A stretch of DNA of 64,000 bases from Candidatus Falkowbacteria bacterium (lineage in GTDB: Bacteria; Patescibacteriota; Patescibacteriia; CAIXNZ01): NCBI GenBank assembly GCA_963774955.1, contig CAVZGV010000004.1, positions 131,522 through 195,521 on the forward strand. The letters are read 5' to 3'. Under the pieces are notes generated by a model. The model worked only from the letters and a program-made list of their open reading frames with translations. It was not told the DNA's origin and ran no database searches. Positions 1 through 64,000 of the stretch are shown piece after piece (position 1 is the first letter of the stretch; every line of letters begins with the position of its first letter). The position numbers and the translations under genes are program-made.

Positions 1-321
1 GTTACGCGCATAATTCAAACTAAGTTTAAAAACTTGTCTGAATACGGGATACCTCTCAAAACAATTACAGCCATTAGACAAAAGGAGAAAATATCACCCG
101 AGGCTAGTATTGAAATTATTAATTTTAAATACCTTTAATTCCGAATGAATTTTGAATTTTTAAATTTGAGAAGCTATGCTACTTATTCACAATAAAAAAG
201 ATCTCATATTAATATACATTTAACTGCATAATTGAACCTTTGCCTAAAACAAGAAAATATCGCATAATTAACATATAAAGCAGTTGTAACTACGTCAAAA
301 TTTATTTTTTAATAGCAAAAC

Positions 322-1167
322 ATGAGACAGCCTCTTATAATTAAAATCATTGTTATTGTTTTAATATTTTTCGTGGTTTCAGTAATTTTCCCTGAGAATA
401 TTAAAATCGCAGAAACTTCAAACCTGTTAACCGCCACAACGGTTTTATTCGGCCTTTTGGCTGGTTTTTTTATTGCATCTGCTCTGACTAATTATTTCCG
501 TTTACAATCATTAATTGCCGAGGAAACAGCCGATATAATATCTTTATACCAAAGAGTTATTACCTTAGCGCCAAGATTAAAAAAGAAGATTCTGGCGGCC
601 ATTGATACTTACGTCATTGCTGCTTTTGATTATGAACTATCTGTATATATAAATAAAACCTGGCCGCAATTCAATCAGCTGCTCAAAATTTGTCAGCAAA
701 TTAATTCATTACCTCGTAATATGCTAGCCGAAGATTATAGCGAGTTGCTATCATTACAGAATGATCTGCTTAAAATACGACAGGAAATTACCCTGACTTC
801 CAGAAAAATATTGGGTTGGGGCCATTGGATTTTTTTAATTTCCTTGGCAATTGTCATTATATTCTTACTTTTTGTTATAAATGACGGATCTTTAATCTCT
901 TCGCTGATTACTGTTCTGCTGGCCACTGCCACGGTTATTATCATGATCCTATTATATGAAATCGATAGCAATTTATTTGCCGAAGATGAATTGTCATTCA
1001 CTATTTACCAAAGAATATTTCTCCAGCTCGATTTACTGCCATATTATCCTGAAGATGTAATTACCAAAGGACGCCTTAAACTCCAACAGGGTAAGTATCG
1101 AATCGGCTATTACTTAGATTACCCTAAATCAACTAAGAAAAAAATTAAACTTTATATTGCTCAATGA
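322..1167 (+). CDS. Hypothetical polytopic membrane protein; its stop overlaps the start of the next gene (ATGA)
   Basis: 281-aa ORF with several long hydrophobic stretches. It is translationally coupled to the RIO-type kinase ORF. Confidence 0.5.
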   Translation: MRQPLIIKIIVIVLIFFVVSVIFPENIKIAETSNLLTATTVLFGLLAGFFIASALTNYFRLQSLIAEETADIISLYQRVITLAPRLKKKILAAIDTYVIAAFDYELSVYINKTWPQFNQLLKICQQINSLPRNMLAEDYSELLSLQNDLLKIRQEITLTSRKILGWGHWIFLISLAIVIIFLLFVINDGSLISSLITVLLATATVIIMILLYEIDSNLFAEDELSFTIYQRIFLQLDLLPYYPEDVITKGRLKLQQGKYRIGYYLDYPKSTKKKIKLYIAQ

Positions 1168-1859
1168 ACGATATAATAATTGCTGATATATTCAATAAAG
1201 CAAAACGTTTCAACCATCAAATTGAGCTGGTTTCTAATGTGAAATCTGGCAAAGAAGCTACGGTTTACCGTGTATTGCTTGATAATAAGTTAGCCGCGAT
1301 GAAACTGTATAAAAATCCTGAAGCCAGATCCTTTACAAATACAGGGTTATACTTAATGGGGAAGTATTACAAAAATCCCTCTCATAAAAAAGCCTTGGCT
1401 AAAAACAATAAATTTGCCAAGAAACTAAAGTTTGAAAATTGGGTTAAACGAGAATTTGTTCTGCTTGAAAAATTATATAGCCTGGGGGCTAAAATTCCCA
1501 AGCCGATTCTTCAAATTGATAATGCAATTTTCATGGAATTTCTGGGCAGCAATGAAATAGTTGCCCCCAAAATCCGTGATGTTGCTTTAAAAATAGATGA
1601 GGCGGAAAAAGCATTTACTGCAATTATCAAGACAATGGTTATTTTTTGGAATTTTGGTATAGTCCATGCAGATTTGTCAGAATATAATATACTTTGGTGG
1701 AATAACGAGCCTTATGTAATTGATTTCCCTCAGTCTATAGATAAAAGGACTCATCCCAATGCTGAAGATCTTTTAAATAGAGATTTACAGAATATCACAA
1801 AATTTTTCAGCCAATATGTTAAAGTTGATGTTGATGAAATTAAAAAATTATTTTCATAA
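1164..1859 (+). CDS. RIO-type atypical Ser/Thr protein kinase
   Basis: Motifs GKEATVY (RIO P-loop-like STGKEANVY), VHADLSEYNIL (RIO catalytic loop LVHGDLSEYN) and VIDFPQS (metal-binding loop). Length 231 aa. Confidence 0.65.
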   Translation: MNDIIIADIFNKAKRFNHQIELVSNVKSGKEATVYRVLLDNKLAAMKLYKNPEARSFTNTGLYLMGKYYKNPSHKKALAKNNKFAKKLKFENWVKREFVLLEKLYSLGAKIPKPILQIDNAIFMEFLGSNEIVAPKIRDVALKIDEAEKAFTAIIKTMVIFWNFGIVHADLSEYNILWWNNEPYVIDFPQSIDKRTHPNAEDLLNRDLQNITKFFSQYVKVDVDEIKKLFS

Positions 1860-1887
1860 AATAACCTAACATATTCATTCGCGATTA

Positions 1888-1983
1888 AGATAACTTTTTT
1901 ATGATTTTTGGGGAATTTATTCCGGGGTAACCAAAGCTTCTTATGATATAATTTAATTGGTTAATTTTCTAATAAATACAATT
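1888..1983 (+). promoter_or_regulatory. Promoter/leader module, copy 1, with an extended -10 (TGATATAAT); a near-identical copy lies at 2690-2776
   Basis: ~90-bp direct repeat (ttttgg..aatttattccgggKtaaccaaagctt..atgatataatttaattgSttaattttctaa-aaatacaattATG) upstream of two small genes. Confidence 0.5.
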
Positions 1984-2235
1984 ATGAAGATTGAAACAAT
2001 AGATTCTGGTTCGCCAGAAAAGGAACCGAAAAAAAAATTTAAAGTTGGAGTTGAAATGGAGGCTTACGGAAAAGATGGGTCAGAAATTGAAGGCGGAGAT
2101 CTTTGGGAAGATGTGATAGTGGAAGCAGTCAACGAAGACGAAGCTAGAGACATAGTATTTAATAAAATGGATTTTGGGAACAGGACACCTAATGGTTTTT
2201 CAGAAGTAGAAGAAATAGTTAAATCCAAGGAATAA
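1984..2235 (+). CDS. Small acidic hypothetical protein (start trimmed to the first ATG after the repeated leader)
   Basis: In-frame ATG at 1984 (MKIETIDSG...). The ORF-track start at 1957 lies inside the repeated promoter module. Confidence 0.4.
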   Translation: MKIETIDSGSPEKEPKKKFKVGVEMEAYGKDGSEIEGGDLWEDVIVEAVNEDEARDIVFNKMDFGNRTPNGFSEVEEIVKSKE

Positions 2236-2381
2236 TTTTCATTTCAAGGTGTAAAATTTGATAAATAAATTACCCATGAACGCGCCTTTTCGAATGAATA
2301 TAATTATTCCGCCGAACCTAATAAGTAAAAAAGCTACCGGATTAGCGGTAGCCTGATGTCAGTATATAACCTTAATGTTTT

Positions 2382-2534
2382 TTAGTGCATCCCTGTGGTT
2401 GTAACTTTCCAACCTTCCTTCTCAAGCTTCTCTTTGCAGGAAGGGCAAACTTCAGTTTTGATTTCCTTGCCCTTTTCCATGATAAAGAAGAACCCGGTTT
2501 CTCCGCCGCAGACAACACATGTTCCTGGCATCAT
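2382..2534 (-). CDS. Small CxxC...CxxC zinc-ribbon-like protein (50 aa, absent from the ORF track)
   Basis: The reverse strand reads a GGAGGG RBS followed by ATGATG: MMPGTCVVCGGETGFFFIMEKGKEIKTEVCPSCKEKLEKEGWKVTTTGMH*. A hairpin plus T-run terminator lies at 2334-2356 on the minus strand. Confidence 0.45.
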   Translation of the reverse strand: MMPGTCVVCGGETGFFFIMEKGKEIKTEVCPSCKEKLEKEGWKVTTTGMH

Positions 2535-2689
2535 AATTTTTCCCTCCTGATTTTTCTTGTCCCAAGTTTGTTTTTATCCTTAAATACATTAACAAACTAT
2601 TATAGCATAGAAACTAACAGCTGTCAATACATAGCCTAAGAATTTTTAAATAAGACTATAATACTAATTTTAATGAAATAGTTAAAAAT

Positions 2690-2776
2690 TTATTTTTTGA
2701 TTTTTGGAAAATTTATTCCGGGTTAACCAAAGCTTATGATATAATTTAATTGCTTAATTTTCTAACAAATACAATT
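2690..2776 (+). promoter_or_regulatory. Promoter/leader module, copy 2 (TGATATAAT -10)
   Basis: Near-identical to 1888-1983. Confidence 0.5.
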
Positions 2777-3082
2777 ATGATGATTTTCAAACGATTTACA
2801 GAATTCCTTAAACAATATAGAATTATAGCCATTTCAGTGGCATTTATTGTGGGCATGGCTGCGTTAAATTTAGTACAATCTATTGTGAATGATGTTATTT
2901 TGCCGTTCATCAGGCCATTGATTTCCAAAGACTCAGCTACCTGGGAAGATATAATTCTGCCGCTTGGTTCAGCCAACATAAGGATAGGCTCTTTTTTGAG
3001 CGCTCTTATTAGTTTTTTACTAATAGTGCTATTTCTCTATATATTTGTTGATAGGATTTTACATTGGAAACCCCAAAAATAA
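2777..3082 (+). CDS. Small membrane protein (start trimmed to ATG 2777)
   Basis: MMIFKRFTEFLKQYRIIAISVAFIVGMAALNL... Two TM-like segments. Confidence 0.45.
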   Translation: MMIFKRFTEFLKQYRIIAISVAFIVGMAALNLVQSIVNDVILPFIRPLISKDSATWEDIILPLGSANIRIGSFLSALISFLLIVLFLYIFVDRILHWKPQK

Positions 3083-3807
3083 TTTTCATGAACTACAATA
3101 AATTAAACTTTTACGGCAGTATCTTCGGGCTAATTATTGGCGTTGCTCTTATGATCGGCATGCCTTTCATGATTATGGGTTATATACCTAATCATTTCAT
3201 GCTCTATTTGATTCTGGGCATCATGGCTTTTACTATTATATTTATGCTGGGAATGATGATTTTGATGTTGCTGAGAAAAACCCTGGTGTCCAAATTAATA
3301 GCTCCGGTTTTTATTCCGTCGATTGCTGCTGTCGTATTTTTTGCTTTGATCACCTATCAGTTATTGGGACCTCAACTGGTAGATCCGGCTAATCTTCCTT
3401 ATCTTGAGCTGGTCAACCAACTGAATCCCTGGAAAATATTAGCCTATACACCTTATTATGCGACTGGTCTATTTTTTATTTTCCTGCTGCCTCTTATTAT
3501 TTATTTTTTAAAATTTCAATATGAAACTGCTTTTGGTAGAGAAAAACTATTGAAAAACGGTATCAGCTCGCAAGCTAGAATAATTAGTGTCGAAGATTTT
3601 GGTATGAAAGTAAATAATGTACCAGTTTTTAAAATTACGCTGGAAATAAATTCATCTTCTCAGGGGGTTTATCAGGTAACAAAGAACTTTTACGTCCCAC
3701 AGTTTACTTTAGGTGAGTTAGTGGTCGGCAAAATGATTAATATTAAAATTGACCCCAATAACCCCAAAAATGTAGCCCTTGATACCTGGACAGGTGAATT
3801 TGAATAG
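3064..3807 (+). CDS. Hypothetical polytopic membrane protein
   Basis: 247-aa ORF. The N-terminal two thirds are strongly hydrophobic. Confidence 0.5.
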   Translation: METPKIIFMNYNKLNFYGSIFGLIIGVALMIGMPFMIMGYIPNHFMLYLILGIMAFTIIFMLGMMILMLLRKTLVSKLIAPVFIPSIAAVVFFALITYQLLGPQLVDPANLPYLELVNQLNPWKILAYTPYYATGLFFIFLLPLIIYFLKFQYETAFGREKLLKNGISSQARIISVEDFGMKVNNVPVFKITLEINSSSQGVYQVTKNFYVPQFTLGELVVGKMINIKIDPNNPKNVALDTWTGEFE

Positions 3808-4039
3808 AAAATAAACATACAAAAGATAATTTTGAGGCTTAAACGTTATTACTTTGTTAATAGCGTTTTAATTTTATCTAATTTTAGCCTTAATTAACCG
3901 AAGTCATTGACAAAATTCCATTTTTATGATAAGCTAATTAATTACAAATATTAGGCAACAGAAGGTCTGTTAGCCTTGCTCTTTTCAACTAGAGTTAGTA
4001 CAAAATCAATCAAAGCCAACCAAAGAAAGAGAGGAAATA

Positions 4040-5080
4040 TTGATGAAAAAGTTTGCAAACGTGATGATGATTGTGCTGGCGCTGACCATATTTGGCAGCG
4101 TTGCGGCCATGGCTCAATCCGGGGGCTACAACTACGTGACGCCGTATGTTTCGGTGGATCGCTTTGACATCGGGAGCTACACGCTTACCGAGCGTCATTA
4201 TCAGATCATCCGCGACCAGGTTGTTCCGTACGCGTTGGCTCATCCGGAAGAACGTCTGGAACTCCAGCCGTTTGTATCCACACTGCTTTACAACAATGAC
4301 GAAGACTTCAGAAAGCAGAGGGAACTGGCGACCAATCGCGGCCTAGTCACGGCTGATGCCATTATCGCTATTTCCAGCGGTCGCATCAATCGCAATCAGA
4401 TCTGGATCTACCCCGTTGTTATGGGCATTCAGGGCACACCCGGATCCTATGACCCTTACGCCAACCAGAAGGTTGACGTCTATTTTGCCCGCCCTGGGCA
4501 GCCTTCACCGGCCGCTCAGATTCAGACCAGGGTTGAAGTGGTTGTAAACCTGCCGAGCTATTGTACCTCGGACGTTATCCAGTCGCAGCCGGAAAACCGC
4601 AACGGCTACAATGTTATTACCGTGACTGTCAATGTTACCTGCAATCCTCCGGCAAATCCCAGTCCTGGTAATACTGTAACCGAATATCATGGTGATACTA
4701 CGCCTCCGCCCCCAAAACCGCACTCCAGTTGTAACCTTCACGGACGGCTCTGGACCATCGTGATGCCGATCATCGGCTTCGGTATCGGCTATGCGGCCGG
4801 TCCGATTGACATCGATCTTGACGGTGGCGATGGTGGTGGCCCTGGCGGCGGTGATGGCGGTGATGCCAGATTCTATATGAACCGCGAATCCGTCGGCTTG
4901 ATCGGCGCGGGTATCTTTTTGCCCATCGGCATATTAATGGATGATCATTTTGCGGAAAACCCCCGACCGGGTATTTCGCTCAACTGGATGTTCGACCAGT
5001 CGAATTCCCGGGCGGTAAGAAACTTTTCCGCTGACACGGATATCCGGTTTAACTTTTTCGTTATGCCGGCCAGGCAGTAA
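4040..5080 (+). CDS. Secreted hypothetical protein with a Gly/Asp-rich segment, encoded in a GC-rich (~58 %) island
   Basis: N-terminal signal peptide (MMKKFANVMMIVLALTIFGSVAAMA), GGDGGGPGGGDGGD tract, and an abrupt GC jump relative to the ~30 % GC flanks. It has a low-GC native-style promoter, TTGACA-17-TATGAT, at ~3900-3935. Confidence 0.6.
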   Translation: MMKKFANVMMIVLALTIFGSVAAMAQSGGYNYVTPYVSVDRFDIGSYTLTERHYQIIRDQVVPYALAHPEERLELQPFVSTLLYNNDEDFRKQRELATNRGLVTADAIIAISSGRINRNQIWIYPVVMGIQGTPGSYDPYANQKVDVYFARPGQPSPAAQIQTRVEVVVNLPSYCTSDVIQSQPENRNGYNVITVTVNVTCNPPANPSPGNTVTEYHGDTTPPPPKPHSSCNLHGRLWTIVMPIIGFGIGYAAGPIDIDLDGGDGGGPGGGDGGDARFYMNRESVGLIGAGIFLPIGILMDDHFAENPRPGISLNWMFDQSNSRAVRNFSADTDIRFNFFVMPARQ

Positions 5081-5084
5081 AATT

Positions 5085-5125
5085 TTAGCCCCGCACCTAA
5101 GCGCAAGCAAAGGTGCGGGGCTTTT
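5085..5125 (+). terminator. Rho-independent terminator
   Basis: gccccgcacc taagcgcaagcaaa ggtgcggggc followed by ttttc. Confidence 0.7.
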
Positions 5126-5129
5126 TCTT

Positions 5130-6911
5130 TTGCTTAAAATACGATATTTTTATATACTTAAATCAGTAATTTTTATTAATAATTTAACTTTCATGAAACT
5201 TTCGTTTCTTCCAATTAAAGAAAAACCGTTTACAATTATTTTAATTGTACTGGCTGTTTTAGGCCTTATCCTTTTTAGCTACCAATTTTATGAAGAGACC
5301 AAATATTTTCATAAAGGTGATTTTAGCAAAATGTTTGAACCGATAATTACTGAACAAGAAGCCTTGACCAAAGCCACAGATTATTTAATTCAAAATGATT
5401 TGGCGCCGGCTAATCTGGAAAATTATACTACGGCCTTGTCTTTTGTTAGCAATGATCAAAGTTTGGCCTTTTTGGATAAAACCCAGGGAGAAACGAAAAC
5501 CGCTGAATATTTGGATAAAAATAAGATGCCGACAGTAGATTACGTGGTTCGTTATTTTAAAGAACTGGAAGTCGAAGAATTTAATGTAGAACTTGATTCT
5601 TCAACCGGAGAAATTACGGGCTATGCCCACATTTTGCCGGAAGAAGCTAAAATAGATTCTTTAAGCCAGGAACAGGCGCAAGCGATGGCTTTGGCCTTTT
5701 TAAGTAAGGAATATGATCCGGACACCTTGGAAAAAAAAGACGAAGTGGATTACAAACAACCGAATCGCACTGATTATGCCGTCAGCTATAAGGTTAAAAA
5801 CACCGAACTTCAAACTCGATACGGAGAAGCTCATGCCGAATTATCAGTTGTTATTCAGGGCAATCAAATCGGCGGATTTAGTTATACCTTATTTGTACCG
5901 GAAAATTTTGGGCTGGCCATTACTAAAGAAATGGCCTCTGGCATGTTTTTAAGCATTTTATCAGCCTTAGCCACGGTTTTTATCTATGTCCTCGCCTTTG
6001 TAATCATGATAAAAAAATTTATTAAAAAAGAGACTAATTGGAAATTTTTTCTGTATTTATCCTTAATCTTGCTGGCTTTATTAATCTTAGTGCTAGTTAA
6101 TACATATCCCTTGTTGAAATCCAGCTATGCGACCGAAGCGCCTTATCTGGTATTTATGGGTATTGTTTTTGTAACCGGAATAATCGCCCTTATTTTTAGC
6201 GTCGCCGGCATATTTATCAGCATGGTCAGCGGCGAAGCCTTGGCCCGCGAAGTCTGGCCGGAAAAAATATCAGTTTTAAGCAAGATAATAAAAAAGGAAT
6301 ATTTTTCCAAAGATCTAGCTTATGCGGTTGGTCGCGGTTATTTAGTGGCTTTTATTTCCCTGGGCTTAACTACCATCATTTATTCTTTAGGCAAGAAATA
6401 TCTGGGTGTCTGGTCTTTGAGCACTTATGAGGATTTTAGTGATTTATTAACATTTTTTCCGCCCTTAATCTTATTTGCCACAATTTTAATGGCTGCCATT
6501 ACCGAAGAATTTCTTTATCGACTAATTGGGATTACCTTTTTTAGAAAATACTTGCATTCCACTGTTTTGGCTGTTTTGGTCACAACTTTAATTTGGGCCG
6601 TGGCTCATTCCAATTACCCAGTTTTTCCGTATTATTTCAGAGCTATTGAATTAATGATTACCGGTTCGTTATTTGCCTATATATTTATCCGTTATAATCT
6701 GACCACTATGATAGTAGCTCATTATCTGATTAACGGCATTTTGCTGGGTTCAACTTTATTTTTCTCCGGCCGACTGGACCTGCTGACTTATTCACTAATA
6801 ATCATTCTCTTACCTTTACTCATTGGCCTGATCAGCTTTTTTCTGGCTAAAAAGACAAGCTTGCCTATAGTACCGCCTACTACTCCAATGCCAAATCAAA
6901 TCAATCTCTGA
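5130..6911 (+). CDS. Membrane protein with a C-terminal CPBP (CAAX protease/Abi) intramembrane metalloprotease domain
   Basis: Motifs EEFLYR, a conserved ...AVAHSNYP... segment and MIVAHYLINGIL within TM helices. The real start may be ATG 5193 (MKLSFLP). Confidence 0.55.
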   Translation: MLKIRYFYILKSVIFINNLTFMKLSFLPIKEKPFTIILIVLAVLGLILFSYQFYEETKYFHKGDFSKMFEPIITEQEALTKATDYLIQNDLAPANLENYTTALSFVSNDQSLAFLDKTQGETKTAEYLDKNKMPTVDYVVRYFKELEVEEFNVELDSSTGEITGYAHILPEEAKIDSLSQEQAQAMALAFLSKEYDPDTLEKKDEVDYKQPNRTDYAVSYKVKNTELQTRYGEAHAELSVVIQGNQIGGFSYTLFVPENFGLAITKEMASGMFLSILSALATVFIYVLAFVIMIKKFIKKETNWKFFLYLSLILLALLILVLVNTYPLLKSSYATEAPYLVFMGIVFVTGIIALIFSVAGIFISMVSGEALAREVWPEKISVLSKIIKKEYFSKDLAYAVGRGYLVAFISLGLTTIIYSLGKKYLGVWSLSTYEDFSDLLTFFPPLILFATILMAAITEEFLYRLIGITFFRKYLHSTVLAVLVTTLIWAVAHSNYPVFPYYFRAIELMITGSLFAYIFIRYNLTTMIVAHYLINGILLGSTLFFSGRLDLLTYSLIIILLPLLIGLISFFLAKKTSLPIVPPTTPMPNQINL

Positions 6912-6972
6912 TTGATACTCCTCCAAAAATACAAATTAAAAGGACTTCCGCAATGGAAGTCCTTGTTTGTCT

Positions 6973-7458
6973 TTATTCGGATTTGTGTTTGGCCGCCCGC
7001 CGATCTGATTTTGTAAATAATTCCTGTCTGAATCCATGTAGATTGGCGACATCCTGCAAAAGGAGCGTCATGGCTTCCTGACGGGTAAAACCGGCTTTGA
7101 TGTAAATCTTCAAAATCTGGATCCTCAGTTTGGCCCTGAGCTCAGCATTTTTCAGTAATGCTTGCTGGAATTTAGGGTCTTCCCTGACAACATTCATAAG
7201 TTCGATAATAGTGGTTATCAGGGGCTGAAAATCCGTTGTCGCCTTTTTCAGCAAAAGATCGACCGAATCCAATAGAAAGAGATACTTATTAACATTACTG
7301 TCATAAAAATCTCTTAAAAATTGATTGAGCTCCTCAGCAGACATCTCACCACTCTGCACCTTTAAAACCAGTTCTGCTACTTGTTCAAAAACCTTCTCTC
7401 TCATCATCCTTCCTTTCCTCCTTTTGTTTTCATCTTTTACTACTAAAATTACCTCCAA
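6973..7458 (-). CDS. Hypothetical protein
   Basis: 161-aa ORF with its own promoter (TTGACA-17-TAATAT) at ~7470-7510 on the minus strand. Confidence 0.5.
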   Translation of the reverse strand: MEVILVVKDENKRRKGRMMREKVFEQVAELVLKVQSGEMSAEELNQFLRDFYDSNVNKYLFLLDSVDLLLKKATTDFQPLITTIIELMNVVREDPKFQQALLKNAELRAKLRIQILKIYIKAGFTRQEAMTLLLQDVANLHGFRQELFTKSDRRAAKHKSE

Positions 7459-7521
7459 TCAATTTATTATCACTCAATATTAACATAAAATAATTTATTT
7501 GTCAATCTTTAGACAAAAATA

Positions 7522-7550
7522 AAAAGGCCACATTCAAATGGCCTTTTTTA
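7522..7550. terminator. Bidirectional hairpin terminator (ggccacattcaaatggcc flanked by A-run and T-run)
   Basis: Perfect stem with T-runs on both strands. It overlaps the stop of the small minus-strand gene. Confidence 0.6.
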
Positions 7551-7713
7551 AATCTTTACTGCGACTAAGTTGCCTTCTCAATCGCTGCAGTTTTTTATCT
7601 GCAGGACTGCCCGGCATGACATCATGGCAAAAACAGATATCGCCTAAATTTAGGCTGCTGAGACTCAGACCGCAAAGCAAACATTTTCTTTCGCCCTGCT
7701 CCAAGTTTTCCAT
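7534..7713 (-). CDS. Small Cys-containing protein (59 aa)
   Basis: The reverse strand reads a GGAGGA RBS then ATG: MENLEQGERKCLLCGLSLSSLNLGDICFCHDVMPGSPADKKLQRLRRQLSRSKDLKKAI*. The plus-strand ORF 7538-7801 is its shadow. Confidence 0.4.
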   Translation of the reverse strand: MENLEQGERKCLLCGLSLSSLNLGDICFCHDVMPGSPADKKLQRLRRQLSRSKDLKKAI

Positions 7714-7816
7714 GACTATCCTCCTATGTTGCTTTTTTATGTATTATTCTTTATTGATATTCTTTTTTTTATTATATCCTGATTTATCATTTTGTCAATA
7801 ATTTAAACTTAAAAAG

Positions 7817-7847
7817 AAAACCCCCGAGATTGCTCCCGGGGGATTTT
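7817..7847 (-). terminator. Terminator hairpin (cccccgagattgctcccggggg); an identical copy lies at 9096-9126
   Basis: GC hairpin followed by a T-run on the minus strand, immediately 3' of gene 7850-8989. Confidence 0.6.
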
Positions 7848-7849
7848 GT

Positions 7850-8989
7850 TTACTCAAGAATGTTTTTACTGCCTAAGGGTAATTGGTCATTTTTTAATTG
7901 ATCTGCATTGATCAAACATGGCCTTACCCATATTGTCTTGGGACAATTTGGATCTTGGCCATAACCAGGGGGACGACGCCAATGTCCACTGCGGAAATGT
8001 GGGCTTTTAGCTGTACCAGTCAAATAATCCGTGTCTAGCTGACTGAAGGCCTCTCTTTCCTTCTGTGAAATGATCCTTTCGTGGGCAAAAGTAAAAATTT
8101 GGCTGGTTTTGAATAACTTATCAGCCTCAGGGTCTTTTGACTGAGCCCCAGGCAAACAAACGGGGTTAATTTGTACCTTCTTAATTATGTTGGGCATATT
8201 TTGAAAGAAGAAACAAACACCCATTAGAATCTTAAAAACTCTCAGCCAAAATTTATCATCATGATCAAGCTCGATCAGCAAACTCCTATATTGCTGGACA
8301 AACTGAGTAATATCACCTGTCCAAAGGTCTCTAGCAATATAATACCGCTTGATGTTAGGACGATTAGAGATGAGGTCAAAATCATATTGCTTGATCTTCT
8401 TATCAATCTTGTTCCAGCGTTTCTTTCTGATGGCCCACCTGATTTTATCCGTTACTGACTGATCCATCAGTTTGACGCTTTTCCATTTGATATCCAAAAG
8501 TAAAATGCTTAAATACTTTTTGCCATACAGATCCAAACTATCGGCAAAAAGCAGGCAGTCAAAACTATTCCCTTCCATATCCGTTATGGGCTGCTCTAGA
8601 GTCAAAGCAAAAGAGCCAAAAGGGAAATGGAGATCTTCACAGTCAACTTTTTTCAGTGATGTGGCCAAAAACATATTCGCCAAAAATTTATCTAAATGAT
8701 AAATCCTTTTAGAACTATTTACCCAGGCATGGAAAAAAACAGGCAAGATATCCGAAGTTTGACGACCTTCATCGTCTGGAATTTCTTCGGGTATGAATCT
8801 TCCATCAAAAGGCTGGCCGAATGAATGCGCCAAATAACTGCGAAACTCAGGCGCATAATGAAAATATTCTTTAGTGAAACTATACCCATTCTCAGCAAGA
8901 CCTTGGGCGTAACCTCCTTCCATAATCAAACATCTGTTCTCCCAATGTACCAGCAGATTTTCTAATTGGGTAATTTGTCCGATTTTCAT
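7850..8989 (-). CDS. Hypothetical protein (379 aa), bounded by ~60-bp direct repeats
   Basis: Long ORF with no recognisable motif. Both flanks contain tttgtcaat...aaaacccccgagattgctcccgggggattt...ctcaaga. Confidence 0.5.
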   Translation of the reverse strand: MKIGQITQLENLLVHWENRCLIMEGGYAQGLAENGYSFTKEYFHYAPEFRSYLAHSFGQPFDGRFIPEEIPDDEGRQTSDILPVFFHAWVNSSKRIYHLDKFLANMFLATSLKKVDCEDLHFPFGSFALTLEQPITDMEGNSFDCLLFADSLDLYGKKYLSILLLDIKWKSVKLMDQSVTDKIRWAIRKKRWNKIDKKIKQYDFDLISNRPNIKRYYIARDLWTGDITQFVQQYRSLLIELDHDDKFWLRVFKILMGVCFFFQNMPNIIKKVQINPVCLPGAQSKDPEADKLFKTSQIFTFAHERIISQKEREAFSQLDTDYLTGTAKSPHFRSGHWRRPPGYGQDPNCPKTIWVRPCLINADQLKNDQLPLGSKNILE

Positions 8990-9095
8990 CCTAATACCTC
9001 CCTATATATATTTTAAAAAAGAACCTTCCGTAATCTATAAATCTAATCACTTATTGAGCATTTTGTCAATCTTTAAATCATAAATTTATAAAAAA

Positions 9096-9126
9096 ACCCC
9101 CGAGATTGCTCCCGGGGGATTTGCGC
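9096..9126 (-). terminator. Terminator hairpin identical to 7817-7847
   Basis: Same 30-bp sequence, 3' of gene 9140-9550. Confidence 0.6.
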
Positions 9127-9139
9127 CTAGCTCAAGATG

Positions 9140-9550
9140 CTAAGGCTTAAAAGCGATGTGGAACATGTCACCGAAAGTATTCTCTCCGCTCGCAGTTACG
9201 TTCTTCAGTCCGGCCTTACTGCCAAGCGGAAAATTTTCCGGTTGAGCAGTGATGGCCGAATACTGTTTCGGCCTGGCTGAGACATCAGAATCCATTTGGA
9301 CTTTGATTAAGTAAAGACCTTCTCCAAGTTCTTGCGGTTCGTTCACCACAGTGCCGATGGGCATGTTCTGGCTGACATGAAGATTATGGGTTGTTTGCCT
9401 ATCCTTCATTGTCGCCATATCATGATGACAAGCCCCCACAAAGCCTACGGCCAAGAAAAGACCGATGATGGCACACACCACAAAGAAAATCAGTCTTCTT
9501 CTGTTATCTTCCTTGGTCCCACCCCACATACTGCCATAACCATAACTCAT
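9140..9550 (-). CDS. Membrane-anchored hypothetical protein
   Basis: N-terminal TM segment (LIFFVVCAIIGLFLAVGFVGA); higher GC than the background. Confidence 0.45.
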   Translation of the reverse strand: MSYGYGSMWGGTKEDNRRRLIFFVVCAIIGLFLAVGFVGACHHDMATMKDRQTTHNLHVSQNMPIGTVVNEPQELGEGLYLIKVQMDSDVSARPKQYSAITAQPENFPLGSKAGLKNVTASGENTFGDMFHIAFKP

Positions 9551-9588
9551 TTGTTTTCTCCTTTCAGTAACTTAGAAATCTACGCAGA

Positions 9589-10191
9589 CTATTCGGGACT
9601 CACGTCTCCCTGTTCCTGGAGTATCACTTCGTATCTCTCGAATTTTTGCTGGCAATTCGGATTTTGAAAAATTGCCAGAAGGTTTTTGTCGACTTGCTCA
9701 ACCTTAAAACTGATCACTGGCCAGGAACCGTTTTTGTCGGTCGGATTGAGTAAACAAGCGCCGGTCATGGCGACACCATTAATGCTGGTGTTATCCGTGT
9801 AAAATTGACTGTTGACCCTATACCCAAAATGCAATTGAGCGTTGATGGGTACGGTAAATTTGGCAGTCAATCTGCCGCCAGACACCTGGGCGCTGTAGTC
9901 TCGAAGACAGGCCGGATCAAATGGGGAGTAGCAGATACGATCAACCATGGTGCCGAAGACTTCCACCCGAGGGCTTGAAATTTCAGGCGGCAAATCAATG
10001 GTGAGCGTCACTTCCGTAACCTCATACCCGTTGTTGACCTTGGCAGTCTGCTGCAATGACCCTGGCGGTGTGCTGGTCGGCACAGCCTCCACGGCATTGT
10101 TGATCTTGGTTGCGACCACAAGGTAGCCGACCAGCAGGGTGAAAAACACCAGGCTGGCAAGCACTCCGATCCAAAGCGTATTCTTTTTCAT
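9589..10191 (-). CDS. Signal-anchored or secreted hypothetical protein
   Basis: N-terminal hydrophobic segment (MKKNTLWIGVLASLVFFTLLVGYLVVA). 200 aa. Confidence 0.5.
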   Translation of the reverse strand: MKKNTLWIGVLASLVFFTLLVGYLVVATKINNAVEAVPTSTPPGSLQQTAKVNNGYEVTEVTLTIDLPPEISSPRVEVFGTMVDRICYSPFDPACLRDYSAQVSGGRLTAKFTVPINAQLHFGYRVNSQFYTDNTSINGVAMTGACLLNPTDKNGSWPVISFKVEQVDKNLLAIFQNPNCQQKFERYEVILQEQGDVSPE

Positions 10192-10206
10192 GACCTTCTC
10201 CTTATA

Positions 10207-10491
10207 TCAGTTTGCAGATTGCAAAGTTTGGGCAGGACGTTTACGCAAACTGCGCATAAACTTCCAGGCCAGTAAACACAAAAGCAGAGTAGTAAAGAAA
10301 TAGCCCCAGCTGAAAAAAAAGATGTTCACAGGCTGTCCACAGGTCAGACAAAGGAGTCCCCAGGTGACAGTCCCAGTCAGAAGCCAGCCTCCAAAAATAG
10401 AGGCCAAAATCTTTCTCATGACCACCAAACTAACCACAATCGTGGTCAGAGTGATCATGAGAGCATAGCGGTACTTCAACAGTTTGGTCAT
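10207..10491 (-). CDS. Small membrane protein
   Basis: 94 aa with three hydrophobic segments. Confidence 0.4.
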   Translation of the reverse strand: MTKLLKYRYALMITLTTIVVSLVVMRKILASIFGGWLLTGTVTWGLLCLTCGQPVNIFFFSWGYFFTTLLLCLLAWKFMRSLRKRPAQTLQSAN

Positions 10492-10812
10492 TTCCTGCTC
10501 CTTTTTTGCTAAAGTTGGGTATTTTTGCCTAAAAAGACTAAATTTTCAAAAAACAATTCAAATACCCCCTATAATATCATATTTTAGCCAAATTGTCAAT
10601 AGAATCCTTGACTTAGTCATATTCATTTGTTAAGCTAGACATACAATTTAACACCATTCCAGTCCCTTTGGGACAAATATATGAAACCCGCCTAGCGAGG
10701 TTTCAACGGTGCGATATCACAGCCTAGAGCTTAGAGCAACAGCAAGAATAACACTCTTGCTCCATACTCATGCTCTTGCTGATTTAAGTCCCGCCGTTTG
10801 GGATTTTTTTAA

Positions 10813-10890
10813 TGCTACAAATATACAAATCAATACAAATTATTACAAAATTTGTAATCATATGTCATAATATTTGTACATTTGTAACCT
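10813..10890. repeat. TACAAAT iteron-like element, copy 1 (paralog at 15723-15790)
   Basis: atatacaaatcaatacaaattattacaaaatttgtaat...tatttgtacatttgtaacc. Both copies follow intrinsic terminators. Confidence 0.5.
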
Positions 10891-10963
10891 AGTTCACAAG
10901 CAACCTTATATAACCCCATACAACCTAATTAAACATTATATAACCTAACTAACCAACCAACCT

Positions 10964-11467
10964 ATGAACGAACATTACGAGATCCTTTACATCCTGCCTG
11001 TGTCCTTAACCCCGGAAGAAACCACGCCCATCGTGGAGAAAGTTGCCGGCTTAATCAAGGAAAACGGAGGTGAAATTACCAAGGATGACAATTTGGGCAA
11101 ACAAAAATTTGCCTATCCGATTAAAGCCCTGACCCACGGCTATTATTTTCTTTATGAATTTGATTTGCAAAAAGCCCATTTATTAAAATTAAACCGCGAC
11201 TTAAATTTATCCAAAGAGCTGGTCAGATTTTTAATTGTCAAAAAGAAAGTCAAAACCGAAGCAGATATCAAGGAAGAAAAAGACTTGCAGGAAAAACTGG
11301 CCAAACGCAAAGAAAAAGAAATTGAAAAGATGAAAGCTGAAAAAGAATCCCCCTCCGCTAAAGCTACAGAGGATAAAGACAAGAAAACTTCTGGCAAAGA
11401 GAAACTTAGCCTGGAAGATCTGGACAAAAAACTTGATGAAATCCTGGATACCGACGAAATTATTTAA
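10964..11467 (+). CDS. rpsF: 30S ribosomal protein S6 with a long K/E-rich C-terminal tail
   Basis: N-terminus MNEHYEILYILPVSLTPEE...GKQKFAYPIK...GYYFLYEF matches the S6 family. It is in the conserved rpsF-ssb-rpsR order. Confidence 0.85.
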   Translation: MNEHYEILYILPVSLTPEETTPIVEKVAGLIKENGGEITKDDNLGKQKFAYPIKALTHGYYFLYEFDLQKAHLLKLNRDLNLSKELVRFLIVKKKVKTEADIKEEKDLQEKLAKRKEKEIEKMKAEKESPSAKATEDKDKKTSGKEKLSLEDLDKKLDEILDTDEII

Positions 11468-11525
11468 ATTATAATCTTCCAAAATTAAACTAAAATCTAT
11501 AATCTAAAATCTTAAATCTAATTTT

Positions 11526-11996
11526 ATGAACTTAAACAAAGCCATGATCATCGGCAATCTGACCCGTGATCCTGAAGTCAAAACCACGCCTCAAGGGACT
11601 TCTGTAGCCAGTTTTTCTGTCGCCACTAATTTTGTCTGGACTGACCAAAGCGGCCAAAAACAGGAAAAGGCTGAATATCATAATATTGTCGCCTGGAGAA
11701 AACTTGCTGACATTATTGGCCAGTATTTAAAAAAAGGTAGCAAGGTCTATATTGAAGGCCGTTTGCAAACCCGCGACTGGACAGGTCAGGACGGTGTCAA
11801 GAAATACCGAACTGAAATTGTCGCTGATAACATGATCATGCTTGACCGCGCAGGCGGTAATGCTTCCGGAGGCAATTGGAGCAAACCAGCTGCTTCAGCT
11901 GCATCAAATGACATTCCAACCATCCAGCAAGATGCCCCGGCTCCTAGTTCTGAATCTGACAGCGACGAAATTAAATTAGAGGACATACCGTTTTAG
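11526..11996 (+). CDS. ssb: Single-stranded DNA-binding protein
   Basis: OB-fold N-terminus (MIIGNLTRDPEV...YHNIVAWRKLA...VYIEGRLQTR), Gly/Ser-rich linker and a C-terminal DIPF tail. Confidence 0.9.
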   Translation: MNLNKAMIIGNLTRDPEVKTTPQGTSVASFSVATNFVWTDQSGQKQEKAEYHNIVAWRKLADIIGQYLKKGSKVYIEGRLQTRDWTGQDGVKKYRTEIVADNMIMLDRAGGNASGGNWSKPAASAASNDIPTIQQDAPAPSSESDSDEIKLEDIPF

Positions 11997-11999
11997 AAG

Positions 12000-12078
12000 A
12001 GTAAGATGGGAAAAGGAGGGTAAGATGGGCAAGAAGGGTATTCCCTTCTTTCTCCTCTTACTCTTCTTACCCCTCTTT
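12000..12078. repeat. Purine-rich long imperfect palindrome (core aagaagggtattcccttctt), family copy 1
   Basis: Family copies also at 46893-46995, 50245-50340, and degenerate at 41938-42000. Confidence 0.55.
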
Positions 12079-12114
12079 CCCAAATTAAATCAACCTAATT
12101 CAACTTATAACCCT

Positions 12115-12342
12115 ATGAAAGAAAAAAATCTCCTAGAATCAAGAAAATTCTGTCACTTTTGCCAAAATGGCATTAAGGACATTGATTATAAAGATGGACA
12201 GCTTTTAAGACGCTGGACCTCGTCTTATAATAAAATCGTGCCTAAAAGACGCAGTGGTGTTTGCTCTAAACATCAGCGCAAAGTGGCTCAGGCCATCAAA
12301 CGCGCCCGCTTTATGGCCATTTTACCTTATCTTCCAAGATAA
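12115..12342 (+). CDS. rpsR: 30S ribosomal protein S18 (start trimmed to ATG 12115)
   Basis: CHFCQNG...RRWTSSYNKIVPKRRSGVCSKHQRKVAQAIKRARFMAILPY. The ORF-track N-terminal extension is translated repeat DNA. Confidence 0.85.
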   Translation: MKEKNLLESRKFCHFCQNGIKDIDYKDGQLLRRWTSSYNKIVPKRRSGVCSKHQRKVAQAIKRARFMAILPYLPR

Positions 12343-12384
12343 TCTGCAATCTATAATCTGTAGTCTTTAATCTGCAAAAAATTT

Positions 12385-12951
12385 ATGGCAACTTTTTCAA
12401 GTCTAAACGAAATCAAAAAAGGCTCCAATATCAACTGGGACAAGGAACCCTATGTGGTCATGGAGGCTCATTTTGTGCGCATGCAGCAAAGAAAACCAGT
12501 CATGCAAACCAAGCTTAAGCACTTAATCACCGGCAAAATTTTAGAGTACTCTTTCAAGCCCGGCGATAAAGTAGAAGAAGCTGACATGTCCAGAAACAAG
12601 GCCAATTATTTATACAAAGATGAAAGTTTCGCCTATTTCATGGATAATAAAAGCTATGAGCAATTCCAGCTGCCCTTGGCTACTATTGGCAATAAAATCA
12701 AATTTTTAAAAGATGGCACAGATGTTGATGTTTTGTATTATGAATCCAATGCAGTCAGCATTGATATGCCAATTAAAATGGATTTTAAAGTCACTTCAGC
12801 GCCTCCGGGCACTAAGGGCGATAGCGCTTCCAATGTTACCAAGCAAATTACTATAGAAACCGGCGCCGTCATCAATGCTCCGCTTTTTGTTAAAGAAGGG
12901 GAGACAATCACCGTTAATACTGACACCGAAGAATACGTCGGCCGCGCGTAA
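12385..12951 (+). CDS. efp: Elongation factor P
   Basis: 188 aa with EF-P family KOW/OB layout, e.g. KGSNINWDKEPYVVMEAHFVRMQQRKPVMQTKLK. Confidence 0.85.
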   Translation: MATFSSLNEIKKGSNINWDKEPYVVMEAHFVRMQQRKPVMQTKLKHLITGKILEYSFKPGDKVEEADMSRNKANYLYKDESFAYFMDNKSYEQFQLPLATIGNKIKFLKDGTDVDVLYYESNAVSIDMPIKMDFKVTSAPPGTKGDSASNVTKQITIETGAVINAPLFVKEGETITVNTDTEEYVGRA

Positions 12952-13057
12952 AAAAAAACGAACAGCCTTTGTCATTTAGAACGCAGTGTGGAATCCATTA
13001 CCTTTTCGACTTCCGCAATGCATAATAAGCTGTTCGTTTTTTGTTTGGCAAATTAAA

Positions 13058-13100
13058 AAAAGGCGCCGGATTTCTCCAGCGCCTGGGGTATTTTACCCGG
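13058..13100 (-). terminator. Terminator with conserved loop GGATTTCTCC (ggcgccggatttctccagcgcc plus T-run on the minus strand)
   Basis: Related copies at 13846-13890 and 58690-58722, all 3' of minus-strand genes. Confidence 0.6.
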
Positions 13101-13764
13101 CTGATACCTTCTGCCGTGGCAACAATTTTTCCGTGGCCGTTGTGTCGGAAGGTGAACCAATAACAGTCTGTTTTTCTGTTTGGCTTACCTCTTCTTGACT
13201 GCGAATAATTTGTGCGATGTCATCGTTTGCCTTGCTGATGATTTCCGCGAGTTGATCACCTGCCGGCAACCCTTTAATCTGCAATTCGCTCAGGCTTAAA
13301 GATAAGCTGTCCAGAAAATTCATAATCTGATTGATCTGACCCCTTACTCCAAGAAGATCTGCCTCAAAAAAAGTTTGCTTACGTTTTATATTTTTAACGT
13401 AAGTGCTATCATGGTGATCATAAAATTTACTGGCAGACTCAGCTTCTTGACAACTGGCAGTTAAAAGAGCTCTGTTTTCTAAAAGCTGAACCAGGTCATG
13501 AGTGCTAATCTGATTAATTTGAGTCACGAGACTCCTGGCTTGACTTTCTATGCCCAATTTACGGATTTTTTTCATAATCCGCAAACGAGTAAACTTAGCC
13601 TGCAACAACATCTGCTGCTTAATTGGAATTTTGCTATAAAGAAACTGCCAAACCTTTTGCCTATCCCGATAAGCAAAATAAAATGGGGCTAAGGCAATAC
13701 CCAAAATCACCAGCCCGAACACGCACATCATCAAAAACATCATTCCTTCCATAATAATACTCAT
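13093..13764 (-). CDS. Membrane-anchored coiled-coil hypothetical protein
   Basis: N-terminal TM (FLMMCVFGLVILGIALAPFYFAY) followed by a Q/E/L-rich region. Confidence 0.45.
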   Translation of the reverse strand: MSIIMEGMMFLMMCVFGLVILGIALAPFYFAYRDRQKVWQFLYSKIPIKQQMLLQAKFTRLRIMKKIRKLGIESQARSLVTQINQISTHDLVQLLENRALLTASCQEAESASKFYDHHDSTYVKNIKRKQTFFEADLLGVRGQINQIMNFLDSLSLSLSELQIKGLPAGDQLAEIISKANDDIAQIIRSQEEVSQTEKQTVIGSPSDTTATEKLLPRQKVSAG

Positions 13765-13845
13765 CTCTTCCTCCTTGATTATTGGTGATATTTGTTAAAT
13801 AACTAACCCAAACTTAACAGCAAAAGTCATAATTGTCAAGAATTA

Positions 13846-13890
13846 AAAAAGCGCCGGATTTCTCCAGCGCCTGGGGTATTTTACTCGGCT
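13846..13890 (-). terminator. Terminator, paralog of 13058-13100
   Basis: aaaaaagcgccggatttctccagcgcctggggtattttac. Confidence 0.6.
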
Positions 13891-14816
13891 ACCGCATTTC
13901 GTGGCTGCCGAACTTTTTCTATGACCTGATCAACTTCCGCATCAGCCGCTTTTCTGGCTGAAATTTCCTGATGCACGTATTTAGCGTGCAGCTCGGCTAT
14001 CTCTTCATCAGCCCGGAGCATCTGATCCAAATCCTGCTGGACTTCAAATAGCGACTGCTCAACTTCAGCTGTGGAATCAGCGCTGATCAGAACACTGACG
14101 CGGATGGAAAAGTGGTTGAGAAAGCAAAGGATCAGCTGAATTTTATTCCTGGTGTCTTCCAGCCGCTTTTTAAGCGTGGCTAAATCCTTTTCCGAATCTG
14201 CCATCAGCTGCTGCTCACCTTCGATAATTCCGTTAGCCTTTTCCGCCTTAATTGTTGCCTGGGCGTCAATGACTAAACCGGCCAAAAGCTTTTCATTGGC
14301 TAAAAGCCGGGGAATTTCGTGTTCCACCAGCTTTTGCAGTTTGGAAGAAACTGCCGTAAACTGCTCCCGCTGCTTCTTGCCCTTGAGCATTTTCAGCATT
14401 TTTTTGCTGATCACTTTTGCTTCTGCAATTTCAATGGGGTGCAGTTCCGCCCACTGTTTAAACGCAGCCTGTCGGTTAGAAACTAACCAGTTTTTCAAGC
14501 TGCTTGGTAAAAAGTTTTCCCACTTATCTTGAGAGGCGTCGTAGAAACCAAACCCGACGTAGATTGACAAATACATCATGGCACCGGAAATTGGTCCGAG
14601 CAGAGTATTAGGAAGCTGACCATATGATAAAGCAAGGCTAAAACTAAAAACACCTGCGGCAAAAAACCACATTAGTATTGCTAATCCTTCATCACCAAAA
14701 CGTGGTCGCCAAAAATGTCTGGCTCGAGAATTTTTACGAAGTAAAGCATGCACACTGCTATAAATCGGCATGCTCAAAAGCGCAGCCACAAAAGTCAAAC
14801 CGATTAATTCTATCAT
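13881..14816 (-). CDS. Membrane-anchored coiled-coil hypothetical protein
   Basis: N-terminal TM helices followed by a long E/K/Q/L-rich region. 311 aa. Confidence 0.45.
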   Translation of the reverse strand: MIELIGLTFVAALLSMPIYSSVHALLRKNSRARHFWRPRFGDEGLAILMWFFAAGVFSFSLALSYGQLPNTLLGPISGAMMYLSIYVGFGFYDASQDKWENFLPSSLKNWLVSNRQAAFKQWAELHPIEIAEAKVISKKMLKMLKGKKQREQFTAVSSKLQKLVEHEIPRLLANEKLLAGLVIDAQATIKAEKANGIIEGEQQLMADSEKDLATLKKRLEDTRNKIQLILCFLNHFSIRVSVLISADSTAEVEQSLFEVQQDLDQMLRADEEIAELHAKYVHQEISARKAADAEVDQVIEKVRQPRNAVAE

Positions 14817-15120
14817 GGTTAGTTCCCTCCCTGATACTTCATTTTTTCAAAGTTCAAATTTACCACTAATATTAACATATAATTATCATCCTGTCAAGTT
14901 GTTATCCGGCCTAATTATATTGACAAACCCTAAAATATTTGCTATACTGATTAGATAAACTTAAACAGGAGGAACTCAAGTTCTGGCTATCTCAGCCCTT
15001 AACTCAAGCTGACCTGGATCGTTTGCAACAAATGGACAATCAAAGCTAGGGATTATTGATCTTGAATCTTCTGGACAGGCAAAGGGATGAAACAGAACAC
15101 TAACCCAAAGGAGGGAACCA

Positions 15121-15330
15121 ATGAGCAAGAAGGAAAAAGGCAATATCATCAAAATACGGGACTTGGTCACCAAGGTGGCCCACGGCTGTGTTGTCAACCA
15201 AAAGGCCGCGGTCATGCAAGATCGCACCAAGTACAAACGTAAACCCAAACACCGGCGTGACTTTCGCGAAGAGCGAGACGCGCCGGTGATTTTTTTTGAT
15301 TGCTCAACCACAAGTCTATCTCACAAATAA
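15121..15330 (+). CDS. Small basic hypothetical protein with a strong RBS (AAGGAGGG) and a long 5' leader
   Basis: Promoter TTGACA-17-TATACT at ~14921-14950, leaving a ~170-nt leader. 69 aa. Confidence 0.35.
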   Translation: MSKKEKGNIIKIRDLVTKVAHGCVVNQKAAVMQDRTKYKRKPKHRRDFREERDAPVIFFDCSTTSLSHK

Positions 15331-15450
15331 CACTAATGCCTTAAGCGAGACGTCGATTTTAAATATTGACAAATTATTAAAAAGATGATAATATAGATAA
15401 TACCGTCAATACTCTAATTGCCTGCCAATAAATAAAAGGAGGAGAGGAAA

Positions 15451-15672
15451 ATGATCAAAGTTGTGCTTGATTGGATTGAATTCTTGCAGCTTTTCAGAGG
15501 AGAAGAGCGTGAACTGATGGAAAGCAATCCGCTCCAATATTCATCAGTGATTGGTACCCTAGTGGAAAAGGAATCTGACGACCAAACCGTCGCCGTGGAC
15601 TTTGGCTCCTTCGGGAAAAAAATCGTTTATCGCAGACTCTGCAGATTCATCCTCGATACAACGGTGAATTAA
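15451..15672 (+). CDS. Small hypothetical protein
   Basis: Promoter TTGACA-17-TAATAT at ~15366-15400, RBS AAAGGAGGAG, and a terminator accggcg...cgccggtttttt at ~15685-15720. Confidence 0.35.
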   Translation: MIKVVLDWIEFLQLFRGEERELMESNPLQYSSVIGTLVEKESDDQTVAVDFGSFGKKIVYRRLCRFILDTTVN

Positions 15673-15722
15673 TTTTACAACCAATACCGGCGATCGCACT
15701 CTATGCGACGCCGGTTTTTTAT

Positions 15723-15790
15723 TATTACAAATTTTAGGATACGAATATACAAATCAAATACAAATTTACAAATTCGTATATTTGTAACCA
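15723..15790. repeat. TACAAAT iteron-like element, copy 2
   Basis: attacaaatttt..atatacaaatcaaatacaaatttacaaattcgtatatttgtaacc. Confidence 0.5.
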
Positions 15791-15856
15791 ATTAGCAAAT
15801 TAGTTTTCTTGAGATTTGTATTATAAAACCCCGAGCGAAACGCCCAGGGCTTATTG

Positions 15857-16363
15857 TTAAATCTTATCCCAGCATGACCAGATATGCCCTTCGCCTTCAC
15901 GAATTTTTTGGGCTGTCCATCTGGTCGCAAAATCAATCTCCAGAGCTTGTTCTCGAGTCACGTCAGTGTGCCACTTTAAAAAAATCTGGTAAAGACCGAA
16001 ACTGTTTGCGTCATCACCCATAGCGTTAGGATTTAAAGTGCTTTCGCAATTAGCCAGTAGAATCAGAGTATCTCCGAGTTCTGGCTCAATCTCGCGAATT
16101 CGTTGTTGCACATTCTGGCGGTAGGGGAAGCTAATCAGAGCTGGAAACTTCGGCTGGTCAAAGTTTTCTGCCACCCCTTCTGCCTCAACTTTGATGATCT
16201 TAAACTGTGAGTAGGGGACTAAACCCTGATCAGTCTGCACATAAATTTGAAAATCATCAAGCTCCTGCGCCTGGGCAACCGGGGTCAGCTGAATTTTGAT
16301 CAGACAACCCAAAAAGATAATTGCCACTACCATTGCCGCTTCGACCATAATCCACTTTTTCAT
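15857..16363 (-). CDS. Secreted protein with a possible lytic-transglycosylase-like (SLT) motif
   Basis: Signal peptide MKKWIMVEAAMVVAIIFLGC, and an ANCESTLNPNA...GLYQI segment resembling the SLT catalytic E-S and GLMQ motifs. Confidence 0.4.
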   Translation of the reverse strand: MKKWIMVEAAMVVAIIFLGCLIKIQLTPVAQAQELDDFQIYVQTDQGLVPYSQFKIIKVEAEGVAENFDQPKFPALISFPYRQNVQQRIREIEPELGDTLILLANCESTLNPNAMGDDANSFGLYQIFLKWHTDVTREQALEIDFATRWTAQKIREGEGHIWSCWDKI

Positions 16364-16607
16364 CTTTTCCTCCTTGCCCTACGAAGCTCACCAATGGTGA
16401 ACGAAGGAGGGCTTTTGAGCTTCAGCATCAGCATGGAAAAACAGCCCCTTATATAAAAAAAGACCATCTTAGATGATATCATTTTTTTGACGTTTTGTCA
16501 ATGGTTGTTTCGTAAATAGTGAAGTGAAAAGGCTGCTAGTATAGTGTTTAGTGTAAAGTATTAAAACACCAGACACTTACCACTTTTCACTTAACTAATT
16601 TCTTGAC

Positions 16608-18059
16608 CTATACACTACTTACTTTTTTCCTTACCCACTTCACCCAAGGATTCTGATTGCGAATATAGCACGTGCCAAACTGACCTTTAAAGCGCGAAAA
16701 ACCTTTCCAGCTACGGTCATCGCCAGGTGCCCAAAAAAGTCCAAAATCCTGATACTTAAAACCTAAAGAGATAGAATGCTGATACCAATAATCAATCATG
16801 CCCGTACCGAGCCCGTCTCTTTCCGCCTCAGTATATAAAAAAGAAATTAAATGATGCGATTGTCTAATTTCCGGAATATCGATAACAGCCAGACCAGCCA
16901 TAATTTGTTTGGTATCTTTATGACGCGCCAGCAAACAGTGAATCAAATTGACATGCCGATTAAGTTCGCTTTTCAATAAATTTATATATAATGTTTTTAG
17001 CCCGAAAAAATTTCTGTTCTTAACTTTTAAAAAAGCACTGGAAAATTCTTCAGGCGTTCCCTCGTAAAGATCATAAGCATTGTTTTTTAAAAATTTAGTC
17101 CGTTGGCGCTGAACATTACTATTCCAAATTTTCCAATAGGAATCAGCCGGACCAATCGGCGCATAGCCTGTTTTTCGGTCATTCATCATTATCCTTGATC
17201 TATGCCAGCCTTTGGGTTTGGCTAAATTAGTAAGCGGCTGCCAAATAATCATGCGAGTATATTCTGCTGGCTTAATAACCGGTTCAATATCCCCCTGGTA
17301 ACTTTCCAGATAAAACGGCCCATGATGCCAGGCCACGCCGCAGATCTGATCATCACCGACAAAACGCTTAATGCTATTTTTGCATTCGCGCAACCAGTAA
17401 TCCTTACTGCTCTTATAATGAACATAATCATTGGGTAGGGGGTCGCCATATTGACCCAAACCAAAATGGCGGTAAATGGCCAGGCTGTTATAAAAATACT
17501 TAATTTTTTTATATTGGGAAAAGAATTTATTGAAAGTATCAAAAATTTCCGGATGTTCGTAAGCATTTAGCAACAAATGGCCTTCGGGCTTAAGCAAGCT
17601 ATGTAAACGCTTCAAAAACTGATCCGCCAATAAAATTTGGGCTGGTATTTTGCCCAGAAACAAATCAACCAGAATTATATCAAACTTTTCCTGCAAATTT
17701 TCCACTGATTTCACGGCATCACCCGTAATAATTCTTGGTTGACGTTTAACTTGCCTTAAAAAAGTCCGCTGGCTTATATTGACCATGGCCGGATCCAACT
17801 CAATGGCAGTAATCTGGCATTTGGGAAATTTTTTATATAACTGATTAATATTACCGCCGGCACCCAGCCCCAAAATTAAAACATTTTTAACATGAATTTT
17901 GGACAGACGCTTTAAAACTTTACGCCACATGTTAATGGTATAATTAGCTGTTTGAAAACAGCCACCGGCGCAGATTTGCCAGCGACCCAAAAATCGGCTG
18001 CACTCAATTGGGCCGCTATACTCTGAGTTAACTGTCCATTTTTCATAAATCCAACTCAT
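16608..18059 (-). CDS. Fusion protein: spermidine-synthase-like class I SAM-dependent methyltransferase fold plus a C-terminal FemAB/GNAT-like domain
   Basis: VLILGLGAGGNINQLY...ITAIELDPAMV...IILVDLF is a Rossmann MTase signature. The C-terminal ~150 aa (LFWAPGDD...WKGFSRFKGQFG) resemble an acyl/aminoacyl-transferase fold. Confidence 0.45.
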   Translation of the reverse strand: MSWIYEKWTVNSEYSGPIECSRFLGRWQICAGGCFQTANYTINMWRKVLKRLSKIHVKNVLILGLGAGGNINQLYKKFPKCQITAIELDPAMVNISQRTFLRQVKRQPRIITGDAVKSVENLQEKFDIILVDLFLGKIPAQILLADQFLKRLHSLLKPEGHLLLNAYEHPEIFDTFNKFFSQYKKIKYFYNSLAIYRHFGLGQYGDPLPNDYVHYKSSKDYWLRECKNSIKRFVGDDQICGVAWHHGPFYLESYQGDIEPVIKPAEYTRMIIWQPLTNLAKPKGWHRSRIMMNDRKTGYAPIGPADSYWKIWNSNVQRQRTKFLKNNAYDLYEGTPEEFSSAFLKVKNRNFFGLKTLYINLLKSELNRHVNLIHCLLARHKDTKQIMAGLAVIDIPEIRQSHHLISFLYTEAERDGLGTGMIDYWYQHSISLGFKYQDFGLFWAPGDDRSWKGFSRFKGQFGTCYIRNQNPWVKWVRKKVSSV

Positions 18060-18132
18060 ACTAAAAATTTCCGCTTAACAAATTCGCCCGACATTAATCG
18101 AGCGAATTTAGTAAAATATATATTGGCAGTAA

Positions 18133-19179
18133 TTACTTATCATCTTCCGCTTCTTTCTGCTCAACCTTTTCAAATACTTCCTTTTTTATTGTCTTCAACA
18201 CTTTCTGATTATCTCTCAAAAATTGTTTGGCAGTTTCCCGACCGACTCCCAGCTTGATATCTCCGTCTTTTTTGTCAGGATAAACATAGGAATTGCCTGA
18301 TTTTTTAATTACACCAAGTTCTGTACCAGTGTCCAAAACATCGCCGGCAATGGAAATGCCTTCATTATACATGATATCAAATTCGCAAAAACGAAAGGGA
18401 GCCGCCACTTTGTTTTTCACAATCTTGGCTTTAACGCGATTACCGATAAACTTTTCGCCCTGTTTGATCTGAGCGGCTCGGCGCACTTCAATTCTGACTG
18501 AAGCATAAAATTTCAAAGCATTACCGCCTGTTGTAGTTTCCGGGTTACCGAAAAACACGCCGATTTTGTGTCTGATCTGATTAATAAAAATTAAAATAGT
18601 ATGGGATTTACTGATAATACCGGCCAGTTTTCTTAAAGCCTGGGACATTAAGCGAGCCTGAAGCGCCATGTGATGTTCACCCATTTCGCCTTCAATTTCA
18701 GCCTTTGGTGTTAAGGCCGCCACAGAGTCGACAACAATAACATCAACGCCGTTTGATCTGACTAAAGTTTCAACTATATCCAGAGCTTGTTCGCCCGTGT
18801 CAGGCTGGGAAATAAATAATTCATCAATATTCACGCCGATCTTTTGTGCATATTCAGGATCTAAAGCATGTTCCGCATCCACAAAAGCTGCAATCCCCCC
18901 CAATTTTTGAACTTCAGCCACAATATGCTGAGATAAAGTCGTCTTGCCGGAAGCTTCCGGACCAAAAATTTCAATTATCCTCCCCCTAGGTACACCCCCG
19001 ACCCCCAAGGCAATATCTAACGATAAGCATCCGGTAGATACTGCGTCAACTTGCATGGTCTTGGCCTCTCCCAATTTCATAATAGCACCGTCGCCAAATC
19101 TTTCTTTGATCTGTGAAATGGCGATTTCCGTTGCCTTGGTTTTTTCTTTGTCTTCCCCCTCATCTGTTCGTTTTACCAT
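18133..19179 (-). CDS. recA: Recombinase RecA
   Basis: [17 protein letters not shown] Walker A, the conserved blocks [15 protein letters not shown] and [21 protein letters not shown], and a C-terminal acidic tail. Confidence 0.95.
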
Positions 19180-19284
19180 AATCGTTTTTGTTATTAGAAA
19201 TTAGTAATTAATCATTGAGCCGGGGAAAAACAGCTGACTGATTTCCAAAACCCAATTACCAATTATTAATTGCCAATAACCTAA

Positions 19285-19911
19285 TTATTGTACCAGTATC
19301 TCCCGATAAATAATCCTTTCTTTTGACCTTTTCTTTGCTGCTGATATTTTAATCAAATTCATGCCTTTTTGCAAATCCAAAGTCGCCTTGAATTCACCGT
19401 TAACGTCCAAAAATACTTCCTTTTCATTAATATACACCCGCGCTTCTTTTTCGGTTTTACCTGATATTTCAATGTAATTCTTGTCAGTAGCCAAATTATT
19501 TTCAGGGGAATATACAAATAATTGCGGGGGCTGAAAAATATTATTCAACTGCCAGCCCAAATAAACTACCAAAATTAATATAACCACGCCTATAATTGCA
19601 TTTCTTACGCGCTGAGGGGTTAAAATCACCTTTATAGGTTTAGCTTTTACAAGTGGCTCTGCCGAACCATTCTGCACCTGCGCTGAAGCATACAAACTTA
19701 ATAATTTATTATAATCCAATGATAAATAACGGCCATAAGTCTTAATGATGTTTTTAATATATATTTCATCCGGCAAGGTGCGGTAATCATCTTTTTCCAG
19801 GGCTTCAATCATCCGATAGCTGATCTTAATATCTTTTTCTACCTGAGCAATTTTAAGACCCTCTGCTTCTCGATAACGCTTAAAAACTTGTCCTAGAGTT
19901 TCGTCTTTCAT
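19285..19911 (-). CDS. RodZ-like HTH (XRE) membrane protein
   Basis: N-terminal HTH (LGQVFKRYREAEGLKIAQVEKDIKISYRMIEALE), a single TM segment and a C-terminal beta domain. Confidence 0.55.
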   Translation of the reverse strand: MKDETLGQVFKRYREAEGLKIAQVEKDIKISYRMIEALEKDDYRTLPDEIYIKNIIKTYGRYLSLDYNKLLSLYASAQVQNGSAEPLVKAKPIKVILTPQRVRNAIIGVVILILVVYLGWQLNNIFQPPQLFVYSPENNLATDKNYIEISGKTEKEARVYINEKEVFLDVNGEFKATLDLQKGMNLIKISAAKKRSKERIIYREILVQ

Positions 19912-19990
19912 AATATAGGGTAATTATTAACCACGAAAAGCACTAAATCCTTCTTTCGTGTGTTTTCGTGAACACCATTTCGTGGTTCCG

Positions 19991-22330
19991 TTATTCATTA
20001 TTTTTTTCTATGTCCTCAGCTTCTTCCTCTCTGTCAACTTCTTCTTCCTCAGCTTCAATTACCTCATCATCAGCTGAAACAACCCCACTCTCAAGCTGAC
20101 CATCTTCCTCATCTACTTCTTTTTCAGTAATTAAAATTTCTCGTGGCTTGGCTCCATCACCAGGGCCAACTATACCGGCTTCTTCCATCAAATCCATGAG
20201 TCGCGCAGCGCGAGCATAGCCGACTTTTAAACGTCTCTGCAAAAACGAAGTTGAAGCTTTACCGGCTTGGAGAACAACTTCTTTGGCCTCTTCAAAAAGT
20301 TCGTCGCCTTGATCTGGATCGGAAAAATCAATACTGCCGTCACCATTGGTTGATTTTTGTTTTTCCACCACGGCTTGTTCATATTCCGGCTTTTCACCGC
20401 TTTGTTTTAGATAATTTACTACTTTATTAATTTCAGCGTCGGATAAAAACGCACCCTGCAAACGTCTTGGTTTGGATAGTTCAGCACTGGTATAAAGCAT
20501 ATCGCCGCGACCGATTAATTTTTCTGCACCGCCATAATCCAAGATTGTGCGGGAATCTGTAATCGAAGATACGGCAAAAGCAATTCTGGCCGGGACATTA
20601 GCCTTGATTAAACCGGTAATAACTTCAACTGACGGTCTTTGCGTAGCTAAAATCAAATGAATACCGACGGCTCTGGCCATTTGCGCCAAGCGTATAATCA
20701 AACCTTCAACTTCATGTCCCATGGATGACATTAAATCAGCCATTTCATCAACCACAAAAACTATAAAAGGCATTTTTTCTTTGGCCACACCGTTAAAATC
20801 ATTAATATTGCGTTTGCCCATTTTTTCTAAAAATATGTAGCGTCTATCCATTTCTGCAATCAGCCACTTCAAAGAATTAACTGTTTTCTTCATATCAGTA
20901 ATTACCGGCGTCAATAAATGGGGAATATCATTATATAAAGGCATTTCTACTCGTTTAGGATCAATCAAAATCAGTTTAAGCATATCTGGTCCGTTTTGAT
21001 ACAACAGACTGACAATAACTGAATGCAGGGCCACTGATTTACCGGAACCGGTTTGACCGGCAACCAATAAATGCGGCATTTTATGCAAATCGCCAATCCA
21101 GGTATTGCCGGCAACATCGCGTCCGATAGGAATAGTCAAAGGTGATTTTCGATGCTTAAATTCCGGTGAATCCAGAAGTTCACGCAAATGAACAATGGCC
21201 ACCGACTGATTCGGAACTTCAATACCGACTAAAGACTTGCCGGGAATCGGCGCTTCAATTCTCAAAGGATGGGCAGCCAAAGCCAAAGCCAAATCATCAT
21301 GCAAAGCTGTAATGCGAGAAAGTTTAATACCTTCAGCCGGCTTCAAAGTATATTGAGTTACGGTCGGACCTACAGCGATATCTCCCATTTCCACGGGAAT
21401 ACCGAAACTTTCTAAAGTTTTTTGAATGATTAATTTATTCTGCGCTATATTACCGGCAGAAGGTTTACCGATCTTGCTTTCTAACAAATCTAAAGGCAAA
21501 TCAATCTTACGATAAATACGTTTAGTTTTTGGCTCGTCTAATTTTATTTCTTCTTGAGCTGGTTTACTTGATTCTTTACTGTCAATCTTTTTCGCCGCGA
21601 AATTAACTTCCTTTGCTTCCCCTTGTTCAGGCCCTTCTGCTCCCTCTTTTTCGTTTTCACCTTCTTTCTCCTCAACAAATTCTTCCTCCTCATCTTCCGG
21701 CCGTTTAGCCAGTTTTAATTTCCAATTATAATACCAAATCTGAAGATGCTGAAGGATTCTGCCTAAAATAGTCCTTGATTCTTTTAAATCCTCAATCGAG
21801 GTATTTAAAATTAACAACATAGAAACAATAAATATTGAAGCAACAGCAATAAAGCTAGCCCATAACCCCATAATATTTTTAATATTCGAGCTTAGAAACC
21901 AACCGATAAAACCGCCGCCGTTGCCCAGTTCCATACTCATTTCTGCCTGATCCACTGGAATTGGTAAATGAAACAACGTCGTTAGGCTTAGAATAAATAA
22001 GAACAAACCGACATAACTTATGGTTTTAATATGATATTTTTTATTGAGCAGGGCATAGCCCCAAACTAATAAAATCACCGGAAAAATATATTTTGCCCAA
22101 CCCAAAAATAAAGATAAGATTCTGTCTATTTCTATTCCGACCTGGCCAGCCATATTAAAAAGACCCAGTAAACTGATAAACGCAAAAGCAAATAAAAAGA
22201 CAATCAAAATCCAACGCTTAGTTTCCGGATGAATATCCAGCTGTTTTAAACCTAATCGTTGCTGTCTTTTGCCGCTTCGAACCTGATTATTTTTGTAATT
22301 TTTGGCCATATTTTTTTTAAAATTAAACAA
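19991..22330 (-). CDS. ftsK: DNA translocase FtsK/SpoIIIE
   Basis: N-terminal TM helices, a long acidic linker, and a C-terminal motor with Walker A (VAGQTGSGKS) and a winged-helix gamma domain. Confidence 0.9.
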   Translation of the reverse strand: MFNFKKNMAKNYKNNQVRSGKRQQRLGLKQLDIHPETKRWILIVFLFAFAFISLLGLFNMAGQVGIEIDRILSLFLGWAKYIFPVILLVWGYALLNKKYHIKTISYVGLFLFILSLTTLFHLPIPVDQAEMSMELGNGGGFIGWFLSSNIKNIMGLWASFIAVASIFIVSMLLILNTSIEDLKESRTILGRILQHLQIWYYNWKLKLAKRPEDEEEEFVEEKEGENEKEGAEGPEQGEAKEVNFAAKKIDSKESSKPAQEEIKLDEPKTKRIYRKIDLPLDLLESKIGKPSAGNIAQNKLIIQKTLESFGIPVEMGDIAVGPTVTQYTLKPAEGIKLSRITALHDDLALALAAHPLRIEAPIPGKSLVGIEVPNQSVAIVHLRELLDSPEFKHRKSPLTIPIGRDVAGNTWIGDLHKMPHLLVAGQTGSGKSVALHSVIVSLLYQNGPDMLKLILIDPKRVEMPLYNDIPHLLTPVITDMKKTVNSLKWLIAEMDRRYIFLEKMGKRNINDFNGVAKEKMPFIVFVVDEMADLMSSMGHEVEGLIIRLAQMARAVGIHLILATQRPSVEVITGLIKANVPARIAFAVSSITDSRTILDYGGAEKLIGRGDMLYTSAELSKPRRLQGAFLSDAEINKVVNYLKQSGEKPEYEQAVVEKQKSTNGDGSIDFSDPDQGDELFEEAKEVVLQAGKASTSFLQRRLKVGYARAARLMDLMEEAGIVGPGDGAKPREILITEKEVDEEDGQLESGVVSADDEVIEAEEEEVDREEEAEDIEKNNE

Positions 22331-22860
22331 GTAGCTATAAGCAAATCACTAATAGCTAAATCATATTTACTAGCTTAATTTTACCATAAATTTACCTGAT
22401 CGCAAAATAAACCTTCATTATGGGAATTAAGGTTTTATCTGGATAAAGGTGAAGAAAAGCTCAGCGCCATCCTGATCTGAAGGCTTGGTGAGTAACGAAA
22501 TTCACTTAATAACGTCATAATAAATATAGCTAACTGCCAAATATGACTCCACTTGACATTAATCACTAATTATGGTAGAATATAATATTAGCTTAAATAT
22601 AATTCGTTTTATGAACAAACAATTACAACACATTGCCAACTGGAAAGCCAATATGGTTCCGACCTATTCTGGCTTTGCTTCAATTTGTCTATCCGTGGCA
22701 GTGTTTAAATTGTTTTCTCCCACTCCTTAATTATACTCATTACTTAATACCACCTCCTCAATTTAACCCCTCCCTCGGCTAGACAGTCGAGGATTTTTTG
22801 TGCCTTGATCAAGTCTAGCCCTTTAACAATTAACTGCCTGAGGGCAAGAAGGGAGATGGT

Positions 22861-24060
22861 ATGAACCAAAAACTAGCGGAGAGGAACCTAAAGTTGTTTT
22901 ATCTGTTTGAAGCGTTTCGGGAGCCCCTGTTTTGGGGAGCGATTTTGATTACTTACATCATGAAAGTTTCAGGCATGAGTCTGGCTGATATCTTTTTTAT
23001 GGAGTCAGTCTGCGTCTTTGTCATGATCTTTTTGGAAATTCCCAGCGGCGCCTTGGCAGATATCTTAGGTCGTAAAAAAACCATTATCTGGGGGATGTTT
23101 TGCGAGCTTGGCTGTCTGATCTTATTTGCCCTGGCTAATAGCCCCTGGGATATTTGGATCGCCAATATCATCTGCTTTGCCGGCGTAGCCTTGATTCATG
23201 GCGCGGACACGTCTCTTTTGTATGACACTTTGAAATTTTTGGGCCGGGAAACTCAAGATTTTAAAGTGATCAAAGGCCAGGCTGCTTCAGGGCTCTTGAT
23301 AATTTGCGCGCTCAGCAATCTGGCTACCGGCTATCTGGCAGAAGTAAACTTAAGACTGCCTATGTATCTGGCCATTGGCTTTTTCCTCATCAGCTTGGTT
23401 ACCGGCTTTTTCTTCACTGAACCACCATTATCCCAAACGGAAAAATTCAATTTGAAAAGACATTGGGATCTGATGAAGCTAAGCGTGCTCTTTGTCGCCA
23501 ACCACAAAAAAGTTAAATGGCTCATTGCCTTTACCATTTTAATAGGCACGGCTTCAAAAATTTGGTTTTTTACCTACAATCCCTATTTTGAGCTGGTGAA
23601 TTTACCGCTGCGCTATTTCGGCTGGATCTTTTTCTTCATGGGTGTCATTGCCGCAGCCTCGAGCTTCTGGGCTAACTGGTTGTCCAAAAAACTCGGCGAT
23701 TTAGGCAGTATTATCGCGATTATCGGCCTAATCGGCTTGCCGATATTAGCCATGGGCAGCTACGTAGCCACAGGCATGGTCTTGCTGGTTTTAATCCAAA
23801 ATGTCGTGCGCGGTTATCTGGTGCCGTTTACTGATCATCTTTTGCACGATTATCTGAATTCTCAAAATCGGGCCACAGTCTTTTCCATCCAGTCGACAGT
23901 ACGCGGTATCAGTGATGCCATTTTCCTTTTTGGCTTTGCTGCCTTGCTCAAAATTGTAAGCTTACCTCTTGGCTTACAAATTCTGGGAGCAACAACCCTG
24001 ACGATCGGCATTCTGCTGATCGCCAAGTATCAACGCATCTTTGCCCAACAAAACAGTTAA
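22861..24060 (+). CDS. MFS transporter
   Basis: 12 predicted TM segments and a GRKKTIIWG loop motif. A terminator cctcggctagacagtcgagg plus T-run lies at ~22770-22800, just upstream. Confidence 0.7.
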   Translation: MNQKLAERNLKLFYLFEAFREPLFWGAILITYIMKVSGMSLADIFFMESVCVFVMIFLEIPSGALADILGRKKTIIWGMFCELGCLILFALANSPWDIWIANIICFAGVALIHGADTSLLYDTLKFLGRETQDFKVIKGQAASGLLIICALSNLATGYLAEVNLRLPMYLAIGFFLISLVTGFFFTEPPLSQTEKFNLKRHWDLMKLSVLFVANHKKVKWLIAFTILIGTASKIWFFTYNPYFELVNLPLRYFGWIFFFMGVIAAASSFWANWLSKKLGDLGSIIAIIGLIGLPILAMGSYVATGMVLLVLIQNVVRGYLVPFTDHLLHDYLNSQNRATVFSIQSTVRGISDAIFLFGFAALLKIVSLPLGLQILGATTLTIGILLIAKYQRIFAQQNS

Positions 24061-24195
24061 CCTTCAAAAGCCCCCCGCTACGCGGAGGGGCTTTTATATC
24101 TTTACAAGTATTATTAATTACTATATAATAAGTTGAGCACATTCAAATTCAGATCAGTAAACATTATTTTACTTTAATATGGAGGATAAAAAATC

Positions 24196-24480
24196 ATGGT
24201 TCAGCTTGCCGTAAAAATCAGGTTTTTGCTTTGTGAGCCTAGTGACAAAAAAAGACCTCAGGGTCAAAATATTTTTTACTTTGAGGGTAAAGCCTATGTA
24301 GTGCACTCAATTCATCGGGACATAGAAGAAGCCAAGGAATTTAGCCGGCTTTTTACCGTGGAATTTCTTATCGCTAAAATTTCATTTCCCGAAACTGAAA
24401 AACTTAACAACTCCAGTCCCTATGAATTCTTAAATTGGGAAAGCCCTGCCTGGCAAAACCCCAACACGCCCCGGTTATAA
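24196..24480 (+). CDS. Hypothetical protein
   Basis: Promoter TTACAA-16-TATAAT at ~24100-24130 and RBS GGAGGA. Confidence 0.35.
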   Translation: MVQLAVKIRFLLCEPSDKKRPQGQNIFYFEGKAYVVHSIHRDIEEAKEFSRLFTVEFLIAKISFPETEKLNNSSPYEFLNWESPAWQNPNTPRL

Positions 24481-24591
24481 GCTGGGGTTTTCTTTTTGAC
24501 AAATAAAAAACCGGGGTTTATAATCAACCCAGTACTTAAAATCTTATCACAATCAAATTACGCTTCCTAAGTTAGTAAAGGAGGTTTTAAA

Positions 24592-25065
24592 ATGCCTGAC
24601 AGATGTACTCATTTGAAAGAGTTTAATCCGGCGCAAATAGCCATTATCCGTCGTCATATTGACGAACATAAATGGTTTGCGCAAATCGCCGATGAAGAGG
24701 ATGGAAAGTCAGACTTTATCGAAAAATTTGGCTGGGCCATGCGTGAAGTTTTCTGTTTCTATCTTTGTTCCGAACGTGCTGGCTGCATTACTGCTTATCG
24801 AATTTTTAATCGCTGGCCCGACCAAACTCCTGTTAATAAGGATATCCTAGAGATAGCCTTGGAGGAAATCAGCAGGAGACACCTTGATGAACACAAATGG
24901 TTCCATCATATTACCGATCCTGAAGTGGCCATCAACGACTTTATAGCTAAGTTCGGCTGGATCGTGCAGGAACTCATCTGCGGCTTTTTCTGCGAACAGC
25001 GTTACGAATGTCCGGCAGCCAAAAGTTTTCAGGAGGAAAACAAAAACCTCGAACCTGAGACCTAA
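24592..25065 (+). CDS. Hypothetical protein made of two tandem ~55-aa repeats
   Basis: RRHIDEHKWFAQIADEEDGKSDFIEKFGWAMREVFCFYLCSERAGC aligns with RRHLDEHKWFHHITDPEVAINDFIAKFGWIVQELICGFFCEQRYEC. RBS AAAGGAGG. A terminator follows at 25066-25095. Confidence 0.45.
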   Translation: MPDRCTHLKEFNPAQIAIIRRHIDEHKWFAQIADEEDGKSDFIEKFGWAMREVFCFYLCSERAGCITAYRIFNRWPDQTPVNKDILEIALEEISRRHLDEHKWFHHITDPEVAINDFIAKFGWIVQELICGFFCEQRYECPAAKSFQEENKNLEPET

Positions 25066-25119
25066 AACCTGCACCATCTGGTGCAGGTTTTTAAATTTAA
25101 AAAGAGGCCGGAGGCCTCT

Positions 25120-25368
25120 TTAATTATGTCTGTGTCGCCTGTTCCTGTGACGTCCGCGGCCGCGACGCTGTCGGTTTGGACGGTTATTTGGGGGAGCAAT
25201 GCTGGACTTCAACCCCTTAAACATACCCTTGAATAAATCCAAGACCATCTTGGTGATTTCAGCGCCGATTTTGCCGAACAGTTTTTTGTCTGATAAAAGA
25301 TGAAGCAGATAAACCAAGACGATAATTCCAAACATCAAGGCAACCAGACGATCACTAATAGCTTCCAT
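25120..25368 (-). CDS. Small membrane protein with an Arg-rich C-terminal tail
   Basis: 82 aa, one TM segment, and a ...PNRQRRGRGRHRNRRHRHN tail. Confidence 0.35.
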   Translation of the reverse strand: MEAISDRLVALMFGIIVLVYLLHLLSDKKLFGKIGAEITKMVLDLFKGMFKGLKSSIAPPNNRPNRQRRGRGRHRNRRHRHN

Positions 25369-25473
25369 GCATTTCCTCCTTATAAACTGAATACTTTAGC
25401 CTATAATATATTTTGTAATTTGTCAAGATAAAAAACAGGATGACAAAATTATCATCCTGCAATATTTTTATAA

Positions 25474-25731
25474 TTAATCCCTGAATTTCAGGGGATTTAA
25501 GATTCTTTGCACATCATCCATATCGGCAACGAAGAGCAGGTTACCATAGTTGCTGACAGAGTTGCGCCGCAGCTCGGCCTTATCGACTGGCAAGCCGTCC
25601 AAAGCCATTCCGTAAATGGTCTCTTCCACGAAGCGACCATTTAACTTGGTGTAAATCGGCAGATCGCCTTCGCCATCGGCAAGGCTCATCAGCACAAACT
25701 GATCGCCGGGCTTAAGATCCTTGAATTTCAT
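25474..25731 (-). CDS. Hypothetical protein
   Basis: 85-aa ORF. Confidence 0.35.
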   Translation of the reverse strand: MKFKDLKPGDQFVLMSLADGEGDLPIYTKLNGRFVEETIYGMALDGLPVDKAELRRNSVSNYGNLLFVADMDDVQRILNPLKFRD

Positions 25732-25800
25732 TTAGCCTCCTTTCGCTAAGCAGCAGTTTTCGCCCAAGCATCAAAACGTAAACGCTGGCGCTTTTGAAAT

Positions 25801-26397
25801 TCATTCAGACGAAAAAAGTTTTTCGTGATACTGCTGGACAACTGATTGAAGCTGGGTGTGAAACCGAATTACTTTTTCCAAATCTTCGTAAATCGGTAGA
25901 AATAAAAATTTTTTAAAGGCTTTACCGATTAGCTCATCAGTGATTTTTTCTTCCTGGCCGCTGGCTTCCAGCTGACGCAACTCACTATGAGCCAAGATGA
26001 TATCTTCACAATCTGCCACAGCTTCCCGCAACAGATTGAGCCGATCCTCGGCAATTTTACCGATATAGCAATCCGGCTGGAAGGCAAGAGGGGAAACTGT
26101 CAGGGTTCGCTCAACTACGGCAATAAATCTGCACCGATTACAATAAGTCAGGGAGACCCATGGTTCAATGCGGGTCTTGAGCTGCTTTTGATTGTGCAAT
26201 GGCACAATTTGCGCGATTTCGCCTCTCAAGTCAACGATGCAAACGAGAACCGCGTCTTCTTTTTTTCGTTCCGGATAAACAAACCAAACCTGACCCGTTT
26301 GAATTTTTTCGATGTTTTTGATTTTCTTCTCCTTGGTTAGGGTTAAATAACCATTTTCGCCCAAACACTTTGCTTCGGCGACTTTCAAAACAGACAA
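25801..26397 (-). CDS. Hypothetical protein
   Basis: 198-aa ORF directly adjacent to the first cassette-array repeat. Confidence 0.4.
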   Translation of the reverse strand: MSVLKVAEAKCLGENGYLTLTKEKKIKNIEKIQTGQVWFVYPERKKEDAVLVCIVDLRGEIAQIVPLHNQKQLKTRIEPWVSLTYCNRCRFIAVVERTLTVSPLAFQPDCYIGKIAEDRLNLLREAVADCEDIILAHSELRQLEASGQEEKITDELIGKAFKKFLFLPIYEDLEKVIRFHTQLQSVVQQYHEKLFSSE

Positions 26398-26467
26398 ATT
26401 TATTATCTACTTTGAAAAAATGGAGGGCGTTTTTGGTTCTGAATCCAAAACATCCCTCCGTTGATTT

Positions 26468-26818
26468 TTATATTTCATAGAAACAAACTTCTTCTACTAT
26501 TTTTAGAAAATCTCCCAGGTCTACACATTCAGGATGAAACGTTAAGTCAATTTTCCTCGGAGATTTACCCATTATATCATATAGACTCCGACTATGATTT
26601 AAGGTTTCCATGATAAACTCTCTGTTTCGAGTAAACAAAATACCTTTTTCTTCGATTTTCTTTTGATCATCTTTCGTGAGTACATCACAAAACAGCCAGA
26701 GTATAACATCTTTTGGTAAGTGAACCATACAACTGCATGACTGTGTTGTCCCAAACTTATCAACGACACCATAACCACCAGCACACAAAACCATCCTTAT
26801 AACCTCTGATTTTTTCAT
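26468..26818 (-). CDS. Cassette ORF 1, hypothetical
   Basis: 116 aa, followed by repeat R1. Confidence 0.45.
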   Translation of the reverse strand: MKKSEVIRMVLCAGGYGVVDKFGTTQSCSCMVHLPKDVILWLFCDVLTKDDQKKIEEKGILFTRNREFIMETLNHSRSLYDIMGKSPRKIDLTFHPECVDLGDFLKIVEEVCFYEI

Positions 26819-26945
26819 CTTTTTCTCCTTTTTTGTTTTGGGGGAAGTTCAAACTCGTTTTTGAAGGCGACCAAGGTTCAGCCTCCAATTTGGAGACCGA
26901 ACCTTTAGTAATAAATTCCGAGTTTTGAAAGAAGTGATAGCTTGG

Positions 26946-27359
26946 CTATCCTTGTGTTTGCTGTTTTTTGGCTCTGAAGGCCTTTATTTTTTCTGCCAGT
27001 TCAATGATGTTATCAGGACTGATTATAAAAACCGGGGTTGGATATCCGCAGTAATCTTCATCGTAGTAAAAAGGACCTTGTATGCCTGCCGCTTCCAGCT
27101 CCTCAATTTCCGCGTCTATCTTTTCTTTGGCCATAACTTCAGCTAAACGCTCCGGGGATAAAACTTCTAACCAGTGATATTCATCATTCCAGGTATCCTT
27201 ATACTTTGGATCATCATTTTGTTTTTTAAAATCTCCAACTGAGATGCGATATTTAAATGAAAATCCGTCATGAGAGCTTATGGTGTGCAATAACTGTTGT
27301 TCGTCGGGCAGATTCGCCAAGGCCTTTTTTGAATCATCGTCATTTTTAATACTAATCAT
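26946..27359 (-). CDS. Cassette ORF 2, hypothetical (paralog of 28405-28824)
   Basis: It shares the block WLEVLSPERLAEV...II/LELAEKIKAFRA with ORF 4. Confidence 0.5.
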   Translation of the reverse strand: MISIKNDDDSKKALANLPDEQQLLHTISSHDGFSFKYRISVGDFKKQNDDPKYKDTWNDEYHWLEVLSPERLAEVMAKEKIDAEIEELEAAGIQGPFYYDEDYCGYPTPVFIISPDNIIELAEKIKAFRAKKQQTQG

Positions 27360-27497
27360 ATTTTCAATCTAGAACCTCCTTGACTTGAAATTTAATGAAC
27401 TTTTCGCCGAAGCCCTGGGCTTCGGCGACTTTCAAAACCTAGAAAATAATTCCAAGCTTTGAAAAAAGCGGGCCAGGGGTGACCCGCGAGTTTTGCC

Positions 27498-28211
27498 CTA
27501 GGATTGATCTTCTTCGAGCAGATATGGCTCAATCTCAGAATCTTCAAGAAGAAAGAAGAATCTGTCCTGGTATCTTATGATAAAGTCTTCAATCCAATTC
27601 CTTATTGAATTGAAATTGATCAGAGCTCCGGGGCGTTTTCGAAGCTCTGCATCAAAGCTTGCCCAGACTTTTGTTATTTCCATTGAGGCTAAATTGCTGG
27701 GAACGGCCTGCAAAAATTCCAGACCAATCAACTGAAACTCCCAGATAGCCCTGGCCTCAAGAAGATTATGAACACAACTAAGATCTTCATAACGGTCTTC
27801 AATACAATGTTCTTCAAGATGGCCTGGGATAAACATCAAGATAAAACTCAAGAAGTCTTTATCCAAGATCTTAAAGAACCTGGTCATGTCATCTTTGTAC
27901 TTATCAGACAATGACTCCATGTTCCAGAGTGCCTTGTGCGCAACTTCCTTAAATTGTTCGCGGTTAATTCTGGAAAGCAAGAACTCCAGATTTAAATCCA
28001 TCACAATCCATTCTCCCAGGAAATAAAGAGCATCACTAACTGCCTGGAGCAACTTAAAGGATTCATCGGCCAGGCCTTCGCTTTTGCAAGGAGCGAACAA
28101 ATTACGTAACTGGGGCAGATTGTTTTCGATGGTTTGACAATCTCTTTCAAAAAAATTAATGCTTTTGTTGAGGTAGGATACGAAGTATTCCAAAGTGACG
28201 TTGTTTTTCAT
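27498..28211 (-). CDS. Cassette ORF 3, hypothetical
   Basis: 237 aa. Confidence 0.45.
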   Translation of the reverse strand: MKNNVTLEYFVSYLNKSINFFERDCQTIENNLPQLRNLFAPCKSEGLADESFKLLQAVSDALYFLGEWIVMDLNLEFLLSRINREQFKEVAHKALWNMESLSDKYKDDMTRFFKILDKDFLSFILMFIPGHLEEHCIEDRYEDLSCVHNLLEARAIWEFQLIGLEFLQAVPSNLASMEITKVWASFDAELRKRPGALINFNSIRNWIEDFIIRYQDRFFFLLEDSEIEPYLLEEDQS

Positions 28212-28404
28212 TAGTATGATCCTTTTGCCTAAAAAGGCTGGCTGGAAACTCTCTTAAAAAGAGATTCTGAAAAGACCGTACAAATTGGTCAAAACTTTTT
28301 CATTTTGTTTATATTAAAAAGAACTTTTTCGCCCAAGCGCTTTGCTTCGGCGACTTTCAAAACCGAGAAAATGATTCCAGGTTTTGAAAGAAAGGATAGC
28401 CAGG

Positions 28405-28824
28405 CTATCCTTGTTTTTTTACTTTTTCGGCTCTGAAGGCCTTAATTTTTTCCGCAAGCTCAAGAATCCCATCGGGACTGATTAAGAAATAGTGTTCAGG
28501 ATAATGATGATCCTCAAAATAAAATGGCCCCTTAATTCCTGACTCGGCCAAATCCTTAATTTCAGCGTCAATATTTTCCTGAGCGATTACTTCTGCTAGT
28601 CGTTCGGGAGATAAAACTTCTAACCATTGGTAGTCGTCAAAGAAACATTCGGCAAACCTGGGATCTTTCATTTCCTCTTTAAGCTGTTTAACAGTCAGCC
28701 TGCGTTCGCTTGAAAATCCGCAGTGGCTTGTTGATTCATTTAGCAATTGCTGTTCGTCATCCAATTTGACGATTATGCGCCTAAGTTGCCTGGGACTATG
28801 TAAACTATAAGAACCATATTTCAT
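28405..28824 (-). CDS. Cassette ORF 4, hypothetical (paralog of ORF 2)
   Basis: 139 aa. Its stop codon lies inside hairpin ggatagccaggctatcc. Confidence 0.5.
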   Translation of the reverse strand: MKYGSYSLHSPRQLRRIIVKLDDEQQLLNESTSHCGFSSERRLTVKQLKEEMKDPRFAECFFDDYQWLEVLSPERLAEVIAQENIDAEIKDLAESGIKGPFYFEDHHYPEHYFLISPDGILELAEKIKAFRAEKVKKQG

Positions 28825-29170
28825 CAGATCCTCCTTATATGTTTTTAAAAATGAGAGTTTGCAGCGAATTTTTGGAATGCAACTTCACTCCAGCCCCGAG
28901 AGGCCTTCATAGCTCCATTTTATCCAAAAAAGACTAATCTGCTTACATAGTACTCTTGGACTACGCCCGTATTTCGGGTAGGGATCGATCAGTCAATTCG
29001 CTGCTTAATTATCCCGCAGTTTCCCGCAAGATAATGACACACGAAAATTGACCTTACGAGGTCCCTATCAGCCCCGTAACTTTTATAACACCAGTTGTCT
29101 GATGTTACTTTCAAAACCAAGAAATAATTCCGGGCTTTGAAAGAAGGGCAGTTGCCCTTTTATGATGTGC

Positions 29171-37587: not shown

Positions 37588-37640
37588 GGAAGGCTAGCAT
37601 AATAAGCCATTATACTATACCCGCTCTTTAAGCAAGTTAA
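37588..37640 (-). other. 5' half of the second tRNA-Gly copy (acceptor 5' strand, D-arm, anticodon stem 5' strand and loop up to cttcc), followed by a GC-rich extension ccgcctgccatagtacacag plus T8
   Basis: gcgggtatagtataatggcttattatgctagccttcc is identical to the intact gene apart from one D-loop base. It then diverges into a sequence complementary to the extension of the 3' half. Confidence 0.6.
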
Positions 37641-37807
37641 AATTTATAAATTACCAAATGCCCGCGCACTTGCGAGCTATATATTTCATAAACGCTTACA
37701 AGTCGCACTACTGAGGAGCCTTTTTTGATAAATCTATCTTAACAGAATTACTAAAATATTTCAATATAAAAAGCCCCCGCGTTGCAGGGGCTTGGGTTGG
37801 TTACTTT

Positions 37808-38137
37808 TTAGAATTTGTTTAGCAGGTCAAGGTCAGCCGAATCTTTGGCGGCAATTATCAAAGCTCCGTGCTCATTACTGAAATCGCCTAGGATTCTCAG
37901 CTTGGTTTCGGGCTCGTTAATTTTCTCCAGGAAATCGACGAGTGCAAGAACTTTTTCTTTTCTGGCCTGCAGTTCAGCAATATCAGGGACAAAAAGCAAT
38001 GCGCCATTCATGCCCCCGCTTAAAGGACCGAGCAACTTACCGCTGGTCAATTGTTTGATCAAAAAACTGTCAGGATTGGCCATGATCTGAGAGATTTCTT
38101 CCTGCAGCAGGGTAGAAGCCTTAATTTTTACTTCCAT
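37808..38137 (-). CDS. Hypothetical protein
   Basis: 109 aa. A terminator gcccctgcaacgcgggggc plus T-run lies at 37770-37800. Confidence 0.4.
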   Translation of the reverse strand: MEVKIKASTLLQEEISQIMANPDSFLIKQLTSGKLLGPLSGGMNGALLFVPDIAELQARKEKVLALVDFLEKINEPETKLRILGDFSNEHGALIIAAKDSADLDLLNKF

Positions 38138-38202
38138 ATATTTTAACCCCCTTTCTTTATGCGTAAATATAAGTTAACAGATAAAAAAATGTTTGTCAAC
38201 AC

Positions 38203-39090
38203 CTAGTCTTTAACCAGTCTATCTAAGGTATAAAAGATGCCTTCATCCCTAAAAAACATCACATTTTCACCCATAATTTGAACGTCGTAGGCATCTGAAG
38301 ATTTAGGAAACTCTTTATAGCTGGCGGTGCCAAAATCAATGATATATGCCTGGCTTAAATCGTGACTAATCATGATATTTTTTTCATGTAAATCCCGGTG
38401 GTGAAAGTTGTTTTTTTTCCATACATCCAGAGTATTGGCAACTTGATGCATTATTTTTTTTGGTAAAAACTTCCTCTTGCTTAAAATATTGAAAATGCGC
38501 TTTTTTAAATAATCTTCTAATTGAATATCGGTCATTTCAGCCCGCCTTGTTCTGGCCTCAAAGAAGCCTTCGATTACTAATTCTTCAAGATCTTTATCTG
38601 GCCAGGTCGTTACCTCAAAATTATCAACACCGAATAATAGCTCCTTAACTTTATCTTGGGGGATAGTCTTGGCCACTTCTTCCAACATTAAACGATATAA
38701 TGTCTTAGCTTCGAGCCTATGCATGATTAATAATTTATCACCAGCAGAAGTTTCAATATAAAATGAAGGCAGGGGAACTAAAGCAACCGGTTTGCCTTCT
38801 GCCTGTCTTTGCTTAACTAATAAAAAAGCTTGAGCCTGCAAATCCAATTCTTGTTCCATTGTTTTACTATACGCCTTTTTGGGACTCTGATGTTCTTCTC
38901 TTTTGACACAATAAGACAAGCCTTCCCAGTCAGCCATATAAACCTCGGCAATACTGCCGCTGCCAATATTATATTGATCTCTTACTGATTCCAAAAAAGT
39001 TTTAGCCATAGCTAAAACCACCTTCTTTTCTTTTTCAACTTCTGTCGCAGGCAGTGCTTCAGCAGGAATGATCTTGGTAATTTCACCCAT
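38203..39090 (-). CDS. Eukaryotic-like Ser/Thr protein kinase domain protein
   Basis: A VAIK-like YCVKRE block, catalytic loop HHRDLHEKNIMIS, and DFG motif IIDFGTAS. Confidence 0.6.
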   Translation of the reverse strand: MGEITKIIPAEALPATEVEKEKKVVLAMAKTFLESVRDQYNIGSGSIAEVYMADWEGLSYCVKREEHQSPKKAYSKTMEQELDLQAQAFLLVKQRQAEGKPVALVPLPSFYIETSAGDKLLIMHRLEAKTLYRLMLEEVAKTIPQDKVKELLFGVDNFEVTTWPDKDLEELVIEGFFEARTRRAEMTDIQLEDYLKKRIFNILSKRKFLPKKIMHQVANTLDVWKKNNFHHRDLHEKNIMISHDLSQAYIIDFGTASYKEFPKSSDAYDVQIMGENVMFFRDEGIFYTLDRLVKD

Positions 39091-39252
39091 AATGATAGCT
39101 AAAATTATGACTTATCATCTAACTCATTATAGCTTAATAATTGTTAGAAATCAAAAAAACACCCGGGGGTGTTTATCTGATTCATTCGCGATGCCTAATA
39201 TTTGTTTAGCTTAGTAAAGGTGATTGTCTCGCTCGGAGAAAAACCCACTAAT

Positions 39253-39327
39253 TTTGATATTCGGGGATGTGGGACTTGCCCGCCGAAGGCGGGTCCGCCT
39301 CTGGCGGAAACCCACCGGTTTTGATAT
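39253..39327 (-). repeat. Direct repeat of the tRNA-Pro 3' end plus ~20 nt of its downstream flank (aagtcccacaYccccgaatatcaaaa..tgggttt), separated by two GC hairpins (cccgccgaaggcggg and tccgcctctggcgga)
   Basis: Seen directly; resembles an att-site scar. Confidence 0.5.
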
Positions 39328-39399
39328 TCGGGGTGTGGGACTTGAACCCACGACCTTCTGGTCCCAAACCAGACGCGCTAGCCAACTGCGCTAACCCCG
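39328..39399 (-). tRNA. tRNA-Pro(TGG)
   Basis: cggggtt-agcgcagttggctagcgc..tctgg-ttTGGga-ccaga..gtcgtgggttcaagtcccac-accccg-a cloverleaf. Confidence 0.85.
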
Positions 39400-39471
39400 T
39401 TATTAATAATTTTCAGTAACCAATAATCAACTTCCAATAATTTTTAAATTAAAATTACCGTTGAGATTACT

Positions 39472-39546
<75 letters not shown>

Positions 39547-39604
39547 ACGTCACTGCGCGAGCGACGTGCCGAGGCTCGTCGTTTGCGAGTTAAAATAGTT
39601 TGGG

Positions 39605-39678
39605 TGCGCGTGGGAGGACTCGAACCTCCGACCTCGTCATTATCAGTGACGCGCTCTAACCAGCTGAGCTACACGCGC
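39605..39678 (-). tRNA. tRNA-Ile(GAT), in the 16S-downstream spacer
   Basis: gcgcgtg-ta-gctcagctggttagagc-g-cgtca-ctGATaa-tgacg-aggtc-ggagg-ttcgagt-cctcc-cacgcgc-a. Confidence 0.85.
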
Positions 39679-39694
39679 TTATTTGATTAATTTT

Positions 39695-39753
39695 GCGCTC
39701 TAACCAGCTGACCTGCCCGCCGAAGCTTTAGCGTAGGCGGGAGCTACACGCGC
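39695..39753 (-). pseudogene. Partial tRNA-Ile 5' segment (acceptor 5' strand plus D-arm) interrupted in the D-arm by a 29-nt GC-rich insert ccgcctacgctaaagcttcggcgggcagg
   Basis: gcgcgtgtagctc-[insert]-tcagctggttagagcgc, directly upstream of the intact tRNA-Ile. The insert termini match the extensions at the tRNA-Gly halves. Confidence 0.55.
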
Positions 39754-39986
39754 AAATTATTTTAAAATATTTTCAACTTCTAACAACAAATTTCTAATCC
39801 CTGGCAAGATAATATAATCTAAGTTTAACAAAAAGGGCTGGCTCGATCAATATCATAAAACGATCTTAACTAAGCCAGCCTCTTTTGATAAGTCCTTAAC
39901 TCCTAAAAAGTGATAGAATCGCCGTTGTCCAAATTAATGGACTCGACCTAATAGAGTAAAACATTTTCATGTAATTACTTATTTAC

Positions 39987-41495
<1,509 letters not shown>

Positions 41496-41994
41496 GATGA
41501 TAAAGTTCACTACGGACATGTGATGTTAGTGTCCATCACGGACAATATTGAGTTTCCCAGTTAAGGGAAATAAGGTAGTAGAATTGAATTGACGATTCTA
41601 TCACTCTTTAGTTGTCAAAGAAATTTTTCTTCCCGCATTACGCCGTAGCTCCGCATCGTGCGGCGAAGGCGAACACTCTTTTTTAGGAAAGAAAAAAACA
41701 GGGAAATCCATTGTCTGATTAAATTATCCCGCTACGCGGGATTTTTAACCGATCGAATTTACCTGTTTTTTTCTCCTCCCTTCGACTCGCTCCGCTCGCT
41801 CAGGGCAACGCCCTTGCTAAAAATTCTAGCGTCCAAGGATATCATTGAAAAAATAAATTTTCTTATGAATATGTGAAGGTTTTTAAGATTATTTGTAAGT
41901 AACTTTATATTACACTATTACTTTTTGACTGTCAAGAGGCTTTTGGGGAAGGCTAAGAAGGGGTAAAAGAGTAAGAAGGGAAAGAAGGGGTTTA

Positions 41995-42045
41995 TGGGAA
42001 AAACCGATCCTGATCCATATCATGAATTAAGTTCATCAACAGTTT
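41995..42045 (-). pseudogene. Remnant copy of the 3' end of the TrmB-family gene (encodes ...LLMNLIHDMDQDRFFP*)
   Basis: ccatatcatgaattaagttcat duplicates ccatatcatgaattgaattcat at the 3' end of 42214-42969. Confidence 0.4.
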
Positions 42046-42213
42046 ATCAATAGGGTCTGGCTAACTTTGAACTTAATCACCAAGCACCAATAATCAATCA
42101 ACAAACAAGCACAAAATTCAAATGTTCAACTACCTAAAAATTTAAAATTTATAATTTACTTACTTATTAGAAATTGTTTGGTTATTGATGCTTGGTTATT
42201 GGTTATTTCAACT

Positions 42214-42969
42214 TTATGGCTTAAACCTATCCCAAACCATATCATGAATTGAATTCATTGAATCGGCAACATCTTTATTTTTTATTAAAACTGCAAATGG
42301 ATTTTCTTCTGTCGTAAAAATTATAACCATATCATCTAAAACACCAAATGAGGCTTTTATGGGGTAAGTACGAGGTGAAACTACAATTGAAGCCCTTAAT
42401 TCATCAACGTCATTCTTTAAAACATCCCTAAGTATAGGGGAATCCGGGCTGCCTGAAATGATCGTTCTGCCCTTTATTTGTTTACTTACTCTATTATTAA
42501 TAGATTGAGCAATTTGTTTTTTTCCATGTTGTAAAATTGCCGCTTCAACATTCTCAAAAGCTTTACCTAACTTGGTTTGTGCATTTTCAAACCACAAATC
42601 AGAGGCCAGTTGTACGCCTTCAATCCCGGAATAATAACTTATTGCTAGCTTCTTTTCTGGAACATTAATGATTTTGGTCAAATCTTCTGTAATCTCATCT
42701 AGCGTCACTATTTTCCTTTCCAGCAAATGACGTAATTGCTTTGGGCTGATTGCTTGATATAATTTTCGTTTATAAACTTTTATGACTGACAAGAATCCTT
42801 TATCCGTAAGATTTTGTATATGACGATAAGCTGCAGTCCTTGGAATACTAGCTTTTTTAGCTAAATCAGTTAAGGAAACTGTATCAAAATTCAAAGCTGC
42901 CCAATAAAGCTTAGCTTCATAGTTGTTAAGATTAAATACTTTTTGTAGTTGTTCTAGTTGTTTGTCCAT
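42214..42969 (-). CDS. TrmB-family transcriptional regulator (paralog of 36004-36771)
   Basis: N-terminal wHTH (NNYEAKLYWAALNFDTVSLTDLAKKASIPRTAAYRHIQNLTDKGFL). Confidence 0.65.
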   Translation of the reverse strand: MDKQLEQLQKVFNLNNYEAKLYWAALNFDTVSLTDLAKKASIPRTAAYRHIQNLTDKGFLSVIKVYKRKLYQAISPKQLRHLLERKIVTLDEITEDLTKIINVPEKKLAISYYSGIEGVQLASDLWFENAQTKLGKAFENVEAAILQHGKKQIAQSINNRVSKQIKGRTIISGSPDSPILRDVLKNDVDELRASIVVSPRTYPIKASFGVLDDMVIIFTTEENPFAVLIKNKDVADSMNSIHDMVWDRFKP

Positions 42970-43137
42970 ATAGCAAGTATATAAAATGACGCGAATTGCG
43001 TCAAATTTTTAAACAATAAACATGCTAAAATTAGCCAAATAGTGTCTTTTGCTTAGCTATTTTTACTTTAATTCTTTACAAATCAATGATTTAAGATACT
43101 ATACAAGCAGGTACATTGAAAAACAAAGGAGGCGAAA

Positions 43138-43365
43138 ATGAGGTTAATTGACAAATTGGACCCAGAAAAGATTGGCAATCCGCATCTAAAAAAATTAGTA
43201 CAACATCTCAAAATGGGTGTACTAGCGGATGTTGACCCTCTGCAAATTACGCCGGAAACAGCCCAAAGATTTCAAAGATGGAACCATCATACAGATCATA
43301 GAGACTATCAACAACATTCTGATTACTCAAACACGGGGCCTTCCCATGGCGATTATTGTGATTAG
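43138..43365 (+). CDS. Candidate RiPP precursor peptide (75 aa; His/Asp/Tyr-rich C-terminus ...NHHTDHRDYQQHSDYSNTGPSHGDYCD)
   Basis: RBS AAAGGAGG. Its stop lies 10 nt before the maturase start, so the two are translationally linked. Confidence 0.4.
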   Translation: MRLIDKLDPEKIGNPHLKKLVQHLKMGVLADVDPLQITPETAQRFQRWNHHTDHRDYQQHSDYSNTGPSHGDYCD

Positions 43366-43375
43366 GGAGAATGAA

Positions 43376-44473
43376 ATGGAAAGCAATGTCATCAGTAAAG
43401 ATTTAACTGTGGTTATCAAGCCGACAAGAAACTGTAATCTGCGTTGCAGGTATTGTTCAGTCGGCGATCCGGACTCCAGAACCCTAACTGAAGCAGAGGT
43501 TGAACAGGTGATTAAAAAAATAGTCACCCGCGATTCGGTAAGTTATACAAAATTTATCTGGCATGGCGGCGAACCTCTTTTGGCAGGCCTTAACTTTTAC
43601 CGAAGAATTACAGAAATTCAAAAGCCTTTGCTTGAGCAGGGATTTGAAATCAGGAATGTCGTCCAAACAAACGGCACTCTTATTACTGACGATTGGGCAA
43701 AATTTTTCAAGCTGAATAATTTCGGAGTGGGCCTATCCGTAGACGGACCAAAGGAAATTAACGACCGCACCAGAGTTTTTTCAAAAAACAAAGGCGCTTT
43801 CGTTGCAATAAAAAAAGGCGCCCAAATCCTTGAGGAAAACGGGGTCGAATATGGGTATCTTGCGGTAATCAGCCAGCACAACGTTGCTGAAGTTGAAGAA
43901 ATCATCGACTTCATGCATAGCGAAAACAAAAGATACAAGCTGGTAGCTGTTTCACCCATCGGACGGGCGGCAGAAGCTTATCAAAGCATAATGCCGGCCG
44001 GAAATAGCTATGCGTTCTCGCAGAAAAAGCTGCTTAGTAGATGGCTGAAGGAAGGCCATTTTACTGATCGATCTGCGCTGTGGAAATATATTGTCCCGGT
44101 TCTGACCGGCACTCCGATTGAATGCGTTTTCTTTAAAAATTGCCAGGCATCATTTATCGGCGTAGATTCCAACGCTGATGTTTTTCCCTGCGGACGTTTC
44201 TGCGGCGGCAATAATTACAGATACGGCAATTTAATCAGCGATGATTTTAGCAGTATCTGGAATCATCCGGCCAGAATCGAGCTGACAAAGAGATCTGAGA
44301 TTCTAACAAAATGCCACCGGTGTAAATTTTTTTCTATCTGCCATGGCGGCTGTCCTCTTCAGGGAATTTTGAATGGCGGGTCCCAAAAAGAAGACTACAA
44401 TTGTTCCCAGTATTTTGAAATCTTTTCTGCCATCGAAGAGGAAATCCTAAAAGCTGGCGGGCTCAACGCTTAA
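43376..44473 (+). CDS. Radical SAM enzyme with a C-terminal SPASM domain (peptide-modifying maturase family)
   Basis: CNLRCRYC (CxxxCxxC) plus a C-terminal Cys cluster CHRCKFFSICHGGCP and a further CQASFIGVD..C..C cluster. The start is trimmed to ATG 43376 after RBS GGGAGA. A terminator follows at 44480-44512. Confidence 0.7.
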   Translation: MESNVISKDLTVVIKPTRNCNLRCRYCSVGDPDSRTLTEAEVEQVIKKIVTRDSVSYTKFIWHGGEPLLAGLNFYRRITEIQKPLLEQGFEIRNVVQTNGTLITDDWAKFFKLNNFGVGLSVDGPKEINDRTRVFSKNKGAFVAIKKGAQILEENGVEYGYLAVISQHNVAEVEEIIDFMHSENKRYKLVAVSPIGRAAEAYQSIMPAGNSYAFSQKKLLSRWLKEGHFTDRSALWKYIVPVLTGTPIECVFFKNCQASFIGVDSNADVFPCGRFCGGNNYRYGNLISDDFSSIWNHPARIELTKRSEILTKCHRCKFFSICHGGCPLQGILNGGSQKEDYNCSQYFEIFSAIEEEILKAGGLNA

Positions 44474-44578
44474 ATAAACCAAAAACCCCGGACATTCGTT
44501 CGGGGCTTTTTTATTTTGCTAATATTACTACTGTCTATAGTTGACTATTGACAGTAAACAGTCAACCGTCAACTATGA

Positions 44579-45289
44579 CTAATCTAAAATTAATTTGTCC
44601 ATTTCCTTTTTCATTTTCATCAATTTGGCTGTATCTTCAGCAATAGCTTTATAATTTTGCACTTCATTCAATATAATATTTTTATTGCAAATTTCATCAC
44701 CTTTAATCCCTAAATAAGCAGGATAACTACACCAAGGGTAATCAGCGGCGTTGTCTGTTATTCCATGAATCTGAGCATTGGCGTTTACATAGACTGAAAG
44801 GTAAAGCAGATGTTCAAATGAGTCTATTTGCTTAAACTTGAACTTTCCCTGAAATAAATAGCCGCTACGATCATTTCTTCGATTAAAATAATTGGTATAA
44901 CCAAGACTAACCTTATGCATAAATTTTGAGATGCCATTATCAACCAATTGTTTTAAAATGAGGTGAAAATGATTGGGGTTAAGGCAGTAGCAAATAATTT
45001 CAACCAGGCGGGAGTCCTCTAGGGATCCAATTCCCAATTGGGAATTGGATCCCTTAGCGACTTCCTCGGATTCTTTTTTATTCTGGTATGCTTTTTCGTA
45101 TAAACTGCCAATCGGATTTAAACAATTAAATCCCTTTAAACTTGTTAAAAATCTCGAGTAATCATCCTCATCTAAAAAAATATCGCGCTTATCAGTACCG
45201 CGATTATAAATGTGATAATATTCATTGTTACTAAAATTTATTTTTCGCATAAATACTAAAAAGTACGTTTCTTCTTTTTTTCTCTCCAC
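44579..45289 (-). CDS. IS200/IS605-like Y1 (HUH) transposase family protein (RAYT-like), carrying an in-frame perfect palindrome
   Basis: YHIYNRG...HFHLIL (HuH motif) ...Y. The 34-bp perfect palindrome agggatccaattcccaattgggaattggatccct at 45018-45058 encodes GSNSQLGIGSLEDS. The gene overlaps the trmD 3' end by 34 bp. Confidence 0.55.
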   Translation of the reverse strand: MERKKEETYFLVFMRKINFSNNEYYHIYNRGTDKRDIFLDEDDYSRFLTSLKGFNCLNPIGSLYEKAYQNKKESEEVAKGSNSQLGIGSLEDSRLVEIICYCLNPNHFHLILKQLVDNGISKFMHKVSLGYTNYFNRRNDRSGYLFQGKFKFKQIDSFEHLLYLSVYVNANAQIHGITDNAADYPWCSYPAYLGIKGDEICNKNIILNEVQNYKAIAEDTAKLMKMKKEMDKLILD

Positions 45290-45909
45290 TCAGCAACTTT
45301 CCCGTGATGTCCTGATAGCAAAACTTCCGGTACTTTCCAAGTTTTAAACTTTTCCGGTTTAGTATATTGGGGATATTCTAATTCATTATCTTTGGAAAAA
45401 GATTCATCTTGGGCTGAAGCTTTATTACCCAAAACACCAGGCAGCAGGCGAGTAATGCCATCAACTAAAATCATAGCTGGTATTTCACCGCCGGTGAGCA
45501 CATAATTGCCAATGGAAATTTCCTCGTCAATCAAATGCTCAGCCACGCGATTATCAACGCCTTCATAACGACCGCAAATCATAATCAGCTGATCATATTT
45601 TTTTAAACGCTGTAAATCTTTTTGGGTCAAAGTCTTGCCCTTGGCGGAAAATAAAATAACGCGGGACTTTTTTTTGCGCTTAATTGATTTTAATGCTTTA
45701 TAAATCGGTTCAATTTTTAAAACCATACCGGCTCCGCCGCCATAAGGAGTATCGTCAACTGACTTGTGCGCATCTTTGGGATCAGCGAAACGACGCAAGT
45801 CTTCAGTCTTAATTTTAATAATTTTCTTATCCTGAGCGCGCTTAATCATGGCCTTGGAAAAATAAGACTCGAAGATGTCGGGGAAAATTGTGATTATATT
45901 GAATAACAT
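45256..45909 (-). CDS. trmD: tRNA (guanine37-N1)-methyltransferase
   Basis: MLFNIITIFPDIFESYF...VDDTPYGGGAGMVLK...ICGRYEGVDNRV matches the TrmD (SPOUT) family. Confidence 0.9.
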   Translation of the reverse strand: MLFNIITIFPDIFESYFSKAMIKRAQDKKIIKIKTEDLRRFADPKDAHKSVDDTPYGGGAGMVLKIEPIYKALKSIKRKKKSRVILFSAKGKTLTQKDLQRLKKYDQLIMICGRYEGVDNRVAEHLIDEEISIGNYVLTGGEIPAMILVDGITRLLPGVLGNKASAQDESFSKDNELEYPQYTKPEKFKTWKVPEVLLSGHHGKVAEWREKKKKRTF

Positions 45910-46163
45910 AAGTTATATGAAGTTATATGAGGTTGTATTAGGTTATATTAAGTTGCGTTTGAAAAGCAACCTCACTCAACATCATAAAACATAATAAAAC
46001 CTCATACAACATCCATACCAATTATACCACAACAGACCAAAAGAACCCCACGAATGCGGGATTCTTTTATATCACTTAGAATATTAAATTTAATTCAACG
46101 GCTGTCCGATCTTATAGCTGTAAATTATGGAATCATCAAAATATAATATCTTATCTAGCATAA

Positions 46164-46373
46164 TTATCGCCGGCATAAAAAGCGGCTTTTTCTGGAGTTA
46201 CTGGTCTCAAGAGTCAAAGGCTCATCATAACGATTAACATAGTATAAAACTGAATCAGTAAGTCCTTTTACTAGTTTGCCTTTTAAGTCGCTGATTTCTG
46301 GTCTGTCAGTATAAACATTTTTACCGTCTGCATAAGCCGTCACATGATAAACTTTGTATATTTCAGTGGTCAC
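46164..46373 (-). CDS. Small hypothetical ORF (possibly the 3' part of a disrupted gene together with 46435-46851)
   Basis: 69-aa ORF 60 bp downstream of 46435-46851 on the same strand. Confidence 0.3.
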   Translation of the reverse strand: MTTEIYKVYHVTAYADGKNVYTDRPEISDLKGKLVKGLTDSVLYYVNRYDEPLTLETSNSRKSRFLCRR

Positions 46374-46434
46374 GTCAGGAATTTCTAAATAGTAACTTGA
46401 TTTAACAATATTGGTATTTGCCGAAACTGCTGCT

Positions 46435-46851
46435 TCAGTTATTCAAACAAACTGGTTTAATTCGGGCGCGGTTTAAGCTGTCATACAAACCTTTGGCAAA
46501 GACTTCAGAATTTTCACAAAAACGAGCATCGATTTCCGGATTGTTGGTCAATTCATTTATTTCAAATTCAGTAAAAGAAACCTGACTGGTCGTTACTTCA
46601 TTAGCCGGAATACTAGGTGTATAAAATAAATGTGAAATTAATGGTTTTTTAATTAACCCAGACAAATATGAAGGGTCTGCCGGATAGTTATGATAGTGAA
46701 GCTGGCCGTCTTCTACGCCCCAAAGAGAACAGTTTTGAAGGCAAATATGTCCGCCATACTGGTTTAATAAACCAGGATGAGCCGAAACCAAAGAAGGCGA
46801 AAACGCCAAGGCAATAATTACCCAGATAAAAATGAGCTTTTGCATAAACAT
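46435..46851 (-). CDS. Secreted hypothetical protein with a YHYH-like motif
   Basis: Signal peptide MFMQKLIFIWVIIALAFSPSLVSA, then ...GQLHYHNYP... Confidence 0.4.
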   Translation of the reverse strand: MFMQKLIFIWVIIALAFSPSLVSAHPGLLNQYGGHICLQNCSLWGVEDGQLHYHNYPADPSYLSGLIKKPLISHLFYTPSIPANEVTTSQVSFTEFEINELTNNPEIDARFCENSEVFAKGLYDSLNRARIKPVCLNN

Positions 46852-46892
46852 GGTGTTAATTTAAAAGAGATTATTTAACTCAAACTTAACAA

Positions 46893-46995
46893 ATTTAACT
46901 TAAAAGGGCAAGAGGGTCTAAAAAGGGTAAGGAGAGGAAGAAGGGAATTACATAAAACCCTTCTTACTCCTCTTACTCTCCACCCCCTTCTCTCC
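46893..46995. repeat. Purine-rich palindromic repeat, copy 2 (gggtaaggagaggaagaaggg..cccttcttactcctcttactc)
   Basis: Same family. Confidence 0.55.
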
Positions 46996-47062
46996 CATCT
47001 ATAAAAAGCACAAACCCCGCACTTTTTAGGTACGGGGTTTGCGATATAGTAGAAATTTAAAT

Positions 47063-47380
47063 TTATATTTTTAAATCGTCTACGACATCAGTATCAACAT
47101 CTTGAGTTCTGCTTGGTCGTCTTGAACCCTCTGGTTCAAAGATTTTCAAGTTAACGCGGGCATTGTTTTTAGCACCGACGATCTTCAGTAAAGTTCTGAT
47201 TGATCTTGCAGTGTTGCCCTGTTTGCCAATGACATAACCCATGTCGGCTTGATTGATGTGCAGGGTTAATAAAACACCCATTTCATCAACTGTTCTTTCG
47301 ACAGTGACATCGTTTGGATTGCCTACGATGTTTTTTACGATGTACTCGACAAACTCTTGGTCAGCGAATTTTGCAGCCAT
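47063..47380 (-). CDS. KH-domain RNA-binding protein (YlqC/UPF0109 family)
   Basis: VIGKQGNTARSIRTLLK GXXG KH loop, adjacent to rpsP. Confidence 0.8.
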   Translation of the reverse strand: MAAKFADQEFVEYIVKNIVGNPNDVTVERTVDEMGVLLTLHINQADMGYVIGKQGNTARSIRTLLKIVGAKNNARVNLKIFEPEGSRRPSRTQDVDTDVVDDLKI

Positions 47381-47663
47381 AGTTTTAAAGTCCTTGAGTC
47401 TTTTAATACGGAAATACCGATTAAAAGCCTTAATTCTTAAGTTCTGCCGCCTCTGCTACGCGCTTGCGAGCTTTTAGCGGATATACTCATTATATCATAT
47501 ATACAGAAAAAGTCAAGGTCATATATTTGTAAGTTGGTGCATGGTTTGTAGTTTTTGCCTTGAGACTATAGCCTAAAAACCAAATCGGCTGCCATGACCT
47601 TCAACTGTAGACAAAAATAAAAACAACCCTCGAATCGAGAGCTATTTTTATTATAAAAATATA

Positions 47664-48017
47664 TTATTCGGCTTTTGGTTCTTCGGACTTAGGAGCTTCT
47701 GGAGCCGGTTCAACTGCCTTTTTCTTTTCAGCTATTTTAACGGCTCGTTTCTTGGAGATCTTGGTTACCTTTTTCTTTTTACCCTCTACAATACCCTTAG
47801 TAACCAGCAGATTCCAAATAGTATCTGAAGGTTGAGCACCCTGAGAAATCCAATGTTTAACCCGGTCAGCATTAATTTCCAAGGCTTTGGAGCGGGGATT
47901 GTAATTACCCAAATTTTCCAAATAGTTACCCCAGGGATCTTTTTCTTTCTGAGTCACTAGAATTTTAAAATAAGCCTGTTTTTTCTTGCCCGTACGTGAT
48001 AAAATTATTTTTAACAT
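47664..48017 (-). CDS. rpsP: 30S ribosomal protein S16 with a K-rich C-terminal tail
   Basis: MLKIILSRTGKKKQAYFKILV...GNYNPR...HWISQGAQPS. Confidence 0.85.
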   Translation of the reverse strand: MLKIILSRTGKKKQAYFKILVTQKEKDPWGNYLENLGNYNPRSKALEINADRVKHWISQGAQPSDTIWNLLVTKGIVEGKKKKVTKISKKRAVKIAEKKKAVEPAPEAPKSEEPKAE

Positions 48018-48169
48018 AAATAGTAATAAAATTAGCCCATAATGGGCTGCGGTGATTTAGTAATTTACATAATACTAGATAAAAAAGTCCAAGTCAAGGG
48101 GATTTGGCTAAAATCTTGACAAAACTTTAATTTTATGATATAATCCTAAGATAAAATTTAAACAGATTT

Positions 48170-50245
48170 ATGACCCATAAACCTCAATTAAAATATCTAA
48201 CTTTACTCATTGTCTGTCTGTTGACGGCTGGTTTTGCTATACCTCAAAAAACAATGGCTCAACCAGACGATAATTTTCCTAAAATTGCCAATTATTACAT
48301 TGCCTGGGAGGTAAATGATAAAGACATTGAAGAACTTGCCAAATGGGATCTGGTAATTTTAAGTCCTCAGGCTTTAGCTGCCAATCCACAAGCGGTGACC
48401 AAGCTTAAACAAAGAAATTCCCAGATTAAAGTTCTGGTCTATGTTTTAATGCAGGAAATGTCCACTGATGCCAATATCTATAATTCCGTAGAATTTTACC
48501 GAAAAATTTACCAGGCAGTCAGCCAAAATAATTGGTGGCTAAAAACATCAGACGGCCAGAATTCATACTGGTGGCCGGGAACCAATTTAATCAATGCAAC
48601 CAGTGTCGCGCCAAAATCCAACGGCCAAAACTGGAGTGACTTCTTGGCCCCTTTAGTTAATGAACAATTTTTAAAAAATAATTTGGTTGACGGAGTCTTT
48701 TATGACAATTCCTGGTCTCAAATCTCCTGGGTAATCAAAGGCCGAAATTACAGTGGCTTTGATATTAATGTAGATGGCAATGCTGATTCAGAAAGTTACA
48801 TTGACCAAAAATGGCAGGAAGGCCTAAAAAACATTTTAAGCCGGACAAAAACTTTAGCGCCCGACAAATTAATCGTTATCAATACTAATGATAATTTTTA
48901 TAATTCTTTGGTCAACGGCCGCATGCGAGAAAGTTTCCCGGCCCCAAGCGAAGGGGACTGGACCAATAACATGCGCAATTATCTCAGTACTGATTTTGGC
49001 TACCAACCCGAACTATACATAATTAACGGCACAACAAATAACAGTGGCAATAATACTGACTACCAGACTTTTCGTTTTGGCCTGGCCTCAACTTTACTGG
49101 GCAATGGCTACTACAGTTTTGATTTTGGCGATCTGGGTCACAATTTCACCTGGTGGTACGACGAGTATAATGTTTTTCTGGGCAAAGCCATGACTGACAA
49201 AAAGAACCTGCTCAACCAAAATGCGACTACTATCCAGCCGAGTGTCTGGCAGCGTGATTTTCAAAACGGTGTAGTCTTGATTAATTCCACTGGCACGGAA
49301 CAAAAAGTTTCTTTTGCCTCAGAATATGAAAAAATCAAAGGGACTCAGGATACAGCCGTGAATAATGGTGCTATTGTAAAAAATGTAACCCTAGACTCGC
49401 AAGACGGCTTAATTTTATTGCGCCGAATTGAAGATGTTTTGAATAGTGTCTATGTTAACGGCTCTTATGTGCGTCCTTATAATAAACGAGGCGATGCGGT
49501 CAGAAACGGCTTTTTCGTTTATGATAAAAATTACAAAGGCAACCAATCGCTGGAGAAAAAAGATATCAATAAAGACGGACAAACGGAAATTATTGTTGCT
49601 GATAACAGTAAAATTACAATTTATGATTCTAATCAAAAGGTTATTACTTCTTTCTATCCTTACGGCGATAAGTATAATAAGGGCATAAACTTTAGCATCA
49701 ATGATTTTGAAAATGACGGCTATTTTGAAATAGTAACCGGCAGCGGCAGAGGCTTTGAACCCCTGGTCAAAGTTTTTAATTATCGGGGAGAAGCTCAGGG
49801 CGACGGATTTTATGCTTATGCCAAAGGTTATTTAGGCGGTGTTAATGTGGCTGTGGGAGATACTAACGGCAATGGTAAAAAAGAAATCGTGACCGGAGCC
49901 GGCTATATGGGCGGGCCTCAGGTCAGAATTTTTGATAAAAACGGCAAGGTGCTTTCCGGCGGCTTTTTTGCTTATAACGTAACCTTCCGCGGCGGTGTTA
50001 ACGTCGCCTGCGGAGACATTGATGGTAATGGCATTGATGAAATTGTAACCGGAGCCGGCTATGGCGGCAGTTCCCATGTGCGTATGTTTAACAGTAAATT
50101 TGAAGCCTTAAATCCTGGATTTTTCGCCTTTGGCAAAGACACCAGAACAGGCGTCCGCGTCTTTTTAGCAGATTTAGATAATGACGGCGCCAAGGAAATT
50201 TTGGCGGCATCCCCGGACGTGTTTACCACGGCATTCAATAAATAA
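48170..50245 (+). CDS. Secreted protein: an N-terminal putative glycoside-hydrolase-like domain plus C-terminal FG-GAP/VCBS beta-propeller repeats
   Basis: Signal peptide, then repeated D-x-[DN]-x-D-G-x-x-E-I-V-T-G-A-G..G-P-x-V-R-x-F modules (seven or more copies). Confidence 0.6.
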   Translation: MTHKPQLKYLTLLIVCLLTAGFAIPQKTMAQPDDNFPKIANYYIAWEVNDKDIEELAKWDLVILSPQALAANPQAVTKLKQRNSQIKVLVYVLMQEMSTDANIYNSVEFYRKIYQAVSQNNWWLKTSDGQNSYWWPGTNLINATSVAPKSNGQNWSDFLAPLVNEQFLKNNLVDGVFYDNSWSQISWVIKGRNYSGFDINVDGNADSESYIDQKWQEGLKNILSRTKTLAPDKLIVINTNDNFYNSLVNGRMRESFPAPSEGDWTNNMRNYLSTDFGYQPELYIINGTTNNSGNNTDYQTFRFGLASTLLGNGYYSFDFGDLGHNFTWWYDEYNVFLGKAMTDKKNLLNQNATTIQPSVWQRDFQNGVVLINSTGTEQKVSFASEYEKIKGTQDTAVNNGAIVKNVTLDSQDGLILLRRIEDVLNSVYVNGSYVRPYNKRGDAVRNGFFVYDKNYKGNQSLEKKDINKDGQTEIIVADNSKITIYDSNQKVITSFYPYGDKYNKGINFSINDFENDGYFEIVTGSGRGFEPLVKVFNYRGEAQGDGFYAYAKGYLGGVNVAVGDTNGNGKKEIVTGAGYMGGPQVRIFDKNGKVLSGGFFAYNVTFRGGVNVACGDIDGNGIDEIVTGAGYGGSSHVRMFNSKFEALNPGFFAFGKDTRTGVRVFLADLDNDGAKEILAASPDVFTTAFNK

Positions 50246-50340
50246 GGTATAATAGTGAGTGGGGCGGGAAAGAAGAGTAAGAGGAGTAAGAGGGTTAAGA
50301 AGGGAATTCCCTTCTTACTCTCCTTACCCTCCTTTCCCGT
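50245..50340. repeat. Purine-rich palindromic repeat, copy 3 (gagtaagaggagtaagagggttaagaagggaattcccttcttactctccttaccctcc)
   Basis: Same family. Perfect 24-bp core aagaagggaattcccttctt. Confidence 0.55.
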
Positions 50341-50366
50341 ATTACCCTCCAACTATAAATTCCAAT

Positions 50367-52244
50367 ATGCTAAATGAACCAAAGGACAGCCAAATAATCA
50401 AAGTTGAACCCAACCCGATTAAACCAACAAAATCCGGCCAACTCAAAACCGGCGGTCTTCGGATTGACAAAGTAGACACCTTAAACCTTGTCATTGAACC
50501 GCTAAAGAAAAGATATGACACTCATTATAAAAACGACAAAATTCACCTGGTAGTTGATCTGATCCTGGGCGCTATTGTTTTGATTTTGCTCGGCGTCATG
50601 GTTAATTTATGGTTTTTTAGCCGAGCCAGAGTAAATTTGATGGATTTTAAGGTCTCTGCCAATCCCGAATCCTTAACCAACGGGCAGGAAACAGAATTTA
50701 TCATTGATTATACAAATACCAGCAAAGACACCCTGTCTAATGTTACTTTGGTTTTCAAAATTCCCACCAGCTTAAAAGATCCTGAATATTCTCTGGAAGA
50801 TTTTGAGACTAAAACCAATACGTTAAGGCTAGGGGATTTGGAAACAAAAGCCGGTGGTGAATTTAAAGTCAAAGGTTTATTGCTGGGCAATTACGGCGAC
50901 AATCAGGAATTTATCGCTGCTATAACTTATCAGGACAAATACGGTCTTAAACAACAGGAATTTTTCAGTGATAAATTTAAGTTTACTGATTCAGTCATAA
51001 AAACCGAAGTTCAACTCCCGGCCAAAATTATTGCCAACAGCAGATTTTCCTTACAGACAAAATTACATAATACTTCCAATTTTGACTTGAATAAAATTAA
51101 AATTAAAATGACCTGGCCGGAAAACTTCACCCTGATTGAGACTGAATTGGATAAAGTCAGCGCTAATACCTGGTCGGTCGGCGAACTTAAAGCCAATGAA
51201 CAGCAAGAACCTAGTTTTACCGGAAAAATTTACGGTAAAGATGTGGAAGAATTAAATTTCCAGACCGAAGTTCTGGCCACTTATGACGGCGAAGAATATA
51301 TCCTGGCGCAAATTAAAAATTCCGCCACTTTAGGCTTTTCTAATCTGCAATTAAATTTTACCAATTTAGAAAATAACCATAATATTGCTCCGGGCGGAAA
51401 AACAACTTATACTTTAGCCTACAAAAATAATGAAACCTATGCTTTAAAAAATATTGAAATTGGCTTAATTATATCTGGCGATTATGCCAATACCGCCTTT
51501 TTTGCCGATCAATACAAAAAGCGAGCCAAAGGCAATACTGTCATCTTTAACCAAAATGATTATCCCGAGCTTGCCAAACTGGAACCGGGGCAAGAAGGCA
51601 CGATTGAAGTCCAGGCTGCTGCCAAAAACTCAATCAGCTTTGGCGCGATTCAGGAAAATGGCTATCGACTTCAAGCCAATGTTTTAGCCAGTTATGATGA
51701 CCCGAATTTAAGCACCAGAATTTCCCTGGAAAGTGAACCGACTTATACAACCGTAAATTCCCAATTGAGTTTGAAGACTACAGCTTTATTTTATACCAGC
51801 CAGGGCGACCAAATCGGTGTCGGTTCAGTGCCACCGGTCGTAGGCGAATATACGTCATACTGGATAATTATCAAAGTAAACAATACCAATAATAAAATCA
51901 AAGACCTGAAAGTAACAGCCAAAGTTCCGGCCGAAATTGAATATACTAACATTTATAATGTGACTGACGGCGATAAGCTCAGTTTCAATGAAACAACAAG
52001 ACAAATTGAATGGCATGTAGCCAATGTCAATGCGCTAGCCGGTATTTTAAATCCAAGCCCCGAAGCCAGAATTCAATTGGCTATTATTCCAACGCCAGAC
52101 CAAGTCGGCAAAAGTCCGCTCCTGATGTCTAATATATCTGCCACGGCAACTGATACGCTAACCCATTCTTTCTTATCCGCCAGCGGCCAAAATGTAAACA
52201 CTGCTATTTTCAGCGACCAAAGTTTAAACAAGATAATTCCATAA
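50367..52244 (+). CDS. Large membrane-anchored surface protein with repeated beta domains (start trimmed past the upstream palindromic repeat)
   Basis: N-terminal TM (LVVDLILGAIVLILLGVMVNLWFF), then ~550 aa of Thr/Asn-rich beta-type sequence. Confidence 0.5.
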   Translation: MLNEPKDSQIIKVEPNPIKPTKSGQLKTGGLRIDKVDTLNLVIEPLKKRYDTHYKNDKIHLVVDLILGAIVLILLGVMVNLWFFSRARVNLMDFKVSANPESLTNGQETEFIIDYTNTSKDTLSNVTLVFKIPTSLKDPEYSLEDFETKTNTLRLGDLETKAGGEFKVKGLLLGNYGDNQEFIAAITYQDKYGLKQQEFFSDKFKFTDSVIKTEVQLPAKIIANSRFSLQTKLHNTSNFDLNKIKIKMTWPENFTLIETELDKVSANTWSVGELKANEQQEPSFTGKIYGKDVEELNFQTEVLATYDGEEYILAQIKNSATLGFSNLQLNFTNLENNHNIAPGGKTTYTLAYKNNETYALKNIEIGLIISGDYANTAFFADQYKKRAKGNTVIFNQNDYPELAKLEPGQEGTIEVQAAAKNSISFGAIQENGYRLQANVLASYDDPNLSTRISLESEPTYTTVNSQLSLKTTALFYTSQGDQIGVGSVPPVVGEYTSYWIIIKVNNTNNKIKDLKVTAKVPAEIEYTNIYNVTDGDKLSFNETTRQIEWHVANVNALAGILNPSPEARIQLAIIPTPDQVGKSPLLMSNISATATDTLTHSFLSASGQNVNTAIFSDQSLNKIIP

Positions 52245-52261
52245 CCAAAAAGGAGGAAGCT

Positions 52262-52528
52262 GTGTACAAAAAGCCCAAAGAATTTCGGACCTTAGTATTT
52301 GTCGGCGTAATGACCGGCGTCTTAGGCCTGATCTTTGCCACACCGTTTGGCTTTGTCTGGGGACTTGTAATCTTCGTTGCCCTAGGAATCATTGAAGCGT
52401 TAACAAGTCTCCAAATCAACATCCTGCTCTGGTCCTTACTCTGGTATTTACTGACAGTGGAGCTTTTCTGGGTTATCATACTCAAGAAAGCACCCCAAAG
52501 GTACCAATTACAAACAATATCAGAATAA
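52262..52528 (+). CDS. Small membrane protein (GTG start; RBS AAAAGGAGGAAG)
   Basis: 88 aa with two or three TM segments, immediately after the surface-protein gene. Confidence 0.4.
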   Translation: MYKKPKEFRTLVFVGVMTGVLGLIFATPFGFVWGLVIFVALGIIEALTSLQINILLWSLLWYLLTVELFWVIILKKAPQRYQLQTISE

Positions 52529-52604
52529 ATTATTCCGCCGAGGCCTGCACTGAGTTTATCGAAGTGCCAATGGCCCCGGCGGATTTTAATTTAACCTAAG
52601 AACC

Positions 52605-52667
52605 TTGACAAACTACCCGTATTTTGCTATATTTAATTATCGATGAACTGCGGTGCAGTTATCGATA
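52605..52667 (+). promoter_or_regulatory. Promoter (TTGACA-17-TATATT with TGc extension) followed by a 30-bp near-perfect palindrome tatcgatgaactgcggtgcagttatcgata (candidate operator)
   Basis: A terminator (tccgccgaggcc...ggccccggcgga plus T-run) at ~52533-52590 precedes it. Confidence 0.5.
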
Positions 52668-52708
52668 AAAACCAAATCTGGCGGTGCCAGAAACAAGGAG
52701 GAAGGAAA

Positions 52709-53098
52709 ATGATTATTAAGATGGACGGGGTAACGGCAGCGCAGCTGCATAAGCTGCAAAAATTTATCGACGGCGACGACAACTTGTTTGTTCTTGATTC
52801 AAAATCAGCCCAAGTCAAAAAAGGCAAAGACCTCAAAGAAGAGGACCTCCAGGGAAAAGAACATTTTGTTTGGTATCATCCGGTCAAATTGCTTAAAGCT
52901 GAAGGGAAAACAGATGGGCGAAAGGGTAATAAAATTAACTACATGGAAACAAGCTTTAACATTGCCCTTGAAATCAACGAAAGAATTGGCATTGAAGCCA
53001 CCCCTCGCGTAATCGTTGATCAGGTATGGCAAGCTCTGGATCGTTTCCCTGTAGAAGAAAGGGCCCTTAGCTTCCGCGAAGTATCAATGGGAGGATAG
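52709..53098 (+). CDS. Hypothetical protein (start trimmed to ATG 52709 after RBS AAGGAGGAAGG)
   Basis: 129 aa. Its stop overlaps the next start (TAGTAATG). Confidence 0.45.
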   Translation: MIIKMDGVTAAQLHKLQKFIDGDDNLFVLDSKSAQVKKGKDLKEEDLQGKEHFVWYHPVKLLKAEGKTDGRKGNKINYMETSFNIALEINERIGIEATPRVIVDQVWQALDRFPVEERALSFREVSMGG

Positions 53099-53100
53099 TA

Positions 53101-53442
53101 ATGACCAAGTCTGATTGGGAAAAGGAACAGTATTTTCAAATGATGCTTGTCAACCTGAGGGACGACTTCATCCTGGGCCGCCGTACGCAGATTGATGCGG
53201 ATGCCAAGGCCCTGCAGGAAGCCTGGCAAGACCTGACTGACAAACAGAAAAAGTCTGCCCAGCCACAGGCGCTGAAGATGATCAAACTCTTCAGCGACAA
53301 CCTGCATTCGGTCGGCGGCAATAAATTTCTGGAAGAATACCGCAAGGCTTTCCATGAAGAGCAGAATCTTCCCGAGCCTCAGCAATTTAACGCCTTGCGC
53401 ATTTTCAAGGAAATGCTGGCCGAGCTCGAGGGCATGGAATAA
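53101..53442 (+). CDS. Hypothetical protein
   Basis: 113 aa. A long-stem terminator follows at ~53468-53525. Confidence 0.45.
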   Translation: MTKSDWEKEQYFQMMLVNLRDDFILGRRTQIDADAKALQEAWQDLTDKQKKSAQPQALKMIKLFSDNLHSVGGNKFLEEYRKAFHEEQNLPEPQQFNALRIFKEMLAELEGME

Positions 53443-53742
53443 ACCACAAAAACACAACTTACTTCATCCGCCGAGCCCAGAACCATGCGCAAGCTTAGGT
53501 TCTAGGCGAGGCGGATTTTTATTTAAAAAATTCCTCTTTAAACTTAATACGCTGAACGTCTTTCTATGGATGGGGGTTTGAGGGTGACAACTGAGCGTCG
53601 TTTTAGCTGCTTATACGTTTTATTTGCACAAGCGAATTTGTCACCCCCAAAACTTTTTTGCTTACTTTTTTAGTTATAAAAAAGTAAGAAGCCAGCAGAA
53701 AACAAAAACCCTCCAGATTACTGGGTGGGGTTTTATATTTAC

Positions 53743-54519
53743 TTATTTTTTAATTATTCCTAAAATAAAATTATTTTTTTTCGGAATCAGTCTGGCCAGC
53801 CAGCGGAAAATTCCCAGACTGAAAACATTGTGCTGATTAAAATAAAATATTTCCAAACCCTTATCTTCAAAATACTTTTTCAAGCCTGCCAAATCAAAAT
53901 CGTGATAAACATGATAATCAGAATAACCGTGGTCCAGTGTTGTTATCACTTCTTTAACCTTGCCCGGTAAAAATAAATTTACAAATATACGAGAATCCAG
54001 CCAAGTCAAAATTTCCAGCAACTTTGATTTTTGACCGGTTGGTTCATGAAAAATTAGTAAAGCCCCTCCAGAATTAAGTTTGGCCATTATTTTATCCACG
54101 GTCACGAAATAGTCTGGCAGATGATGCAGAACTGAACTGATGGTAATTAGATCAAATCCCTGAGTCTGCATATCTAAAAAAGAATCAATGTCCTCATTAA
54201 CTATTTTGACCTTGGGATGTGATTCTAATTTAAACTGCAATTGTTCCAGCATTTCCTTGGACAAATCAACCGCAATGATGGAACTGACAGTTTTGTCTGC
54301 CAATAACTTTAAAGAGATATTACCGGTGCCGGCTCCGATATCCAAGGCCGAAATATTTGGTTTAGCAATAACCTCAATTGCCTGGACCAAGACATTGATA
54401 ATCAAACTCTGTTCTTCAGGGTTAAAAATCTCCCGATGAATCAAATCATAATACCGGGCTTCTTTCTGGTGAAGCTCCAAATTGGCGGTGATAATTTTTT
54501 GGCTTAAATCCTGGTCCAT
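53743..54519 (-). CDS. Class I SAM-dependent methyltransferase
   Basis: ALDIGAGTGNISLKLL motif I, then DLITISSVLHHL and LNSGGALLIFHEP blocks. Confidence 0.7.
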   Translation of the reverse strand: MDQDLSQKIITANLELHQKEARYYDLIHREIFNPEEQSLIINVLVQAIEVIAKPNISALDIGAGTGNISLKLLADKTVSSIIAVDLSKEMLEQLQFKLESHPKVKIVNEDIDSFLDMQTQGFDLITISSVLHHLPDYFVTVDKIMAKLNSGGALLIFHEPTGQKSKLLEILTWLDSRIFVNLFLPGKVKEVITTLDHGYSDYHVYHDFDLAGLKKYFEDKGLEIFYFNQHNVFSLGIFRWLARLIPKKNNFILGIIKK

Positions 54520-54905
54520 ATTGTTATTACTATTATAAAGTATTTACTTAAAGTTGGCGAATTCCATCTTGACGAACACCACCTTTTACGGTACTATTTC
54601 AATATTCGTTCCGCGTAGCGGAATGCCGCTCCGCGGCATATATTCGTAGCAAATTAGTAGATTAGTATCCTTATGAAAAATTACTCCCAAAAAACCCACA
54701 AACAGCAGACCCGTTATTGTACCTCCAGTACTTTTCGGGGCAATGTTAAATTTAGCACTCAAATTATAAATCATAATTCGTCAAACAGTAGAGGTAAGCG
54801 TTTCGATAAGCGTTTTGCGTCTAACGTAACGCCAAACGAAACCGAAAAACGCTAAACGATAGTCTAAGACCAAAATCTATAATCTAAAACACTAAAATCT
54901 ATTTT

Positions 54906-56228
54906 ATGAACTACAAGTACGACCTAAAAAAACTGCCTAAATCACAACTAGAAATCACCGTCACTATTTTGGCTGATGATTTAAAGCCTTTTGTTGAAAA
55001 AGCAGTTGAAGTGTTATCACAGCAAAGTAAAATCGAAGGCTTTCGTCCGGGTAAAGTGCCTTATGATATTCTCAAGCAAAGAATCGGCGAAATGAAAATC
55101 TATGAGGAAGCTGCAGCCATGGCCGTAGAAAAATCATATATCGAAATCGGCCTGAAAGAAAAATTTGAGCCCCTGGGTTCACCAAAGGTTGATTTTGAAA
55201 AACTGGCACCGGGCAATGATTTTACCTACAAAGCCACGGTTGATTTGATTCCAGAAGTTAAAATCGGTGACTATAAATCAATTAAAGTTAAAGAAAAAGA
55301 AGTTAAAATCACTGAAGCGGAAGTCAATAAAACTATTACAGAATTGCAGGAAATGCGGGTAACTGAAGTTTTAGAAAGCAAAACTATTGCCAAGGGGGAC
55401 AAAGTTGAAGTAGACTTTGAAGTCAGCCGCGACAATGTGGTCATTGACGGCGGGACCCAAAAAAAATACCCGTTGGTTGTCGGGACTAACGTCTTTATTC
55501 CGGGCTTTGAAGATAATTTAATCGGATTAAAGGCGGAGGAAGGCAAAGAATTCGAGCTGACCTTTCCGGAAAAATATCATAATAAAAATCTGGCCGGCAA
55601 GCCAGCTAAATTTAAAGTCAAAGTCTTGGCCGTATACAAAAGAACCTTGCCTGAAGCCAATGATGAATTTAGCGTTTCGCTGGGACAAAAAACTCTGGCT
55701 GAACTTAAAGACTCAATAAAACATAATCTGGAACACGAAGCTCATCACAAAGAAGAGGAAAGAATTGACATTGAACTATTGGAAAAAATAATTGACAAAT
55801 CCCAATTTGGAGAAATTCCTGATGTTTTAATCACGGCTGAAACTAATAAAATGATGCAGGAGATTGAAAATAATATCATGCAGCAGGGCTTAAAATTTGA
55901 AGACTACCTGGTTCACTTAAATAAAAGCCGAGACCAGATGAAACTTGATTTTGTACCCCAGGCGATTAAAAGAATCAAAGGCGCTTTATTAACCAGAGCA
56001 ATTTTCTTCCAGGAAAAAATGGAGGTGGCTGAAAGTGACATTGACCGCGAACTGGAAGCCATGGGTCGCGCTTATGCCCAGCACCCGGAGATGCAGCAAA
56101 ACTTAAAAAATCCCGAGTACCGCGAATACATGAGAAACATGATTGCCAACCTTAAAGTTATGGAGTACCTGAAAACCATCTGTGTGGAATACAGCGATGA
56201 AAATAAAAAAATTGAACATAAACACTAG
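54906..56228 (+). CDS. tig: Trigger factor
   Basis: N-terminal ribosome-binding domain (KSQLEITVTI...GFRPGKVP), central PPIase-like and C-terminal domains. 440 aa. Confidence 0.9.
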   Translation: MNYKYDLKKLPKSQLEITVTILADDLKPFVEKAVEVLSQQSKIEGFRPGKVPYDILKQRIGEMKIYEEAAAMAVEKSYIEIGLKEKFEPLGSPKVDFEKLAPGNDFTYKATVDLIPEVKIGDYKSIKVKEKEVKITEAEVNKTITELQEMRVTEVLESKTIAKGDKVEVDFEVSRDNVVIDGGTQKKYPLVVGTNVFIPGFEDNLIGLKAEEGKEFELTFPEKYHNKNLAGKPAKFKVKVLAVYKRTLPEANDEFSVSLGQKTLAELKDSIKHNLEHEAHHKEEERIDIELLEKIIDKSQFGEIPDVLITAETNKMMQEIENNIMQQGLKFEDYLVHLNKSRDQMKLDFVPQAIKRIKGALLTRAIFFQEKMEVAESDIDRELEAMGRAYAQHPEMQQNLKNPEYREYMRNMIANLKVMEYLKTICVEYSDENKKIEHKH

Positions 56229-56470
56229 GATTTCCAAAAAAGGACGCGAAAACAATATCGCGTCCTTTTTTTATTTGGTAAAAAGTGAATAGGTGAAGAG
56301 AGAAGAGGTTAGTATAGTGAATGGTGCAACGTGTACAGTTGATTAAACTTAGCACCTTTCACTTTATACTAAACCAACATCTTAACCAAAAAACTTTTCA
56401 CTCTAAACCCATTGACAAAAAAACCAAAAAATGCTATGATGAAATTATCTTTTTATACTGTTTTTTTACA
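56229..56470. repeat. Conserved intergenic module, copy 1: terminator ggacgcg..cgcgtcc plus T-run, then a ~120-bp block with terminal inverted repeats (agtgaaWag ... acttttcact), then a promoter (TTGACA...TGCTATGAT)
   Basis: ~80 % identical to 57312-57545. A partial copy lies at 16515-16600. Confidence 0.6.
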
Positions 56471-56528
56471 TAAATAATATAAAAAACGCCTAAATTCAAA
56501 GGCCAATTACCAAAAATGGAGGAAAAAA

Positions 56529-57311
56529 ATGAAAAAGCTTCTATGTGCAGTTCTCATGGCGACTTTCTGCCTGTTCGGCTGTGATGGACAGCCAGATCCC
56601 AGAGTCCATTGTGACGCGAGGACACCAGAATGCGGATATGATCCTCCTCCGTTACCCTGTGATGCTGGGGTCGGAATTGAAAGTTGTTCCCAAAATACCC
56701 AAACTCAGAACGTCTTCCTGACTTCATTGCCGAATTTTGACGGCCAACTTTCCTGGGGTTATCCGGACCTGACCTCTGTTAGTCTGGACAAGCCAATCAC
56801 CAGGGCATCTTATTTACGGGGTGGCGGTAAAAGAGGCTTTTTCACCTTTGATATCAGCAATATTGACTGGGGAAAAGTTGGAAGTGCCGACTTGATTCTC
56901 TTCAAAGAAAATTCTTCACTTGACGAAGAAAATTCAAACTACGTCGTCACAATCTGGGAAACGTCTGACTCTGATTATGCAAACCTGAGGGACTGCGCCT
57001 GTGGTCAAATCAGCATGTCGCCGCCGACTTTTGGCTGCATTCCTGAAGGATGCGGCTATCCAATCGAGGCACCTGGTGATCCTCTGCTATCGTACAACGA
57101 ATTGGCCACCTTCACCCTGGAAGAATATTCACCGGCTCTGGGCATTAATAGCCAGGAGGTTCTCCAGGTGCTGAAAGACAATTTCCAGGGAAAATCTTAT
57201 TTGACCATGGAAATCGGCTTTCAATGTTCTTACAATTGCCTTGAAGGCTCGGTCACGATCAGCGATGGAAACGCCCTCAACCCGCCCACTCTGATAATTT
57301 CACCAAAATAA
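56529..57311 (+). CDS. Putative lipoprotein (lipobox LFGC), elevated GC
   Basis: MKKLLCAVLMATFCLFGCDGQ...; Cys-rich. Confidence 0.5.
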   Translation: MKKLLCAVLMATFCLFGCDGQPDPRVHCDARTPECGYDPPPLPCDAGVGIESCSQNTQTQNVFLTSLPNFDGQLSWGYPDLTSVSLDKPITRASYLRGGGKRGFFTFDISNIDWGKVGSADLILFKENSSLDEENSNYVVTIWETSDSDYANLRDCACGQISMSPPTFGCIPEGCGYPIEAPGDPLLSYNELATFTLEEYSPALGINSQEVLQVLKDNFQGKSYLTMEIGFQCSYNCLEGSVTISDGNALNPPTLIISPK

Positions 57312-57545
57312 CCGGGCAAACTTAACTTCAAGCGGACGCGGAAACAACACCGCGTCCTTTTTTTATTAGTGAAAAGTTAATAGATGAAAAGGTTAGTATA
57401 GTGACTGGTGCAACGTGAATAGTTGATTAAACTTATCACCTTTCAATTGACACCAGCCGACGTCTTAACCCTAACACTTTTCACTAACAAACTATTGACA
57501 AAACATTAAGAATGTGCTATACTTTAAGCATCCCTGAAAATTGAC
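57312..57545. repeat. Conserved intergenic module, copy 2 (terminator, then ~120-bp block, then promoter TTGACA...TGCTATACT)
   Basis: See 56229-56470. Confidence 0.6.
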
Positions 57546-57626
57546 AAAAATAGCTAACATTGCTATCAAAATATAGTCGGATTTAGGAAAAAACAAGGAA
57601 TTATATCCAAAAAGAAGGAGACTTAG

Positions 57627-58493
57627 ATGAAAAAACTGATTTTTGCGGTCTTGGTTGCGATTTTCTGCCTTAGCCATGTCGCCTGCCAGCAGGTCGAAGG
57701 GGACGAAAACTACGTTTACATCAACAACAACGACTGCGGCTGCGACGGAGACACCACTGTGGTCGGACCCAGCGGGGTCAACATCTTCCTGCAAACCTCC
57801 ATTGCCGTTGGGCAGTGGAACAACCTGAACATCGACATGGTGGTCGACGGTGTCATGTACGACGTCGTGGACGACTACACGGTTATGGACCAGGCCATTT
57901 ACACCTACGAGTTGAATCCCGCTGATTATCATCTTGAAATCTGGGGCTTCAACTACAACGCCTCGGCCGACTTCACTGTCTGCGAAGGACAGATGACCGA
58001 CGTCTCGGTAGAGATGAACGAATGGCCGGTTCCGACCTTTTATCTGCTTCGGTCGCCAAATTCTCCCAGCGGTCTGATTGTTCCGGGCGTGCATCAAAAA
58101 ATCTATGAGATCAAAATCATGCATGACTGGAATCAGCCGCTGACCCCGACTCATCTCGGATTCTACGGCAATGTAGCGTACAACGGCAGCGGAACCGCTT
58201 CGATCGACAACTGCGAACTGACCATCCTTACTCTGGCCGGCTGGAATACCATTGGCGGACCGGTTAGCGGAACGCCTGTATACACCGGCAAAATTTTCGA
58301 ATACACGGCTCCGGGCAGCCTGGACGACACCTTACCGGTTTACCCCGGAAGCGTAAACACCTACGCTCTGTTCTGTGACGTCTACGGTCAAAGCAATGAC
58401 GTCATCAGCATCGGTATGTACAGCTTCGGAGCCTACTCCGATGTCGGTTACCTGATCGGCAATTGGCCAGACATCAGCGGGCTCACCTTCTAA
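57627..58493 (+). CDS. Putative lipoprotein in a GC-rich (~58 %) segment
   Basis: MKKLIFAVLVAIFCLSHVAC... signal and lipobox. A terminator ggacgcg..cgcgtcc plus T-run follows. Confidence 0.5.
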   Translation: MKKLIFAVLVAIFCLSHVACQQVEGDENYVYINNNDCGCDGDTTVVGPSGVNIFLQTSIAVGQWNNLNIDMVVDGVMYDVVDDYTVMDQAIYTYELNPADYHLEIWGFNYNASADFTVCEGQMTDVSVEMNEWPVPTFYLLRSPNSPSGLIVPGVHQKIYEIKIMHDWNQPLTPTHLGFYGNVAYNGSGTASIDNCELTILTLAGWNTIGGPVSGTPVYTGKIFEYTAPGSLDDTLPVYPGSVNTYALFCDVYGQSNDVISIGMYSFGAYSDVGYLIGNWPDISGLTF

Positions 58494-58736
58494 ACCTTCA
58501 ACTTTGTCCTTTAGGGGACGCGGAAACAACACCGCGTCCTTTTTTATTTTGGTAGGACGTTAGGCGGATAAAGGTAACGAAGCCCGTATCGTGAGGCGTC
58601 TAACGGTTACGTATTCTTTATGACGAAAAACTTTAGACTTTTAATGATTCGAACCTCGTAACCCTTTTACGATCAACGCTTTACAAAAAAAAGAAGGCGG
58701 ATTTCTCCGTCTTCTAAAATGTAATATGTTACTGCC

Positions 58737-59948
58737 TTAAGGAACCGGGCAGTATTCGGTGATTTTCAGATTATAATAGCCGGGATAATTAGTATCCGGC
58801 CAATACACATTGACGTAAAAGCTGTAATCACCAGTCTCAGCGCAAGGATACAGCCCTTCGGTGGTATAGACATCAATTGCTGAATTGGGATAGGCCGACA
58901 TCAGCCACCAACCACTGGGGTGATAAAGGCTGAAATAAGTGCCGACCGGCGTAACTGCGTCAGAAGCAAGATAGTCCACACCGGTTGTTACAAAGGTGTA
59001 CACACACCCCTGCATAAGGTTTGGTTCATATCTTACCGAGCCGGAAAGGTCAATGTAGTGATTACTGTCAAAAATGACCTCGGGCTGAAATTTCCTCGGA
59101 TCGGGAACTTCCCGTACCTGGAAATCCAAAGTGTTCAGATTATAAACTGACAAATAGTCAGCCGTCAAAGCAAAATTATGCGTAACAGTGTACCAAGTCA
59201 CTCCGGCAAAATTAATGCCGATGACTTCACCCTTCTTGTTAAGCAGGGGGCCACCGCTATTGCCATGATCGATTTGGGCATCGATCTTAATGAGCTTGGT
59301 GTCCATAAAGACCCAGCCCAGACCAACATCCCAGTTGGTCAGCAGGGCGGTAATGTTGCCGACTGCGGCCACAAAATCATAGGAAAGGGGATAGCCCATG
59401 GCCATGACTTCATCCAGGATCTGCTGGTCCTGCCAACGAGATTGAACCAAGGGCAAAGGTTTTCTGTCTAGTGTTTCCACTTGCAGAAAAGCGATGTCCC
59501 TTCCAGACTCGCCGACTACGCCCTGAACTTCATATAATTGGTTTAAAAACTCGTTGCCATTGAGAGTATTATAAGCCGGATAGCGCACCATCAACTTATA
59601 ATATACGATCTCATCAGGAAACTGATTCCAGATAATCTCCGGAAAATACTCCGCCACGTGCCAATTGGTGGCCACAACGCCGTCAGCCACGACAAAGCCG
59701 GAGCCATGGCCGTACTGAAAGCAGTAATCGGCAACGACAAAGCATTGATAAATTTCCACCTTGACCACGGACTTGATGGACTGCTGGTAGATGTCCTGCC
59801 AGTCGACATCATCTACCTGGCCGCCACCATTGTCTCCGGGCTGCTTGTAAACGATCTTGACGTCCTGCTCAGGCGGGGCACAGCCCTGAATCAGCAGGCT
59901 GGACAGGCTCACACAAAACACCAATACCGCAATCAGACGAATTCGCAT
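58737..59948 (-). CDS. Trypsin-like (S1 family) serine protease lipoprotein, GC-rich
   Basis: Lipobox LLIQGC; His block GSGFVVADGVVATNWHV; Ser block HGNSGGPLLNKKGEVIGIN. A terminator with loop GGATTTCTCC lies at 58690-58722. Confidence 0.65.
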   Translation of the reverse strand: MRIRLIAVLVFCVSLSSLLIQGCAPPEQDVKIVYKQPGDNGGGQVDDVDWQDIYQQSIKSVVKVEIYQCFVVADYCFQYGHGSGFVVADGVVATNWHVAEYFPEIIWNQFPDEIVYYKLMVRYPAYNTLNGNEFLNQLYEVQGVVGESGRDIAFLQVETLDRKPLPLVQSRWQDQQILDEVMAMGYPLSYDFVAAVGNITALLTNWDVGLGWVFMDTKLIKIDAQIDHGNSGGPLLNKKGEVIGINFAGVTWYTVTHNFALTADYLSVYNLNTLDFQVREVPDPRKFQPEVIFDSNHYIDLSGSVRYEPNLMQGCVYTFVTTGVDYLASDAVTPVGTYFSLYHPSGWWLMSAYPNSAIDVYTTEGLYPCAETGDYSFYVNVYWPDTNYPGYYNLKITEYCPVP

Positions 59949-60258
59949 CTTCTTTCTCCTTTTCTTGCCTTTTTAGATTGACTAAAAAGGGTTGGGGCTT
60001 TTGATTTTATGGCAGTTTTCAAATTGAAAACACCGATTTAACTTTCAAAATGCAAACATTAAACGAATAATCCATTATATGCCTTTTTTTGTCATTTGTC
60101 AAGGGATATTGATAAAACAAAAAAGAAAAAATGGAAACATTCCTTTTTCTAAATCCTTAAAAATGCTAAAATATGGATATAGCAGAGAGCCAAGGTTGCT
60201 GTCATCATAATATTAATTGCGATTATTGCCTGGATGCTTTATAAATTTATACTCTAAT

Positions 60259-60762
60259 ATGAAAATTGCTATCATATCTGACTCGCACGATAACTTGCCT
60301 AATATCGAAAAGGCAATCAAATTCATAAATAAACAAAAAATATCCGTTATGATTCATTGCGGAGATGTTTGCGCTCCCATCATCCTAGGAGAGTTTGGCA
60401 AATTATTTAAGGGCAAAGCCATTCATGTAGTCAAAGGCAATGTGGACGGTGATATTGACGGCTTTAAAACCTGGGCTAAAAAATATCCAAAAATAAAATA
60501 TCATGGTGAAACAGGAAAAATTGAAGTTGATGGTTTGAAACTTGTTTTTTGCCATGAACCTTTTGTCGCCAAAAAAATGGCCCAATCACAAAGATATGGT
60601 TTTGTTTTTCATGGACATACCCATAAGCCCTGGCAGGAAAAAATCGGCGAGACAACGATTATCAACCCCGGAACCCTGGCCGGACTGTTTAATAAAGCAA
60701 CCTTTGCTATTTTTGACACTGAGACTAAAAAAGCCCAATTAATCCTGCTGGAAAGAATTTGA
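60259..60762 (+). CDS. Metallophosphoesterase, YfcE/MJ0936 family
   Basis: MKIAIISDSHDN...HCGDV...GNVDGD...GHTHKP phosphoesterase motifs. Confidence 0.7.
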   Translation: MKIAIISDSHDNLPNIEKAIKFINKQKISVMIHCGDVCAPIILGEFGKLFKGKAIHVVKGNVDGDIDGFKTWAKKYPKIKYHGETGKIEVDGLKLVFCHEPFVAKKMAQSQRYGFVFHGHTHKPWQEKIGETTIINPGTLAGLFNKATFAIFDTETKKAQLILLERI

Positions 60763-60804
60763 GCGTTTCCTTGGCCTTTATTTTTTATTATAAAAAGAAA
60801 GGCG

Positions 60805-61005
60805 CTATTGACTAGCGCCTTTTAATAATTCGTCAACTGCAAAGTTAAGCGAACATGCGGGACAGGTTAGCGAACAGATGTCCCTAATTTTTAAATCACC
60901 CCAGCAATAGGGGCAACACTTTTTCAGAGCCAGCTGCCGCTTATCATATAACTCTGTCATCACTTGCTGCCTCCGCTCCACATCTGCTTTGCACTCCTCC
61001 TTCAT
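60805..61005 (-). CDS. Small zinc-ribbon protein (CPYC...CPAC)
   Basis: 66 aa with RBS GAGGAGGGG. Confidence 0.45.
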   Translation of the reverse strand: MKEECKADVERRQQVMTELYDKRQLALKKCCPYCWGDLKIRDICSLTCPACSLNFAVDELLKGASQ

Positions 61006-61104
61006 TTTCCCCTCCTCAGCAAAAATTTGGTATACTTATAGTATATTTAATTAATATCTATAAATCAATCCGTCTTAATGCGGAAGTTTTAATCAACATT
61101 ATAT

Positions 61105-61557
61105 ATGCTAGAAATTATAATTTTAACTGCCAAGATGATCTTAGCGATTATTTTAGGCGGTATTATCGGTCTGGAAAGAGAAACTCTGGGTAAACCAGCC
61201 GGTTCAAGAACTTACGCTTTAATCACCCTGGGCTCAGCCTTATTTACTTCACTGGCTATTAATGGCTTCGGCGGGTTCGCTAACGCCGATCCGGGACGCG
61301 TGGCCGGCCAAATAATTACGGGCATTGGCTTTATCGGCGCGGGCATGATTATTTTTCACAAACAACACGTTGAAGGCATTACTTCAGCCTCGGCTCTATG
61401 GGCAACTGCTGCTGTTGGTATGGCTGTCGGCTTGGGACAATATTATACCGCTGTCATTGCCACTATCTTTATCTTCTTGTTGCTTTATATTGTCAGAAAA
61501 ATTGAATTTTCTAAATCAAAGAAGAATACTTTGTGGGATTTGTTTGAAAAAAAATAA
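61105..61557 (+). CDS. MgtC/SapB-family membrane protein
   Basis: IILGGIIGLERE...RTYALITLGSALFT...GIGFIGAG conserved MgtC blocks. Confidence 0.7.
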   Translation: MLEIIILTAKMILAIILGGIIGLERETLGKPAGSRTYALITLGSALFTSLAINGFGGFANADPGRVAGQIITGIGFIGAGMIIFHKQHVEGITSASALWATAAVGMAVGLGQYYTAVIATIFIFLLLYIVRKIEFSKSKKNTLWDLFEKK

Positions 61558-61587
61558 CCAACAGAGCACTTTCATATTTTGTAATCT

Positions 61588-62196
61588 ATGATTATCAGTA
61601 TCAACCCCAAAAACCCAGAACCCGCAAAAATTGAACAAGCAGTAGACAGCCTTAACTCTGGGGGTATTATTGTCTATCCCACAGATACAATTTACGGAGT
61701 TGGCTGTGATATTTTTAATAAAGAAGCGGTTAAAAAAATATACCAGCTTAAAAAAAGAGAGTCAAAAAAACCACTGAGCATAATCTGCGCTGATTTTAAA
61801 CAAATTGCCCAGTACGCAATTTTATCAGACGCTAATTACCGACTAATAAAAAAAGTCCTGCCCGGACCATTTACCTTTATTTTAAAGGCCAAAAACAAAT
61901 TGCCGGCAACATTTATTGCCAAAAATAAAACCGTGGGAATTCGAATTCCGGATAATCAGATTTGCCTGCAAATAGTTAAAGCGCTTGAACGTCCCATTAT
62001 TACCACCAGCTTAAATCTCTCCGGAGAAGATGTAATGACTTCACCCTCTCAATTATCTAAAGAGCTGGCAAATAAAATCGATTTAATCATTGACGTTGGG
62101 TCCTTGCCCCAGGAACCGTCAACTGTGGTTAATTTAACCACCGAAGAACCAATTATTTTAAGACAGGGCAAAGGAGATCTTTCCCCATTTATTTAA
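61588..62196 (+). CDS. tsaC: L-threonylcarbamoyladenylate synthase (TsaC/YrdC/Sua5 family)
   Basis: GGIIVYPTDTIYGVGCD...KPLSII...PGPFTFIL...VGIRIP. Confidence 0.8.
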   Translation: MIISINPKNPEPAKIEQAVDSLNSGGIIVYPTDTIYGVGCDIFNKEAVKKIYQLKKRESKKPLSIICADFKQIAQYAILSDANYRLIKKVLPGPFTFILKAKNKLPATFIAKNKTVGIRIPDNQICLQIVKALERPIITTSLNLSGEDVMTSPSQLSKELANKIDLIIDVGSLPQEPSTVVNLTTEEPIILRQGKGDLSPFI

Positions 62197-62211
62197 GAAC
62201 TAACCTATAAT

Positions 62212-62484
62212 ATGCCTCGTATTATTTTAATAATCATTCTTTGTCTCTTGGCCGCTGCAGTCGTCGCCTTATTGTTTACTGCCCTTTTTACGCCAATCCA
62301 AAAAATCCGTTATTCTGACTGCATTTTGCTGCAAAATCCAGAAAATGACCAAATCGACTGTTTTGGTTGTGTGGCTAATAATTGCAAAGATGCTCCTGCC
62401 AACTGGGTCAAATACACTCGTCCGGAAATTGGCATTCCTTATGCCTGCTTTAAAAGCGATAACGGCTGCCAATTGGCTCAGTAG
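62212..62484 (+). CDS. Small membrane-anchored hypothetical protein (Cys-rich C-terminal part)
   Basis: 90-aa ORF. Confidence 0.35.
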   Translation: MPRIILIIILCLLAAAVVALLFTALFTPIQKIRYSDCILLQNPENDQIDCFGCVANNCKDAPANWVKYTRPEIGIPYACFKSDNGCQLAQ

Positions 62485-62507
62485 CCAAGCTTACTAAAGG
62501 GAAACCT

Positions 62508-62738
62508 ATGGACGAAACAATTTATAAAATTAAAGTTATCCCAAACTCCAAAATCAATAAACTTATTGAAACCGGGGATAATTACCTTAAAATTAAACTG
62601 ACTGCTCCGGCGCTTGAAGGCAAGGCCAATAAAGCGCTTATTGCTTTTTTAAGCGAACATTTTAAACTGCCTAAAAATCGGGTTAGCCTAATCTCAGGAG
62701 AAAAATCCAGAGAAAAAATCGTTAAAATTTTACTTTAA
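62508..62738 (+). CDS. DUF167 / YggU-family protein
   Basis: IKVIPNSKINKLIE...LKIKLTAPALEGKANKALIAFLSEHFKL. A terminator follows at 62750-62790. Confidence 0.6.
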   Translation: MDETIYKIKVIPNSKINKLIETGDNYLKIKLTAPALEGKANKALIAFLSEHFKLPKNRVSLISGEKSREKIVKILL

Positions 62739-62801
62739 ATATTCACCAATAAAAAACGGCCCCGACAAACGGGGCGTTTTTTTATTTTCAACAATCATTT
62801 G

Positions 62802-63065
62802 TTAGGGGATTGGATCATAGCCGCCCTTGGACAGGGGGGTACAGCGTAATATTCTTTTAGTTCCCAGCCACAAGCCTTTAATTACCCCGTATTTATCAAC
62901 GGCCTGATAAGTATACTGGCTGCAAGTCGGATGAAATCTGCAACCCAAAAAGGGAAAGACCTTCCCTAGCGGACCGTGATCAAAAGACAAAGTATTCTGA
63001 TAAAAAGTAATCGCCCATAAAACAATATGTTTGATAAACGTTTTAATTGCTTGGCTTAATTTCAT
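62802..63065 (-). CDS. yidD: Membrane protein insertion efficiency factor YidD
   Basis: FYQNTLS...[46 protein letters not shown]. Confidence 0.8.
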
Positions 63066-63415
63066 ATAATTCCGGACTTTTTAAAAACCATTAATAACTT
63101 TTCTTTTATCTTGTCAAAGGCTAAGATTTTATCGGGGGAATTGATTATTTTAGGCGAAGCTAAAATAACAGCGTCCCAGCCGCATTTGGTTTTGGGCCAA
63201 AGATCACGCGCTGCTTCTCGAAGCCTGCGCTTAACCAGATTACGGCTGACTGCCTTTTTACTCACCTTGGCTGAAACTATAACAGTCAGACGATTTTTCT
63301 CTAAGAGATTTGGCCTAACTTTGAGCATTAAAACCGGGGCATAAAAAGCCTTGCCGCTTTTCATTATGGCCTTAATATCCTTAGTTTTATTTAAGCGGTT
63401 AAGTTTTTTCAGCAT
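63062..63415 (-). CDS. rnpA: RNase P protein component
   Basis: Basic 117-aa protein with [16 protein letters not shown]-like motif. It sits between rpmH and yidD. Confidence 0.8.
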
Positions 63416-63458
63416 ATACTCAAAAATTCAGCGCTAACTTTATAGTAGCGCTGAATCA

Positions 63459-63620
63459 TTATTTTTTACCGATTCTTTCGTTAGAAACCGTTAATTTTTT
63501 ACGGCCTTTTGCCTTCCTTCTTTTTAAAACATCTTGACCGGTTTTGGATTTCATCCGCCGACGAAAACCATGCGTCTTTGCTCGTTTGCGCTTTTTGGGT
63601 TGATAAGTTCTTTTTGGCAT
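63459..63620 (-). CDS. rpmH: 50S ribosomal protein L34 (53 aa, absent from the ORF track)
   Basis: The reverse strand reads [53 protein letters not shown]. Confidence 0.8.
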
Positions 63621-63910
63621 AAATACAACTGATTATAAATTAACATTAAAGATTTAAGTAACCTTAGATAAACTTTTTGATTTTAAATCGCCGAGCTTAG
63701 CCCTTAAATCTACTGAGATAATAACACCTGTGGAAAAATTTGTCAAAATCAAAAACTTGTATTAAACTGAATCCACAGAATATTAACAACCTATTAACAG
63801 TTGCCGGCTTGCTAGGATTTTTTATACTGTTCATTTGTGTTATTATTTAAATATTAAATCTTCCTCATTCCCTATTTAGGGGGTAAGCCGTAATAAAAAG
63901 GGGAATTATT
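63621..63910. promoter_or_regulatory. rpmH-dnaA intergenic region: candidate oriC/dnaA promoter with DnaA-box-like 9-mers
   Basis: cctgTGGAAAAa (63727-63740) and aATCCACAg (63770-63780) each match TTATCCACA at 8 of 9 positions; the region is AT-rich. Confidence 0.4.
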
Positions 63911-64000
63911 ATGAATACTCAACAAATTTGGCAAGCTGTCTTAGGAGATTTAGAGATTTCTCTTTCTAAGGCCAATTTTACCACTTGGTTTAAAGGCACG
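63911..64000 (+). CDS. dnaA: Chromosomal replication initiator DnaA (N-terminal 30 aa; runs off the window end)
   Basis: MNTQQIWQAVLGDLEISLSKANFTTWFKGT is a typical DnaA N-terminus. RBS AAAGGGG. Confidence 0.8.
   Translation, partial: MNTQQIWQAVLGDLEISLSKANFTTWFKGT

What the first reader, a model, noticed from the sequence alone, without database searches (positions are those of the whole stretch)
43138..44512. Candidate RiPP locus: 75-aa His/Asp/Tyr-rich precursor immediately upstream of a radical SAM/SPASM maturase
ORF 43138-43365 (RBS AAAGGAGG) ends 10 nt before the start of a radical SAM enzyme. The enzyme has CNLRCRYC and C-terminal SPASM-type Cys clusters (CHRCKFFSICHGGCP), the family that installs cross-links in sactipeptides, ranthipeptides, streptide and PQQ-like peptides.

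The precursor's C-terminal core (WNHHTDHRDYQQHSDYSNTGPSHGDYCD) is rich in His, Tyr and Asp and has a single Cys. That fits a substrate for C-C or C-S cross-linking.

The unit has its own terminator (44480-44512) and lies between a TrmB-family regulator and an IS200-like transposase, which is an accessory context.
Basis: partly seen in the sequence, partly recalled or inferred. Interest (0 to 1): 0.65.

Follow-up and report, generated by a model that had tools for sequence, protein, structure and literature searches.

The report
Peptide-plus-radical-SAM cassette in tiny symbionts
A small gene for a His/Tyr/Asp-rich peptide sits next to the radical SAM enzyme that most likely cross-links it, and this conserved pair, found only in ultra-small bacteria and archaea, looks like an undescribed branch of the ring-forming peptide natural products that include the antibiotic dynobactin.

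Summary
A 75-aa ORF (43138-43365) with a strong ribosome-binding site ends 10 nt before a 365-aa radical SAM/SPASM gene (43376-44473), which is followed by a terminator.

The small ORF is a real gene. I recovered 33 distinct homologues. In every locus with enough DNA to read they lie beside an orthologue of the enzyme (44-66% identity), in Patescibacteria/Parcubacteria and in DPANN archaea.

The peptides share a leader (I-x-N-P-H-L-K-x-L-V-x-x-L-K ... T-P-E-T-A-Q). The core is built from 3-9 repeats of [His/Tyr/Trp]-x-Asp: 194 observed against 55 ± 6 in shuffles. It nearly always ends H-G-D-Y-C-D.

The enzyme reaches no curated family cut-off. Its best match is the dynobactin maturase DynA (280 of 450 bits), then anaerobic sulfatase maturase (anSME, 230 of 349). 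It lacks the anSME catalytic Asp and groups with DynA-like peptide maturases.

The best reading is a triceptide-like product in which the enzyme links each aromatic ring to the beta-carbon of the Asp two residues on. This chemistry is inferred, not shown. Rivals are formylglycine formation on the penultimate Cys/Ser, a single thioether, and a cofactor or metal-binding role.

The cassette is a new variant of a known kind and of moderate interest.

The parts
42214..42969 (-). Divergently transcribed winged-helix regulator (TrmB-type HTH, 251 aa).
   Evidence: Pfam TrmB 51.2 bits, above the 25.6 cut-off. A divergent HTH regulator occupies the same position in L167, L168, L162, L081, L164 and L166. 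It is 43% identical to the L162 regulator. It is not detectably similar by BLASTP to the L167/L168 type.
42987..43003 (.). Perfect palindrome TGACGC-GAATT-GCGTCA, 18 nt upstream of the regulator's ATG. Probable operator overlapping the regulator's promoter-like site.
   Evidence: The pattern TGACNN-N5-NNGTCA occurs once in the 64-kb window. It lies at the equivalent position in L167 (4835), L162 (3520) and L168 (4663). It overlaps the promoter-like site 43004..42976 on the minus strand. Binding by the regulator is inferred.
43075..43102 (+). Promoter-like site (TTTACA-16-TACTAT) upstream of the precursor gene. Weak.
   Evidence: Consensus scan, 9 of 12 matches. The number of such sites in the region is no greater than in shuffles, so this is only a candidate.
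43125..43132 (+). Ribosome-binding site AAAGGAGG of the precursor gene.
   Evidence: Read directly from the sequence; 5 nt before the ATG at 43138.
43138..43278 (+). Leader region of the precursor (residues 1-47). Conserved motif I-G-N14-P-H-L17-K-K-L20-V-Q-H-L24-K, then D-P-L-x-I-T-P-E-T-A-Q.
   Evidence: N14 is invariant and L17, L20 and L24 are at least 90% conserved across 19 homologues. A related motif (I-x-N-P-x-L-+-x-I/L) occurs in small ORFs next to enzyme homologues of 30-36% identity. The leader/core boundary is inferred.
43279..43365 (+). Predicted core peptide W48-NH-[HTD][HRD]-YQQ-[HSD]-YSN-TGPS-[HGD][YCD] plus the stop codon.
   Evidence: Read in triplets, eight start with an aromatic residue (WNH HTD HRD YQQ HSD YSN ... 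HGD YCD), and five of these are [H/Y/W]-x-D. Across the 33 family cores there are 194 such motifs against 54.8 ± 5.8 in composition-preserving shuffles (0 of 3000 reach the observed count), with 3-9 per core. D53, D56 and D75 are invariant.
43364..43369 (+). Ribosome-binding site AGGGAG of the radical SAM gene, overlapping the precursor stop codon.
   Evidence: Read directly from the sequence; 6 nt before the ATG at 43376. The position suggests coupled translation (inferred).
43376..44473 (+). Radical SAM/SPASM peptide maturase, 365 aa, with no N-terminal RRE domain. It has CX3CX2C at C20/C24/C27, two complete auxiliary-cluster Cys sets and the clade motif P-C272-G-R274-F-C276-G.
   Evidence: Pfam Radical_SAM and SPASM. 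NCBIfam DynA 280 of 450 bits and anSME 230 of 349, so below all cut-offs. The AF2 model has pLDDT 90.3. Foldseek gives anSMEcpe TM 0.85 and the triceptide synthase ChlB TM 0.83.
44486..44515 (+). Intrinsic terminator (CCCCGGAC-ATTC-GTTCGGGG plus a T-run) closing the two-gene operon.
   Evidence: Terminator scan: 8 pairs, 6 of them G-C.

Best explanation
This is a three-part accessory cassette: a divergent HTH regulator with a palindromic operator, a precursor peptide gene, and a radical SAM/SPASM maturase gene. It makes a ribosomally synthesised, post-translationally modified peptide (RiPP).

The proposed steps are:

1. The maturase binds the roughly 47-residue leader through the conserved N-P-H-L-K-x-L-V-x-x-L-K helix. 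It has no separate RRE domain, as in anSME-fold cyclophane synthases.
2. It cleaves SAM reductively at the C20/C24/C27 cluster.
3. The 5'-deoxyadenosyl radical abstracts a beta-hydrogen from the Asp at position 3 of each [His/Tyr/Trp]-x-Asp motif.
4. The resulting carbon radical adds to the aromatic ring two residues upstream. The two auxiliary clusters take the electron.
5. Each motif becomes a three-residue cyclophane (-2 Da per motif). The window peptide would carry five to eight rings, as in triceptides and dynobactin.

Arg274, in the clade-specific P-C-G-R-F motif, sits one residue after the position of the anSME catalytic Asp. It is a candidate for holding the Asp carboxylate.

Shown here: gene anatomy, cofactor-binding motifs, fold, conservation of the pair, the leader and repeat structure, and the conserved operator. 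Inferred: the cross-link chemistry, the role of Arg274, leader removal, and the function of the product. No protease or exporter is in the cassette.
For: **The pair is real and conserved.**
- Precursor homologues lie next to enzyme orthologues of 44-66% identity in L081, L161-L169.
- Thirty-three distinct precursors were found.
- The profile finds only 23 clusters among 1.84 billion representative proteins.

**The core pattern is triceptide-like.**
- [HYWF]-x-D: 194 observed against 54.8 ± 5.8 in shuffles.
- D-x-aromatic, aromatic-x-aromatic and H-x-Y are all depleted.
- Isolated motifs are followed by Thr, Ser or Gly, so the unit is aromatic-x-D and not D-aromatic.
- Triceptides are defined by aromatic-to-C-beta links on aromatic1-X2-X3 motifs, including His-C2 links (PMC11499958). 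Several such motifs in one peptide are each modified by one enzyme (PMC12912966).

**The enzyme fits a peptide cyclophane synthase.**
- Its best curated hit is DynA over the full length.
- The genuine DynA locus with its precursor ...WNSNVHSYRF was recovered as L030 at 30% identity.
- The neighbour-joining tree places the clade with DynA-like and 'CGRF' enzymes, with no anSME-like members in that group.
- Of 38 'CGRF' enzymes, 61% have a neighbouring ORF with at least 3 aromatic-x-D motifs. The figure is 0 of 16 for DynA-like and 0 of 24 for anSME-like enzymes.
- The model superposes on ChlB, a solved triceptide synthase, at TM 0.83.
- All cluster ligands are conserved.
Against: - No chemistry was measured.
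- The enzyme passes no curated cyclophane-synthase model. GrrM/OscB, AmcB and YhhB match only its N-terminal half.
- By sequence and fold it is marginally closer to anSMEcpe than to ChlB.
- In the papers I could read, no characterised triceptide has Asp at X3.
- The repeats are tandem, so D-aromatic adjacency is also enriched (78 against 34.5).
- The shuffle statistics treat related sequences as independent.
- The C-terminus [C/S]-D is conserved in nearly all members, even where the final aromatic-x-D is broken (P0134 ends NSD, P0138 ends TCD). The cyclophane model does not explain this.
- The association between 'CGRF' and aromatic-x-D substrates is confounded by phylogeny.
Confidence: 0.55

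Rival explanations
1. anSME-like oxidation. The enzyme abstracts a beta-hydrogen from the conserved penultimate Cys (Ser in some homologues) and converts it to formylglycine or another oxidised residue. The His/Asp/Tyr repeats would then be functional, for example metal-binding, and not sites of modification.
For: - The closest solved structure by sequence and fold is anSMEcpe (142 bits, TM 0.85).
- TIGR03942 is the second-best curated hit over the full length.
- 32 of 33 precursors end in [C/S]-D, and Cys is replaced by Ser in P0128 and P0134. This matches the Cys/Ser duality of anSME substrates (established knowledge).
Against: - The score is below the anSME cut-off (230 of 349).
- Asp277, the proposed catalytic base of anSMEcpe (my recollection of Goldman et al. 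2013), aligns with an almost invariant Gly273.
- The sulfatase motif C/S-x-P/A-x-R is absent, because only one residue follows the Cys.
- The clade groups away from 'CDF[YF]' anSME-like enzymes.
- It does not explain the strict aromatic-x-D register.
Confidence: 0.12
2. A single thioether (sacti- or ranthipeptide-type) link from Cys74 to the alpha- or beta-carbon of another residue, for example an Asp beta-carbon as in PapB.
For: - The SPASM architecture is shared with thioether synthases. CteB scores 71 bits and TM 0.78; the PapB model scores 128.7 bits.
- The Cys is conserved and Asp is abundant.
- PapB links Cys to the Asp beta-carbon (my knowledge), which shows that abstracting an Asp beta-hydrogen is feasible.
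Against: - There is only one Cys per peptide, and it is Ser in two family members.
- The PapB and SCIFF models fall far below their cut-offs.
- One link would not account for 3-9 conserved repeats.
Confidence: 0.08
3. The modified peptide is not an exported antibiotic-like product. It is an intracellular cofactor precursor or a pre-organised metal chelator, and the conserved C-terminal P-x-H-G-D-Y-C-D is the functional end (compare PqqA/PqqE and MftA/MftC). This is compatible with cyclophane chemistry but gives the system a different biological role.
For: - No protease or transporter lies in the cassette in any locus examined.
- The C-terminal octapeptide is far more conserved than is usual for antimicrobial cores.
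- The core composition is 20% Asp, 13% His and 9% Tyr, plus one Cys.
- The host genomes are small.
Against: - No partner enzymes of the PQQ or mycofactocin type are nearby.
- The mycofactocin maturase model scores only 75.5 bits.
- The number of repeats varies from 3 to 9, which is unlike a cofactor precursor.
- The distribution is rare and patchy: 23 clusters in 1.84 billion representatives.
Confidence: 0.2
4. The small ORF is a chance ORF, or a non-substrate small protein, next to an orphan radical SAM enzyme.
For: The first search with the single sequence found only itself. No Pfam or NCBIfam model hits it.
Against: A profile search recovers 33 homologues. Synteny with the enzyme is conserved across two domains of life, the leader motif is conserved, and the C-terminus is invariant.
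Confidence: 0.02

Closest known systems
DynA/dynobactin system (NCBIfam NF041298; Photorhabdus)
   Same: - It is the best curated hit over the full length (280 bits).
- Both are RRE-less rSAM/SPASM enzymes of about 360-400 aa beside a small precursor.
- The leaders share an N-x-x-L-x-x-x-hydrophobic element: W-N-N-A-L-L-D in L030 and G-N-P-H-L-K-K-L here.
- The same neighbour-joining clade holds both.
- DynA makes aromatic-to-C-beta links, including one from His (my recollection of Miller et al. 2022).
   Different: - Identity is only 30% and the score is below the 450-bit cut-off.
- Here the precursor gene is upstream; in DynA loci it is downstream.
- The core is not W-N-S-N-V-H-S-Y-R-F, and H-x-Y is depleted (1 against 13.4).
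- The motif after the auxiliary-cluster Cys is C-G-R-F, not C-A-S-L-S.
- The hosts are CPR bacteria and DPANN archaea, not Gammaproteobacteria.
Triceptide synthases / three-residue cyclophane-forming enzymes (ChlB, HtkB, HaaB, YhhB, XyeB, GrrM/OscB, MicB)
   Same: - The core is built of aromatic1-X2-X3 motifs, with several per peptide.
- His and Tyr serve as the ring donor.
- The fold is anSME-like (ChlB TM 0.83).
- One enzyme, with no RRE, handles many motifs (PMC11499958, PMC12912966).
   Different: - X3 is almost always Asp. The characterised motifs I could find are HTK, HAA, HNR, YDR, YSK, HAS, FTK, WVN, FAR and WSK.
- All specific HMMs are far below cut-off, and some match only the N-terminal half.
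- Up to 9 tandem motifs occur.
- A [C/S]-D C-terminus is conserved.
- The cluster holds no protease or transporter.
Anaerobic sulfatase-maturating enzyme anSMEcpe (PDB 4K36-4K39; TIGR03942)
   Same: It is the closest solved structure (142 bits, TM 0.85). It has the identical set of three [4Fe-4S] cluster ligands and a similar length.
   Different: - The score is below cut-off.
- The equivalent of Asp277 is Gly.
- There is no sulfatase substrate and no C/S-x-P/A-x-R motif.
- A dedicated small peptide partner is present.
His-Xaa-Ser system (HxsA repeats with HxsB/HxsC radical SAM enzymes; TIGR03978)
   Same: The concept is the same: a small peptide made of repeated His-x-(small residue) triplets encoded next to rSAM/SPASM maturases.
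   Different: - The HxsB model scores 88.9 of 370 bits.
- There is a single maturase and no HxsC or HxsD.
- The repeat is H/Y-x-D, not H-x-S.
Uncharacterised relatives found here: Methanosarcinales (L003/L004), gut Bacteroidales (L131/L039/L103) and others
   Same: - The enzymes are 30-36% identical and share the C-G-R-F motif.
- The neighbouring small ORFs have a similar leader (I-x-N-x-x-[LV]).
- Their cores are rich in Y/H-x-D, for example ...YTDYNDCHGDYYDYDK.
   Different: - The precursor gene is usually downstream.
- The C-termini differ.
- None reaches a curated cut-off.
- None is recovered by the precursor profile of this family.

Membership tests
Radical SAM/SPASM RiPP maturase with cognate precursor | CX3CX2C radical SAM cluster motif | tested here: met
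   C20-N-L-R-C24-R-Y-C27. Pfam Radical_SAM 71.6 bits, above the 29.5 cut-off.
Radical SAM/SPASM RiPP maturase with cognate precursor | C-terminal SPASM domain with ligands for two auxiliary [4Fe-4S] clusters | tested here: met
   Pfam SPASM 26.3 bits, above the 21.5 cut-off. C250, C256, C272, C326 and C313, C316, C322, C343 align with anSMEcpe C255, C261, C276, C330 and C317, C320, C326, C348. All eight are invariant or nearly invariant in the clade.
Radical SAM/SPASM RiPP maturase with cognate precursor | Small precursor gene conserved next to the enzyme, with a conserved leader and a distinct core | tested here: met
   Adjacent in L081 and L161-L169, with a shared leader motif.
Radical SAM/SPASM RiPP maturase with cognate precursor | The enzyme modifies the peptide | not testable with these tools
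   Needs co-expression and mass spectrometry.
DynA (dynobactin maturase, NF041298, equivalog) | Score at or above the curated cut-off (450 bits) | tested here: not met
   280.4 bits. The true DynA (L030) is 30% identical.
DynA (dynobactin maturase, NF041298, equivalog) | Dynobactin-type core (W-x-x ... H/Y-x-Y-x-F at the C-terminus) | tested here: not met
   H-x-Y occurs once against 13.4 expected. The C-terminus is Y-C-D. DynA-like loci carry ...WSGNVYKYNF.
Anaerobic sulfatase maturase (TIGR03942) | Score at or above the curated cut-off (349.45 bits) | tested here: not met
   229.8 bits.
Anaerobic sulfatase maturase (TIGR03942) | Catalytic Asp following the third auxiliary-cluster-I Cys (anSMEcpe D277) | tested here: not met
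   P-C272-G273-R274 aligns with P-C276-D277-F278. The role of D277 is from my memory of Goldman et al. 2013; I found no paper in the library to confirm it.
Anaerobic sulfatase maturase (TIGR03942) | Sulfatase substrate with C/S-x-P/A-x-R | tested here: not met
   The window has no sulfatase-motif ORF apart from a 41-codon chance match. The precursor Cys is followed only by Asp and the stop codon.
Triceptides (three-residue cyclophane RiPPs) | Core contains aromatic1-X2-X3 motifs | tested here: met
   There are 3-9 [HYWF]-x-D motifs per core, 194 against 54.8 ± 5.8. The definition is from PMC11499958.
Triceptides (three-residue cyclophane RiPPs) | Maturase belongs to a recognised cyclophane-synthase family | tested here: inconclusive
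   All are below cut-off: GrrM/OscB 132 of 310, AmcB 135 of 425, YhhB 105 of 445. The fold matches ChlB at TM 0.83, and the enzyme shares a clade with DynA-like enzymes. The published similarity network of cyclophane synthases could not be queried.
Triceptides (three-residue cyclophane RiPPs) | Aromatic-carbon to X3 C-beta cross-link (-2 Da per motif) | not testable with these tools
   Needs MS/MS and NMR.
Daropeptides (DarE type) | Aromatic1-X2-aromatic3 motif with an ether link; DarE model cut-off 650 bits | tested here: not met
   Aromatic-x-aromatic is depleted, 28 against 67.0. DarE scores 175 bits. Only the W-N-H / W-H-H start of some members fits the motif.
Sactipeptides / ranthipeptides | Several Cys donors in the core | tested here: not met
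   The core has one Cys, replaced by Ser in P0128 and P0134. PapB scores 128.7 of 340 and SCIFF 85.5 of 425.
His-Xaa-Ser system | HxsB/HxsC pair with HxsD and an H-x-S repeat peptide | tested here: not met
   HxsB scores 88.9 of 370. The window has a single maturase, and the repeat is H/Y-x-D.

The most novel reading that the evidence does not exclude
The cassette moves between CPR bacteria and DPANN archaea, the two groups of ultra-small, host-dependent prokaryotes. It would encode a previously unseen poly-cyclophane, with five to nine His/Tyr-to-Asp-C-beta rings in a row, whose rigid His/Asp/Tyr/Cys array acts as a metal-binding or redox-active peptide, or as an effector toward the host cell. 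If so, it would be a new cross-link chemistry and one of the first RiPP functions assigned to these lineages.
Probability: 0.2. Interest if true: 0.8.

Novelty: new variant of a known kind. Interest (0 to 1): 0.6.

Why it matters
- **Known chemistry worth extending.** Radical SAM cyclophane synthases make strained peptide macrocycles that include the BamA-targeting antibiotics darobactin and dynobactin.
- **An uncharacterised substrate logic.** This family would add tandem His/Tyr-x-Asp motifs, with an acidic residue at the cross-linked position. A candidate specificity motif (C-G-R-F) could be tested directly.
- **Unusual hosts.** The cassette occurs only in Patescibacteria/Parcubacteria and DPANN archaea. 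Their genomes are tiny and carry few biosynthetic genes, so keeping and exchanging this cassette suggests it matters for their symbiotic lifestyle.
- **Easy to test.** The minimal two-gene operon suits heterologous expression.
- **Wider relatives.** The same search showed related uncharacterised pairs in Methanosarcinales and in gut Bacteroidales, so the result would inform a much larger unannotated group.

Tried and rejected
1. **Single-sequence search with the precursor** found only itself. An alignment of precursors taken from neighbouring loci was needed.
Only L081 was close. Close loci had to be fetched one at a time by exact protein look-up. Two of those look-ups returned gene tables only: P0009 (no DNA held) and P0001 (2.35-kb contig, no DNA held). 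For P0006, DNA was available only from a second, short contig (L161).
3. **Dynobactin-like reading of W-N-H and H-x-x-Y** was rejected. W-N-H is not conserved (archaeal members start Y-N-D-G-P-G-H), and H-x-Y is depleted.
4. **Mapping the published X3-specificity residue** (HtkB D214 / HaaB H204, PMC11499958) onto this enzyme failed. The sequences are only in a supplement that is not held. The Pandoraea locus I had (L022) turned out to be DynA-like, not HtkB.
5. **Papers not held.** Miller et al. 2022 (dynobactin) and any paper on anSMEcpe D277 are not held, so those points rest on my own knowledge. Sugiyama et al. 2022 (the triceptide landscape) appeared only as a cited reference in my searches and I did not request it, so I cannot exclude that this cluster appears in its network.
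6. **Literature searches** for cyclophane or RiPP work in CPR, DPANN or archaea found nothing on this family.
7. **A common regulator family** across loci was rejected. The window and L162 share one type and L167 and L168 another. The two types are not similar by BLASTP, although the operator palindrome is shared. Archaeal loci use double-HTH AsnC-type proteins.
8. **A Cys-rich mini-ORF** seen beside the cassette in L167 and L168 is absent from the window.
Full report
**1. What is in the sequence**

The region reads as the first-stage reader described.
- AAAGGAGG (43125-43132) lies 5 nt before the ATG of a 75-codon ORF (43138-43365).
- Its TAG stop overlaps AGGGAG. Ten nucleotides after the stop, an ATG at 43376 opens a 365-codon ORF that ends at 44473.
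- A G+C-rich hairpin with a T-run follows at 44486-44515.
- Upstream and divergent is a 251-aa protein with a TrmB-type HTH (Pfam 51.2 bits).
- Downstream on the minus strand is a 236-aa ORF with a weak IS200-like (Y1 transposase) match (26.8 bits). Then come trmD, a KH-domain gene and rpsP.
- A bacterial 16S rRNA gene and three tRNAs lie just upstream, at 39327-41493.
- A neighbouring 691-aa protein falls in a 90%-identity cluster with a protein annotated 'Candidatus Parcubacteria bacterium'. The host is therefore most likely a CPR (Patescibacteria) bacterium, and the protein collection records a 455-kb contig for the enzyme.

**2. The enzyme**

- It has the radical SAM motif C20-x3-C24-x2-C27 and a SPASM domain.
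- All eight cysteines that ligate the two auxiliary clusters of anSMEcpe are present (C250, C256, C272, C326 and C313, C316, C322, C343). I confirmed the anSMEcpe numbering by counting along the printed alignment.
- They are conserved in 17 close homologues.
- There is no N-terminal extension that could be an RRE domain.
- The AlphaFold model is confident (pLDDT 90.3). It superposes almost equally well on anSMEcpe (TM 0.85) and on ChlB, a crystallised triceptide synthase (TM 0.83).

Against the curated NCBIfam models it passes none:

| Model | Score (bits) | Cut-off (bits) | Coverage |
|---|---|---|---|
| DynA | 280 | 450 | full length |
| anSME (TIGR03942) | 230 | 349 | full length |
| DarE | 175 | 650 | near full length |
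| DarW | 161 | 650 | most of length (7-333) |
| AmcB | 135 | 425 | N-terminal half |
| GrrM/OscB | 132 | 310 | N-terminal half |
| YhhB | 105 | 445 | N-terminal half |

**3. Is the small ORF a gene?**

The sequence alone finds only itself, so I looked next to enzyme homologues. The enzyme has a tight clade of relatives at 54-66% identity, two more at 44-47%, and then a very large set near 30-35%.

In every close locus with readable DNA, a small ORF with the same leader and tail lies next to the enzyme.

| Locus | Host as annotated or inferred | Position of the precursor gene(s) |
|---|---|---|
| L081 | Ca. Pacearchaeota | upstream |
| L164 | not assigned | upstream |
| L162/L163 | bacterial context | upstream |
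| L167 | Patescibacteria, 958-kb contig | upstream |
| L168 | bacterial context | upstream |
| L166 | archaeon (Alba, S17e, tRNA-intron endonuclease nearby) | upstream |
| L165 | not assigned | two copies downstream |
| L161, L169 | short contigs | upstream |

- A profile of seven such peptides found 19 family members.
- A profile of the 19, run against 1.84 billion representative proteins, found only 23 clusters at E ≤ 0.001. That brings the total to 33 distinct sequences.
- The gene is real, the family is rare, and no Pfam or NCBIfam model covers it.

**4. Anatomy of the precursor**

The leader carries I-x-N14-P-H-L17-K-x-L20-V-x-x-L24-K, and in most members D-P-L-x-x-T-P-E-T-A-Q.

The core is 20% Asp, 13% His and 9% Tyr and has a strict register. 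An aromatic residue (His 70, Tyr 43, Trp 2, Phe 1 in the first 19) is followed two positions later by Asp.

For example, P0124 reads G-K-[WHH][HTD][HTD][YTD][HTD]-TKPS-[HGD][YCD]. The window peptide reads R-[WNH][HTD][HRD][YQQ][HSD][YSN]-TGPS-[HGD][YCD].

Counts over the 33 cores, against composition-preserving shuffles:

| Pattern | Observed | Shuffles (mean ± sd) | Direction |
|---|---|---|---|
| aromatic-x-D | 194 | 54.8 ± 5.8 | enriched (0 of 3000 shuffles reach it) |
| D-x-aromatic | 27 | 54.5 ± 5.8 | depleted |
| aromatic-x-aromatic (daropeptide motif) | 28 | 67.0 ± 6.2 | depleted |
| H-x-Y (the His/Tyr spacing in the dynobactin core) | 1 | 13.4 ± 3.4 | depleted |

- Where a motif stands alone, the residue after Asp is Thr, Ser or Gly. 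The unit is therefore aromatic-x-Asp and not Asp-aromatic.
- The sequences are related, so these numbers are not true probabilities. However, the number of motifs (3-9) and their positions differ between members, and the most divergent ones (P0128, P0134, P0131, P0138, P0153-P0156) keep the rule.

**5. Placing the enzyme**

Among 155 non-identical relatives fetched with their neighbourhoods, the residues after the third auxiliary-cluster-I cysteine sort the enzymes into classes:
- **C-D-F-[YF].** Like anSMEcpe, where D277 is the proposed base (my recollection of Goldman et al. 2013). No peptide-like neighbours.
- **C-A-S-L-S.** This class includes the genuine DynA of Photorhabdus tasmaniensis (L030), whose downstream ORF ends ...SWNSNVHSYRF. 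That is the dynobactin A sequence (PMC10125368). The class also includes loci with ...WSGNVYKYNF cores.
- **C-G-R-F.** This class contains the window clade.

In a neighbour-joining tree the window clade sits inside a 67-member group made of C-G-R-F, C-x-R-F and DynA-like enzymes. That group holds no anSME-like members.

Twenty-three of 38 C-G-R-F enzymes (61%) have a neighbouring small ORF with at least three aromatic-x-Asp motifs. The figure is 0 of 16 for DynA-like and 0 of 24 for anSME-like enzymes. This association is confounded by shared ancestry.

It does show that related, unannotated pairs exist:
- Methanosarcinales (L003/L004: ...YRDHRDHKDSYHNDT...).
- Gut Bacteroidales (L131/L039: ...YTDYNDCHGDYYDYDK).
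- Other lineages.
- A separate C-D-E-F class from the metagenome scan (source not identified) with W-x-D repeats (L116/L117/L133).

None of these reaches a curated cut-off either.

**6. Most likely mechanism**

Triceptides are defined by a cross-link from an aromatic ring to the beta-carbon of the residue two positions on, within aromatic1-X2-X3 motifs. They are made by RRE-less rSAM/SPASM enzymes. His-C2 links are documented for HTK, HAA and HNR (PMC11499958). One enzyme can modify several motifs in one peptide (PMC12912966), and these enzymes share ancestry with the darobactin-type maturases (PMC12912966).

The window peptide is an array of such motifs with Asp at X3. I therefore propose the following steps:
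1. The enzyme binds the leader.
2. It generates the 5'-deoxyadenosyl radical.
3. The radical abstracts an Asp beta-hydrogen.
4. The carbon radical couples to the His, Tyr or Trp ring at position i-2.
5. This repeats along the core.

Abstraction of an Asp beta-hydrogen by a SPASM enzyme has a precedent in PapB (my knowledge).

Arg274, next to the position of the anSME base, is a plausible partner for the Asp carboxylate. This would mirror the published finding that a single acidic or basic active-site residue sets X3 specificity in HtkB and HaaB (PMC11499958). I could not map that residue directly.

All of this chemistry is inference. I give the 'RiPP pair' about 0.85 and the specific cyclophane chemistry about 0.55.

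**7. What the model does not explain**

The [C/S]-D end is conserved in all but one member, and Cys is swapped for Ser in two members. This recalls anSME substrates and keeps a formylglycine-type oxidation alive as a rival. The missing Asp277 equivalent, the sub-threshold score, the tree position and the absence of any sulfatase argue against it.

A single thioether is possible but cannot explain the repeats.

No cassette holds a protease or exporter, and the C-terminal octapeptide is unusually conserved. An intracellular cofactor or metal-binding role is therefore a serious alternative for the biology, and it is compatible with either chemistry.

**8. Regulation and mobility**

- A perfect palindrome, TGACGC-N5-GCGTCA (42987-43003), lies 18 nt upstream of the regulator's start. 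It overlaps a promoter-like site.
- The pattern TGACNN-N5-NNGTCA occurs once in the window. It occurs at the same place in the three other bacterial loci, even though their regulators fall into two types that BLASTP does not connect.
- Archaeal loci instead carry a double-HTH AsnC-type regulator.
- The flanking genes differ in every genome.
- The maturase gene is richer in G+C (0.44-0.455) than its flanks (0.32-0.39).
- The archaeal L081 enzyme (57% identical) sits in the distance tree beside the bacterial-context L163 enzyme (54%), within the clade that also holds the window and L167 enzymes (65%).
- L081 (Pacearchaeota) and L167 (Patescibacteria) come from the same metagenome.

Together this suggests an accessory cassette exchanged between CPR bacteria and DPANN archaea. 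A supported phylogeny is still needed.

**9. Verdict**

It needs sharpening in three ways:
- the operative feature is the tandem [H/Y/W]-x-Asp repeat;
- the nearest characterised relatives are DynA and the triceptide synthases, not thioether synthases;
- the unit includes a regulator and its operator.

It is not a member of any curated family. I rate it a new variant of a known kind, with interest 0.6.

Noticed in passing
window 39327-41493 (-): A complete bacterial 16S rRNA gene (39994-41493) is followed by three tRNAs (39605-39678, 39475-39546, 39327-39400). Rfam finds no 23S or 5S rRNA anywhere in the 64-kb window, so the rRNA genes appear unlinked.
   Followed up: no
window 44530-44576: A nest of short inverted repeats lies between the terminator and the end of the IS200-like ORF (44579-45289, -): ACTGTC/GACAGT, GTTGAC/GTCAAC and ATAGTTGAC/GTCAACTAT. 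That ORF gives only weak matches to Y1_Tnp and to the REP-associated tyrosine transposase model. The repeats could be REP-like hairpins. The ORF also overlaps the 3' end of trmD by 34 nt.
   Followed up: no
L167 6362-6487; L168 4804-4962: A 41-52-aa Cys-rich mini-ORF sits beside the cassette in two Patescibacteria loci. It has DnaJ-zinc-finger-like C-x-x-C-G-G-x-G motifs and a conserved end ...YKC(E/P)HCGGSGKC(N/S)C(K/R)ACKSYS. It is absent from the window.
   Followed up: partly
L165 2555-3710 and 5040-5608: This locus has two tandem precursor genes downstream of the maturase. Upstream it has a second radical SAM gene followed by a 45-aa ORF ending ...DSCGKCECSGTCCG, possibly a second, unrelated RiPP pair.
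   Followed up: no
L166 5094-6179: The archaeal locus carries a second rSAM/SPASM gene directly after the first, overlapping it by 8 nt, and then several small ORFs of unknown function.
   Followed up: no
L116, L117, L133 (and other loci with 'HCDEF' enzymes): A separate enzyme class (motif H-C-D-E-F) has upstream peptides made of Trp-x-Asp repeats, for example ...WPDWDDLDWDDHSDGWWPDWDKRIWPNWDDLPDWDDEG. This is another uncharacterised family with an aromatic-x-Asp pattern.
   Followed up: partly
L131, L039, L103 (uncultured Bacteroidales and related metagenome contigs): Enzymes 30-33% identical, carrying M-P-C-G-R-F-C-D, have upstream peptides such as ...FQDYSEHTDYDAYTDYNDCHGDYYDYDK. The C-H-G-D-Y element resembles the window family's S-H-G-D-Y-C-D. 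Similar enzymes are annotated only as 'radical SAM protein' in Prevotella, Paraprevotella and Duncaniella.
   Followed up: partly
window 43200-44400: G+C of the maturase gene (0.42-0.455) is clearly above that of the flanking genes (0.32-0.39). This is consistent with acquisition from elsewhere, but could also reflect amino-acid composition.
   Followed up: no
window 38203-39090 (-): A 295-aa ORF has a partial protein-kinase / APH-type phosphotransferase domain (Pfam Pkinase 43 bits). It lies between the tRNA cluster and an unannotated 109-aa ORF.
   Followed up: no
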